A DNA stretch of 43,329 bases from positions 1-43,329 of the IMG/VR virus record IMGVR_UViG_3300037307_000335; one strand, given 5' to 3'. Shown here piece after piece: positions 1 through 43,329 of the stretch. The notes under the pieces are model-generated. The model was not told where the DNA came from, searched no databases, and saw nothing but the letters and a program-made list of their open reading frames with translations. Both the position numbers and the translations under genes were made by a program. The DNA is from a virus. Taxonomy: Duplodnaviria; Caudoviricetes. How positions within the stretch are numbered: the stretch's first letter is position 1; every line of letters starts with the position of its first letter.

Positions 1-2
1 TA

Positions 3-2807
3 TGTAAAAAATACATTATATATTTTTTAGAAAAATATTGCTACTTCATAGACGCTGAGAAGAAAAAAATATCAGGTCTAAAACTTTTCAAATTCCAGAA
101 AGAAATAATAATACCTTCATTTTTAAATAACAGATTTGTAATAACTAGAAAATGTTTAACAGAAAATAGTTATGTAGAAACAGACAGGGGATATATATCT
201 ATAAAAGATGTAAAAATCGGCGATAAAATAAAAACAATTGATAAAGAAAGTAATTTTGTTTGGGATGAAATTACAAACTGTTGGAAAAATGAAGACTATA
301 AACCTATAGTAGAAATATTTTTAAACAATGGATCAAAATTAGAATGCACATTAGATCATAAAATAATGACTAACAGTGGTTGGAAAGAAGCCAAAGACTT
401 ATCCTTAGAAGACGAACTAATAACTAATTTTGATAAAGATTATTTTGGTAATTTTGAATTAGACAACGATGAACAAGCAATACTTATAGGTTATATTCTA
501 ACAGATGGTAGGAACGGCAATCAATTTATAAATACTAATGAAAATTACATAAACGAAGCATTAGAATGTGGAAAGAAATTTAAAGATATATCTCCACACA
601 TAACAAAAAAGAATAAAATTGAGAAATCTACAAAACAATCATACCAAGTGAATTTTACAACTGGAATAATTGGCACAAACAAATCAAATTCATTTTTAGA
701 TTTTTCAAGAAGATTTAATTTAGATAAAAAATCTTGGAATAAAGAACTCAACAATGATTTAATGAATTTAAATAGAAGGCAAATGTCTATTATGTTGAAT
801 AGGCTTTATGCTGGAGATGGTTGGGCAACTATAGGATGGAGGGAGAATCCCTATGGAAAACTTTATGCAAAGTTTTCCATAGGCTTTGTCTCTGTAAACA
901 AAACAATGATATATCAGTTGCAAGAAATATTAAGAAAATATGGGATTCGTTCTTATGTTAAAGTAAGAAAAGCTGGACGTAGAAAATCTACTATGAACAG
1001 TTATATCTTATATGTTTCAGATTTAGACTCAGCTATTAAATTTGCAAAAGAAATCGGAATCAAAGATAAAATAAATGACTCTTATATAGACTTCTTAGAA
1101 AAAAACAAAAAATACTCAAAAAAGCAATCGGTAAATAAAATACAGAAAATAAGAAAATTTGATAATGCTATTACTTATGATATAACTACAAAAAATACTA
1201 ATACATTTTTAGCAAATGGAGTTAAGGTACATAACTGTAGACAGACTGGCTTGAGTGTTCTATCAGGTTTGTATGCTTTATGGGTGGTCAATTTCAATGT
1301 GGCTCAAGAAGTTGTAATTATAAGCAAAGTCAGAAAAGATGCTCAAGACTTCAAAGCAAAAGCGATGGTAACTTACGAGAGATTACCAACTTTTTTGAAA
1401 ACAAGAGCAACAAGAGATGGACAAAATTTAACAACTCTTAGATTAACAAACGAATCTAGAATAATAGTAAAAGCTCAAGCAGAAGATGCTGGAAGAGGTA
1501 TTACTGCCAGGTTATTAATATTAGACGAAGCAGCGTTTATGCCTTATGCAGAAGAAATATGGGCATCCGCATATCCTTCATTAACAGTTTCAAAAGGACA
1601 ATGTTTAGTAATAAGCACATCTAACGGCGTAGGCAATTGGTACCATCAGACTTGGGTATCTGCAGAAAATGGAGAAAATGATTTTACTCCAATATACATA
1701 CCGTGGTGGTTATTTCCTGGAAGAGATAACCCATGGTTAGACAGAATAGAAAATAAAGATATAAGATTTTTAGAAAATGGAATAGAAGAATCTAAACTTC
1801 AAGAATTGAAGTCTGTATATACTTCTAATAATGATAATTACTTTAAAGTACTTGTTGAAGAGTTTGTAAAGAAGAGAGAAAGCGAACAGTTAAATTATGA
1901 CGGGCCAAAAGAAAATAAGCCTTGGATAAAACAACAATTAGATCAATTAAAAATAAGAAAATTTAACCAAGAAATTTTATCTAGATTTTTGGGATCTGGA
2001 GCAACAGTAATAGACTTCAAGACTCTAGAAAAAATTGAAAAAGAACTAATTAGAATACCAATATATAGTGATTCATTGTACGGCAAAGAAGATTTTGTAA
2101 AGAATCTTGATATCATAGAAACACCAAAAGAAACTACTTATACATTAGTATCAGATGTTAGTTCTGGATCTGGTTCTGATTATAGTACTATTATAGTTTT
2201 CAGAGATGATACTTTAGAACAAGTTGCAGAGTACAAAGCACAAATAGATTCAATAAATTTTGCAAAAATAATAAAGAATGTTGCTAAATTTTATAACAAT
2301 GCTTATGTAATAATTGAGACGAATCAAGGACTATCTGTATTCAATAATGTATTTCTTGACGAGAAGGAACCTTATGAAAATTGTTTCTACGAATATAAAA
2401 ACAAAGCCTATAGAGGTTTTCATACTGGGCCAATAGAAAAAAGATTGATGATAGATGAATTTGTAAATTGCATAGAAAGTGGAGTTGTAAAAGTTACTGG
2501 GAAAAGAACATTAGAGGAACTGAAAGTTTTTTCGTGGCACAATGATAAACCAGAAGCATCAAAAGGATATAATGATGACTTAGTTATATGCCTAATGATA
2601 ATTTCATATATGTTAAAGTATAGCGAAAAGGGGAAAGAATCCGGTCTTGGTTTTGCAACAGCTAAAGGGACAGTAAATTTATCAGAAAAAAGAACTAAAG
2701 AAGAAATTGATATAGAAAAGAGATACATTAATGAGTCAAATGTCAAAGATAAGATCATGGACGATTATGGAATCGACGTAGAAACTTATGAATGGTTGAC
2801 AAAATAA
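3..2807 (+). CDS. terL: Terminase large subunit (T4 gp17-like), intein-containing, 5' truncated
   Basis: Frame is open from base 3, upstream of the ORF-track Met at 366. Spliced Walker A region VITRK|CRQTGLS, Walker B LLILDEAAF, motif III ISTSNG, nuclease motifs SDVSSGSGSDYS and YNDDLVI. Lies upstream of portal. Confidence 0.95.
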   Translation, partial: CKKYIIYFLEKYCYFIDAEKKKISGLKLFKFQKEIIIPSFLNNRFVITRKCLTENSYVETDRGYISIKDVKIGDKIKTIDKESNFVWDEITNCWKNEDYKPIVEIFLNNGSKLECTLDHKIMTNSGWKEAKDLSLEDELITNFDKDYFGNFELDNDEQAILIGYILTDGRNGNQFINTNENYINEALECGKKFKDISPHITKKNKIEKSTKQSYQVNFTTGIIGTNKSNSFLDFSRRFNLDKKSWNKELNNDLMNLNRRQMSIMLNRLYAGDGWATIGWRENPYGKLYAKFSIGFVSVNKTMIYQLQEILRKYGIRSYVKVRKAGRRKSTMNSYILYVSDLDSAIKFAKEIGIKDKINDSYIDFLEKNKKYSKKQSVNKIQKIRKFDNAITYDITTKNTNTFLANGVKVHNCRQTGLSVLSGLYALWVVNFNVAQEVVIISKVRKDAQDFKAKAMVTYERLPTFLKTRATRDGQNLTTLRLTNESRIIVKAQAEDAGRGITARLLILDEAAFMPYAEEIWASAYPSLTVSKGQCLVISTSNGVGNWYHQTWVSAENGENDFTPIYIPWWLFPGRDNPWLDRIENKDIRFLENGIEESKLQELKSVYTSNNDNYFKVLVEEFVKKRESEQLNYDGPKENKPWIKQQLDQLKIRKFNQEILSRFLGSGATVIDFKTLEKIEKELIRIPIYSDSLYGKEDFVKNLDIIETPKETTYTLVSDVSSGSGSDYSTIIVFRDDTLEQVAEYKAQIDSINFAKIIKNVAKFYNNAYVIIETNQGLSVFNNVFLDEKEPYENCFYEYKNKAYRGFHTGPIEKRLMIDEFVNCIESGVVKVTGKRTLEELKVFSWHNDKPEASKGYNDDLVICLMIISYMLKYSEKGKESGLGFATAKGTVNLSEKRTKEEIDIEKRYINESNVKDKIMDDYGIDVETYEWLTK
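153..1235 (+). mobile_element. Intein with LAGLIDADG homing endonuclease (361 aa) in terminase Walker A region
   Basis: Starts CLTENSYVETDRG, ends TYDITTKNTNTFLANGVKVHN, followed by +1 Cys. LAGLIDADG-like blocks ILIGYILTDG and LNRLYAGDG. Confidence 0.93.
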
Positions 2808-2851
2808 TCTAAAGATAATTATATCTTATAGAAAACAATAGGAGCAGAAAT

Positions 2852-3154
2852 ATGAATTTACATGAATTCTTTAAAGAACTAAATTACACTCTCAATGAAG
2901 AAACGATGGAGTATTTAAATAATCTTGACGAAGTTAAATTAAAACTTTTGATTAAGAGAGTGTACGAGAACAATGAATTTGTTCAGAAAGAACTAAACAG
3001 ACAAGTGAAGCTTACCAAATATAAAAGCTTACAAGAAGTAGTTCAAGACTTAAACAAGGAACAAACAGTTGAGTTTGTTTTGTGGATGAGCGATAGTGTT
3101 TTTGGAACTAAATCTCTTATAGAAGAAGAGCTTGAAAAAATCTTAGTAAAATAG
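2852..3154 (+). CDS. Hypothetical protein, putative internal head protein
   Basis: SD AGGAG; N-terminus MNLHEFFKELNYTLNE resembles two neighbours. Confidence 0.6.
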   Translation: MNLHEFFKELNYTLNEETMEYLNNLDEVKLKLLIKRVYENNEFVQKELNRQVKLTKYKSLQEVVQDLNKEQTVEFVLWMSDSVFGTKSLIEEELEKILVK

Positions 3155-3162
3155 GAGATATT

Positions 3163-3507
3163 ATGGCTTTAGAAATAGTAAAAGATGTAGGATTCGGAGT
3201 AGAGATACAAGACATATACTGTAGAGTTATATGTCCAAGAATAAACTATTCTGCAAGTTCTACAAAAGTACAATTCCAAATTTGGTATTATTATAATCAA
3301 GCATCCAGAACATATGAGACTAACACATTTGGAACAGACGAGTTAGACTATCCAAAAATTTCTCTTTTAAACAGAGAGTCTAAAGAAGTAGATATATCTA
3401 ATTTGACTATTTCATCATATACGGTCGATGGCATAAAAACAGCAATCTACACTTATTTGAAAACATTACCAGAGTGGGCAAATGCCGAAGACATATTAGA
3501 GAGTTAA
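3163..3507 (+). CDS. Hypothetical phage protein
   Basis: SD AGGAG; C-terminal YTYLKTLPEWANAEDI resembles a common small virion/fibre-associated phage family (from recall, unverified). Confidence 0.6.
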   Translation: MALEIVKDVGFGVEIQDIYCRVICPRINYSASSTKVQFQIWYYYNQASRTYETNTFGTDELDYPKISLLNRESKEVDISNLTISSYTVDGIKTAIYTYLKTLPEWANAEDILES

Positions 3508-3509
3508 TT

Positions 3510-4001
3510 ATGGACTTAAATGAAATAATATTAAAGCTAGACAATGAATTAAATTCTATTATAATAGAAGATATCATACTCGAAATGGCTGTTGCTAATT
3601 TCACAGATAGAGCTGGTCAATTGACAAGCATAAGAAACGACGCAGAGGCAAGAGAAAGTGGCTGGGATAGATTAGGTAGAGCAGTTTATACAAAGGATGG
3701 CGATATCAAAATAGGTCCAATGAGTACTGATCACGTTCAGTTGTTAAAAAGCTTAGGAAGTCCTGATGGTTTAAGATTTTTCTGGGGAATTAAAGGTGCA
3801 ACGTTTTTATTTACTGGAAAAAATGACGACGATCTAGAAAGCTTATATAGAATGGATAGAATGAAACAAGCCAATGGAAACATAGTTTATAATGTGATCA
3901 GTACGATAATGCAAAAAATTGGGGCACAGCAAACTCAAGAATTCAAAAAGAAAATTGCTAAATCTCTAGAAGATGCTGGTGTATATAGACCTAAAAAATA
4001 A
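3510..4001 (+). CDS. Hypothetical protein, putative internal head protein
   Basis: Start reassigned to ATG 3510 (MDLNEIILKLDNELNSIIIEDIILE), just after the upstream stop. Confidence 0.6.
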   Translation: MDLNEIILKLDNELNSIIIEDIILEMAVANFTDRAGQLTSIRNDAEARESGWDRLGRAVYTKDGDIKIGPMSTDHVQLLKSLGSPDGLRFFWGIKGATFLFTGKNDDDLESLYRMDRMKQANGNIVYNVISTIMQKIGAQQTQEFKKKIAKSLEDAGVYRPKK

Positions 4002-4013
4002 TAGTGGAATTAT

Positions 4014-4469
4014 ATGAAATTGAATGAATTTTTAAACACGTTAAATAACGAATTAAGTCTTAATGAAGGATTAAATCTACCTTCTAATCCAGAATGGGTA
4101 AAAGATTATGAAAAAATATTAGATTCAGCTATTAAAATTTACAAACCTAGAATTAAAAGATTAGCACACAAGGCAATAGAAGATGCTAATGGTGGCCCCA
4201 TGTTCGGGGATAATGATAAACTAGGAGTATCAATGGCTGGAGATGATGTAGATTATATAATGTATGATTTTGATGGGGAAGATGAAAATGAAGATGAAGA
4301 CGAAAGCGAAAACAAATATGGTTTACCTGATAACATAAGAAAAATTTTCGGACAGAAAATTACTAAAGAATTTTATAATTACATTAAAAATAAAACAATT
4401 AATCAAATGAAAATAATCAAATCTTTTTATGATGATATATTAGAAGATTATGATGACGACGATGAATGA
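4014..4469 (+). CDS. Acidic hypothetical protein, putative internal head protein
   Basis: N-terminus MKLNEFLNTLNNELSLNE; acidic tracts. Confidence 0.6.
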   Translation: MKLNEFLNTLNNELSLNEGLNLPSNPEWVKDYEKILDSAIKIYKPRIKRLAHKAIEDANGGPMFGDNDKLGVSMAGDDVDYIMYDFDGEDENEDEDESENKYGLPDNIRKIFGQKITKEFYNYIKNKTINQMKIIKSFYDDILEDYDDDDE

Positions 4470-4525
4470 AAATACAGATATACACAAACAAACTGATAAT
4501 ATATAATTTTGAATAAGGGGATAAT

Positions 4526-5044
4526 ATGAATAGTAAGAAGAAAGGTAACAGAGGAGAATTAGAGTTAGTCCATATCCTCGAAAAAAGATTTGGAGAAGGG
4601 AAGTTTAAAAGAACTCCAAGCTCAGGTGCTTATACAGGTGGCAAAAATAGAGATGGAGCTCAAAACTTACCATGGGAAGCTAAAATAACATTAGTTAGTG
4701 ATTTAATAACACCAGCTAATTTTAGATTTGTTTTAGAGCACAAATTTTATGGCGATGTTAGTTTCTGGGATTTATTTTTAGATAAATCTAAATGGAATGA
4801 GTGGGTCGAACAAGTAGAAGGGGATGCTGGATTTGTAAACAAAGAACCTTTACTTGTTATCAAATACAACAGACATAATAGGATAGCTTTAATAAGACCG
4901 AAATTGATTTTGAATAATAGATCAGTAAGAGAATTTTTTAGATGGTATCCAACTCCTAAGAATATTGACCAGCAATCTCAATGGAGTGTAATATACTTTG
5001 AAGATTTAATAAAATTACCAGATGAATTCTGGTTTGAATCTTGA
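4526..5044 (+). CDS. Holliday junction resolvase-like PD-(D/E)xK nuclease
   Basis: NSKKKGNRGELEL start, RTPSSGA, catalytic-type SDL...LEHK, and PLLVIKYNR motif. Confidence 0.75.
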   Translation: MNSKKKGNRGELELVHILEKRFGEGKFKRTPSSGAYTGGKNRDGAQNLPWEAKITLVSDLITPANFRFVLEHKFYGDVSFWDLFLDKSKWNEWVEQVEGDAGFVNKEPLLVIKYNRHNRIALIRPKLILNNRSVREFFRWYPTPKNIDQQSQWSVIYFEDLIKLPDEFWFES

Positions 5045-5146
5045 TGCATATCTTTACATTTCCCCAAAAAATCTCAAGCTAAAAAAGATAATTTACTATC
5101 ATTTTTTCGTCGACGCTCAAAGATAAATTAGGATAGAGGATAATTA

Positions 5147-7027
5147 ATGAGAAGAAATAGAGAAGTAGAAAAAAGAGCAGAAGGAATACAAAGTTTTTTC
5201 AACAAAATTAATATAACTAAGATAACTGATCTTGCTTCTCATGTAATGACCTATAATAAAGATTACGAGAAAGATCTTTATCAAGCCTTTGGTGCCTATA
5301 GAACTTCTTTCGATTCATATACTGTTTTAGATCAACAAAGAATTATGCGATACAGAGAATACGAACAGATGTGTTATGTTCCTGAGCTTAATGGTGGTCT
5401 AGAAATATACGCAGACGATGCAACACTATACAATACAGACGATAGAGTAATTTCAGTAGAAGCAGACAACAATGATTTACAAGAAGCCATAGAAAATCTA
5501 TTTTTTAAATCATTAGATATGAATTATACACTATGGCATATTGTTTTTAACACATGCAAATATGGTGATTCATTTTATGAAATAATACCCGACAATTACA
5601 AAAATCCAAAAAGAATAAAATATATAAAATTTATACCACCAAGATTCGTTTACAGAATAGAAAAAGATGATAACTTAATAGAATTTATTGCTAGAATACC
5701 TCCATCAAGAATGGATAGTCCTACACAAATGCAACAAGATGCTGAAGAGATACATCTTAAACCCTGGCAAATAGTACACTTCAAATTAGACGATAAAGAA
5801 TTTGAACCTTACGGGAAATCAGTATTAGAAACTGGTAGATTAGCTTTCAAACAAATGAAACTAATTGAAGATGCTATGTTAATATATAGAATATCAAGAG
5901 CACCTGAAAGAAGAGTGTTTGGAATACCGGTAGGGACACTTCAATATAGGGAAGCTATGGCAAGAGTTGAAGACGTCAAACAAAGATATAGAAAAACGCC
6001 ATGGATAGATCCAGTAAGTGGGGAAATAAATTATAAAGCAAATCCATTATCCATAAATGATGATTATTTTGTCCCAAAAAGACCAGATGGAACAGGTATC
6101 ACAATAGACACTTTACCAGGTGGACAACAATTAGGCGAAATAGACGATGCAAGATTCTTTAAAGAAAAGATTTTGAGAACTATGAGAATCCCAAGTGCTT
6201 ATCTAACTGGGGAAATGACTGGTGATGTTGCAAAAACATCATTATCATCTATGGATGTTAGATTTGCTAAATCAATAGAAAGAATACAAAAAATGGTAGT
6301 CAAAGGCTTAGAAAAATTAGCCATAATAGAATTATCATTTAAAAGATTTTCTATTGAAGATATGTACAATTTTCAAATAAGACTGACAAAACCATCTAAG
6401 ATTTATGAGATGCAAGAGTTAGAAACTTTTAATTCTACTTTACAATCAATACAAACAGCACTTTCTCTTGCAGATCCTAATGGTAAATTGTATTTACCAA
6501 AAGAATGGTTATATAAGAATATAAATAGATTCAATGATGAACAGATATCAACAATAAGAATGATGCAACAATCAGAATTGATGCAACAATCGGACGACAA
6601 AAAGGCAATGGAAGCTTCAGAAGCTCAACCAACAGAAGCCGGTGGTGGTTTACCAACTGGAGTATCAGGTGGAGCTGAAATGCCGGGGGCTGAAGGAGGA
6701 GCAACTCCTGGTCCAGAAACTGGAACTGAAGCAGGTGGAGCTGCACCACCTGAAGGTGAACTTGGAACAGAAACAACAGGTGGTGGTGAAGCTGGAATGG
6801 AAGTTGCAAGTAAAATAATTCAAGTAGCTGGAAAAGAATTTTTAATTGAGAACGAAACAGACATTAAAGAATTGATAAATTTTGTGAAAAGGTCGAAAGA
6901 AATCAAAGAAACAAAGAAAGATAAACTTAAGCCCAAATTGTATGAAAACAACTTTAACAACTTATTTATTAGAGGCGAACTCAAAGGGATTATAAGAAGA
7001 AACAAAGCAGAATTCCTAAAAGATTAA
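5147..7027 (+). CDS. gp20: Portal protein (T4 gp20-like)
   Basis: LIEDAMLIYRISRAPERRVF, DDYFVPKR, IDTLPGGQQLGEIDD motifs; Gly/Glu/Ala/Pro-rich C-terminal tail. Confidence 0.95.
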   Translation: MRRNREVEKRAEGIQSFFNKINITKITDLASHVMTYNKDYEKDLYQAFGAYRTSFDSYTVLDQQRIMRYREYEQMCYVPELNGGLEIYADDATLYNTDDRVISVEADNNDLQEAIENLFFKSLDMNYTLWHIVFNTCKYGDSFYEIIPDNYKNPKRIKYIKFIPPRFVYRIEKDDNLIEFIARIPPSRMDSPTQMQQDAEEIHLKPWQIVHFKLDDKEFEPYGKSVLETGRLAFKQMKLIEDAMLIYRISRAPERRVFGIPVGTLQYREAMARVEDVKQRYRKTPWIDPVSGEINYKANPLSINDDYFVPKRPDGTGITIDTLPGGQQLGEIDDARFFKEKILRTMRIPSAYLTGEMTGDVAKTSLSSMDVRFAKSIERIQKMVVKGLEKLAIIELSFKRFSIEDMYNFQIRLTKPSKIYEMQELETFNSTLQSIQTALSLADPNGKLYLPKEWLYKNINRFNDEQISTIRMMQQSELMQQSDDKKAMEASEAQPTEAGGGLPTGVSGGAEMPGAEGGATPGPETGTEAGGAAPPEGELGTETTGGGEAGMEVASKIIQVAGKEFLIENETDIKELINFVKRSKEIKETKKDKLKPKLYENNFNNLFIRGELKGIIRRNKAEFLKD

Positions 7028-7043
7028 ATTAGGAGGACAACCT

Positions 7044-8330
7044 ATGGAATTAAAATATAGCCAGATTTCACAGCTTAGTAATTTTAGCAATGATAAGATG
7101 GTTGGTTTATTGAAAGAGAAGATTGCTGAATCTGAAAATGCTTCGCTAGCGTTAGTCTTCGATGATAAAATGGTAATTCTTGACGAAGAGAAAGACCAAT
7201 TTTACATGGTTGACTATAACATCAAAGATAGAGCTCTGAATCTTACTAACTGGGAAAAGATTAATCTAATTCCAGATAACAACACAAGATTAGAGAGTTT
7301 ATCTAATGATTATTTCAATCCATTAAATGAGAAAGAAATTACAATCAATGATTTGGTGGGAGCATTCAAGCTTAAATATTCTTCAGAGCCAATGAAACAA
7401 CTAGTTAATGAATCATCTAGAATAAAGAAAGGCATTGTGGAATCAAATGCTAAAATCAAAGCTATCAAAGAGTTGAGAAAAATTAGGAGCTACTTTAAAG
7501 ATGATATCTCTGAAATATTAGAAGATTTAAAAATTAAATCTTTGAAAGAAGAGATCACAAGAAGAAGCCCAACTCAATCTATGATAAGTAGAATTGACTT
7601 TACAAATTCTATTTCTGTTGGTTTATTTGAAGAAAAATGTGATAAACCTATCACAACAAAGGCCAAAGAAAAGAATCAGACTAGATCGGATAACATTAAG
7701 AAGAAAGTAAAAAATTTGTGGACTTCCGAATCTTTCAAGAATGAATTTGATAAACTTATTAAAGCATCAAACGATGCAGAGAATAAGAAACAAGTTTTTG
7801 AAAAATTCCTAGAACAACACAAAGAATTACTTATTCTCACAGAGCAAGAATTTGAAGATCTTATTTTAAAGACTGCTCTTATGTCATCTAACGCAAAAGA
7901 TTCTGAGGATATAGTAGAAAATTTTGTAGCTGTTTACAAATTAGATAAATTCCAAGAAGCTAAAAATGAATTTATTGAAAGAAATAAACTAGTTAACGAA
8001 GCTAAAGATCCAGATGAAGATGAAGATGACGACGAAGACGAAGACGAAGACGAAGAAAACGACAAAAAAGATAAAAAGACAAAGAAAGAGAAATCGGATG
8101 AAACTTCTATTGATGAGGACACTATAAATAAATTTATTAAAGTGTTCGATAAGATAAAAGATCAACTAAAAGAAAAGACTCTTGAGCACAAGTATGTTTC
8201 TAGACTAATAGAAAGCTTAGAGGATGCTAAAGTTGGTTCTATATCGGAGGGGAAGTTAAAAGAAATTATAGATTTCTTAGATTCAGTATATTTAAAGGCA
8301 AAGGAAGATTCTGATGAGGAGGTGGCTTAA
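7044..8330 (+). CDS. Putative prohead core protein
   Basis: Between portal and protease; helical, charged, acidic run; several L/V-x-E sites; SD AGGAGG. Confidence 0.55.
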   Translation: MELKYSQISQLSNFSNDKMVGLLKEKIAESENASLALVFDDKMVILDEEKDQFYMVDYNIKDRALNLTNWEKINLIPDNNTRLESLSNDYFNPLNEKEITINDLVGAFKLKYSSEPMKQLVNESSRIKKGIVESNAKIKAIKELRKIRSYFKDDISEILEDLKIKSLKEEITRRSPTQSMISRIDFTNSISVGLFEEKCDKPITTKAKEKNQTRSDNIKKKVKNLWTSESFKNEFDKLIKASNDAENKKQVFEKFLEQHKELLILTEQEFEDLILKTALMSSNAKDSEDIVENFVAVYKLDKFQEAKNEFIERNKLVNEAKDPDEDEDDDEDEDEDEENDKKDKKTKKEKSDETSIDEDTINKFIKVFDKIKDQLKEKTLEHKYVSRLIESLEDAKVGSISEGKLKEIIDFLDSVYLKAKEDSDEEVA

Positions 8331-8770
8331 TGAACACAAAAAAAGCTTTCTCCGAATTAATGGAAGAGATGCTAGAATTAGCTGGAGTTCCATTAAATGA
8401 AAAAGAGGAATCAAAAGACAAAGAAGATCTTAAACCAGAAAAACCAGAAGATGTAGAAGCTGAAGAAGCTGATGAAAAAGATTCTGGTAAAGATGAACCT
8501 GCTGAAGACTCTGAAGAGGATACTGAAGAAGTAGATGATGGCGAAGAAATAAGCGATCAGTGGACTAAGAAAATAGGTGGACACGAACTTCAAGTAATTT
8601 GGAGAAACAAAGACAAGGTAGCTAGAATAAAATATAGAGGAAATCCATTTACGGAGCTTAAAGTACCAGCAAAATTAGTTGAAAGCCCAATTTATAGAAA
8701 ACCATTTAAGACTTTCTTATTGAAAGTTTTCGATTATATGGCTGGTGAAAAAGTAGCTTCCGAGGAGTAA
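8330..8770 (+). CDS. Putative prohead core protein
   Basis: Coupled TAATG start; contains EMLELAGV, also present in the scaffold. Confidence 0.55.
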   Translation: MNTKKAFSELMEEMLELAGVPLNEKEESKDKEDLKPEKPEDVEAEEADEKDSGKDEPAEDSEEDTEEVDDGEEISDQWTKKIGGHELQVIWRNKDKVARIKYRGNPFTELKVPAKLVESPIYRKPFKTFLLKVFDYMAGEKVASEE

Positions 8771-8773
8771 TCT

Positions 8774-9385
8774 ATGAGTGAACCATTATTAGAATCATTA
8801 GAAATCTTTAAATACAATATTGTAAATGAAGATGCGGGTAATGGTCGCAAGAAAACTTTACTTCGAGGTTTATTTCAGCAAGCTGATATCAAAAATGGGA
8901 ATGGAAGAGTTTATCCATACGGCATTTTAGAATCAGCTGTAAATACTAATTTAGACAGAATTAGAACTAGACAAATGTTAGGTGAATTAGATCATCCTAA
9001 AGAAGGAAAGATTCATCTAGATAATGTTTCACATTGTGTAACTAAATTAGAGTTGACTAATGAAGGTAGAATGACTGGAGAAGTCGAAGTTTTCGATGGA
9101 CCAGATGAAGAAGGTGGAACACCTAAAGGCAGAATATTAGGTAGTCTAATAAAGAGGAATGTTCAGCTTGGGATTTCTTCCAGAGGCTTTGGAACTACTA
9201 AGAATGTTAACGGAGTGAATGAAGTTCAAAACGATTTCAAACTAATAACATTTGATATAGTTTCAGATCCGTCAACACCAAACGCTTATCCAAATGCAGT
9301 TTATGAGGATAGAAATGAATGGTGTGAAGAGAAAAAAACAACAAGAAACATTTCCGATTTAATAAGAGAAAATTTAGAGAATTAA
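8774..9385 (+). CDS. gp21: Prohead core protease (T4 gp21-like)
   Basis: NGNGRVYP, GELDHP, GISSRGFG, FDIVSDPSTPNA motifs. Confidence 0.95.
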   Translation: MSEPLLESLEIFKYNIVNEDAGNGRKKTLLRGLFQQADIKNGNGRVYPYGILESAVNTNLDRIRTRQMLGELDHPKEGKIHLDNVSHCVTKLELTNEGRMTGEVEVFDGPDEEGGTPKGRILGSLIKRNVQLGISSRGFGTTKNVNGVNEVQNDFKLITFDIVSDPSTPNAYPNAVYEDRNEWCEEKKTTRNISDLIRENLEN

Positions 9386-9397
9386 GGAGGAGTCCTA

Positions 9398-10384
9398 ATG
9401 GCTAACATATTATCTCAGATTGAACTTAACGACAGTCAAGTTAAAGCTTTCAACGAAGAAATGGAAGCTTGGAAGAAATCAAAAACAAAAGAAATCGAAG
9501 AGCAAGTTAAGAGCGAATTAGAAACCGAATATCAAGTTAAGAAAAGAGAACTTGATGAAGAGAAGACAGCTGTTAAATCTCATTACGAAAAACTTGTTGA
9601 AGAAATTACAAACAAGATGCAAAAAGTAATGGTAAAAAGATTTACTACTGCTCTTAAAGATATGTACGACGAATTGAAAGTCGAAGCAAGAAAAGATGTT
9701 CTTAACGATCCAAGAGTTATTGCTATCGAAGAGATAAAGAATGTAGTTTATCCTTTGATGGACGAAACAGTAACTAAAGGTTATGTAGATGAACTCACTA
9801 AAGCTTTGAAAGTCGTTGAAGAGAAAGAAGGCGAAGTTGAGAAGCTTAAAGCTAAAATTAAACTGAAAGAGATTGTTTCAACACTTTCTCCAACAGTTGC
9901 TGAAGCAGTTGAAACTTTCGTCGGTGATGCTTCTAGTGAAGAAGAAGTCGTTGAAAAATATTCTAAATTGAAGAATATTGTAAAAGAAAGCTCTAGCAAA
10001 GTTAATGAAGAAGAAGAAGGCGATGCAGATCGCGATTCTGACACAACTGGTGGAGCAGACGATTATACTGATAAGAAGAAAAAGAAAAAAGACGACAAGA
10101 AAAAGAATGAAGCAAAGAAAGATGACGAAGACGACGAAGATGAAGACGAAGAAGAAGTAGAGGATGAAGACGACGAAGATGAAGACGAAGAAGACGACAA
10201 AAAATCCTCGAAGAAGAAAAATAAAAAGAAAGACGACGAAGATGACGAAGAAATTGAAGAAGACTTAGAAATTAACCCTACAGTCAAATTCGGAAAGACT
10301 TCCGAAAAGAAAGATGAAGATGAATACCTGTCAAAGCTAGATGAAATGTTAGAGCTTGCAGGCGTTAAAGAAATCAAAGAATAA
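9398..10384 (+). CDS. Prohead scaffold protein (T4 gp22-like position)
   Basis: Coiled-coil with D/E/K low-complexity tail, between protease and capsid genes. Confidence 0.75.
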   Translation: MANILSQIELNDSQVKAFNEEMEAWKKSKTKEIEEQVKSELETEYQVKKRELDEEKTAVKSHYEKLVEEITNKMQKVMVKRFTTALKDMYDELKVEARKDVLNDPRVIAIEEIKNVVYPLMDETVTKGYVDELTKALKVVEEKEGEVEKLKAKIKLKEIVSTLSPTVAEAVETFVGDASSEEEVVEKYSKLKNIVKESSSKVNEEEEGDADRDSDTTGGADDYTDKKKKKKDDKKKNEAKKDDEDDEDEDEEEVEDEDDEDEDEEDDKKSSKKKNKKKDDEDDEEIEEDLEINPTVKFGKTSEKKDEDEYLSKLDEMLELAGVKEIKE

Positions 10385-10404
10385 TCAATAGGAGGAACAG
10401 AATT

Positions 10405-12030
10405 ATGCTTTTTGATTATAACAGGCTTCGCAAAGAACAAAAAGACAAAATCCTCACAAAGTGGGGTCCTTTCTTAAAAGGTATCGAGAGCCCGATACTA
10501 AGAGAAAGCACAGCAATGCTTCTTGAAAATGAAGCACAATATTTATTAGAAGAACCAGCTACTCAGGCAGCTGATGTGGTTGGTATCCAGAAAATCCTTC
10601 TACCTATCGTTCGAAGAGTGTTCCCAAATTTGATAGCTAATAACATCGTATCAGTTCAGCCATTAGCTGGACCTACTGGAGTTATTTTCTATTTAAAATA
10701 TAAATTTGGATCAACAAAATCTGAAACTCTTGCTGGATCAGAATATTCTATGTATTCAGATCAACCTTCAGATGTTAGCCAGGGATATAACCCTTACTAC
10801 TCGACTGACGAAGTAAGAGAAACAACAGTTACTTTCACCGATGGTGGTGGAGCTGCAGTATCAACATTTGATATCGTTTCTGATGCAAATTACAGAGATG
10901 GTTTAGATTTAGGTGCTGACTCAACAGACGCTACTAACGGACTGTTAAAAAGAGTCTCTTTAAGATTCAAAGCAGCTGTTACAGCTACTCCAGCTAACTA
11001 CTCAGTATGGGTTGTTAGATATAATGGAAACCTGGGACAATGGGTTGCAAAAGAAATCGACAGAGGCGGAACTGGTGTTGTATTAGCAAGCAATGCTTCA
11101 GACGATACAGCATTCAAAGGTATTACTGTTGGGACAGATTGGGATTCTTCAACTGGTGCATTACCGAAAGGTCAAGCACAATGGGTACATGCAACAAAGA
11201 AAGTTGTATTCTCCCCATTCGTTGGAGTTAACACAGATAATGGTGCTAATATCACAATTACTGGAATTGAAATGCTCTATACCTACAAACAAGAAGGAAC
11301 AGAACATATTCCAGAAATGGCTATTAGTATTTCTCAGTATCCTATTACTGTTAAATCCAGAAAATTAAAAGCAACATGGACAAATGAAGCTGAACAAGAC
11401 TTAAAAGCTTATCATGGCTTAAACGCTGATGCAGAGCTTACAGCTCTTGTTTCAAACGAAATGATCGCTGAAATCGACAGGGAGATTGTAGGAAAATGCT
11501 TAGAAGTAGCACCTATTTCTTCTTATAGATACATCGATTGGAATTCTGATGTTGCCAATAACACTTCTGGAAACTATCTCGATAGACACAGAAATCTGGT
11601 TCAAACTATTACAGAGCTCAGCAATGAAATTTATAGAAAGAGCAAGATTGGTCCTGCAAACTGGATAGTAACTTCTCCAAAAGTAGCATCATATCTTGAA
11701 ACTCTCGAAGGTTTTATCGCAGCTCCTGCAGCAATTCAGGGCGGATTAGGAATTGTTAAAGCTGGAACTTACAGAGGAAACTTTACAGTATACAAAGATC
11801 CTTTATTCCCAGCAAACAAGATCTTATGTGGACATAAATCACCTGCTTCACCTTTCGGTGCTGGCGTTGTATATGCTCCTTACGTAACACAGATCACTCC
11901 TACTCTTTATGGTCCAAACGACTTCACACCAAGAAAAGGTTTCATCGCAAGATACGGCTTAATTGACGTACCACTTGGAAACTTACTATATGGTATGATT
12001 TCAATTGCAGATCTTCCAGGTTCAGTGTAA
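10405..12030 (+). CDS. gp23: Major capsid protein (T4 gp23-like)
   Basis: VRRVFPNLIANNIVSVQPLAGPTG, SRKLKATWTNEAEQDLKAYHG, EIDREI, VYAPY, FTPRKGFIARYG motifs. Confidence 0.97.
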   Translation: MLFDYNRLRKEQKDKILTKWGPFLKGIESPILRESTAMLLENEAQYLLEEPATQAADVVGIQKILLPIVRRVFPNLIANNIVSVQPLAGPTGVIFYLKYKFGSTKSETLAGSEYSMYSDQPSDVSQGYNPYYSTDEVRETTVTFTDGGGAAVSTFDIVSDANYRDGLDLGADSTDATNGLLKRVSLRFKAAVTATPANYSVWVVRYNGNLGQWVAKEIDRGGTGVVLASNASDDTAFKGITVGTDWDSSTGALPKGQAQWVHATKKVVFSPFVGVNTDNGANITITGIEMLYTYKQEGTEHIPEMAISISQYPITVKSRKLKATWTNEAEQDLKAYHGLNADAELTALVSNEMIAEIDREIVGKCLEVAPISSYRYIDWNSDVANNTSGNYLDRHRNLVQTITELSNEIYRKSKIGPANWIVTSPKVASYLETLEGFIAAPAAIQGGLGIVKAGTYRGNFTVYKDPLFPANKILCGHKSPASPFGAGVVYAPYVTQITPTLYGPNDFTPRKGFIARYGLIDVPLGNLLYGMISIADLPGSV

Positions 12031-12057
12031 TAGCTGATTTATTAAGAATTATTAACG

Positions 12058-12084
12058 AGGCCAATCTTCGGATTGGCCTTTTTT
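12058..12084 (+). terminator. Rho-independent terminator after capsid gene
   Basis: AGGCCAATC-TTCG-GATTGGCCT plus T run. Confidence 0.9.
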
Positions 12085-12140
12085 GTAGAAAGATAAATAC
12101 AAACAATACCTTTGTAAAATTATGACAAGGAGGCATTAAC

Positions 12141-12920
12141 ATGGCCATTGATACAGCAAATATAGATTCTAAAAATTGTCCAATAAAACACAGATTAAAT
12201 GCAGAATTATCAGCATCAGATACTGTGCAATTGAACTCGCTAGAAGCTGATGAAAAAACTTTTTATCAGTGGGTAAATACTAATTTACCAGCAAATAAAA
12301 TAGGAACACCAGATTTACAAGCTTTAGTAACTGCAAGAGCAGTTGGATCAGTTACTTTCAAATTCTATTCAGAAGATGAAGATACACCGATAAAAGTTTA
12401 CTACAACAGATCTGACGTAGTTGCTTATGGAGCAGCAGTCACAAACGTTCCAACGACAGCTACTACATTATGCTCTGGTCTTACGGGAGAGAATGTATGG
12501 GCAAGAACTGATGCTGCATTAGTTGCAGGGTCACATTGCAAATTCAAATTTGCCGCAGTTGATTCTGAAGATCCAACAAATAAAGGTGCTATAACTTCAG
12601 CCATTGATGTTATAATTCCACCAGCTTCACCAACAACTATATTAGCAGCAGCTGGTAATACTCAAATAACAGTAAGCTGGGATGAAATGAGTGGAGCAGC
12701 TTCATACGACATTTATTATTTGGCAAGTGAAACTGCAAAAACAGCAGCTCAAATATTAGCAGATCCAAGTACAATTCATTGGTCTGGAACTGAGGTTCCA
12801 GCAGGAACAGTAATCACTGGTTTAACTAATGGAACAAAATATTATGTTACAGTGACAGCTACAAACCCAGGTGGAACTTCACTTGGTGGTACATCTTCTA
12901 ACGCAACACCTTCTGCTTAA
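12141..12920 (+). CDS. Fibronectin type III domain virion protein (putative capsid decoration)
   Basis: C-terminal FN3 pattern (AGNTQITVSWD, SYDIYY, ITGLTNGTKYYVTVTATN); directly after capsid gene; SD AGGAGG. Confidence 0.75.
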   Translation: MAIDTANIDSKNCPIKHRLNAELSASDTVQLNSLEADEKTFYQWVNTNLPANKIGTPDLQALVTARAVGSVTFKFYSEDEDTPIKVYYNRSDVVAYGAAVTNVPTTATTLCSGLTGENVWARTDAALVAGSHCKFKFAAVDSEDPTNKGAITSAIDVIIPPASPTTILAAAGNTQITVSWDEMSGAASYDIYYLASETAKTAAQILADPSTIHWSGTEVPAGTVITGLTNGTKYYVTVTATNPGGTSLGGTSSNATPSA

Positions 12921-12939
12921 TAAAAATATTTAAGGTTAT

Positions 12940-12967
12940 AGGCCAATCTTTAAGATTGGCCTTTTTT
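12940..12967 (+). terminator. Rho-independent terminator
   Basis: AGGCCAATCT...AGATTGGCCT plus T run; same stem as the terminator at 12058. Confidence 0.85.
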
Positions 12968-12989
12968 GTGCGTCTGCATATTTAATTAA

Positions 12990-13706
12990 ATGGAACGTCC
13001 TTTAAATAAAAAATCTTATGGAAGTATAGCACATTTACCAGAAAGCAAATTGGGGGAAAATGATAAAGTTTGTCCAGAAGGCCAAATTTTAATAGCAACT
13101 AAAAGACCAAGAGATTGGAAAGATCTAATAATAGTCCAAGAAAAACTCGATGGATCAAATATGTCGGTTGCAAAAATAAATGGAATTATAACTCCACTAA
13201 CTAGAACTGGTTATAGAGCGATAGAAAGTGTATTTAAACACCACAAATTATTTCATAATTGGGTTTTTAAAAATCAATCTAGATTCGACTCTCTATTAAA
13301 AGAAGGGGAAAGAATTTGTGGTGAATGGATATTACAAGTTCATGGTACTCATTATAAACTAGAACATGAACCATTTGTGGCATTTGATTTAATGGTTGGA
13401 ACTGATAGATTGATTTATCACGAATTCTTACTTAGAGTATTAAGATATGACTTTGTAATACCAAAGCTAGTCCACATGGGTCAACCAATAGATGTAAAGA
13501 ATGTAATGAAGATTTTAAATAAGTCTGGTCATGGAGCTATAGAAGGACCAGAAGGAGCTGTCTGGAGAATAGAAAGAGAAGGACAAGTTGACTTCTTAGT
13601 CAAGTATGTAAGATCAGACAAAGTAGATGGAAAATATCTTAATCAAGATTTATTCAATGAAGGCTGGGAAAGATACTTAAATGATGAGCAAGAAAGAGAG
13701 AGCTAA
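12990..13706 (+). CDS. RNA ligase-family nucleotidyltransferase
   Basis: Motif I QEKLDGSN, III ICGEW, IIIa FVAFD, IV EGAVWR, V LVKYV. Confidence 0.85.
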   Translation: MERPLNKKSYGSIAHLPESKLGENDKVCPEGQILIATKRPRDWKDLIIVQEKLDGSNMSVAKINGIITPLTRTGYRAIESVFKHHKLFHNWVFKNQSRFDSLLKEGERICGEWILQVHGTHYKLEHEPFVAFDLMVGTDRLIYHEFLLRVLRYDFVIPKLVHMGQPIDVKNVMKILNKSGHGAIEGPEGAVWRIEREGQVDFLVKYVRSDKVDGKYLNQDLFNEGWERYLNDEQERES

Positions 13707-14001
13707 AAGATTATTACAAAATAAACTTTGTATAAATTGTAATTTTAAAAATACATGTGAAAAGAAATCGAGAAAATATTTGACATGTGCTAAGTGGGAA
13801 AAAGAATCAACTCATATTGGTAGTTTATTAAATGTTGTTAAGCAAATGTACCCAAGTGTTATAAATGAAAATTTTTTCAAAAATGGCTCAATGGAAAATA
13901 TATTCAATAACTCATTTTATTCTAATTTCGCTAAAATGTTGGGTATCCCAAAGGATTACTTATTTGGAAACGAAGAAAAAAATAAAAAACCTACTAAATA
14001 A
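13681..14001 (+). CDS. Small Cys4 protein with capsid-like and portal-like peptide segments
   Basis: LLQNKLCINC...C...TC domain, followed by LLNVVKQMYPSVINEN and MLGIPKDYLFG. Confidence 0.6.
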   Translation: MMSKKERAKRLLQNKLCINCNFKNTCEKKSRKYLTCAKWEKESTHIGSLLNVVKQMYPSVINENFFKNGSMENIFNNSFYSNFAKMLGIPKDYLFGNEEKNKKPTK

Positions 14002-14149
14002 TAAAATTTGCAACTTGTGCTATAAGTACTCTATTTGTGAAAATAAAAAAGAATTGACATGTGACGATTTTAAAACAGCAAGCGAATCATATATTGTTTA
14101 TAGTCCTTATATCCATTTTTATATCCCTGTAATAGTATGTAATTCTTAA
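13964..14149 (+). CDS. Small Cys4 protein, paralog of 13681 ORF
   Basis: Likely TTG start at 13964 after AAGGA; LLNNKICNLC...C...TC domain, then IVYSPYI. Confidence 0.55.
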   Translation: METKKKIKNLLNNKICNLCYKYSICENKKELTCDDFKTASESYIVYSPYIHFYIPVIVCNS

Positions 14150-14213
14150 AATGTTCAAGAAGCAGAAATTAATAGAAAGATAATATCATAGTCTCTAAAT
14201 AGGAGTCATTAAT

Positions 14214-14675
14214 ATGGAAGATTTTGCAAAAAGAATGCTTGCTAGAAAAATAAGAGAATCACTTAAGTTTAAAATAGATTCTATAAATTTTGATTCAGAT
14301 ATGATTGATAATTGCCAAGATGAGGTTTTTAAGAAAGCAATCCAAGCTGTAATAGATCAGCAAAAAATGTGCTTTGGAAAACTACAAAGAATATTATTTA
14401 CATTAGATCCAAAAGAATGCGAACTAAATAAATCAGGTTCTAATGATATAAGTAACATAGTCAACTCAGTATACAAACAACAGGATAAAGACGATGTAAA
14501 TAATCTATCAATAGCAGATTTAAATATTAAAACAGAGCCCGTCCCAGCAGAAGTTGTAATAGCTACAGATGATGACGAAAGTGACTATTCTTTTGAGAGC
14601 ATTCAAGAAAAGCTTAATGAAGAATTAGAACAAACAAAAAACGAGTATATAACTTCTACTAAAAAGACTAAATAA
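14214..14675 (+). CDS. Hypothetical protein, possible degenerate ferritin-like/rubrerythrin half-domain
   Basis: SD AGGAG; DEVFKKAI...DQQKMCFGKLQRILFTLDPKE pattern. Confidence 0.5.
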   Translation: MEDFAKRMLARKIRESLKFKIDSINFDSDMIDNCQDEVFKKAIQAVIDQQKMCFGKLQRILFTLDPKECELNKSGSNDISNIVNSVYKQQDKDDVNNLSIADLNIKTEPVPAEVVIATDDDESDYSFESIQEKLNEELEQTKNEYITSTKKTK

Positions 14676-14760
14676 AAATTACAATTTAATACAAAGAAAA
14701 AGCACGTCGACGCATAGCTTAAGGTGTACTTAAAATAATTCCTACGAAGGAGGGATTTAT

Positions 14761-15414
14761 ATGTTTAATTTATTGAGAAATGTGTTTTTTGGAAAAGTGG
14801 GTGCGTCTTCTAATGTTATTAAAGGCGCTAAGTACTGGAATGATAATGCTAAATATTATATACAGACTAATAACCCAACAGAAGAGACTCTAAGAAAAAG
14901 GACCGTTCCTGGTTTTTTAGAATCTTGTGGGCCAACATCAGCTATAAATTGTATATCAGCAATGGGATATAATTTATCAATTAAATGTCCTGGCGTATAT
15001 GAACCACAACCTGAAGAGATATTAATGGATTATTTTAATGATCCAAGAAACTACGACAAATTGACAGCTGCTAGACCAGGTACACCGGCGAAAGATTGGT
15101 TGGGAAATGAAATACCTCAATTTTATCCAGTAGCTATAAAAGACGTCTTTGGTGTAGATTGTAAATTTGATTGGATTAGCGATTTTAACAAAATTGCAGA
15201 ATTCCTTAAATCTGGCAAAGCTGTACAATTATGCTTAAAAACTCCAGGTCATTATGTAGCAGCAGTAGCATATAACGAGACATCTAAAGAAATAATAATA
15301 AATGATCCTTGGCCAGGAAGATTTGCTGATGGGAATGGTTTCAACAAAATAATCACTTTCGACGAATACTCGAAAAATGTTAATGCATTTGTTATTATTT
15401 ATGGGATAAAATAA
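14761..15414 (+). CDS. C39-like (papain-fold) cysteine peptidase
   Basis: Q...SCGPTSA, GHYVAAVAY, IINDPW (Cys-His-Asp); SD AGGAGG. Confidence 0.75.
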   Translation: MFNLLRNVFFGKVGASSNVIKGAKYWNDNAKYYIQTNNPTEETLRKRTVPGFLESCGPTSAINCISAMGYNLSIKCPGVYEPQPEEILMDYFNDPRNYDKLTAARPGTPAKDWLGNEIPQFYPVAIKDVFGVDCKFDWISDFNKIAEFLKSGKAVQLCLKTPGHYVAAVAYNETSKEIIINDPWPGRFADGNGFNKIITFDEYSKNVNAFVIIYGIK

Positions 15415-15431
15415 TCGCTCAAGTTGTTTAG

Positions 15432-15451
15432 TTTCGATGACGTCTTATATT
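15432..15451 (+). promoter_or_regulatory. Putative early promoter TTTCGA-N8-TATATT
   Basis: Same architecture at 16262 and 42519. Confidence 0.6.
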
Positions 15452-15474
15452 GAAAGTATAGGAGGTTCATTTAT

Positions 15475-16203
15475 ATGGACAAAACTAAAACAACTGAAAG
15501 CCCTAAGAAACCAGATTATGTCCTTAAAGGGCATAAAAACAAAATCGAGGTAAGCCTTCGAGATCAGAAGCATAAAGAAGGAGATAAATATCTGCTAGAA
15601 AAAGCAGAATATTATTCTACTCCTTTTTCATGCGACCATTGCGGCCACAGTCCAGCACTATTCAGGTTGATCATAAAAGATCTAGGAAACAACAAAAAAA
15701 TAGCTGTCGGAAGTGAATGTATCAAAAGCTTTTCTAAAGAAGGTATTGACGCAAAGGAAGCTGTTAAACGCAAGAAGATCTTGAAAAGGCAAATGCGAAA
15801 AGCTCGAAAGGTTGCTAAAGAAGCACTCAAAACTGGCCTCTATGATTCTTTCCTGAAGGAAGAGAAATCAGATATAATCATCAGATTATCGTCTGATATC
15901 ATCAACGGAACATTCAAAAAAGAAGAATGGCCAATTGATAACTCTCTGACTAAAGAGGATGTTTGGGGAAAGCTTGGAATAACTGAATCTCCAAAACACA
16001 TCCCAACTAAGAAAGAACTGAAGGCTGAAAACAAACAGAAAGATACTGAAAAGCCAAAGAAAGCACCAGCTAAACCAAAAAACGAGGTAAAGAAAGAAGT
16101 CGATGTTGAAGTGAAAGATACCAAAGAAACCGAGGGAAGTTCACTCAATTTAACACTCGACGATATCGACGACGACTCTTTACTAGCTGTACATCACAGC
16201 TAA
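15475..16203 (+). CDS. Zinc-finger-like protein (CxxCxH...VGSEC), paralog 1
   Basis: FSCDHCGHSP...KKIAVGSECI; Lys-rich then acidic tail; SD AGGAGG. Confidence 0.7.
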   Translation: MDKTKTTESPKKPDYVLKGHKNKIEVSLRDQKHKEGDKYLLEKAEYYSTPFSCDHCGHSPALFRLIIKDLGNNKKIAVGSECIKSFSKEGIDAKEAVKRKKILKRQMRKARKVAKEALKTGLYDSFLKEEKSDIIIRLSSDIINGTFKKEEWPIDNSLTKEDVWGKLGITESPKHIPTKKELKAENKQKDTEKPKKAPAKPKNEVKKEVDVEVKDTKETEGSSLNLTLDDIDDDSLLAVHHS

Positions 16204-16224
16204 AATATCAATTCTTAGGGCCCT

Positions 16225-16252
16225 AAAAGGGAGCTTTAAAGCTCCCTTTTTT
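16225..16252 (+). terminator. Rho-independent terminator
   Basis: AAAAGGGAGC-TTTAAA-GCTCCCTTTT plus further T's. Confidence 0.85.
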
Positions 16253-16261
16253 GTCGCGTAG

Positions 16262-16281
16262 TTTCGATGAGCACTTATAAT
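16262..16281 (+). promoter_or_regulatory. Putative early promoter TTTCGA-N8-TATAAT
   Basis: Perfect -10 box; shares TAGTTTCGATGA with 15429-15440. Confidence 0.65.
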
Positions 16282-16300
16282 AATAGTAGGAGGTGGCAAA

Positions 16301-16813
16301 ATGAAGACCACAAATACAACAAGGAAACCGAGAAACAATGGAGAATATATCTCCAAAGCTTTTCAGGACAGAATTGAGGTTAGCTTGGCTAACATCAGTA
16401 GGAGTAAGGATGATGAATATTCACTAATTCATGTTTTTTATTCATACAACTATTTCTCATGTGAGCTTTGTAACCACAATCCTTGCTCCTATGCCTACGT
16501 TATACAAAATAACAAAACTAACAAAAAAATGAAAGTTGGCAGCGAATGCATCCATCATTTCGATGGTAAGGGAATAAACATAGACTTAGCAGAAGGTCTC
16601 AGAAAAAGAGTCAAAGGTATAACAAGAAAAGAAAGAAGATTCTTAAAAAAGAATATGATCGAAGCAGAATACAAATCAATGACTAAAGAAGAAAAGAGAC
16701 AGATGACTATTTCCCTTTTTCTTAAAAGACAAACAAAAGAATTACTCGAAGGAAAATTTCAAGGTAAAACTATTCTATCAAAAGATGATGTTAAGAAGAT
16801 TTTAGACTACTGA
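16301..16813 (+). CDS. Zinc-finger-like protein, paralog 2
   Basis: IEVSL...FSCELCNHNP...KKMKVGSECI; SD AGGAGG. Confidence 0.7.
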   Translation: MKTTNTTRKPRNNGEYISKAFQDRIEVSLANISRSKDDEYSLIHVFYSYNYFSCELCNHNPCSYAYVIQNNKTNKKMKVGSECIHHFDGKGINIDLAEGLRKRVKGITRKERRFLKKNMIEAEYKSMTKEEKRQMTISLFLKRQTKELLEGKFQGKTILSKDDVKKILDY

Positions 16814-17776
16814 TTCTTCTTCAATAATATTCTTCAATACCATGAAGAGTTCAAGGTTAAGCTTATTATTCTTGGACTCTTCATGTATTATTTTTAAAGC
16901 TTCAGACGGCAACATTTTCATCCTATAAGATCTATTACTTGTTAGGGCGTCGTACACATCAGCTATAGAAACTATTTGTGCATTTATTGGTATTTGATCG
17001 TCTTTAGCCCCACAGGGATAACCAGATCCATCTAATCTTTCATGATGATATAAAACGACATCTAAGCAACTTCTGAGTTTCTCTAAATCTATACAGATGT
17101 TGTATCCTTTTTCAGGATGGGACATTATTTGTTTGAATTCTTCACTGTTCTTATCAAATCTTTTTTCGGATCTCAACACATTATCTTCTATTGCTATTTT
17201 ACCAATATCGTGCAACAAAGCTCCTGTATAAAGTCTTTCTCTTTGATGTTTATCTTTTAAACCATACTTATCAAAAATCTCAAGACTTAATCTAGCAACT
17301 CTTTCAGAATGACCTTCTGTATAGATATCTCTTGCTTCGAGTGCTCTACATAAAGCTAATATAACATGACCAGAATGTTCAAGCTCTTCGTAAGCCTCCG
17401 ACAAAGTAACTAAATTATTTGCAGTCATCAACAATTCAGTTTCTCTAAAAGGAAAATTAAGAATTGTATTAGCACCGGCAACTAGAGATTTCATTTTTAT
17501 TTCGTCTTTAGAAGAAGAGATAACTATTATAGGAATATTTGGGAATTTATCTTTTATGTATTCTACAACTTCTAGACCTTTACTGTCATCTATTTCGTAA
17601 TCAGTTATCAATAGATCTATAGTACCATTGTTGTCGATCAATTTTTTTGAATCTTCTACGCTCTTAGTGAATTCACATTCTATATCTTTTATTTTTAAGA
17701 TACTAACAACATCATCAATTAAAGATTGATTATTAGAAACAAGTAAAGCTTTGTAATTTTTTTTGAACGATTCCAT
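16802..17776 (-). CDS. Response regulator receiver plus HD-GYP cyclic dinucleotide phosphodiesterase
   Basis: REC-like DLLITD...PIIVIS; HSERVA, LLHDIGK, HPEKG, HHERLDGSGYP, ADVYDALTSNRSYR. Start reassigned to ATG 17776 because the longer ORF runs through a terminator. Confidence 0.92.
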   Translation of the reverse strand: MESFKKNYKALLVSNNQSLIDDVVSILKIKDIECEFTKSVEDSKKLIDNNGTIDLLITDYEIDDSKGLEVVEYIKDKFPNIPIIVISSSKDEIKMKSLVAGANTILNFPFRETELLMTANNLVTLSEAYEELEHSGHVILALCRALEARDIYTEGHSERVARLSLEIFDKYGLKDKHQRERLYTGALLHDIGKIAIEDNVLRSEKRFDKNSEEFKQIMSHPEKGYNICIDLEKLRSCLDVVLYHHERLDGSGYPCGAKDDQIPINAQIVSIADVYDALTSNRSYRMKMLPSEALKIIHEESKNNKLNLELFMVLKNIIEEESVV

Positions 17777-17795
17777 AATATTATCTTTTGCGAAC

Positions 17796-17827
17796 AAAAA
17801 AAAAGAGCCAGTAATTTTTCTGGCTCT
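17796..17827 (-). terminator. Rho-independent terminator (minus strand)
   Basis: AGAGCCAG/CTGGCTCT stem followed by a T run on the minus strand, just past the 17835 stop. Confidence 0.85.
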
Positions 17828-17834
17828 ATCTGAA

Positions 17835-18329
17835 CTAATCGTCCTTTCTTTCTTTTGGCTTGATTCTTTCAAATTGACCTAGATCTTTAAATATAAATTC
17901 TATTTCACCTTTTTTTACTTTTTGTTTTATTTCAGATGTAAGCTCTAAATCAATCATTGCTTTTTCTGTATTTTCTGCAATTACTTTTTTCTCCAAAATT
18001 ATTTCACATTCTTTCTTGTCTACAACGACTACCTCAAATACTTTCATTATGTCCTCCTTGATAGTATTTTTGTTAAGATGTTTTTCAATCATCTCATTTA
18101 ATTTTTCAAAGTTTATATCTTCTTTAACAATTGGATAACTAACATTCCACGGTTGATGTATGATTGGCTGAACAACTGGTTGAATAGTTGGACCGTATGG
18201 TTGATCCCATCTAGGAATTGGATCTCCTATATAAATGCTTGGGTCTCTCCATATTCCAGTGTTTCCACCTGTTGATGAAGATCCCGTCGTTACTGTATTT
18301 GTAGTTACATTTAAAATAACTTCAGACAT
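17835..18329 (-). CDS. Hypothetical protein with low-complexity N-terminus and internal in-frame start
   Basis: ATG 18329 with GAGG; second ATG at 18047 preceded by AAGGAGG. Confidence 0.6.
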   Translation of the reverse strand: MSEVILNVTTNTVTTGSSSTGGNTGIWRDPSIYIGDPIPRWDQPYGPTIQPVVQPIIHQPWNVSYPIVKEDINFEKLNEMIEKHLNKNTIKEDIMKVFEVVVVDKKECEIILEKKVIAENTEKAMIDLELTSEIKQKVKKGEIEFIFKDLGQFERIKPKERKDD

Positions 18330-18337
18330 AATTAACC

Positions 18338-18652
18338 TCACTCTATTTTGATATTTCTAAAATCTCCCGTTCCACTACTCCCATCAGAGGAATAACTACA
18401 TGAAGACGAGCAATTAAATGCTGTATTCATAATACTCAAATTATTATTGTTGTAATTTATTGACCAAGTATTTGCATTCCCTAAAGTTAGAGACTCTATA
18501 TTTTCTGCTGGTAATATTTTAGGTATTTCTTCAGATTCTATACAACTTCTCATTAACTCTTCTACTTTTACAGAAGCGTTTTCGTTGAATTTTTTCTTAA
18601 ACTTCTTCCATATATTTTCATCTATTGTTATTCCTGGCTGCGTTTTCCCCAT
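18338..18652 (-). CDS. Ribbon-helix-helix-like DNA-binding protein
   Basis: GITIDENIWKKFKK...NASVKVEELMR pattern; SD AAGGAG; N/S-rich tail. Confidence 0.6.
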   Translation of the reverse strand: MGKTQPGITIDENIWKKFKKKFNENASVKVEELMRSCIESEEIPKILPAENIESLTLGNANTWSINYNNNNLSIMNTAFNCSSSCSYSSDGSSGTGDFRNIKIE

Positions 18653-18745
18653 ATTACTCTCCTTTTTGATTCATATATATAACGTATATACGAGTTTATC
18701 TTTATGAATGTTTAAAAAAGTTCACTGCTCGCACAAGATAATTTT

Positions 18746-19006
18746 ATGAAATTATTTAAGTGGTATAAAAACCAATATTTTGAAGATTATGAATTCCCAA
18801 TTGTTGCTAGAGAAAATAAATATATTTTTATTTCGATAAGAAAACTGGACGCTAAAATTATAGAAAATTGTCAATTGATGTTTGGTGTTAAAGCCACACA
18901 TTATCAAAGAGAAGAAAAGAACCTAGATATACATGTAAGCAATGGAGACATAGTTAAATTTATATTCAATAATGAAAACCAGATAAGAGACTTTTTAAGG
19001 AGATAA
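18746..19006 (+). CDS. Hypothetical protein (possibly leaderless)
   Basis: AAGATAA-N4-ATG start, no SD. Confidence 0.55.
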   Translation: MKLFKWYKNQYFEDYEFPIVARENKYIFISIRKLDAKIIENCQLMFGVKATHYQREEKNLDIHVSNGDIVKFIFNNENQIRDFLRR

Positions 19007-19010
19007 ATAT

Positions 19011-19715
19011 ATGGCTTATGAATCTGTAAAAAACTTCGTAGTTGGGAGATTAGGATCCCCAAGAGTAAAAGTATATTTGACATCAGAACAACTTGATGAT
19101 TGTATATGGGAAGCTATAAATAGGTGGATGGAGTACAACGAGGGAATAAAGAAAAGAACATTTATAAGTGGTACTCAAGGAAATGGTACATATCCTTTGC
19201 CACCTCAAATAGTACCAAGATTTATAATAGATGTAGTTTTTAAACCAAGTGACCCATTATTGTCTTTAACTGGTGTTATGCAAGATGTATATGTCTTGTA
19301 TTATTTGCAAAATGCAGGTGGAGCATCAAATTTCATAGTAGACTATTGGATGACTCTTGCTAGCTACGAAGAGTATGTAAGAGTTCTTGGAAATCAACCT
19401 CACTGGACTATAATAGATGGAGATAAATTAAGATTAGATCCAATTCCTTCAACTGATTTCCAAATTGGTATTGATTACTCTGAAGTTCCACCAGAATCTT
19501 ATTTAGAAAATATAAGATGGATTAGACTTTATACTTTAGCTTTAGCAAAAGGAGTAGAAGGGGAAATCAGATCTAAGTTTAGTAGTTTCCAAGCTGGATC
19601 TGGAGAAATTAGCTTAAATGGAGATGCTCTAAAAGCTGAGTCCGTTGCTGAACAACAAAAACTAGAAGAAGAACTATTCAACAAAGCTTGGCCTCTTGGA
19701 ATGGTAGTCGACTAA
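19011..19715 (+). CDS. gp13: Neck protein (T4 gp13-like)
   Basis: RLGSPRVKVYLTSEQLDDCI, WIRLYTLALAK...GEIRSKF, ISLNGDALK motifs. Confidence 0.88.
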   Translation: MAYESVKNFVVGRLGSPRVKVYLTSEQLDDCIWEAINRWMEYNEGIKKRTFISGTQGNGTYPLPPQIVPRFIIDVVFKPSDPLLSLTGVMQDVYVLYYLQNAGGASNFIVDYWMTLASYEEYVRVLGNQPHWTIIDGDKLRLDPIPSTDFQIGIDYSEVPPESYLENIRWIRLYTLALAKGVEGEIRSKFSSFQAGSGEISLNGDALKAESVAEQQKLEEELFNKAWPLGMVVD

Positions 19716-19740
19716 GAAAAATGATATTTGAGGAATTAAA

Positions 19741-19926
19741 ATGAAATTTGAATATATTCTAAAATGGATTGCTAAAAACAAGGAAGATGAACTAGACAAA
19801 GTTTTAGCAAAAGTTCCCCAGATTGAAATAAGAGATACGCTCGAGAAATTGAAAAGATATAAATATGCAAAATACAAACTCACAAAAGTTGCAATAGATA
19901 AGCTCAAAAAGAAAAGAGGGTGGTAA
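19741..19926 (+). CDS. Small basic hypothetical protein
   Basis: SD GAGG; stop coupled to next start (TAATG). Confidence 0.55.
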   Translation: MKFEYILKWIAKNKEDELDKVLAKVPQIEIRDTLEKLKRYKYAKYKLTKVAIDKLKKKRGW

Positions 19927-20207
19927 TGTATTTTATAGTTTCAAAAGCAGCACAAAAATCTCTTGGAACTGGTCCATCAACAGAGCCAAAGAGAAGCACT
20001 ATTTATGAAGTAGAGATAATTAGCAAAGTGAAAGATGTTGGACATTTTAAAAAATATACCTACAATTTAAGAATAAAGAGGTGCCTTTATCATCCATATA
20101 ATACACCAAAGAAGCCTGGAAGGGCAATGAATAATTATGTTGGGGATATTTTTAATGAACATCAAATAATAGATTATATATTGAGAAGAAAGAGTTTTAA
20201 ACCATAA
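19926..20207 (+). CDS. Hypothetical protein
   Basis: TAATG-coupled start at 19926. Confidence 0.55.
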   Translation: MYFIVSKAAQKSLGTGPSTEPKRSTIYEVEIISKVKDVGHFKKYTYNLRIKRCLYHPYNTPKKPGRAMNNYVGDIFNEHQIIDYILRRKSFKP

Positions 20208-20219
20208 AGGAGGTTTAAG

Positions 20220-20771
20220 ATGTTAGTACAATTTTATTTAAAAGTTATAAGGCCGATACTGTCGAAGATAATTTTTTCTAATTTCAGAAAATCTTTCACA
20301 GATCAACAGATTTCACAATATCAAAAAGAATTAGAAAATACTTTTAACAATTTTAAAAGAATGAATGATATTGTAACTTGGAATTTAGATTCTACCAAAA
20401 AAGGTTTTAAATGGGTTTCTGATCCCTTAAATGGTGGCGGCGATTTCAGTCCTGAAGAGCTATGGTTATTCTTTGCTAGAAAAGGGGACGACTGTGATGG
20501 ATGGGCAGAATTCAATTATCAAGCATGTTGTAAAATTGGATTAGAGCCTAAACTGTGGGCTATAATAGATGGATTAAATGTTGGGACAGCACATGTAATT
20601 GCAACTTGCTATAATCCATACGATAAACTGTTTTATATGTTTACAAATTATGATTGTAAAACATTCAAGACTGAAGATGAATGTATAAACATTTTTAAGA
20701 CTGAAGTTTTAGTTTCTTGTGGAACATACAAAAATCTAAATAAATACTTAATAAAATCGAGAACTAAATGA
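20220..20771 (+). CDS. Transglutaminase-like cysteine protease-fold protein
   Basis: GDDCDGWA and AHVIA motifs; SD AGGAGG. Confidence 0.65.
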   Translation: MLVQFYLKVIRPILSKIIFSNFRKSFTDQQISQYQKELENTFNNFKRMNDIVTWNLDSTKKGFKWVSDPLNGGGDFSPEELWLFFARKGDDCDGWAEFNYQACCKIGLEPKLWAIIDGLNVGTAHVIATCYNPYDKLFYMFTNYDCKTFKTEDECINIFKTEVLVSCGTYKNLNKYLIKSRTK

Positions 20772-21277
20772 ATAGAGAGCTTATAGAGTTATTATTTTCA
20801 GATGTAGATTTTAAAGGAGAAGACATACCTTTAGAAGGTGCATTGGTAGATAAAGACAAGAAAGATGCAAGGTACTTTATCTATATGGTATGTTTTGAAT
20901 TTGATAAATCGCCATTCAAATTGAAATCAACTAAAAGAGGTGAGTGGTATAGAGTTCCATCAGAAATTAAAAACGAAGATGAGCTAGAGAAATTAAGATC
21001 TGTAAATGACTCTATAGTTAATAATAGTAGATATACAACAATAGCAGTACCTCTTGATTTAGATAGCAATGATGATGACTCGGATTATGTGATAACTTTA
21101 TCGAATGATGAAAAGGATAAATTGTTATTTTTATTAAATTTAACTGGTATAAAATATGATAAAAATCCAGATTATTCCAATTGGATAAGAGACGAAGAGG
21201 AAGCATTTAGAGATGCTGAAGCAGAAAGAAAAGATCCTTATGGATATAGAGGATTATCGAGGAGTGATTTCTTTTAA
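20768..21277 (+). CDS. Hypothetical protein
   Basis: ATGA overlap with upstream stop; ends DPYGYRGLSRSDFF. Confidence 0.6.
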   Translation: MNRELIELLFSDVDFKGEDIPLEGALVDKDKKDARYFIYMVCFEFDKSPFKLKSTKRGEWYRVPSEIKNEDELEKLRSVNDSIVNNSRYTTIAVPLDLDSNDDDSDYVITLSNDEKDKLLFLLNLTGIKYDKNPDYSNWIRDEEEAFRDAEAERKDPYGYRGLSRSDFF

Positions 21278-21717
21278 TGAATGCACATAAAAAAATTATT
21301 GAAACGATACTACAATGGGGGCCTCCAAAAAATTTAGCAGGAAAAGGACTAACTTATTTAGAAATAGATTATGGAGAGAGCAATAGATATTTAGCCCAAA
21401 TAGTATTCAATAAAAATTCTATATTAGGTATTTTTCAAGAAGCAATAGAATACTCAGAAAATATTTGGGGAGGAAGAGTCTTAGATTTAAATCTAAGTAA
21501 TCTTGGGTATTACAGATTTTTTACTGAAGATGGTAAAAAAATAAAAGGAAATTGGAAAGAATGGCAAAACGAAAGAGTTGAGATAGAGTCACAAGTTGAA
21601 AAGTATGGAAAAGAACTTTTAGTAGTAAAAAATATAGATAATGATAAATGGTATGTTATTACAAGAGAAGGTAAAGTAGTTGATGCTAATCAATTTTATG
21701 AGAATGGAATTATTTAA
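21277..21717 (+). CDS. Hypothetical protein
   Basis: TAATG coupling at both ends. Confidence 0.6.
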   Translation: MNAHKKIIETILQWGPPKNLAGKGLTYLEIDYGESNRYLAQIVFNKNSILGIFQEAIEYSENIWGGRVLDLNLSNLGYYRFFTEDGKKIKGNWKEWQNERVEIESQVEKYGKELLVVKNIDNDKWYVITREGKVVDANQFYENGII

Positions 21718-21985
21718 TGAAAGCTAAAGTAGGTGATTATTTCATATATAGAATCTCGGGTCATTATTTTGTATTAGAAGCTGTAAAATTAAATGAAAGA
21801 TATAGGGGACCATTAAAGGTGTCGATTGGCCAGAAAGCATAGACTATAAAATTATTTTTACTAATCATAAAAATTATGCAAATAAAAAAGAAATATCTTT
21901 TGCGGAAGCTTTATATATGTTTCCTACAACTAAAAAAGAATGGAAATACGACTTGGTAAAATTAGTTCTCAAGAACAATGAATAA
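21717..21985 (+). pseudogene. Frameshifted tandem paralog of the 21997 ORF
   Basis: MKAKVGDYFIY...YR, then TIKGVDWPESIDYKIIFTN...TTKKEWKYDLVKLVLKNNE in another frame; break at the G4 run in TATAGGGGACC (~21802-21812). Confidence 0.75.
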
Positions 21986-21996
21986 GGGGTTATTTA

Positions 21997-22257
21997 ATGA
22001 AAGTAGGTGATTATTTTATATATATGACTTTTGGTAGAAGTTATTATTCTGTATTAGAAGTTTCTAAATTAAACGAGGGATATAGGACTACTGATGGAGT
22101 TGATTGGCCAACAAGCACAGATTATAAAATTATTTTTACCAATTATCCAAGACTTGAAAATAAAAAAGAAGTATCTTTAACTAATGCAGTTGATACAATA
22201 CCGACAACTAAAAAAGAATGGAAATACGATTTAGTAAAATTAATTTTTAAAAATTGA
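21997..22257 (+). CDS. Small hypothetical protein (intact paralog)
   Basis: SD AAGGGG; aligns with 21717-21985. Confidence 0.7.
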   Translation: MKVGDYFIYMTFGRSYYSVLEVSKLNEGYRTTDGVDWPTSTDYKIIFTNYPRLENKKEVSLTNAVDTIPTTKKEWKYDLVKLIFKN

Positions 22258-22506
22258 ACAAATCAACTTTCTGCTTAATGTTTCATTATTAGCTATCTGA
22301 GGAAAGTCTACCAATTCATCCCAACTAATAATAACATTATCCCTATTATAGGATAAAAACGCTCCAGGAAAAGCATAAGTTATTTTCGTCATTGGATTCT
22401 GATTTTTATCTTTATTATACTTTGTAACTTCGACAAAAGCTGCTATCGTATTTCCATAAATATGTACATATTCACCTCTAAATTTTCTATTTTCCTTCTC
22501 TACCAT
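22240..22506 (-). CDS. Small hypothetical protein, paralog of 22515 ORF
   Basis: MVEKENRK...IFKN; SD AAGGAG. Confidence 0.65.
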   Translation of the reverse strand: MVEKENRKFRGEYVHIYGNTIAAFVEVTKYNKDKNQNPMTKITYAFPGAFLSYNRDNVIISWDELVDFPQIANNETLSRKLICSIFKN

Positions 22507-22514
22507 ACAAAATT

Positions 22515-22775
22515 TTACTCCTTATTCTTAAATATCCATGATATGACTTTCTTTTTTAATTTTTTATCTGTTTCATTAAATTCATACAAATCTCTCCAAT
22601 TTGCATACCATCTATTTCCATCAAAATCTCTTCTATTAAGCCCATATAAAATTTCTACTTGTTGAGAGTCTGGCTCTTTATTTTCAACTTTAGTTACTAA
22701 TCTAACCAGGGCATAAAAATTATCTTTCATGTATAAATAAGGCCTTTTGAGTTTCCTATTTTCTATTTCTACCAT
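22515..22775 (-). CDS. Small hypothetical protein (possibly leaderless)
   Basis: MVEIENRK...IFKN; AAAGATAA-N4-ATG start. Confidence 0.65.
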   Translation of the reverse strand: MVEIENRKLKRPYLYMKDNFYALVRLVTKVENKEPDSQQVEILYGLNRRDFDGNRWYANWRDLYEFNETDKKLKKKVISWIFKNKE

Positions 22776-22779
22776 ACAT

Positions 22780-22802
22780 TTATCTTTGGTAAAGAAAGAT
22801 AA
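22780..22802. promoter_or_regulatory. Back-to-back AAAGATAA putative late promoters
   Basis: TTATCTTT (22780-87) and AAAGATAA (22795-802) in a 43-nt divergent gap. Confidence 0.6.
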
Positions 22803-22818
22803 ACATAAGAGGATTTAA

Positions 22819-23361
22819 ATGTTCGACAATGAATTTGAATTTTACGAAGATTATGATAAACTAGAAATGGAGCTATTCAATCTCGTTGATCAAGAAAAAA
22901 TCAAAATACAAGGTGCACCTCTTTATCTATGGAAATTTGATTTAGAAGCAACTAAACTCACAAATGATTCTATTCCAGATGATGGTCTTAATTTGAATGA
23001 TTTATATGGAGAAGCTTTACCAGCAGGGATGGTTTTTTTAGGACCACTCGGTCCAATTAAAGGAAGCTATCTAGAACCAACTTGGACTCAAGACTTGAAA
23101 GCGTTTGGAATTGTAGAGCCAGAAGAAATCAACATAAGATTTAACAAACAAGAGATCGTAGATTTGCTCGGAAGACCCCCAATAATAGGAGATGTTTTAA
23201 GAAGCTTCCATCATAAATTTTACATTGTAGAAGATTCTTATGTTAGTGAAGAAACATGTTTATGGGAATATATCCATATTAATATAATAGCTAGGAAAGT
23301 TGATTTTGGAAGTTTAGCTCTTCCAGGGATAGAATGCTTACCTAGATTCAGTCAAGTTTAA
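22819..23361 (+). CDS. gp14: Neck/head closure protein (T4 gp14-like)
   Basis: EKIKIQG, DLYGE, LKAFGI, PIIGDVL motifs; synteny. Confidence 0.75.
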   Translation: MFDNEFEFYEDYDKLEMELFNLVDQEKIKIQGAPLYLWKFDLEATKLTNDSIPDDGLNLNDLYGEALPAGMVFLGPLGPIKGSYLEPTWTQDLKAFGIVEPEEINIRFNKQEIVDLLGRPPIIGDVLRSFHHKFYIVEDSYVSEETCLWEYIHINIIARKVDFGSLALPGIECLPRFSQV

Positions 23362-23408
23362 TAAAATTTGCCTTGTGAAAACAGTGAATTTTTCACAAGA
23401 TATTTATA

Positions 23409-23822
23409 ATGGCTAATATTACTATTAATTTAGAGTTTGATAAAAGAGATTTCGAGAAGTTTAAGAAAGGATTAGAATCTGCTGTAGATAGATCTTCTGG
23501 GATAGCTAGAGATATAATTAAAAAAACTATGTTTTTAACTTCTAAAGAAAAACAAAACTTAGATAGAAAAGATCTAGGTTTGATTCCACTTTCTGTAAAT
23601 GAAAATATTATTGAAGGCAAGAGAAAAGGTCTATTAGATAGTTATAATATTAAATATGACAATAAATCAATTGTCTTTGAATTGATTCCAAAGAAGGAAT
23701 GGATAGAAAAGAATTTAAAATCATCGACGGAATATATAACAAAAGCTATAACTAATTTAGATCCTAAAAATATGGCTGATATTTTCAAAAGAGTTTTGAC
23801 AGAGAGAAGATATAATGTATAG
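23409..23822 (+). CDS. Hypothetical protein in neck/tail completion cluster
   Basis: ORF between gp14-like and gp15-like genes. Confidence 0.55.
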   Translation: MANITINLEFDKRDFEKFKKGLESAVDRSSGIARDIIKKTMFLTSKEKQNLDRKDLGLIPLSVNENIIEGKRKGLLDSYNIKYDNKSIVFELIPKKEWIEKNLKSSTEYITKAITNLDPKNMADIFKRVLTERRYNV

Positions 23823-24495
23823 TAATTATCCAATTTTTGCAGAATATCATTATTTTACAAAAAAATGGTTAGAAGACATAATGAGATTAACAAGGTTGGG
23901 AACTACTAAAATACCAGTTGTTTATAATACTCCAAGAAGAGCTTTTGCAATAGGATCTACCAGTCTTGGTGGCCCTGGAACTGGTACTCAGCCACTATAT
24001 GCTCCTCCATCAGAAGGAAATAATTTCTTACCTATATTAACCTTTAATCTTACTGGGATGACGCAAAAAATGGAAAAAACTAGACCTTATGAATACATTT
24101 TGGTCACTCCCATCAAAGATAATAATAATACAGTTAGCGCTATGAAACAAAATAAACCTTTACAAGTTTATGAGATAAATTACACAGCGCATCTGTATAC
24201 AGCTCTTATGCAAGATGCTGATATTTTAATGTTTAAGTTCGCTAGCGAATTTAAACCACAGTGCTATCTTTGGATAGGGGATCAAACAGCGATTGGTGAT
24301 GGAACTAAGGGTTTATATGCCCATATGCTATTAGATTCTATAACTGATGGAAGTGAATATGAACCTGGCGATATTGCAGAAAGAGTTATTAGAAAAGATT
24401 TAAATTGGAGGGTAACAGAAGCTTATGTTCCGACACTCGAAGTTGATGTTAACGATCAAATCATTGAAGAGTTTAAGAACGAACTATATACCTAA
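23815..24495 (+). CDS. gp15: Tail terminator/sheath stabiliser (T4 gp15-like)
   Basis: KIPVVY, LPILTF, YEINYT...QDADILM...EFKP motifs; directly upstream of sheath. Confidence 0.65.
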   Translation: MYSNYPIFAEYHYFTKKWLEDIMRLTRLGTTKIPVVYNTPRRAFAIGSTSLGGPGTGTQPLYAPPSEGNNFLPILTFNLTGMTQKMEKTRPYEYILVTPIKDNNNTVSAMKQNKPLQVYEINYTAHLYTALMQDADILMFKFASEFKPQCYLWIGDQTAIGDGTKGLYAHMLLDSITDGSEYEPGDIAERVIRKDLNWRVTEAYVPTLEVDVNDQIIEEFKNELYT

Positions 24496-24509
24496 TTTGA
24501 GAGGAAATT

Positions 24510-24689
24510 ATGTATACGATAAAGAATAAGACAATAAAAAATATTGTATTACAAGTTGAAGGTCACACAGTTTTCCTTAATCCCAAAGGATCAAAAAACG
24601 ATGAGATTATTGTTAACGAATTGAACCCTCAGCTTAAGAATCTTAAGAAAATGAGATTTATTCAAATCTCTAAAGTAGAAAATCAATAA
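24510..24689 (+). CDS. Small protein before tail sheath (59 aa, below ORF-track cutoff)
   Basis: GAGG SD; MYTIKNKT...RFIQISKVENQ fills the gap. Confidence 0.7.
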   Translation: MYTIKNKTIKNIVLQVEGHTVFLNPKGSKNDEIIVNELNPQLKNLKKMRFIQISKVENQ

Positions 24690-24701
24690 GGAGGCAATTT
24701 A

Positions 24702-27437
24702 ATGGCTCATGATATCAAAAGTCCTGGCGTTTCAGTTCAAGTAATAGATAATTCAGCTTTTACTGCTACATCACAGGGAACTTTGGCAGCAACTGTTGGA
24801 TTCGCTGAAAGAGGACCAATAAATGAACCAACATTGATCTTATCAAAAGATAGTTATCTTAATACATTTGGTAAAGCATTAGTTGATAACTATTATATGG
24901 CTTTATTTGCTGACAAATTCTTGGATGTATCAACAGGATACTTTACAAGAATAGCAAAAGCAGTAGATTATGAATCAGTGACAGGTTCTGTAGCAGCTGG
25001 TCTAGATTTCGCAGGAATGACAACACCTGTTTTCTGGATAGAATTAACAGATTTCCCAATCCCTAACAATGGAATATTTAGAGTAACTATAGCAAATAGT
25101 TCTTATTCAACTGTTGATGATTTAGTTTCAGCTCTAAATACAGCGATGAACAATGTTACATTACCAGATGGAACAAGTAAACTAGCTAATTATTTAACTG
25201 CAGCAAAAGACACGGTAGGAACAAAAATAGTTTTCAGAAGTGATTTATATAGAAATATTAAAATCACTTTAAAGGCAGACAGTGGAGCTGATAACATTTG
25301 TAAAACAACTGGAGTTGGATGTTTAGGATTTGCAGATGGAGCTTCTTCAGCAGACGTTGGAGCATATTCATATGCATTCATAAGAATTCCAATCACTGAA
25401 GTACAAGCAACTAACGCAAGTATTACAGCTTCTGCAGCGATGACAGCACAAGATCTGAATAAGATTACTGCTTTTAACAAAGTAAATATAAAGGTAGATG
25501 GAACTGGTGCTAATCCATATAAATCCTATGCTGATGTAAATATAACTCCATCAGTTGGGGCTCCAGCTACTTATCCAAACTTAGAAGCAGTTGGCAATCC
25601 AGATCTATCACATGATTGGCAACCTGATACTTTAACAATTCAACTAGCTGGATTCTATAGTTTTAAGGGAACTAACTTAACTACCGATGTTAATAAAGTT
25701 CACACAGTAACCGGTTTTACTTATACTGGTGGCTCGCCAAACTTAGCAAGTTTAATAACAGATCTTAATAATAGATTGGCAGCTGTAACAGTTGGTACTG
25801 GTGCTACACTAAAAGACTATATTAAATTCGAAGCTAATGGAACTAAAGTAAGATTAGTTAAAGGTGATACTGCTACATTGTACAACTATGGTTCGCAATG
25901 TACAACTAAGATAGCAGCTACAACAGGAGCTATAGCTAACTTAGGTTATACAATAACAACCAATGATACTGGAACTGGTACTAACTCAACTTATACAGCA
26001 TCTGGCGTAGCAGACAAAATAAACTCATTAGTTACAGAAGTTTTATCAGCAGCTTCAACTTCAATTATAACAATTGGTAGTAGAAGACTTGGTGGAACAA
26101 GCTTTGTTAAAATAGAGAATGCAACAACTCTTGCAGAAAACGCAATTGACTTGCTACATTTCACAGATGGAACAACTGATACTGGAGATAACGCTTCTAC
26201 ATCTGGAGTAGTAAACTTTGTATGTAAAGAAGCTGGAACATGGGGAAACAAACTCAAAGTAAGAACAACAACTTCAACTAATCCTGTTACTTCAGCCATT
26301 GAATACAACATTGAAATATTTGAAGGTGAAAACAGTGTTGAAATTTGGAGGAACGTAAACTGGACTAATGCAAGTGCAACAAACTTTGTAAAGACTGTAT
26401 TAGAGGCTTCTGTCTATGTGATGGTAGATTTTTCAGAAACTATTGAATATCCAAGCACAGATCTTACAACTACTCCCCCTACTACTTCTTGTCCAAACAG
26501 TGGAAGTCCAAATCCAGATTACTGGCAACTAGCTTCTGGAAGTAATGGTATTCCAACTGATGGAGACGAAATAGATTCTCTAGCAACAACAGCTCTAGAA
26601 GAATATGAAAACAAAGAGCAATATATCATAGATCTATTATTAACACCTGGTTTTGTAGGATCTCCAGTTTTACAGAAAATGGTAAACGTCGCAGAGTCTA
26701 GAAAAGATATTCTAGTATTATGCGATCCTCCTTCTGGTTTAGATTGGAAAGATGCTATAGACTGGCACAATGGAACTTATCCAGACAGTATAAATCTTAA
26801 TTCTTCTTATGCAGTAGCTTATTGGGGATGGCAGAAAGACTACGACAATGATAACTCTCAATACGTTGATCTTCCGCCTTCTATTTATGGGGCAGTTGCT
26901 ATAGCAAGAACACAAAAGAACTTTGAACTTTGGGAAGCTCCCGCTGGTCCAATAAGAGGAGTAGTAAATTCTATCTCTTCTTATACAAAACCAACTCAAG
27001 CTCAGAGAGAATATCTCAACAATGATATTGATCCAGCATGTGTTAATCCTTTAGTTCAATTCCCTGCAGAAGGAACATTGATTTATGGACAAAAGACTTG
27101 CTTAAAACAAAGCAAAGCTGAAAACAGAATCAATGTTAAGAGATTAGTCAACCACGTAAGAAGAAATGTAGAAAGAATAGGAAAAGGCTATATTTTCCAA
27201 TTAAGTACTCCAACAACTTGGGCAAACTTAAAAAGAGAACTAGATACTTTCTTAGGCAATATTCTTACAAGAGGCGGATTATATGCTTATACAACTATTT
27301 GTGATGCAAGCACAAATACTCCTGACATGATAGATTCAAATATCATGTATGCTAAAGTTTACATTCAGCCTACAAAGGTTGCAGAAAGAATATTTATTGA
27401 TATCACAATTCAAAGAACTGGTGCAAAGGTTAGTTAA
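24702..27437 (+). CDS. gp18: Tail sheath protein (T4 gp18-like)
   Basis: SPGVSVQVID, GFAERGPINEP, WEAPAGPIRG, RINVKRL, YIQPTKVAERIFI motifs. Confidence 0.96.
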   Translation: MAHDIKSPGVSVQVIDNSAFTATSQGTLAATVGFAERGPINEPTLILSKDSYLNTFGKALVDNYYMALFADKFLDVSTGYFTRIAKAVDYESVTGSVAAGLDFAGMTTPVFWIELTDFPIPNNGIFRVTIANSSYSTVDDLVSALNTAMNNVTLPDGTSKLANYLTAAKDTVGTKIVFRSDLYRNIKITLKADSGADNICKTTGVGCLGFADGASSADVGAYSYAFIRIPITEVQATNASITASAAMTAQDLNKITAFNKVNIKVDGTGANPYKSYADVNITPSVGAPATYPNLEAVGNPDLSHDWQPDTLTIQLAGFYSFKGTNLTTDVNKVHTVTGFTYTGGSPNLASLITDLNNRLAAVTVGTGATLKDYIKFEANGTKVRLVKGDTATLYNYGSQCTTKIAATTGAIANLGYTITTNDTGTGTNSTYTASGVADKINSLVTEVLSAASTSIITIGSRRLGGTSFVKIENATTLAENAIDLLHFTDGTTDTGDNASTSGVVNFVCKEAGTWGNKLKVRTTTSTNPVTSAIEYNIEIFEGENSVEIWRNVNWTNASATNFVKTVLEASVYVMVDFSETIEYPSTDLTTTPPTTSCPNSGSPNPDYWQLASGSNGIPTDGDEIDSLATTALEEYENKEQYIIDLLLTPGFVGSPVLQKMVNVAESRKDILVLCDPPSGLDWKDAIDWHNGTYPDSINLNSSYAVAYWGWQKDYDNDNSQYVDLPPSIYGAVAIARTQKNFELWEAPAGPIRGVVNSISSYTKPTQAQREYLNNDIDPACVNPLVQFPAEGTLIYGQKTCLKQSKAENRINVKRLVNHVRRNVERIGKGYIFQLSTPTTWANLKRELDTFLGNILTRGGLYAYTTICDASTNTPDMIDSNIMYAKVYIQPTKVAERIFIDITIQRTGAKVS

Positions 27438-27455
27438 TATTAGCTAACCTTTGCA
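27422..27455 (+). other. Strong hairpin over the sheath stop codon
   Basis: TGCAAAGGTTAG / CTAACCTTTGCA 12-bp inverted repeat, no immediate T tail. Confidence 0.55.
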
Positions 27456-27522
27456 AAAACTTAAAGTTTTTAGGTTTTTTGAAAAGATATCTTATGAAAT
27501 CTTAATATAGGAGATTAACATT

Positions 27523-28152
27523 ATGGCGATAAGTCTAAGTTCAGCAATTTCTGGAAAGAAAGAGCCTAAAAGAAATAATCGTTGGATATTGAAATTTGAT
27601 ACTATTCCTACTATAAGTGGACAGGCGTTAAGTGGTCAATCTTCAAATGGAGGTCAAGATGCTGCAGAATCTCTAGCAATAGACTTACTTTCGGCAAGTA
27701 GACCAACTTTGAACTTTAATAGTGCTACTGTCTCAAGATTGAATGAAAAATGGAAATTTGCTTCTAACCCAACTTGGAGCACAATTTCTGTAGCTTTTTA
27801 TGATTTTGATCTTGGACAACACTCTGCTACACAAATTTTGTGGAGATGGTGTCAAACTATATACGACGTACTAAATGGAACAATGGGTTATGCAGCAATG
27901 TATAAAGTTGATGCATCTTTAATCTTGTTAGGACCTGGTCAATCAGTAGTCTCGGGACATACTGGAGCAAGTACAAACATAGATATAATTGAAGCATGGG
28001 ACTTATTTGGTTGCTACCCAGACAGTTTAACTACTGGAACTCTTAGCTATGACAGTGCAGATGTACTTCAAACATCAGTTGAATTAAATTTTGACTATGC
28101 TAACTTACATACTGCTGCTGATATGGGAAATAAGCTCTGGATTAATGGTTAA
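27523..28152 (+). CDS. gp19: Tail tube protein (T4 gp19-like)
   Basis: EPKRNNRW, WSTISVAFYD, WDLFGCYP, LSYD...VELNFDYA motifs; follows sheath. Confidence 0.9.
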   Translation: MAISLSSAISGKKEPKRNNRWILKFDTIPTISGQALSGQSSNGGQDAAESLAIDLLSASRPTLNFNSATVSRLNEKWKFASNPTWSTISVAFYDFDLGQHSATQILWRWCQTIYDVLNGTMGYAAMYKVDASLILLGPGQSVVSGHTGASTNIDIIEAWDLFGCYPDSLTTGTLSYDSADVLQTSVELNFDYANLHTAADMGNKLWING

Positions 28153-28214
28153 TTAGCAGCGCTGAGTAATATAAAGAGTTCGCATATTTAATATAAATTT
28201 TTTAAGGAGTTAAC

Positions 28215-29102
28215 ATGGACAACGAGATTAAAATACCAGAAACTGTCAATTCGCGTCGAGGTCCGTCAAAACAAAGACACCCAAACCAAGACGTGAAACC
28301 AATTACTAATACTATTAGCAGCAGGCAAGAAGGAAATTCTAAATTCGAACCTGCTGCTATTCCTATCGAATTACCTTCGCATGGAAAACTTTATAAAAAC
28401 ATATCAGAAGATGCTGACATCCAAAATGGTGTTATAAAAATACGCCAGATGACGATGAGAGAAGAAAAAATATTAACAACAGATCGTTTTATTCAAAACG
28501 GAAAAGCTCTTGATATGATTTTAGAAAATTGCATAAAATCACCAATAAACCCATTGGATTTATTATCTGGAGATAGATTATATATTTTATTCTATCTAAG
28601 AGGAATGTCTTATGGGTTAGATTATGATTTTAATGTAAGATGTTATCATTGCCAGCACGACTTTATCCAAACAGTAACCGTAGATTCTCTCCCAATAAAG
28701 GAATGGGAAGATGACGTGGAAGAGCCTTTTGAATTTACTTTACCAATTAGCAAATACAATGTAAAGATGCATTTCATGAGAGGTAGTGAAGAAAATAAAT
28801 TACTACAATCATCTAGAGAAATGAAAGGCTTTAATGAGCCAGATAATACAGCATTAGAATCTATACTTCTTTTAGTAGATGAAATATCTGACCCAGATGG
28901 TAATAAATTAAACAAATTTGACAAAGAAGATTTCCTTAATAATTTAGTTACTGGGGATACAGAAACAATAAGAGAAGAACTCGAAAAAAGAGATTGTGGA
29001 ATACAACCTATAAAAAATGTATTTTGTCCCAAATGCAATAGACAACTAGAATTTAATGTCCCACTAGGGAGAAATTTTTTTCGTTCAAGAGGACGCGGCT
29101 AG
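28215..29102 (+). CDS. gp26: Baseplate hub/tail assembly protein (T4 gp26-like)
   Basis: IELPSHG, MTMREEKIL, DRLYILFYLRGMSYG, two CxxC, C-terminal NFF. Confidence 0.8.
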   Translation: MDNEIKIPETVNSRRGPSKQRHPNQDVKPITNTISSRQEGNSKFEPAAIPIELPSHGKLYKNISEDADIQNGVIKIRQMTMREEKILTTDRFIQNGKALDMILENCIKSPINPLDLLSGDRLYILFYLRGMSYGLDYDFNVRCYHCQHDFIQTVTVDSLPIKEWEDDVEEPFEFTLPISKYNVKMHFMRGSEENKLLQSSREMKGFNEPDNTALESILLLVDEISDPDGNKLNKFDKEDFLNNLVTGDTETIREELEKRDCGIQPIKNVFCPKCNRQLEFNVPLGRNFFRSRGRG

Positions 29103-29124
29103 AAATCAATCAAACTATAAAAGT

Positions 29125-29391
29125 TTGATTGAAGAACAAGTGAGAATTGCTTACGTTACTGGTGCAGGAATATCAGTTAGCGAAACTGAATCTATGACTA
29201 CTGAAGATAGAAAATTAGTCGTAGAAGTTTTAAAACAAATAAAAGAAGAAGAAAAAGAGGAGATGAAGAAAAACCAATCAAAGGGTCCTTCAAATCCACC
29301 GCCGCAAATTCCTCCTAATTTAAAAGCTAGTAGTAAGTCTTCTTTTCCACCAAAGATTCCAAACATACCAAGAGGTAATTTTAGAAGGTAG
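29125..29391 (+). CDS. Small gp51-like/tail chaperone C-terminal ORF, possibly expressed by frameshift
   Basis: TTG start without SD; frame open from 29068, overlapping the end of the gp26-like gene. Confidence 0.55.
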   Translation: MIEEQVRIAYVTGAGISVSETESMTTEDRKLVVEVLKQIKEEEKEEMKKNQSKGPSNPPPQIPPNLKASSKSSFPPKIPNIPRGNFRR

Positions 29392-29417
29392 CTATTATCT
29401 AAATGGCTACCTTTTTT
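29385..29417 (+). terminator. Rho-independent terminator ending tail operon
   Basis: AAGGTAGCTATT / AATGGCTACCTT plus T run. Confidence 0.8.
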
Positions 29418-29440
29418 ATTGCGTTGCATATATAAACTAT

Positions 29441-30490
29441 ATGAAAATAATTGTTTATTCCGATTTGCATTTGTATAACCATCATAAATTATTAATTAAT
29501 TCTGAAACTGCTTTATCATTTTTGTCATATATAAAAAACTTCGCATTAAAAAATAATATCAATACTATAATATCACTAGGAGATTTCTTCCATACAAAAT
29601 CTAGAGCATATGCTCCTCATGTAGTTCAAGCTCTATTAAAAATAAAAGACATGTATAAAGAAAACATAATGAACTACATGTTAATCGGAAATCATGATAT
29701 GTCTAATCCAAGTAATACAATGAACTCAATATTGTTTACTTTTAGTGATTACGCAAAAATAATACCAGATTATATATTTGTCGATGAAGGAGATACAAGA
29801 TTACATTTTCTAAGTTATTCGAATTCAAGATTTGACGAATATATATTATCAGAAGACAAGAAGAATGTATTGTTTGGGCACTTAGATATTTTAGGGTTTA
29901 CAATGTCTAATGGAATAGAATGCAAAAGCGGTTACGATCCAGAAACATTAAAAGAAAAATTTGATCTAGTTATTTCTGGTCATTATCATCAGTTCCAAGT
30001 AAAAAATAATATAGTTTATGTAGGTAGCTCATTCCAAACAAATTTTGGCGAAAGAAACCAATCTCATGGATTTATTGTCTTAGATACTGATACTTTAATA
30101 TATGAATTTGTTGAATATGACAAATCACCAAAATATATTGTTGAAGAAATAAAAGAAATAAACGATATAGATAAAATGAATGTCAACAATTCATTTCTGA
30201 GACTAAAACTTAAAAACAATAAAATAAACAAACAAAAATTGAAAGAAAAACTAATAGAACTTGGGGCGTTAAGTGTAGAAATAATACCACCAGAAGAAGT
30301 AAAGGAAATAGAAAAATACTATAAAGATGTACTAAGCGATAATCCAGAAGAAATAGCAGCAGCTTATTTAGACAACTTAAAGAATTTAAATGGTTTCGAT
30401 CTACACAAGTTAATGAAACATTTCAGAAAGATTGAAGAAGTATCTAATAAAATATCAGACTATGAAATAGAAGAATTTGGAGAAGAATAA
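29441..30490 (+). CDS. gp47: Mre11/SbcD-like recombination nuclease (T4 gp47-like)
   Basis: SDLH, LGDFFH, IGNHD, FGH, SGHYH, YVGS metallophosphoesterase motifs. Confidence 0.93.
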   Translation: MKIIVYSDLHLYNHHKLLINSETALSFLSYIKNFALKNNINTIISLGDFFHTKSRAYAPHVVQALLKIKDMYKENIMNYMLIGNHDMSNPSNTMNSILFTFSDYAKIIPDYIFVDEGDTRLHFLSYSNSRFDEYILSEDKKNVLFGHLDILGFTMSNGIECKSGYDPETLKEKFDLVISGHYHQFQVKNNIVYVGSSFQTNFGERNQSHGFIVLDTDTLIYEFVEYDKSPKYIVEEIKEINDIDKMNVNNSFLRLKLKNNKINKQKLKEKLIELGALSVEIIPPEEVKEIEKYYKDVLSDNPEEIAAAYLDNLKNLNGFDLHKLMKHFRKIEEVSNKISDYEIEEFGEE

Positions 30491-31117
30491 ATGAATCCCC
30501 TCACAACAGCAAGAAACAAATATCACGAAAATAGAAAAGACTCTTCTATTTATACACCTTTGCTATTGAGTAAATTTATATTTGACACAATAGTCTATAA
30601 ATATAAAAAAATAAAAATAGTTGTAGATCCAGCCTGTGGATCTGGTAATTTGTTGAAGTGGTGGTCAGAGTATGGGTGTAACTGTTTTGGTTTTGATATA
30701 AAAGATGATATGCAAAGAGATACTAGAATTATCTTTCAAGAGCAAGATTTTCTATCATTAAGAGAAGTAAACATAGATCCAGATTTAGTAATTGTTAACC
30801 CTCCATTTAATAACGACTTTAAAGGAACTAAAAAAGGTAAAAAGCTACTACCAGAATTGTTCTTAAATAAAATATGGAATCTGTATGGTAAAGAAATCCC
30901 ATGTGTATGTTTTTGTCCAATGGGTCTAAGATTAAATCAAAGAACATTCTCTTCTAGGTGGAAAATGATGAGAGACGATTGGCCTTGTATAACTTCTGTG
31001 ATTAGTTTACCTTTAAACATATTTCCAAATGTAGAATTTCATAATGAGGTATTGATATTCAATTTACCAGAACTAAAACCTCATTATTTTTTACCGGAGG
31101 AATATATTGAAATTTAA
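30491..31117 (+). CDS. Amino (probably N6-adenine) DNA methyltransferase
   Basis: IYTP, VDPACGSGNL (SAM binding), VNPPF (catalytic). Confidence 0.88.
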   Translation: MNPLTTARNKYHENRKDSSIYTPLLLSKFIFDTIVYKYKKIKIVVDPACGSGNLLKWWSEYGCNCFGFDIKDDMQRDTRIIFQEQDFLSLREVNIDPDLVIVNPPFNNDFKGTKKGKKLLPELFLNKIWNLYGKEIPCVCFCPMGLRLNQRTFSSRWKMMRDDWPCITSVISLPLNIFPNVEFHNEVLIFNLPELKPHYFLPEEYIEI

Positions 31118-32927
31118 TTATATAAACTTTAAAAACTTTCTAAGCTTTGGAGATGAAACACAAAGTGTAGACTTGAGCAAAGAAGGAATAATATTAGTAA
31201 TAGGTAAAAATTTAAGGGATGGTGGTTCTAATGGTGCAGGTAAGTCTACTTGCATAGTAGACACTATCACATATGCATTGTATGGTAAGACTACTAAAAA
31301 GCTAAATGCTGAAGATATAATAAACAACATCAATAAAAAAGATTGCTATGTAGAATTAAGTTTTACGATAAACAAAGATGAATATTTAATTAGAAGGTAT
31401 AGATCACACTCAGATTTTGGGAATTTACTAACTGTTCACAAAAATGGGAACAATATATCATTAGAAAAAGCAAAAGATACACAATCTCTTTTAGAATCAA
31501 TCATAAAAATAAATTATCAGTCGTTTGTATCGTCAATTGTTTTAAGCCAAGAAAAGATATCTAACTTTGCAGAATCAGATGAGACAGATAGAAAAAAAGT
31601 AATTGAAAATTTATTGATGTATGATTTTATTTCTAAATATCATAAAACTTCAAAAGTAATGATAAGGAGATTAAGACCAACCTTAGAGGCAGAAAAATCA
31701 AAATTAAAAAATAAGAAAGAAACTATTGAAGCTCTTACAAAGAATCTCTTCAGTTATATAGAAAACTTTGAAAAGAAAGAAGAACAAAAAGAATCTAGAC
31801 GAAACGAAATAAAATTAAAACTAAAAGAATATAAAAGTATTGATGTTGAAAAAGAACTTGATATAAGAAACAAAGTACAAAATCTAAAAAATAAAAAATC
31901 TTCATTAGAGGGCGATATTGAATCTTTAGAAGAATCAATAGAAAACAACAATGGAAGACTGTCAAAACTAAAAAATAAAATATCACAAAAAGAAGAAGAA
32001 CTATCAGAGATAGAAGAGAATCCTGATAAGTGTCCAGTTTGTGGTACAATAAAAAAAGATTCAGATAATATAAAGAAATTTATCAAATCAAAAAAAGATG
32101 AAATCGATGAAATAAAAAATAGTATAAGAGATATAACAAACAAAAACGAAGACTCTAAAATTAAACTAAAAGAATGTAAAGGTGATCTTACAAAATTAAA
32201 CGAAGAAATAAAGAGAACGTCCTCGTCAGTTAATATAAATTTTACTGATAAAGAAATTAGCGACATACAAGATTTCGCAAAAGATTTAGAATCAGAACTC
32301 AAACTTCTTAATGGAGTAGTTAATATAGAAGAAGATGAATTCATAATCAAATCAAAAGATCAAATAAGATTAGCAAAAGAAGAAGCTAAAAAAACTAACA
32401 AAAAAATAAAAAGGATGAATGAAGAGTATTCACATTTAATGTGGTGGAGAGAGGCATTAGGTAATTCGCAAGACAGCTTAAAATCTTTTTGCATAAATTA
32501 TATATTGCAATCTTTAAATAAATATATTAACTATTACTTGAAATTTTTCAATTTCGACATTGAGTATAAATTGAATGAAGAGTTGAAAGATACTATTTTT
32601 AAAAATGGTATTGAGTACAAATTCAACCAACTAAGTGGTGGGGAAAAAAGATCGGTTGAAATAAGTTTAGTATTTGCTTTATATGAAGTAGTAAGATTGA
32701 AAATGCAAGACAAAATAAATGTAATAGTATTAGACGAGCTCCTTTCATGGAGACTAGACGATGTAAGGATAGATTCTATTATGGAAATATTATCCGAATT
32801 AGAATCAAGGAATCTTTTAGTATTTGTCATAGATCATAAAAATTCAATGAGAGAAAATTTAACTTGCAAAACTATGACGATAATAAAAGATAAGAATGAG
32901 TTTTCATCAATAGAAATTACCAATTAA
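31107..32927 (+). CDS. gp46: Rad50/SbcC-like ATPase (T4 gp46-like)
   Basis: KNFLSFG, SNGAGKST, coiled coil with CPVC hook, LSGGEK, VLDE; TTG start with GGAGG. Confidence 0.95.
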   Translation: MKFNYINFKNFLSFGDETQSVDLSKEGIILVIGKNLRDGGSNGAGKSTCIVDTITYALYGKTTKKLNAEDIINNINKKDCYVELSFTINKDEYLIRRYRSHSDFGNLLTVHKNGNNISLEKAKDTQSLLESIIKINYQSFVSSIVLSQEKISNFAESDETDRKKVIENLLMYDFISKYHKTSKVMIRRLRPTLEAEKSKLKNKKETIEALTKNLFSYIENFEKKEEQKESRRNEIKLKLKEYKSIDVEKELDIRNKVQNLKNKKSSLEGDIESLEESIENNNGRLSKLKNKISQKEEELSEIEENPDKCPVCGTIKKDSDNIKKFIKSKKDEIDEIKNSIRDITNKNEDSKIKLKECKGDLTKLNEEIKRTSSSVNINFTDKEISDIQDFAKDLESELKLLNGVVNIEEDEFIIKSKDQIRLAKEEAKKTNKKIKRMNEEYSHLMWWREALGNSQDSLKSFCINYILQSLNKYINYYLKFFNFDIEYKLNEELKDTIFKNGIEYKFNQLSGGEKRSVEISLVFALYEVVRLKMQDKINVIVLDELLSWRLDDVRIDSIMEILSELESRNLLVFVIDHKNSMRENLTCKTMTIIKDKNEFSSIEITN

Positions 32928-32940
32928 GAAAGATAAACAC

Positions 32941-33414
32941 ATGGAAGAAAAAACAGTAATGACAATGATATGGTCAGATAGCATTATCTGTCTTGCAACT
33001 TCTCTTCTTAAAGATGGCTGGCTTAAAAATAAAAAAGGAGTTTTCTTTAAAAGGAGAAATCATTATGATATTACAGTAGAAAACGTTGGTCATCCATTGT
33101 GGCAAATAACAATATCTCCAAAAACAGAATACTATGATGATAGAGATTGGAAGCTCAAAAAAGATCTAAAGTCTTTAGATAATATTGGTAAACCACGAGC
33201 AAAAAAATTATATATAAATGAAGACAACATAAGAGAGATAAAATATCTCCTATACAAAATGCAAGAAGGAAACTTTAATTTATTATATGATGAAAATTAT
33301 ATAATATTTCAAGATAAGGAAGAGAATGTGAATATATTTAAAATAGCAGCGAAAGCGCCACTCAAATACAGAAAAGATGGTTGGTTTATAGGCAATAAAA
33401 AGATATTCGAGTAA
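32941..33414 (+). CDS. Hypothetical protein (possibly leaderless)
   Basis: AAAGATAA-N4-ATG start. Confidence 0.6.
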   Translation: MEEKTVMTMIWSDSIICLATSLLKDGWLKNKKGVFFKRRNHYDITVENVGHPLWQITISPKTEYYDDRDWKLKKDLKSLDNIGKPRAKKLYINEDNIREIKYLLYKMQEGNFNLLYDENYIIFQDKEENVNIFKIAAKAPLKYRKDGWFIGNKKIFE

Positions 33415-33424
33415 AGATAATTAT

Positions 33425-33829
33425 ATGGAATTTAGAATAGGAAAGAAAATACAACTTAAGCAAGAGTTTGTAAACAGATTTAAAAATCCCCCAAGCACTC
33501 CACACTTTGTTATAGTTGCGTCAGTAGACGATGCAATCTCAATTAAATCAGAGTCGGATTTTAACAAGACTTATACAATAAGAATGTATGATATAATAGA
33601 AAATTATGTAAAAGAAGTTAAAACTTCTACTCAAGATCATATAAGAAATATTCCAATTGAAACTCCAATTAAAGAACCAGTAATAGAGAAAATAGATGTG
33701 ACAACAGCAGTTGAATCTGCTAAAATCAATTTAAAAGGTTTTGCTTATACAAAAAAAGAAGACAAAGTTGTAACACCTAATGTAGTAACACCTGTTGTAG
33801 ATGATCCATTTGCAGATTTATACAAATGA
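33425..33829 (+). CDS. Hypothetical protein (possibly leaderless)
   Basis: AAAGATAA-N4-ATG start. Confidence 0.6.
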   Translation: MEFRIGKKIQLKQEFVNRFKNPPSTPHFVIVASVDDAISIKSESDFNKTYTIRMYDIIENYVKEVKTSTQDHIRNIPIETPIKEPVIEKIDVTTAVESAKINLKGFAYTKKEDKVVTPNVVTPVVDDPFADLYK

Positions 33830-34152
33830 AAAATAAAGGTTTCCCAAAAATAAAAGAAATTATGAATGATATAAAAACAAATTATGAATCTATTATAAGT
33901 AGGCAAACAAACGCCTCCATAGAAAAAGATTACGAAATACTTATTAAGAAAATAGTTGATAGCGTAGAAAATAAAAAGAAACTAGACGAAGAAGCATATA
34001 ATGAATTGACAACTAAATATCCAAAAATAAAGCAAATTGTAGACGATATGATAGAACAGATAAAAATATTTTCAATTTACGACGACGATATAAAAAACAT
34101 CAATTTCAACTATTCCGAATATCTTACCAAGATTTCTGCTATTTTAGCATAA
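33826..34152 (+). CDS. Hypothetical protein
   Basis: ATGA overlap with upstream stop. Confidence 0.55.
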   Translation: MKNKGFPKIKEIMNDIKTNYESIISRQTNASIEKDYEILIKKIVDSVENKKKLDEEAYNELTTKYPKIKQIVDDMIEQIKIFSIYDDDIKNINFNYSEYLTKISAILA

Positions 34153-34186
34153 ATAACTATAACAATTTTTATTTAAAGGAGAACAT

Positions 34187-35338
34187 ATGTCACATGAATT
34201 GTCAGAATTAGAAAAGAGCTTGTTGACTAATATAAACAAAAAATTTGGTAAAGAAAACCCTATGGAGCAATTAACAGAAGATTCGCTATACGGCAAGCCA
34301 AGAGGATGGATAGATACTGGAATTTATTCTTTGAATTGGTTAATATCTGGAGAGTTAAAGAACGGTTATCCAGTTGGTAGAATAACAGAATTCGACGGAG
34401 ATCCAAGTACTGGTAAATCTCTTTTATGTGAAATGGCAATAAAAGATCCAAATCTTGGAATAGTAATATATTTCGACACTGAATCAGCGTTAAATAGAGA
34501 CTTCTTAAAATTTTTAGGAATAGCTCCAGAAAGAATAATGTATCAGCCAATTGATACAATCGAACAGCTTATACAAGCAATGAATGAAGTATTAACAACA
34601 ATTATTGCAAACAAGAGCGATAAAAGAGTCTTAATCATAATAGATTCTATTGCTATGGCTTCTACTACAAAAGAAATGAATCCAGAAGGTGGCCAAGACA
34701 TGGGATATAAAGCCAGAGAAATAAGAAAGTTCTTTAGAGTATATTCCAGGAAGATCGAGAAGCATAACATTGCAGTATTAGTAACAAACCACTATACAGC
34801 AACAATTGGTAATATGTATGGGCCAAAGAAAGTTACAACAGGTGGAACTGGTCTACGATATGCTGCATCAGTTGCGGTAGATTTAAAAGTACAAGAGCTT
34901 ACAATTGACAAAAAGATTGAAAGTCTTGGAGCAAGCTCTGTAACAATAAGAGCATCATCAACAAAGAATAGATGTTTTAGCCCAAGAAGAAAAATAGACT
35001 TCATCTTAGACTTTGAAAGAGGAGTTAACAGATATAGTGGGCTACTTAAAATCTTATTAGACTATAAGATTTGTGAAAAGAATGGTGGCTGGTATAATTT
35101 TATCGGAGAAGAAGAAAAATTTTACGCAAAAGACTTTTCAAAGATTGTTGAAGGCAAGAATTTACTTGAAACCATACAAGAAAAATTAAATTCCGCTGTA
35201 AAAAGCATAGCAACAGAAGAGACAAATAATGAAATAGAGTCTGATGTAATAGACGAATTAGAAGAAAGAGAAAACACAGACGGAGAAGATTTTGATAATG
35301 AAGAAGTGGCACCCAAAAAGAAAAAGAGGAGAAAATAA
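34187..35338 (+). CDS. uvsX: RecA/UvsX-like recombinase
   Basis: IDTGIYSLN, GRITE, GDPSTGKS, FDTESA, IIIDSIA, TGGTGLRYAAS motifs. Confidence 0.95.
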   Translation: MSHELSELEKSLLTNINKKFGKENPMEQLTEDSLYGKPRGWIDTGIYSLNWLISGELKNGYPVGRITEFDGDPSTGKSLLCEMAIKDPNLGIVIYFDTESALNRDFLKFLGIAPERIMYQPIDTIEQLIQAMNEVLTTIIANKSDKRVLIIIDSIAMASTTKEMNPEGGQDMGYKAREIRKFFRVYSRKIEKHNIAVLVTNHYTATIGNMYGPKKVTTGGTGLRYAASVAVDLKVQELTIDKKIESLGASSVTIRASSTKNRCFSPRRKIDFILDFERGVNRYSGLLKILLDYKICEKNGGWYNFIGEEEKFYAKDFSKIVEGKNLLETIQEKLNSAVKSIATEETNNEIESDVIDELEERENTDGEDFDNEEVAPKKKKRRK

Positions 35339-35493
35339 TGGAAATTATTTCAATTATAATTGGAATAATTTTAATTCTTGCATCTTTACAACTATTAAGA
35401 TATCTTCATTATAAAAGTCTGAATGAGGAGATTAAATATAATGAAATCCAAAGAAGAGTCAAAGAAGAGCAAAGAATTAATAGAGAAGTTTAA
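35338..35493 (+). CDS. Small single-TM protein (51 aa, not in ORF track)
   Basis: TAATG-coupled; MEIISIIIGIILILASLQLL hydrophobic N-terminus; upstream GAGGAG. Confidence 0.5.
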   Translation: MEIISIIIGIILILASLQLLRYLHYKSLNEEIKYNEIQRRVKEEQRINREV

Positions 35494-35608
35494 CTCTGAG
35501 CCAGATAACACAGGATCAATGAAGCTAGCTTTACAAACTGTATTAAGGCTAGTTGGAGAAGAGATAGACAGATTAGACCAATTAATTAAATCTTTGAAGA
35601 AGGAGTAA
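35441..35608 (+). CDS. Small hypothetical protein
   Basis: ATG 35441 preceded by GAGGAG. Confidence 0.5.
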   Translation: MKSKEESKKSKELIEKFNSEPDNTGSMKLALQTVLRLVGEEIDRLDQLIKSLKKE

Positions 35609-35612
35609 TAGA

Positions 35613-36002
35613 ATGGCAGAATATAATGAGTACGAAGCTTCTCTGAGAAGTGTTTCAAACGAATTCATAGCTTCTAGAATAGGTAAAGGAGATACAGCAC
35701 ATGTATTGATGTTCAGTTTACTTTCTGTTCTTTTTGGAAAGAAAAAAATAACTGAAACAGATTTAGATACTATTTTAGAAACAGAATATGGGTATTTATT
35801 GAGTGACTTAAAAGAATACCTAAAAGCAACGATGGGTGATCCAACATCTAAAATAAAAAATGATCAAGAATTTCAATTTGTTTCAAAAATGTGCGAAGAA
35901 TATTGGGATGACTATAAAAAACAAGTTGTAAATACTTCTAATCTTGTCAAGAAAGAAAGAAAAAAAAGAAAAGGAGATAACAATGAACCAACCAGCAATT
36001 AA
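35613..36002 (+). CDS. Hypothetical protein
   Basis: SD AAGGAG. Confidence 0.6.
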   Translation: MAEYNEYEASLRSVSNEFIASRIGKGDTAHVLMFSLLSVLFGKKKITETDLDTILETEYGYLLSDLKEYLKATMGDPTSKIKNDQEFQFVSKMCEEYWDDYKKQVVNTSNLVKKERKKRKGDNNEPTSN

Positions 36003-36261
36003 AGTCACGCAAAATTCTATAGGACTATCTGAGTTATTAGCTGTGACATTGATAGTTCTTAAAGCTTTTGACAAAATTGACATGCCTTGGTTCTGGGTAA
36101 TAACCTCTATCATTTGGATACCAATCTCTATAGTATTAGTTTTATTGATCATCTTCTTGGGGATCCCAGCATTGTTTATAGCATTAGCATCTGTAGCATC
36201 TTCTATAAAAGATAAGCTTGAAATTTCTTCAAGAAGAAAGGGAGATAAAAAACTAAGATAA
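35983..36261 (+). CDS. Small two-TM membrane protein
   Basis: ATG 35983 after AAGGAG; IGLSELLAVTLIVLKAFDKIDMPWFWV pattern typical of a widespread phage membrane family. Confidence 0.65.
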   Translation: MNQPAIKVTQNSIGLSELLAVTLIVLKAFDKIDMPWFWVITSIIWIPISIVLVLLIIFLGIPALFIALASVASSIKDKLEISSRRKGDKKLR

Positions 36262-36265
36262 CTTC

Positions 36266-36511
36266 ATGGATGATGCTATAAGGCTCACATGTAACAAATG
36301 TGGAAATGAAATTACTCTTAAAATTAAAGATTTAGCTAGATTAAAAGAAGAAAACTTTCTACTTAAAGAAACATTATCTATTATAGACTATAACACATTC
36401 GTCTTAAAACTAGAAAATAAAAGACTAAAGGCTTTATGTGATATGAGTCTGGGAAAAGATCAAGTAAAAGAAATCCTCAAAAATAATTTTATTATGACAG
36501 GAGGGATATGA
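36266..36511 (+). CDS. CxxC plus coiled-coil small protein, paralog 1
   Basis: IRLTCNKCGN then heptad-like region. Confidence 0.55.
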   Translation: MDDAIRLTCNKCGNEITLKIKDLARLKEENFLLKETLSIIDYNTFVLKLENKRLKALCDMSLGKDQVKEILKNNFIMTGGI

Positions 36512-36723
36512 TAAACAATATAATAGAAATAAAATGCACTAAATGCAATAATTTAACAAAAATCAAAGTTAATACGATATCAAATTTAGAAAACAGAATA
36601 ACATTTTTAGAAGACGAAGTAAAAAGACTGAACGAAGAAAATAGTAGCTTAAGGATGATCTACAAGATGTCTAAAGGAAATTACGATGGCATATTTGATA
36701 TGTTTAAAGATAAGGATTACTGA
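36508..36723 (+). CDS. CxxC plus coiled-coil small protein, paralog 2
   Basis: IEIKCTKCNN then heptad-like region; ATGA overlap, GGAGG SD. Confidence 0.55.
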   Translation: MINNIIEIKCTKCNNLTKIKVNTISNLENRITFLEDEVKRLNEENSSLRMIYKMSKGNYDGIFDMFKDKDY

Positions 36724-36738
36724 TGATAAGGAGACAAT

Positions 36739-37002
36739 ATGAAGATAACAAATTTTATTTACACAAAAAAGAAAGACGATAAGACTGATAAATACCAAGT
36801 CTTAGTTTTACATGAGACAGATGAATACATCGAAGGCATTAATTTAACTGAGCTTGAACCAGAAGTTATTTTAGAAATTTTTGAGATACAGAAAGAGTAC
36901 GAAAAGAAAATCAATTCTTTCGTGAAAAATAATTATAGGAAATTCTTAAAATCTAATATAAAAAGCTTCATGGATAGCAATGTTAATTCTAATAAAAAAT
37001 AA
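36739..37002 (+). CDS. Hypothetical protein
   Basis: SD AAGGAG. Confidence 0.6.
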   Translation: MKITNFIYTKKKDDKTDKYQVLVLHETDEYIEGINLTELEPEVILEIFEIQKEYEKKINSFVKNNYRKFLKSNIKSFMDSNVNSNKK

Positions 37003-38344
37003 CTTCTTTACATTATCTAACGAAGATGACGAAGTTCTATATGATATATATGATACTCTCACGTTTGAAGATTTCTCTAAGGCATATGCCGGTGGTAGAT
37101 TCGATAAAGATAAAATAAAGAAAGTAAGATTCGCAAAATTTCTAGAAGATGTAGAGATACCTACCATAAAAATACCAATCGGATTTTTATACTTCATTAA
37201 AAAAATATTTAAAGAACAAGATCTAAAAATAGTAGACGAAAGAAAAAAGCTTTCTGATGTAGATATTAATGTCGATCTTAAAGATATACAACTACGTGAT
37301 CATCAAAAAGATGCAATAAAGAAAGCACTATCTAAAGACAGGGGGATAATAAGGGCTCCAACTGGTAGTGGAAAAACAGAGGTATTTTTAGCCATAATGA
37401 AAATATTAAATAATGAATCTTTAGTCTTATTTAATAGAGTCAACTTAGCGCAACAAACTTTAGATAGAGCAAAGAGAAGAGGATTAGATGCGGGTATTGT
37501 CCAAGGTAATAATGTCTTAGAGAAAAAAATAACTATGGCAACAGTACAAAGCATAGAGAAGATAGACGATATAAAAAAATATAAAAATTTAATAATAGAC
37601 GAAGTGCATTATGGATCGTCAGACAGCTATCAACAAATAATGAGAATGTCGCATTGGGAAAGAATTTATGGTTTTTCTGCTACTCCAGTTAATCCAAATA
37701 AAATGGATCTTAAGTCTGCAAAAATAATATCACATGTTGGGCCAGTAATATTCGATGTAGAAGCGAAACCTCTAATAGAAAAAGGAATAATAGCAAAACC
37801 TCATATATATTTTGTTAAAGTTAATCAACCAGACGACATAGAAGACTTTGATTATGTGAATGCAGAGAAGTTTGGAATAACTTTTAATGAACACAGAAAC
37901 AAGATAATAAAAAAAATAACAGATGACAACTGTGATAGAAATGTATTAATACTTTCTAAGTATATAAAACAAGGGGAGAACATACATGAGCTTATTGAGG
38001 ATAGTAAATTTGTTTATAACCAGACTAAAGCAAAAGATAGATTGGATATACTTAGTGATTTTGAGTCCAGTAAATTCAGAGTACTTATTGCAGCTCGCAT
38101 TTTTGACTTTGGTATTGATATCATTAATGTTGATACGCTTATAATAGCAAGTGGCGGAAAAGAATTTTATCTTCCAATACAAAGACTTGGTAGAGCACTA
38201 AGAGCAAGTAAAGATAAGAAAACTGTAAATGTATATGATTTCTGGGATGAAACTAATGAGAAATTATTAAGACATTCGAAATCGCGAAAAAAAGCATACA
38301 TAAATTTTGGATACGACCAAATAGAAATAATTAATTATGAATAA
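36980..38344 (+). CDS. uvsW: SF2 DNA helicase (UvsW-like)
   Basis: LRDHQ, APTGSGKT, IIDEVH, GFSATP, QRLGRALR, VYDFWD motifs. Confidence 0.92.
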   Translation: MLILIKNNFFTLSNEDDEVLYDIYDTLTFEDFSKAYAGGRFDKDKIKKVRFAKFLEDVEIPTIKIPIGFLYFIKKIFKEQDLKIVDERKKLSDVDINVDLKDIQLRDHQKDAIKKALSKDRGIIRAPTGSGKTEVFLAIMKILNNESLVLFNRVNLAQQTLDRAKRRGLDAGIVQGNNVLEKKITMATVQSIEKIDDIKKYKNLIIDEVHYGSSDSYQQIMRMSHWERIYGFSATPVNPNKMDLKSAKIISHVGPVIFDVEAKPLIEKGIIAKPHIYFVKVNQPDDIEDFDYVNAEKFGITFNEHRNKIIKKITDDNCDRNVLILSKYIKQGENIHELIEDSKFVYNQTKAKDRLDILSDFESSKFRVLIAARIFDFGIDIINVDTLIIASGGKEFYLPIQRLGRALRASKDKKTVNVYDFWDETNEKLLRHSKSRKKAYINFGYDQIEIINYE

Positions 38345-38356
38345 TAGGATGATTTA

Positions 38357-38536
38357 ATGATATATATTTATTATTGTAAAAATTCAAAGTGCAAAAATAC
38401 TATTGAAGTTGTTCATAGTATGAAAGAATCCCCAAATATAACATGTCCTATTTGTGAAGAGAAAATGAAAGTAAAAGTAACTGGTGGATGTGGATTTGTA
38501 TTTCCTCTTACCAGAGGTAGTAATAAAAAGGAGTAA
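38357..38536 (+). CDS. FmdB-like zinc ribbon protein (59 aa, not in ORF track)
   Basis: MIYIYYCKNSKC...EVVHSM...CPIC...TGGCGF. Confidence 0.7.
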   Translation: MIYIYYCKNSKCKNTIEVVHSMKESPNITCPICEEKMKVKVTGGCGFVFPLTRGSNKKE

Positions 38537-38538
38537 GT

Positions 38539-38778
38539 ATGACTTATATATATTTTTGCAAAGAGTGTGGATTCGAAAAAGAAGTTAATCATGAAATGGT
38601 CAAAAACCCAACAATCAAATGTGACAAATGCAACAAGAAAATGTCTAAAAAAATAACAGGTGGCATAGGTTTTATGATCAAAGGACAAGTTTCAATTAAA
38701 GATAAGATGATAGGTATGAAGAAAGAAGAATACCAACAAAACCCAGGAAAAGACCCATATCGTAATTTCAGAGACTAG
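38539..38778 (+). CDS. FmdB-like zinc ribbon protein
   Basis: MTYIYFCKEC...EVNHEM...CDKC...TGGIGFMIKG. Confidence 0.75.
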   Translation: MTYIYFCKECGFEKEVNHEMVKNPTIKCDKCNKKMSKKITGGIGFMIKGQVSIKDKMIGMKKEEYQQNPGKDPYRNFRD

Positions 38779-38786
38779 GAGAAATT

Positions 38787-39785
38787 GTGAAGCTAAGAAT
38801 AAGATACTCGATAAAAACAATTGAGGCATTTCTGAAAAAGTACGTAAAAGATTATAAGATCTTACCAAGTGGAGAGTTTGCAATAAACTCTATGTTTGTA
38901 AAAGACACTACATATGATTGCAGAATCAACGTAGAAAAACAATGCTGGCATGATTGGGAGAGTGGGGAAGGTGGTAATTTAGTAGAATTGGTCGCAGCTT
39001 ATTGTAAGATCGACGAAAAAGAAGCAGAAAAAATATTGTTAGATTGCACTGGCGGTGAAAAACAAGAAGAATATATTCCAATAGAAAAACCAAAAGAAGA
39101 ATATAAAATAAAAGAGATAGAAAGCCCAACTGGATATTCTTTCGAAAAAGGTAGTGGTCCATTAAATTTTAAAAACAGAGCTATAAAATTATTAGAAAAG
39201 AAGCATGTTTCTTTTCAGCTAGCTCAAAAATATAAACTGACATGGACTAATGTATCTTATTTATTCGAAATCAATTTCAGTCATAGGATAATAATACCAA
39301 CTTACGAAAATGGTAAATTAGTATATTTTCAAGCGAGAAGCTATAGAGAAGATAGTTATTTGCCATATTTGAATATCCCCGCTACAGTTCAACCTAAAAG
39401 ATATATATTGCCTTTTTACGATATGTTACCAACTAATGAAGCTTTGTTTATAAGCGAAGGATGTTGGGAAGCTATACAATATAATGGGACTTATATGATT
39501 GGACCAAGCATAAGTGTTGAGCAAGCAACTAAAATAAAGAGACTGGGACCAAAAGCAATTTATTTTATAATAGATAATGATGAGACTGGTAGAAGAACTT
39601 TATTAGACAACATAAAGACACTAAAGATCCTGATAAAGTGTCCTATATATGTTATATTGTGGTGGGAAGGAGAGTATAACTCGTTTAAAGATCCAACAGA
39701 TGCTGGGATAAAAGATATAACTCAATTTCCAATTACTAAAGCTGACTCAACATTAGAATTGAAGTTGAGAACTGGGATGTTATGA
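38787..39785 (+). CDS. DNA primase (DnaG/T4 gp61-like)
   Basis: GTG start with AGGAG; RIIIP...YFQARS, TOPRIM SEG and DNDETG, KDP. Confidence 0.85.
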   Translation: MKLRIRYSIKTIEAFLKKYVKDYKILPSGEFAINSMFVKDTTYDCRINVEKQCWHDWESGEGGNLVELVAAYCKIDEKEAEKILLDCTGGEKQEEYIPIEKPKEEYKIKEIESPTGYSFEKGSGPLNFKNRAIKLLEKKHVSFQLAQKYKLTWTNVSYLFEINFSHRIIIPTYENGKLVYFQARSYREDSYLPYLNIPATVQPKRYILPFYDMLPTNEALFISEGCWEAIQYNGTYMIGPSISVEQATKIKRLGPKAIYFIIDNDETGRRTLLDNIKTLKILIKCPIYVILWWEGEYNSFKDPTDAGIKDITQFPITKADSTLELKLRTGML

Positions 39786-40054
39786 CAATTAAAGATCTAA
39801 CAAAGTACTTACTTAAAAATGGAACAATATCAGAAGAGAAATTAAAAAGAATTGAAGATATTATATTTGACAGAAATAAAGAATATGAATGTTTATTACA
39901 TAATATAGAAATAGAAAATAACATTGTTGGAATGGATATAATAGTAAAAATGAATGTAAGTTTCTTATTAGACAGTAAGAATTATTTGACGGGTGATTTC
40001 TTTGGAAGGATAACAAACGGTCAAGGAAAATTACTTATAAGATTAAAGGAATAA
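39782..40054 (+). CDS. Hypothetical protein
   Basis: ATGA overlap. Confidence 0.5.
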   Translation: MTIKDLTKYLLKNGTISEEKLKRIEDIIFDRNKEYECLLHNIEIENNIVGMDIIVKMNVSFLLDSKNYLTGDFFGRITNGQGKLLIRLKE

Positions 40055-40059
40055 TCTTT

Positions 40060-40332
40060 ATGATTAGTAAAACAATTTTTAGAAATTTGTTGAAGGGTAA
40101 AATTTGTAACAATTGTTTAATTAACCCATCTACCATGTTTATTCTAGATCCAATAGATTATACAATATTTATCAAATGCGAAAAGAGAAATCAAGAAAGA
40201 TATAATACATGTAAAAATTTTTCTTCTTCCAACTCTAGATTCGAAAGGGATCTTGTTAGATATTTGAAATTTAAAATGATGTTAATTTCAGATAAAAAAT
40301 ACGATGAGAGAGAAGAAAGAAATGAAATTTAA
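40060..40332 (+). CDS. Small Cys4 protein, third member of the 13681/13964 family
   Basis: NLLKGKICNNC...CEK...NTCKNF. Confidence 0.55.
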   Translation: MISKTIFRNLLKGKICNNCLINPSTMFILDPIDYTIFIKCEKRNQERYNTCKNFSSSNSRFERDLVRYLKFKMMLISDKKYDEREERNEI

Positions 40333-40798
40333 TTGGATAGGTCTTGGTTTTCATTTTGGAAAATATCAAAAATACTTCTGTATAAACTCTATGGATGTCG
40401 AGTTGTTGTTTACTATATATAGAAACTCACAGGTAGAAGAAACCAATAATGTAGTTATCGAGTATATACAAAAAGGGTTGAGAAAAACATTAAAGATAGT
40501 AGACAAAATAGAATCAGATATAAATAAAATACTTTTGATTAGTGGCGAAGAAAAGAATAGAAAATATGAAATACTGAGATTTATTACTAATAAAAAACCA
40601 ATAAATATAGGTTATTACATTGACAACATCTCTACTGAAGATATAAATCCATATATTTTGTGCACATCAGATCATATTAATTTATCTATAGAAGGTAAAG
40701 AAATAACAGAACCAGAATATTTAAAAGACACATGTTTTGCCGATTTGATGTGTTTATTTAATATGAAAGAAATGGCAAAAATTCTTATTTCTAAATAA
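40322..40798 (+). CDS. Hypothetical protein
   Basis: ORF filling the gap before helicase; start uncertain (40304 or 40322). Confidence 0.5.
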   Translation: MKFNWIGLGFHFGKYQKYFCINSMDVELLFTIYRNSQVEETNNVVIEYIQKGLRKTLKIVDKIESDINKILLISGEEKNRKYEILRFITNKKPINIGYYIDNISTEDINPYILCTSDHINLSIEGKEITEPEYLKDTCFADLMCLFNMKEMAKILISK

Positions 40799-40819
40799 AG
40801 GGCATACTTAATTTTCGAT

Positions 40820-42124
40820 ATGGAAGAAAAGAAAAAAGGCAAAGACATTTTAGATTTTGGCGAGTTAGAATATTTAATTCTAAGCTACGCAAGAAAAGAT
40901 CGAGCATTCTGGTTGAAGATAATAGACTTCATGAAAATTAGTTATTTCGAATTTGAAGATAATGCGAAGATATTTGAAGCATGGAAAGACTACTTCAAAA
41001 AATATAACAAAATACCAAAAAGAGAAATAATTAAAATAGAAGTAAAATCAATAAAAGAATCTGATATAGAAAAAATATATTGTGATCCACCAGAAGATTC
41101 TAAAAAATATATGTATGATAAAATGTTTGAATTCATGCAATACAATGTAATGATGTCAGCATTAAAGAATTCTGTGGATTTTTTAGAAAAACGTAAATTT
41201 TCTGAAATATATAGTGAGATAAGAAAAGCATCTTTATTTACAATGGATACATCTTTAGGAGTAAGTATATTTGATGTAGATAAAAGATACGAGAGAATCA
41301 ATGCAATGGAACAAGACAGAATCACAACTGGATTCCCGCAATTGAACAGAATATTAGGTGGTAGTATAGACAGTGGTGGATGGGCAAATAAAGGTATATA
41401 TTGTGTAGCAGCTCCCCCTGGTTTTGGTAAATCAATCTTTCTTGCTAATTTCGCAGCTAATGCTCTAAAAATGGCACAAAAGAATATATTAGTTTATACA
41501 CTAGAAATATCTGAAGAAAGTTTGTCGATGAGGCATGATGCTATATTATCAGATATACATACAGATGAACTAATGCACAACACTGATAAACTTAAAGAGA
41601 AATTAGGAATACTAAGAAAAATATCTAAATCAGATATGATAATAAAAGAATTTCCAACAAGAGCAGTCACCGTAAATAGTTTAAGATCTCACATGGAACA
41701 ACTAAAATTATATCTAAATTTTATCCCTAATATAATTATAATAGATTATGCTGGATTATTAGTACCAACTTATAGAACTGGCGAAAGCTATTCAGATTTG
41801 AAAACAATCTTTGAAGATTTAAGTGGATTAGCTGATGAAATGAATATCCCAGTAGTTACAGCAGCCCAAACAAATAGGAAGTCGTTAGATGAAAAAGGTG
41901 GGGGAACAAAAGAGACAATAACACAAGCACAAGTTGCTGAATCTCTTGGTATAACTCAAACTCTAGATGTTTTTATGACTATTACACAAAGCGTACCTGA
42001 AAAAAATGAAGGTAGTATAAATCTATATGTCGATAAAAACAGACATGGTGCTTCAGGTAAAAATATAAATTTCAAAATTGAATATAAGACGTTTAAGTTA
42101 GAGGAGGTAGAGTCGAATGAGTAA
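40820..42124 (+). CDS. gp41: Replicative DnaB-family helicase (T4 gp41-like)
   Basis: AAPPGFGKS, YTLEISE, IKEFPT, IIDYA, AAQTNR, KNRHG motifs. Confidence 0.95.
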   Translation: MEEKKKGKDILDFGELEYLILSYARKDRAFWLKIIDFMKISYFEFEDNAKIFEAWKDYFKKYNKIPKREIIKIEVKSIKESDIEKIYCDPPEDSKKYMYDKMFEFMQYNVMMSALKNSVDFLEKRKFSEIYSEIRKASLFTMDTSLGVSIFDVDKRYERINAMEQDRITTGFPQLNRILGGSIDSGGWANKGIYCVAAPPGFGKSIFLANFAANALKMAQKNILVYTLEISEESLSMRHDAILSDIHTDELMHNTDKLKEKLGILRKISKSDMIIKEFPTRAVTVNSLRSHMEQLKLYLNFIPNIIIIDYAGLLVPTYRTGESYSDLKTIFEDLSGLADEMNIPVVTAAQTNRKSLDEKGGGTKETITQAQVAESLGITQTLDVFMTITQSVPEKNEGSINLYVDKNRHGASGKNINFKIEYKTFKLEEVESNE

Positions 42125-42293
42125 AAAAGAAGATACAAACAAAAGAATAAAAGATGAAATAGTAATGGTTTTAGGACTACTTAGAAAGATAAAAACATCA
42201 AAAAATACTGGTGAATGTATGCTTATCGAAGAGCATATAAAGAAAATATCTGAACTAAATGATAGGAGAAATAAGGAGGTTTCAAATGGCTAA
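42117..42293 (+). CDS. Small hypothetical protein (58 aa, not in ORF track)
   Basis: GAGGAGG SD; MSKKEDTNKRIKDE... fills the gap. Confidence 0.5.
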   Translation: MSKKEDTNKRIKDEIVMVLGLLRKIKTSKNTGECMLIEEHIKKISELNDRRNKEVSNG

Positions 42294-42483
42294 AAGAAAA
42301 TTATACGAAGAAGAACCAGACGAATTAGAAGACGATGGCGACTTCGAAGATGAAGATTACGATTTAGACGAAGACGACTTCGACGATGATGAGGAAGAAG
42401 ACTATGACGATATAGATGGTGAAGATTATTATGATGATAACAGCGAAGACGACTTCGACGATGATGAGGACTTTGATAACTAA
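42286..42483 (+). CDS. Highly acidic small protein
   Basis: ATG 42286 after AAGGAGGT; mostly D/E with spaced F/Y. Confidence 0.7.
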   Translation: MAKRKLYEEEPDELEDDGDFEDEDYDLDEDDFDDDEEEDYDDIDGEDYYDDNSEDDFDDDEDFDN

Positions 42484-42486
42484 TAC

Positions 42487-42513
42487 AAAGTGGAACTTAG
42501 GTTCCACTTTTTT
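42487..42513 (+). terminator. Rho-independent terminator
   Basis: AAAGTGGAAC-TTAG-GTTCCACTTT plus T run. Confidence 0.88.
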
Positions 42514-42518
42514 GTTTA

Positions 42519-42538
42519 TTTCGAAGTAAATATAAAAT
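42519..42538 (+). promoter_or_regulatory. Putative early promoter TTTCGA-N8-TAAAAT
   Basis: Same spacing as 15432 and 16262. Confidence 0.55.
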
Positions 42539-42557
42539 AAAATAATAGGGAGATAAT

Positions 42558-43329
42558 ATGGGGAAGATCATAAAACTGATTATGGTCACTGGTGATAATA
42601 ATAATAAATTTTATAACATGACTGAGAATGAAGATGGCACATTTAAAGCAGGATGGGGCAGAATAAATTCAACTAGCGACTCAACAAATTATCCAATGTC
42701 AAAATGGAATTCAATTTATAAACAAAAAACTGGCAAAGGATATAAAGATGTAACAAGCTTATATGCAATCCAAACGGATTCTGTATCTTTTGCTAGTATT
42801 ACAAATTCACAAATATCAATTCTAGTTAACCAGTTACAATCCTATGCTAATAAATCAGTTACAACAAATTATACAATATCTTCCGAAAACGTTACTCAGG
42901 CGCAAATAGATACTGCACAAACTTTGATAGATAATCTTACTAAAATAAATTTTAAGGATAAAAAAGAATTAAACAAAACGTTGATAGAAATATATACTAC
43001 AATTCCGAGAAAGATGAATAATACAAAATATCATTTGTTTGGTGGAGAACTTGGAATAAAGATCACTAAAGAGAATGTTGATAAATTAATAACTAACGAG
43101 CAATCAACTCTTGATGTAATGAGAGGGCAAGTATCTACTAATTCAAAGACTAAGAAAAATATAGATTCTTCTAAAACTATATTAGATGCTATGGGTATTA
43201 TTATAACAGATATTGACGACGAAGATAAGAGGACAATATTAAAATTATTAGGCGCAAATTCTTCTCAATTTAGAAAGGCATATAAAGTAATTCAAAATAA
43301 CACCGAAAATAAATTTGTTAATTTTGTAT
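42558..43329 (+). CDS. WGR-domain PARP-like ADP-ribosyltransferase, 3' truncated
   Basis: Hand translation: MGKIIKLIMVTGDNNNKFYNM...AGWGRI...KTGKGY (WGR), then IYTTIPRKM...EQSTLDVMRGQV (PARP regulatory-like). The catalytic domain would lie beyond the window. Confidence 0.8.
   Translation, partial: MGKIIKLIMVTGDNNNKFYNMTENEDGTFKAGWGRINSTSDSTNYPMSKWNSIYKQKTGKGYKDVTSLYAIQTDSVSFASITNSQISILVNQLQSYANKSVTTNYTISSENVTQAQIDTAQTLIDNLTKINFKDKKELNKTLIEIYTTIPRKMNNTKYHLFGGELGIKITKENVDKLITNEQSTLDVMRGQVSTNSKTKKNIDSSKTILDAMGIIITDIDDEDKRTILKLLGANSSQFRKAYKVIQNNTENKFVNFV

Follow-up and report, generated by a model that had tools for sequence, protein, structure and literature searches.

Why would a T4-like phage encode small four-cysteine (Cys4) proteins whose tails resemble pieces of its own major capsid protein? 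The question is raised by a 43.3-kb viral contig, the whole of record G000 and here called the window, in which a first-pass annotation had read two tandem Cys4 proteins as a modular scaffold for epitopes of the phage's capsid and portal. The contig carries terminase, portal, prohead protease, capsid gp23, neck, sheath and replication genes. The region is present in two public sequencing runs, both freshwater metagenomes, one of which may be its source; no RNA dataset is listed as containing it. Among the matches listed, the best cultured or annotated capsids are 26-41% identical to the window capsid, and no cultured relative exceeds 41%.

The Cys4 genes of the window

The two tandem paralogs, ORFs A and B (Table 1), are present in the sequence where they had been reported, together with the three alignments to capsid and portal. 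ORF C had been missed; capsid and portal are not among the top matches of its tail among the window proteins. The ORF A protein is recorded in one contig only. ORF B starts at a TTG with AGGA 8 nt upstream. We discounted an extended N-terminus for B starting at 13865: it has no ribosome-binding site, and the codon score there favours the frame of A. No variant fusing A and B by frameshift was seen in the two runs, one of which covers the junction. An XRE-type helix reading of the C-terminus of A gave no library match and was set aside.

ORF A is likely leaderless. The AAGATA element ends 5 nt before its start, as at four other starts without a Shine-Dalgarno sequence, and 13 of 56 starts, those of portal, neck and tube among them, have it within 40 nt (random mean 3.8). 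Sites lie before 18746, 23409, 32941, 33425, 36266, 5147, 22819 and 27523, at 5-6 nt from starts without a Shine-Dalgarno sequence and further upstream of structural genes. Judged by this placement, the element looks promoter-like and is a candidate phage promoter giving leaderless mRNAs. Terminator-like hairpins end the capsid and Fn3 genes, and two near-identical ones (12057-12080 and 12940-12962) flank the Fn3 gene; the hairpin ahead of the RNA ligase gene would separate the A/B unit from the capsid transcript. A GCGT..TGCATAT element lies at 12970-12981 and 29421-29431, directly behind terminators and ahead of the RNA ligase gene and an Mre11-like gene, respectively. In ten related contigs, as read from printouts, a similar GCATA element precedes the first array gene.

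Table 1. Features of the window that bear on the Cys4 proteins and their capsid-like tails.
Feature	Position	Strand	Remarks
T4-like portal	5147..7027	+	motif named in the first-pass annotation at 6167-6214
Major capsid gp23	10405..12030	+	source segments Gol 10594-10680, helix 11356-11487, YAPY 11866-11886
Terminator-like hairpin, then GCATAT element	12940-12962; 12970-12981	+
RNA ligase gene	12990..13706	+	between terminator and ORF A
AAGATA element	13670..13675	+	5 nt before the start of A; promoter-like (inferred)
ORF A	13681..14001	+	106 aa; Cys4 domain and 66-aa tail; no Shine-Dalgarno sequence
Cys4 domain of A	13687..13800	+	basic helix K-x-LL, then C-x2-C, C, C-x2-W
Gol copy in A, first half only (capsid 65-81)	13825..13875	+	eroded in-register extension to 13929
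Portal look-alike in A	13924..13971	+	contains the ribosome-binding site of ORF B, AGGA 13952-13955
ORF B	13964..14149	+	61 aa from TTG; Cys4 domain 13967-14074 and 24-aa tail
YAPY-strand copy in B (capsid 488-494)	14093..14113	+	7-mer shared with homolog P0120
ORF C, third Cys4 paralog	40060..40332	+	between primase and helicase

Several further features of this genome and its relatives were observed. The large terminase gene (366-2807) contains an intein with a LAGLIDADG domain. In eight relatives (L001, L002, L004, L005, L007, L009, L013 and L014) the portal genes either have frames well beyond 626 aa or give matches split in two, which suggests inteins or other insertions. The capsid frame of L009 (10001-11906) breaks off within Gol, past the FPNL motif, and picks up again some 250 nt on, a possible intron. 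In the window, tandem paralogs at 15475-16203 and 16301-16813 carry a C-x2-C-x-H ... GSEC motif, resemble PHROG 2319 and are kept in L003 and L005. The minus strand at 16802-17872, amid the structural region, encodes a putative response regulator with an HD-GYP-like domain, named from its motifs. An unannotated stretch ahead of the gene at 21997 (21717-22257) is similar to that gene and is likely its tandem paralog, the ATG overlapping the preceding stop.

Capsid segments in an unnamed phage family

ORFs A, B and C belong to an unnamed four-cysteine family. A domain-only profile (28 seeds, 48 positions, with the four Cys invariant in 28/28 seeds) found 200 cluster representatives at E <= 0.001, 150 of which were listed. 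Word-based searches retrieved far fewer homologs: one protein each from ORF A and an L005 protein, and seven from a 75-row alignment. Searches over the full length of five records gave 5-20 matches on each contig, most of them in arrays. Relatives whose capsids are 65-73% identical to the window capsid carry tandem arrays behind the capsid gene (four members in L005 and ten in L010). Tails are shorter than 12 residues in 44 of the 150 listed representatives and at least 30 residues long in 62. A pattern scan of contigs gave 24 matches; the six of these that the domain profile caught have no complete in-frame four-Cys domain, and we read them as chance rather than as members.

No Pfam or NCBIfam name is common to more than one of 75 members, except Gp23 on the tails, and PDB sequences match the Cys4 domain only at E >= 0.07. 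The nearest named cluster in the ESM Atlas is DUF6472, at 0.79, with none higher; the Atlas has no usable match for homolog P0016, and its models have pLDDT below 0.5. The conserved cysteines suggest that the domain is likely to bind metal. DUF6472 and HiPIP-like small Cys4 domains share the spacing C-x2-C ... C ... C-x2-aromatic with the family, yet Pfam matches to either are absent among the 75 members. One of two DUF6472 proteins reaches E = 0.049 on the family profile, which is a lead only. No HiPIP protein was found in five genomes searched.

Taken alone, the in-window capsid matches of A and B are weak. Against 50 window proteins, the tail of A scores 37 on its own capsid (shuffle P ~0.03), 38 on a portal site other than the one first reported, and 40 on the unrelated UvsX. 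The best match of the B tail is the capsid, at 34 (shuffle P ~0.02). The shuffle P values of the in-window look-alikes span 0.02-0.06, and PHROG and Pfam return no capsid match for A or B.

The tails of homologs give a clearer picture. We compared 135 segments lying outside the domain, of which 116 homologs supplied 133 and the window the other two, the tails of A and B; tails shorter than 12 residues and N-terminal extensions shorter than 15 were left out. With clade HMMs, 8/135 segments score 6 bits or better on capsid; the corresponding counts are 0.0 for shuffles, 0 for reversed segments and 0-1 for ten control genes. With clade position matrices at p <= 0.01, the capsid is matched by 17/135, portal by 1 and other controls by 0-5. 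Diverse matrices, built from 15 capsids and 18 portals, yield 24/135 for capsid at the same threshold versus 4 for portal, 3 for protease and 3 for terminase. Capsid matches are enriched above shuffled sequences and control genes; portal gives counts like those of protease and terminase.

These 24 capsid segments comprise 22 from 21 homologs (5 of them seed proteins or near copies, 16 not) and 2 from the window, in A and B. They map to only three places on the capsid: residues 56-104 (n = 17), 339-371 (n = 5) and 488-502 (n = 2). Library searches agree: 6/150 representatives match PHROG major head and none portal, 6/75 members match Pfam Gp23, and Gol-region matches of homologs reach E = 3e-6 on PHROG 138. 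P0016 matches 1017 phage records, once each, and the annotated ones among the 30 listed are major capsid genes. Another member, at L172 16852-17187, has a 44-residue piece matching capsid 318-361, presumably the spine helix, and exceeds the Pfam Gp23 cut-off. Two partly overlapping sets of extra locus-derived segments hold a capsid piece in 0/31 and 1/37 cases. Roughly 1 in 7 family members has a conserved T4-type capsid piece; a capsid segment at p <= 0.01 is missing from 129/150 representatives. The capsid-derived tails are 7-45 residues on proteins of 60-190 aa, not full major capsid proteins.

The first of these segments had been equated with the T4 Gol peptide, and the alignment agrees: residues 58-114 of the window capsid pair with residues 23-77 of mature T4 gp23*, which correspond to gp23 88-142 because 65 residues are cleaved. 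We take the Gol limits in gp23 to be 94-122. Gol is described as 29 residues in the first quarter of gp23, its most conserved region (PMC3014915).

The arrangement of pieces on the scaffold varies. Gol-like halves lie on both sides of the Cys4 domain in P0026, P0053, P0058 and L003 12538-12885. They also flank it in L008 7613-8056; in this protein, as in P0053, P0058 and the L003 one, it is as if the domain had been inserted into the peptide. A domain tree of 153 rows and 47 columns, built by quick search, is mostly unresolved; in it, clustering exceeds that of shuffled labels for the Gol and split forms but not for the helix forms. Close domains carry different pieces, Gol in P0004 and helix in P0009 and P0025 (SH support 90). 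The same helix segment also occurs on another scaffold: a 74-aa protein of G013 (L181 1456-1680; G013:C1 ~82030-82260) has no Cys4 domain, and its C-terminal half matches that segment (Pfam Gp23, E = 1.8e-4). In a single case, P0136, the C-terminal tail carries the prohead-protease Ser motif at 7/9 identity. At family level, the capsid part of the proposed scaffold-plus-epitope architecture holds, with three gp23 segments above shuffles and controls and different segments on close domains; the portal part does not.

Because homolog tails support them, the capsid matches of A and B are upheld. On a profile of 11 homolog tails, A scores 7.0 bits (5/5000 shuffles) and is among seven non-members above the gap. 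It aligns end to end with the Gol-tailed P0035 (E = 2e-10); in fixed register the tail scores 45, versus -55 for shuffles (0/20000), with no gaps. The spacing from the last Cys to the Gol Pro is 22 residues in A and in five other homologs. The resemblance of A to Gol is confined to the first half: capsid 65-81 scores, while capsid 82-99 gives -2. The YAPY-strand resemblance of B is likewise borne out, with p = 0.0007 on the diverse capsid profile and its seven residues identical in the unrelated homolog P0120 (3/20000 shuffles). Both are eroded representatives of an expanded family of phage proteins.

The portal epitope in A fares differently. The reported match scores 24 (5/16 identical) and is not the best portal match of A, whose best site on the clade profile has p = 0.23. 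On the diverse portal profile the reported site has p = 0.017, and on the diverse portal HMM A ranks first of the 135 segments with 2.0 bits, the runner-up having 1.4; some distant portals carry a motif closer to the stretch in A. E-values of the portal and YAPY sub-profiles are optimistic because these motifs were chosen after the first-pass annotation had named them. No homolog segment matches the portal site at p <= 0.02 among the 135 segments and the locus-derived sets, and the P0035 stretch aligned to it scores -9. The Lys-Asp codons of the look-alike double as the ribosome-binding site for translation of ORF B, and the same stretch finds a 9/14 match in human topoisomerase II. A portal epitope as a family feature was rejected, since homologs and control comparisons do not support it. 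From these comparisons the look-alike in A is probably a coincidence, and we think it improbable that it is genuine. P0136 may keep the wider head-protein idea alive.

The tails had been described as look-alikes of the phage's own capsid; they are not recent copies of it. Codon identity at identical residues in seven pairs of tail and own capsid is 29/68, versus 28.4 expected, and the best tails keep 14/34 and 18/36 residues of their own capsid. At position 80, 9/11 tails have D/E, as do 8/10 distant capsids, whereas 21/21 clade capsids have N; at position 75, 9/11 tails and A have Ser/Thr, and all clade capsids have Asn. Conservation in tails and in capsids is weakly correlated (rho 0.34, p = 0.052). 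Because synonymous sites are randomised while residues persist, the capsid pieces look old and selected. We infer from these sequences that the tails form an old module with its own consensus, maintained at the protein level.

What the tails may do

We tentatively favour, at somewhat less than even confidence, the reading that capsid-piece tails act as bait for host factors recognising short motifs of the capsid. A small, likely metal-binding four-cysteine domain would carry swappable tails. Recombination would have fused capsid pieces to this domain more than once, and selection would have retained the motif core. The folded domain would stabilise an otherwise floppy peptide, which could then fill the motif-binding site of an EF-Tu/Lit-type or other short-motif sensor without firing it, so that the real capsid would be made unnoticed. 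The non-activating forms would be truncated, split or substituted versions such as A. The portal look-alike would stand outside this system. In favour of bait, the same three conserved capsid segments recur, and Gol is the region that binds EF-Tu (PMC3014915).

The main difficulty of the bait reading is that Gol activates Lit. The free Gol peptide is reported to activate Lit rather than block it, and the 29-residue region is sufficient for Gol function in Lit activation (PMC3014915); a faithful Gol copy should therefore trigger, not block. In addition, neither the helix nor the YAPY segment is known to be a sensor epitope. The Cys4 domain also appears to have a job of its own, because 129/150 representatives have no capsid segment at p <= 0.01 and 44 tails are shorter than 12 residues. 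The weak correlation between tail and capsid conservation and the scarcity of capsid pieces in the extra locus-derived sets count against bait as well.

Which sensors could be baited also matters. Short motifs are what Lit and CapRel are said to recognise; Avs7, 8 and 10 instead close around the A-domain in its folded state and recognise it by shape (10.64898/2026.01.04.697583). These Avs proteins have in common with the proposed targets that capsid is the sensed pattern, with EF-Tu involved in Avs7 (10.64898/2026.01.04.697583), but peptides of 7-45 residues are unlikely to compete with a folded domain. Titration of Avs sensors is thus unlikely.

A wider version is a diversifying epitope-display library, in which one metal-binding scaffold, amplified up to 20-fold, would bear conserved head-protein motifs grafted as decoys against motif-reading immunity: the three capsid segments and possibly also the prohead-protease active-site loop and a portal motif. 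We regard it as doubtful. If true, the tails would map the virion motifs that hosts watch, including sensors of the helix and YAPY strand that are as yet unknown.

The strongest rival is head-assembly modulation, which we nevertheless judge rather unlikely. Here the tails would imitate capsid contacts. Their targets would be the phage's own scaffold, portal, chaperonin or unfolded capsid, and the outcome either a tuned head size or entry of the domain into the prohead. By the alignment offset, the piece in A maps to T4 gp23 95-111. Residues 66-105 of gp23 are disordered in the prohead, face inward and probably bind scaffold; they include Met98, which anchors the portal, and the sites of the length mutants A94V and G97S (PMC9546572; for disorder, scaffold contact and length mutants also PMC9958956). 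This is the part that A keeps, and by analogy with T4 such an inward, scaffold-facing position would favour an assembly role for the piece in A. Furthermore, the arrays lie directly behind the capsid gene in the clade, A shares its AAGATA element with portal, neck and tube, and all three segments derive from one protein. However, the tails differ systematically from their own capsid at positions 75 and 80, and the arrays start behind a terminator with a different element, GCATA, found in the window before the RNA ligase and Mre11-like genes. Copy number and tails also vary widely among relatives, unlike core morphogenesis genes.

Bait is also weighed against decay. Captured capsid DNA might be eroding neutrally in a recombination-prone array, with the Cys4 domain alone at work and only conserved motifs still recognisable. 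The majority of members without capsid tails, the lost Gol core score of A and the spectrum from intact to eroded tails fit such relics, and captures from variable regions of foreign capsids would go unseen. Yet residue identity reaches 50% with randomised synonymous sites, and the same core is kept in 11 tails from clusters less than 50% alike. Moreover, within the clade the conservation of capsid 300-540 roughly equals that of Gol, and still the matches fall on three segments. We consider neutral relics quite unlikely.

Less likely still are weapons against co-infecting T4-like phages, in which pan-T4 consensus pieces would poison a competitor's head assembly, the phage's own capsid having drifted away. 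The tails carry the acidic residue of distant capsids rather than the clade N80, and P0120 has Pro after its YAPY-like motif, as in distant capsids, where the clade has Thr. The tails are otherwise near the clade capsid (14/34 and 18/36 identical), and the acidic residue may be ancestral. Finally, that the A and B matches are chance although some homologs have real capsid tails is highly improbable and already largely refuted: raw scores below that of UvsX and the absence of PHROG and Pfam capsid matches are outweighed by the gapless colinearity of A with P0035, the 22-residue spacing common to five other homologs and the 7-mer common to B and P0120.

Known systems and meaning

The nearest precedent is the T4 system of Gol, EF-Tu and the e14 protease Lit (PMC3014915). 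The family carries the same segment, with 17 segments on capsid 56-104. In T4, Gol is part of the capsid and a trigger, whereas the family has it apart from the capsid, as the tail of an independent small protein and in many cases truncated, split around the domain or substituted. A second parallel is DSAD1, a phage inhibitor of DSR2 that competes for the sensor's trigger site (PMC11087589). A phage protein competing with a structural trigger is the working principle proposed for the tails. In the text available, however, DSAD1 is not described as a copy of the trigger, and one protein faces one sensor (PMC11087589); the Cys4 family instead bears sequence copies of capsid motifs on a multi-copy scaffold. 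PHROG 12830 spans 128 positions and bears the label major head protein. Its C-terminal third matches Gol as well as five Cys4 homologs, on which the matches lie mainly in the tails.

Capsid-motif tails were not found described in the literature searched, which covered few subscription papers, nor in passages of a 2026 review (PMC13728456) or the papers cited above. The capsid-tailed Cys4 architecture is real and apparently undescribed. Its novelty stems from an architecture without a named family, not from function.

If the tails are bait, they would represent a general counter-defence design, a decoy made by copying the trigger. The copied segments would then point to capsid epitopes sensed by bacteria, and each tail could serve as a pull-down probe. 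They would also make testable the suggested importance of the Gol-EF-Tu contact across T4-like phages (PMC3014915). If they are instead assembly modulators, they would be peptides that naturally inhibit or tune the formation of T4-type heads.
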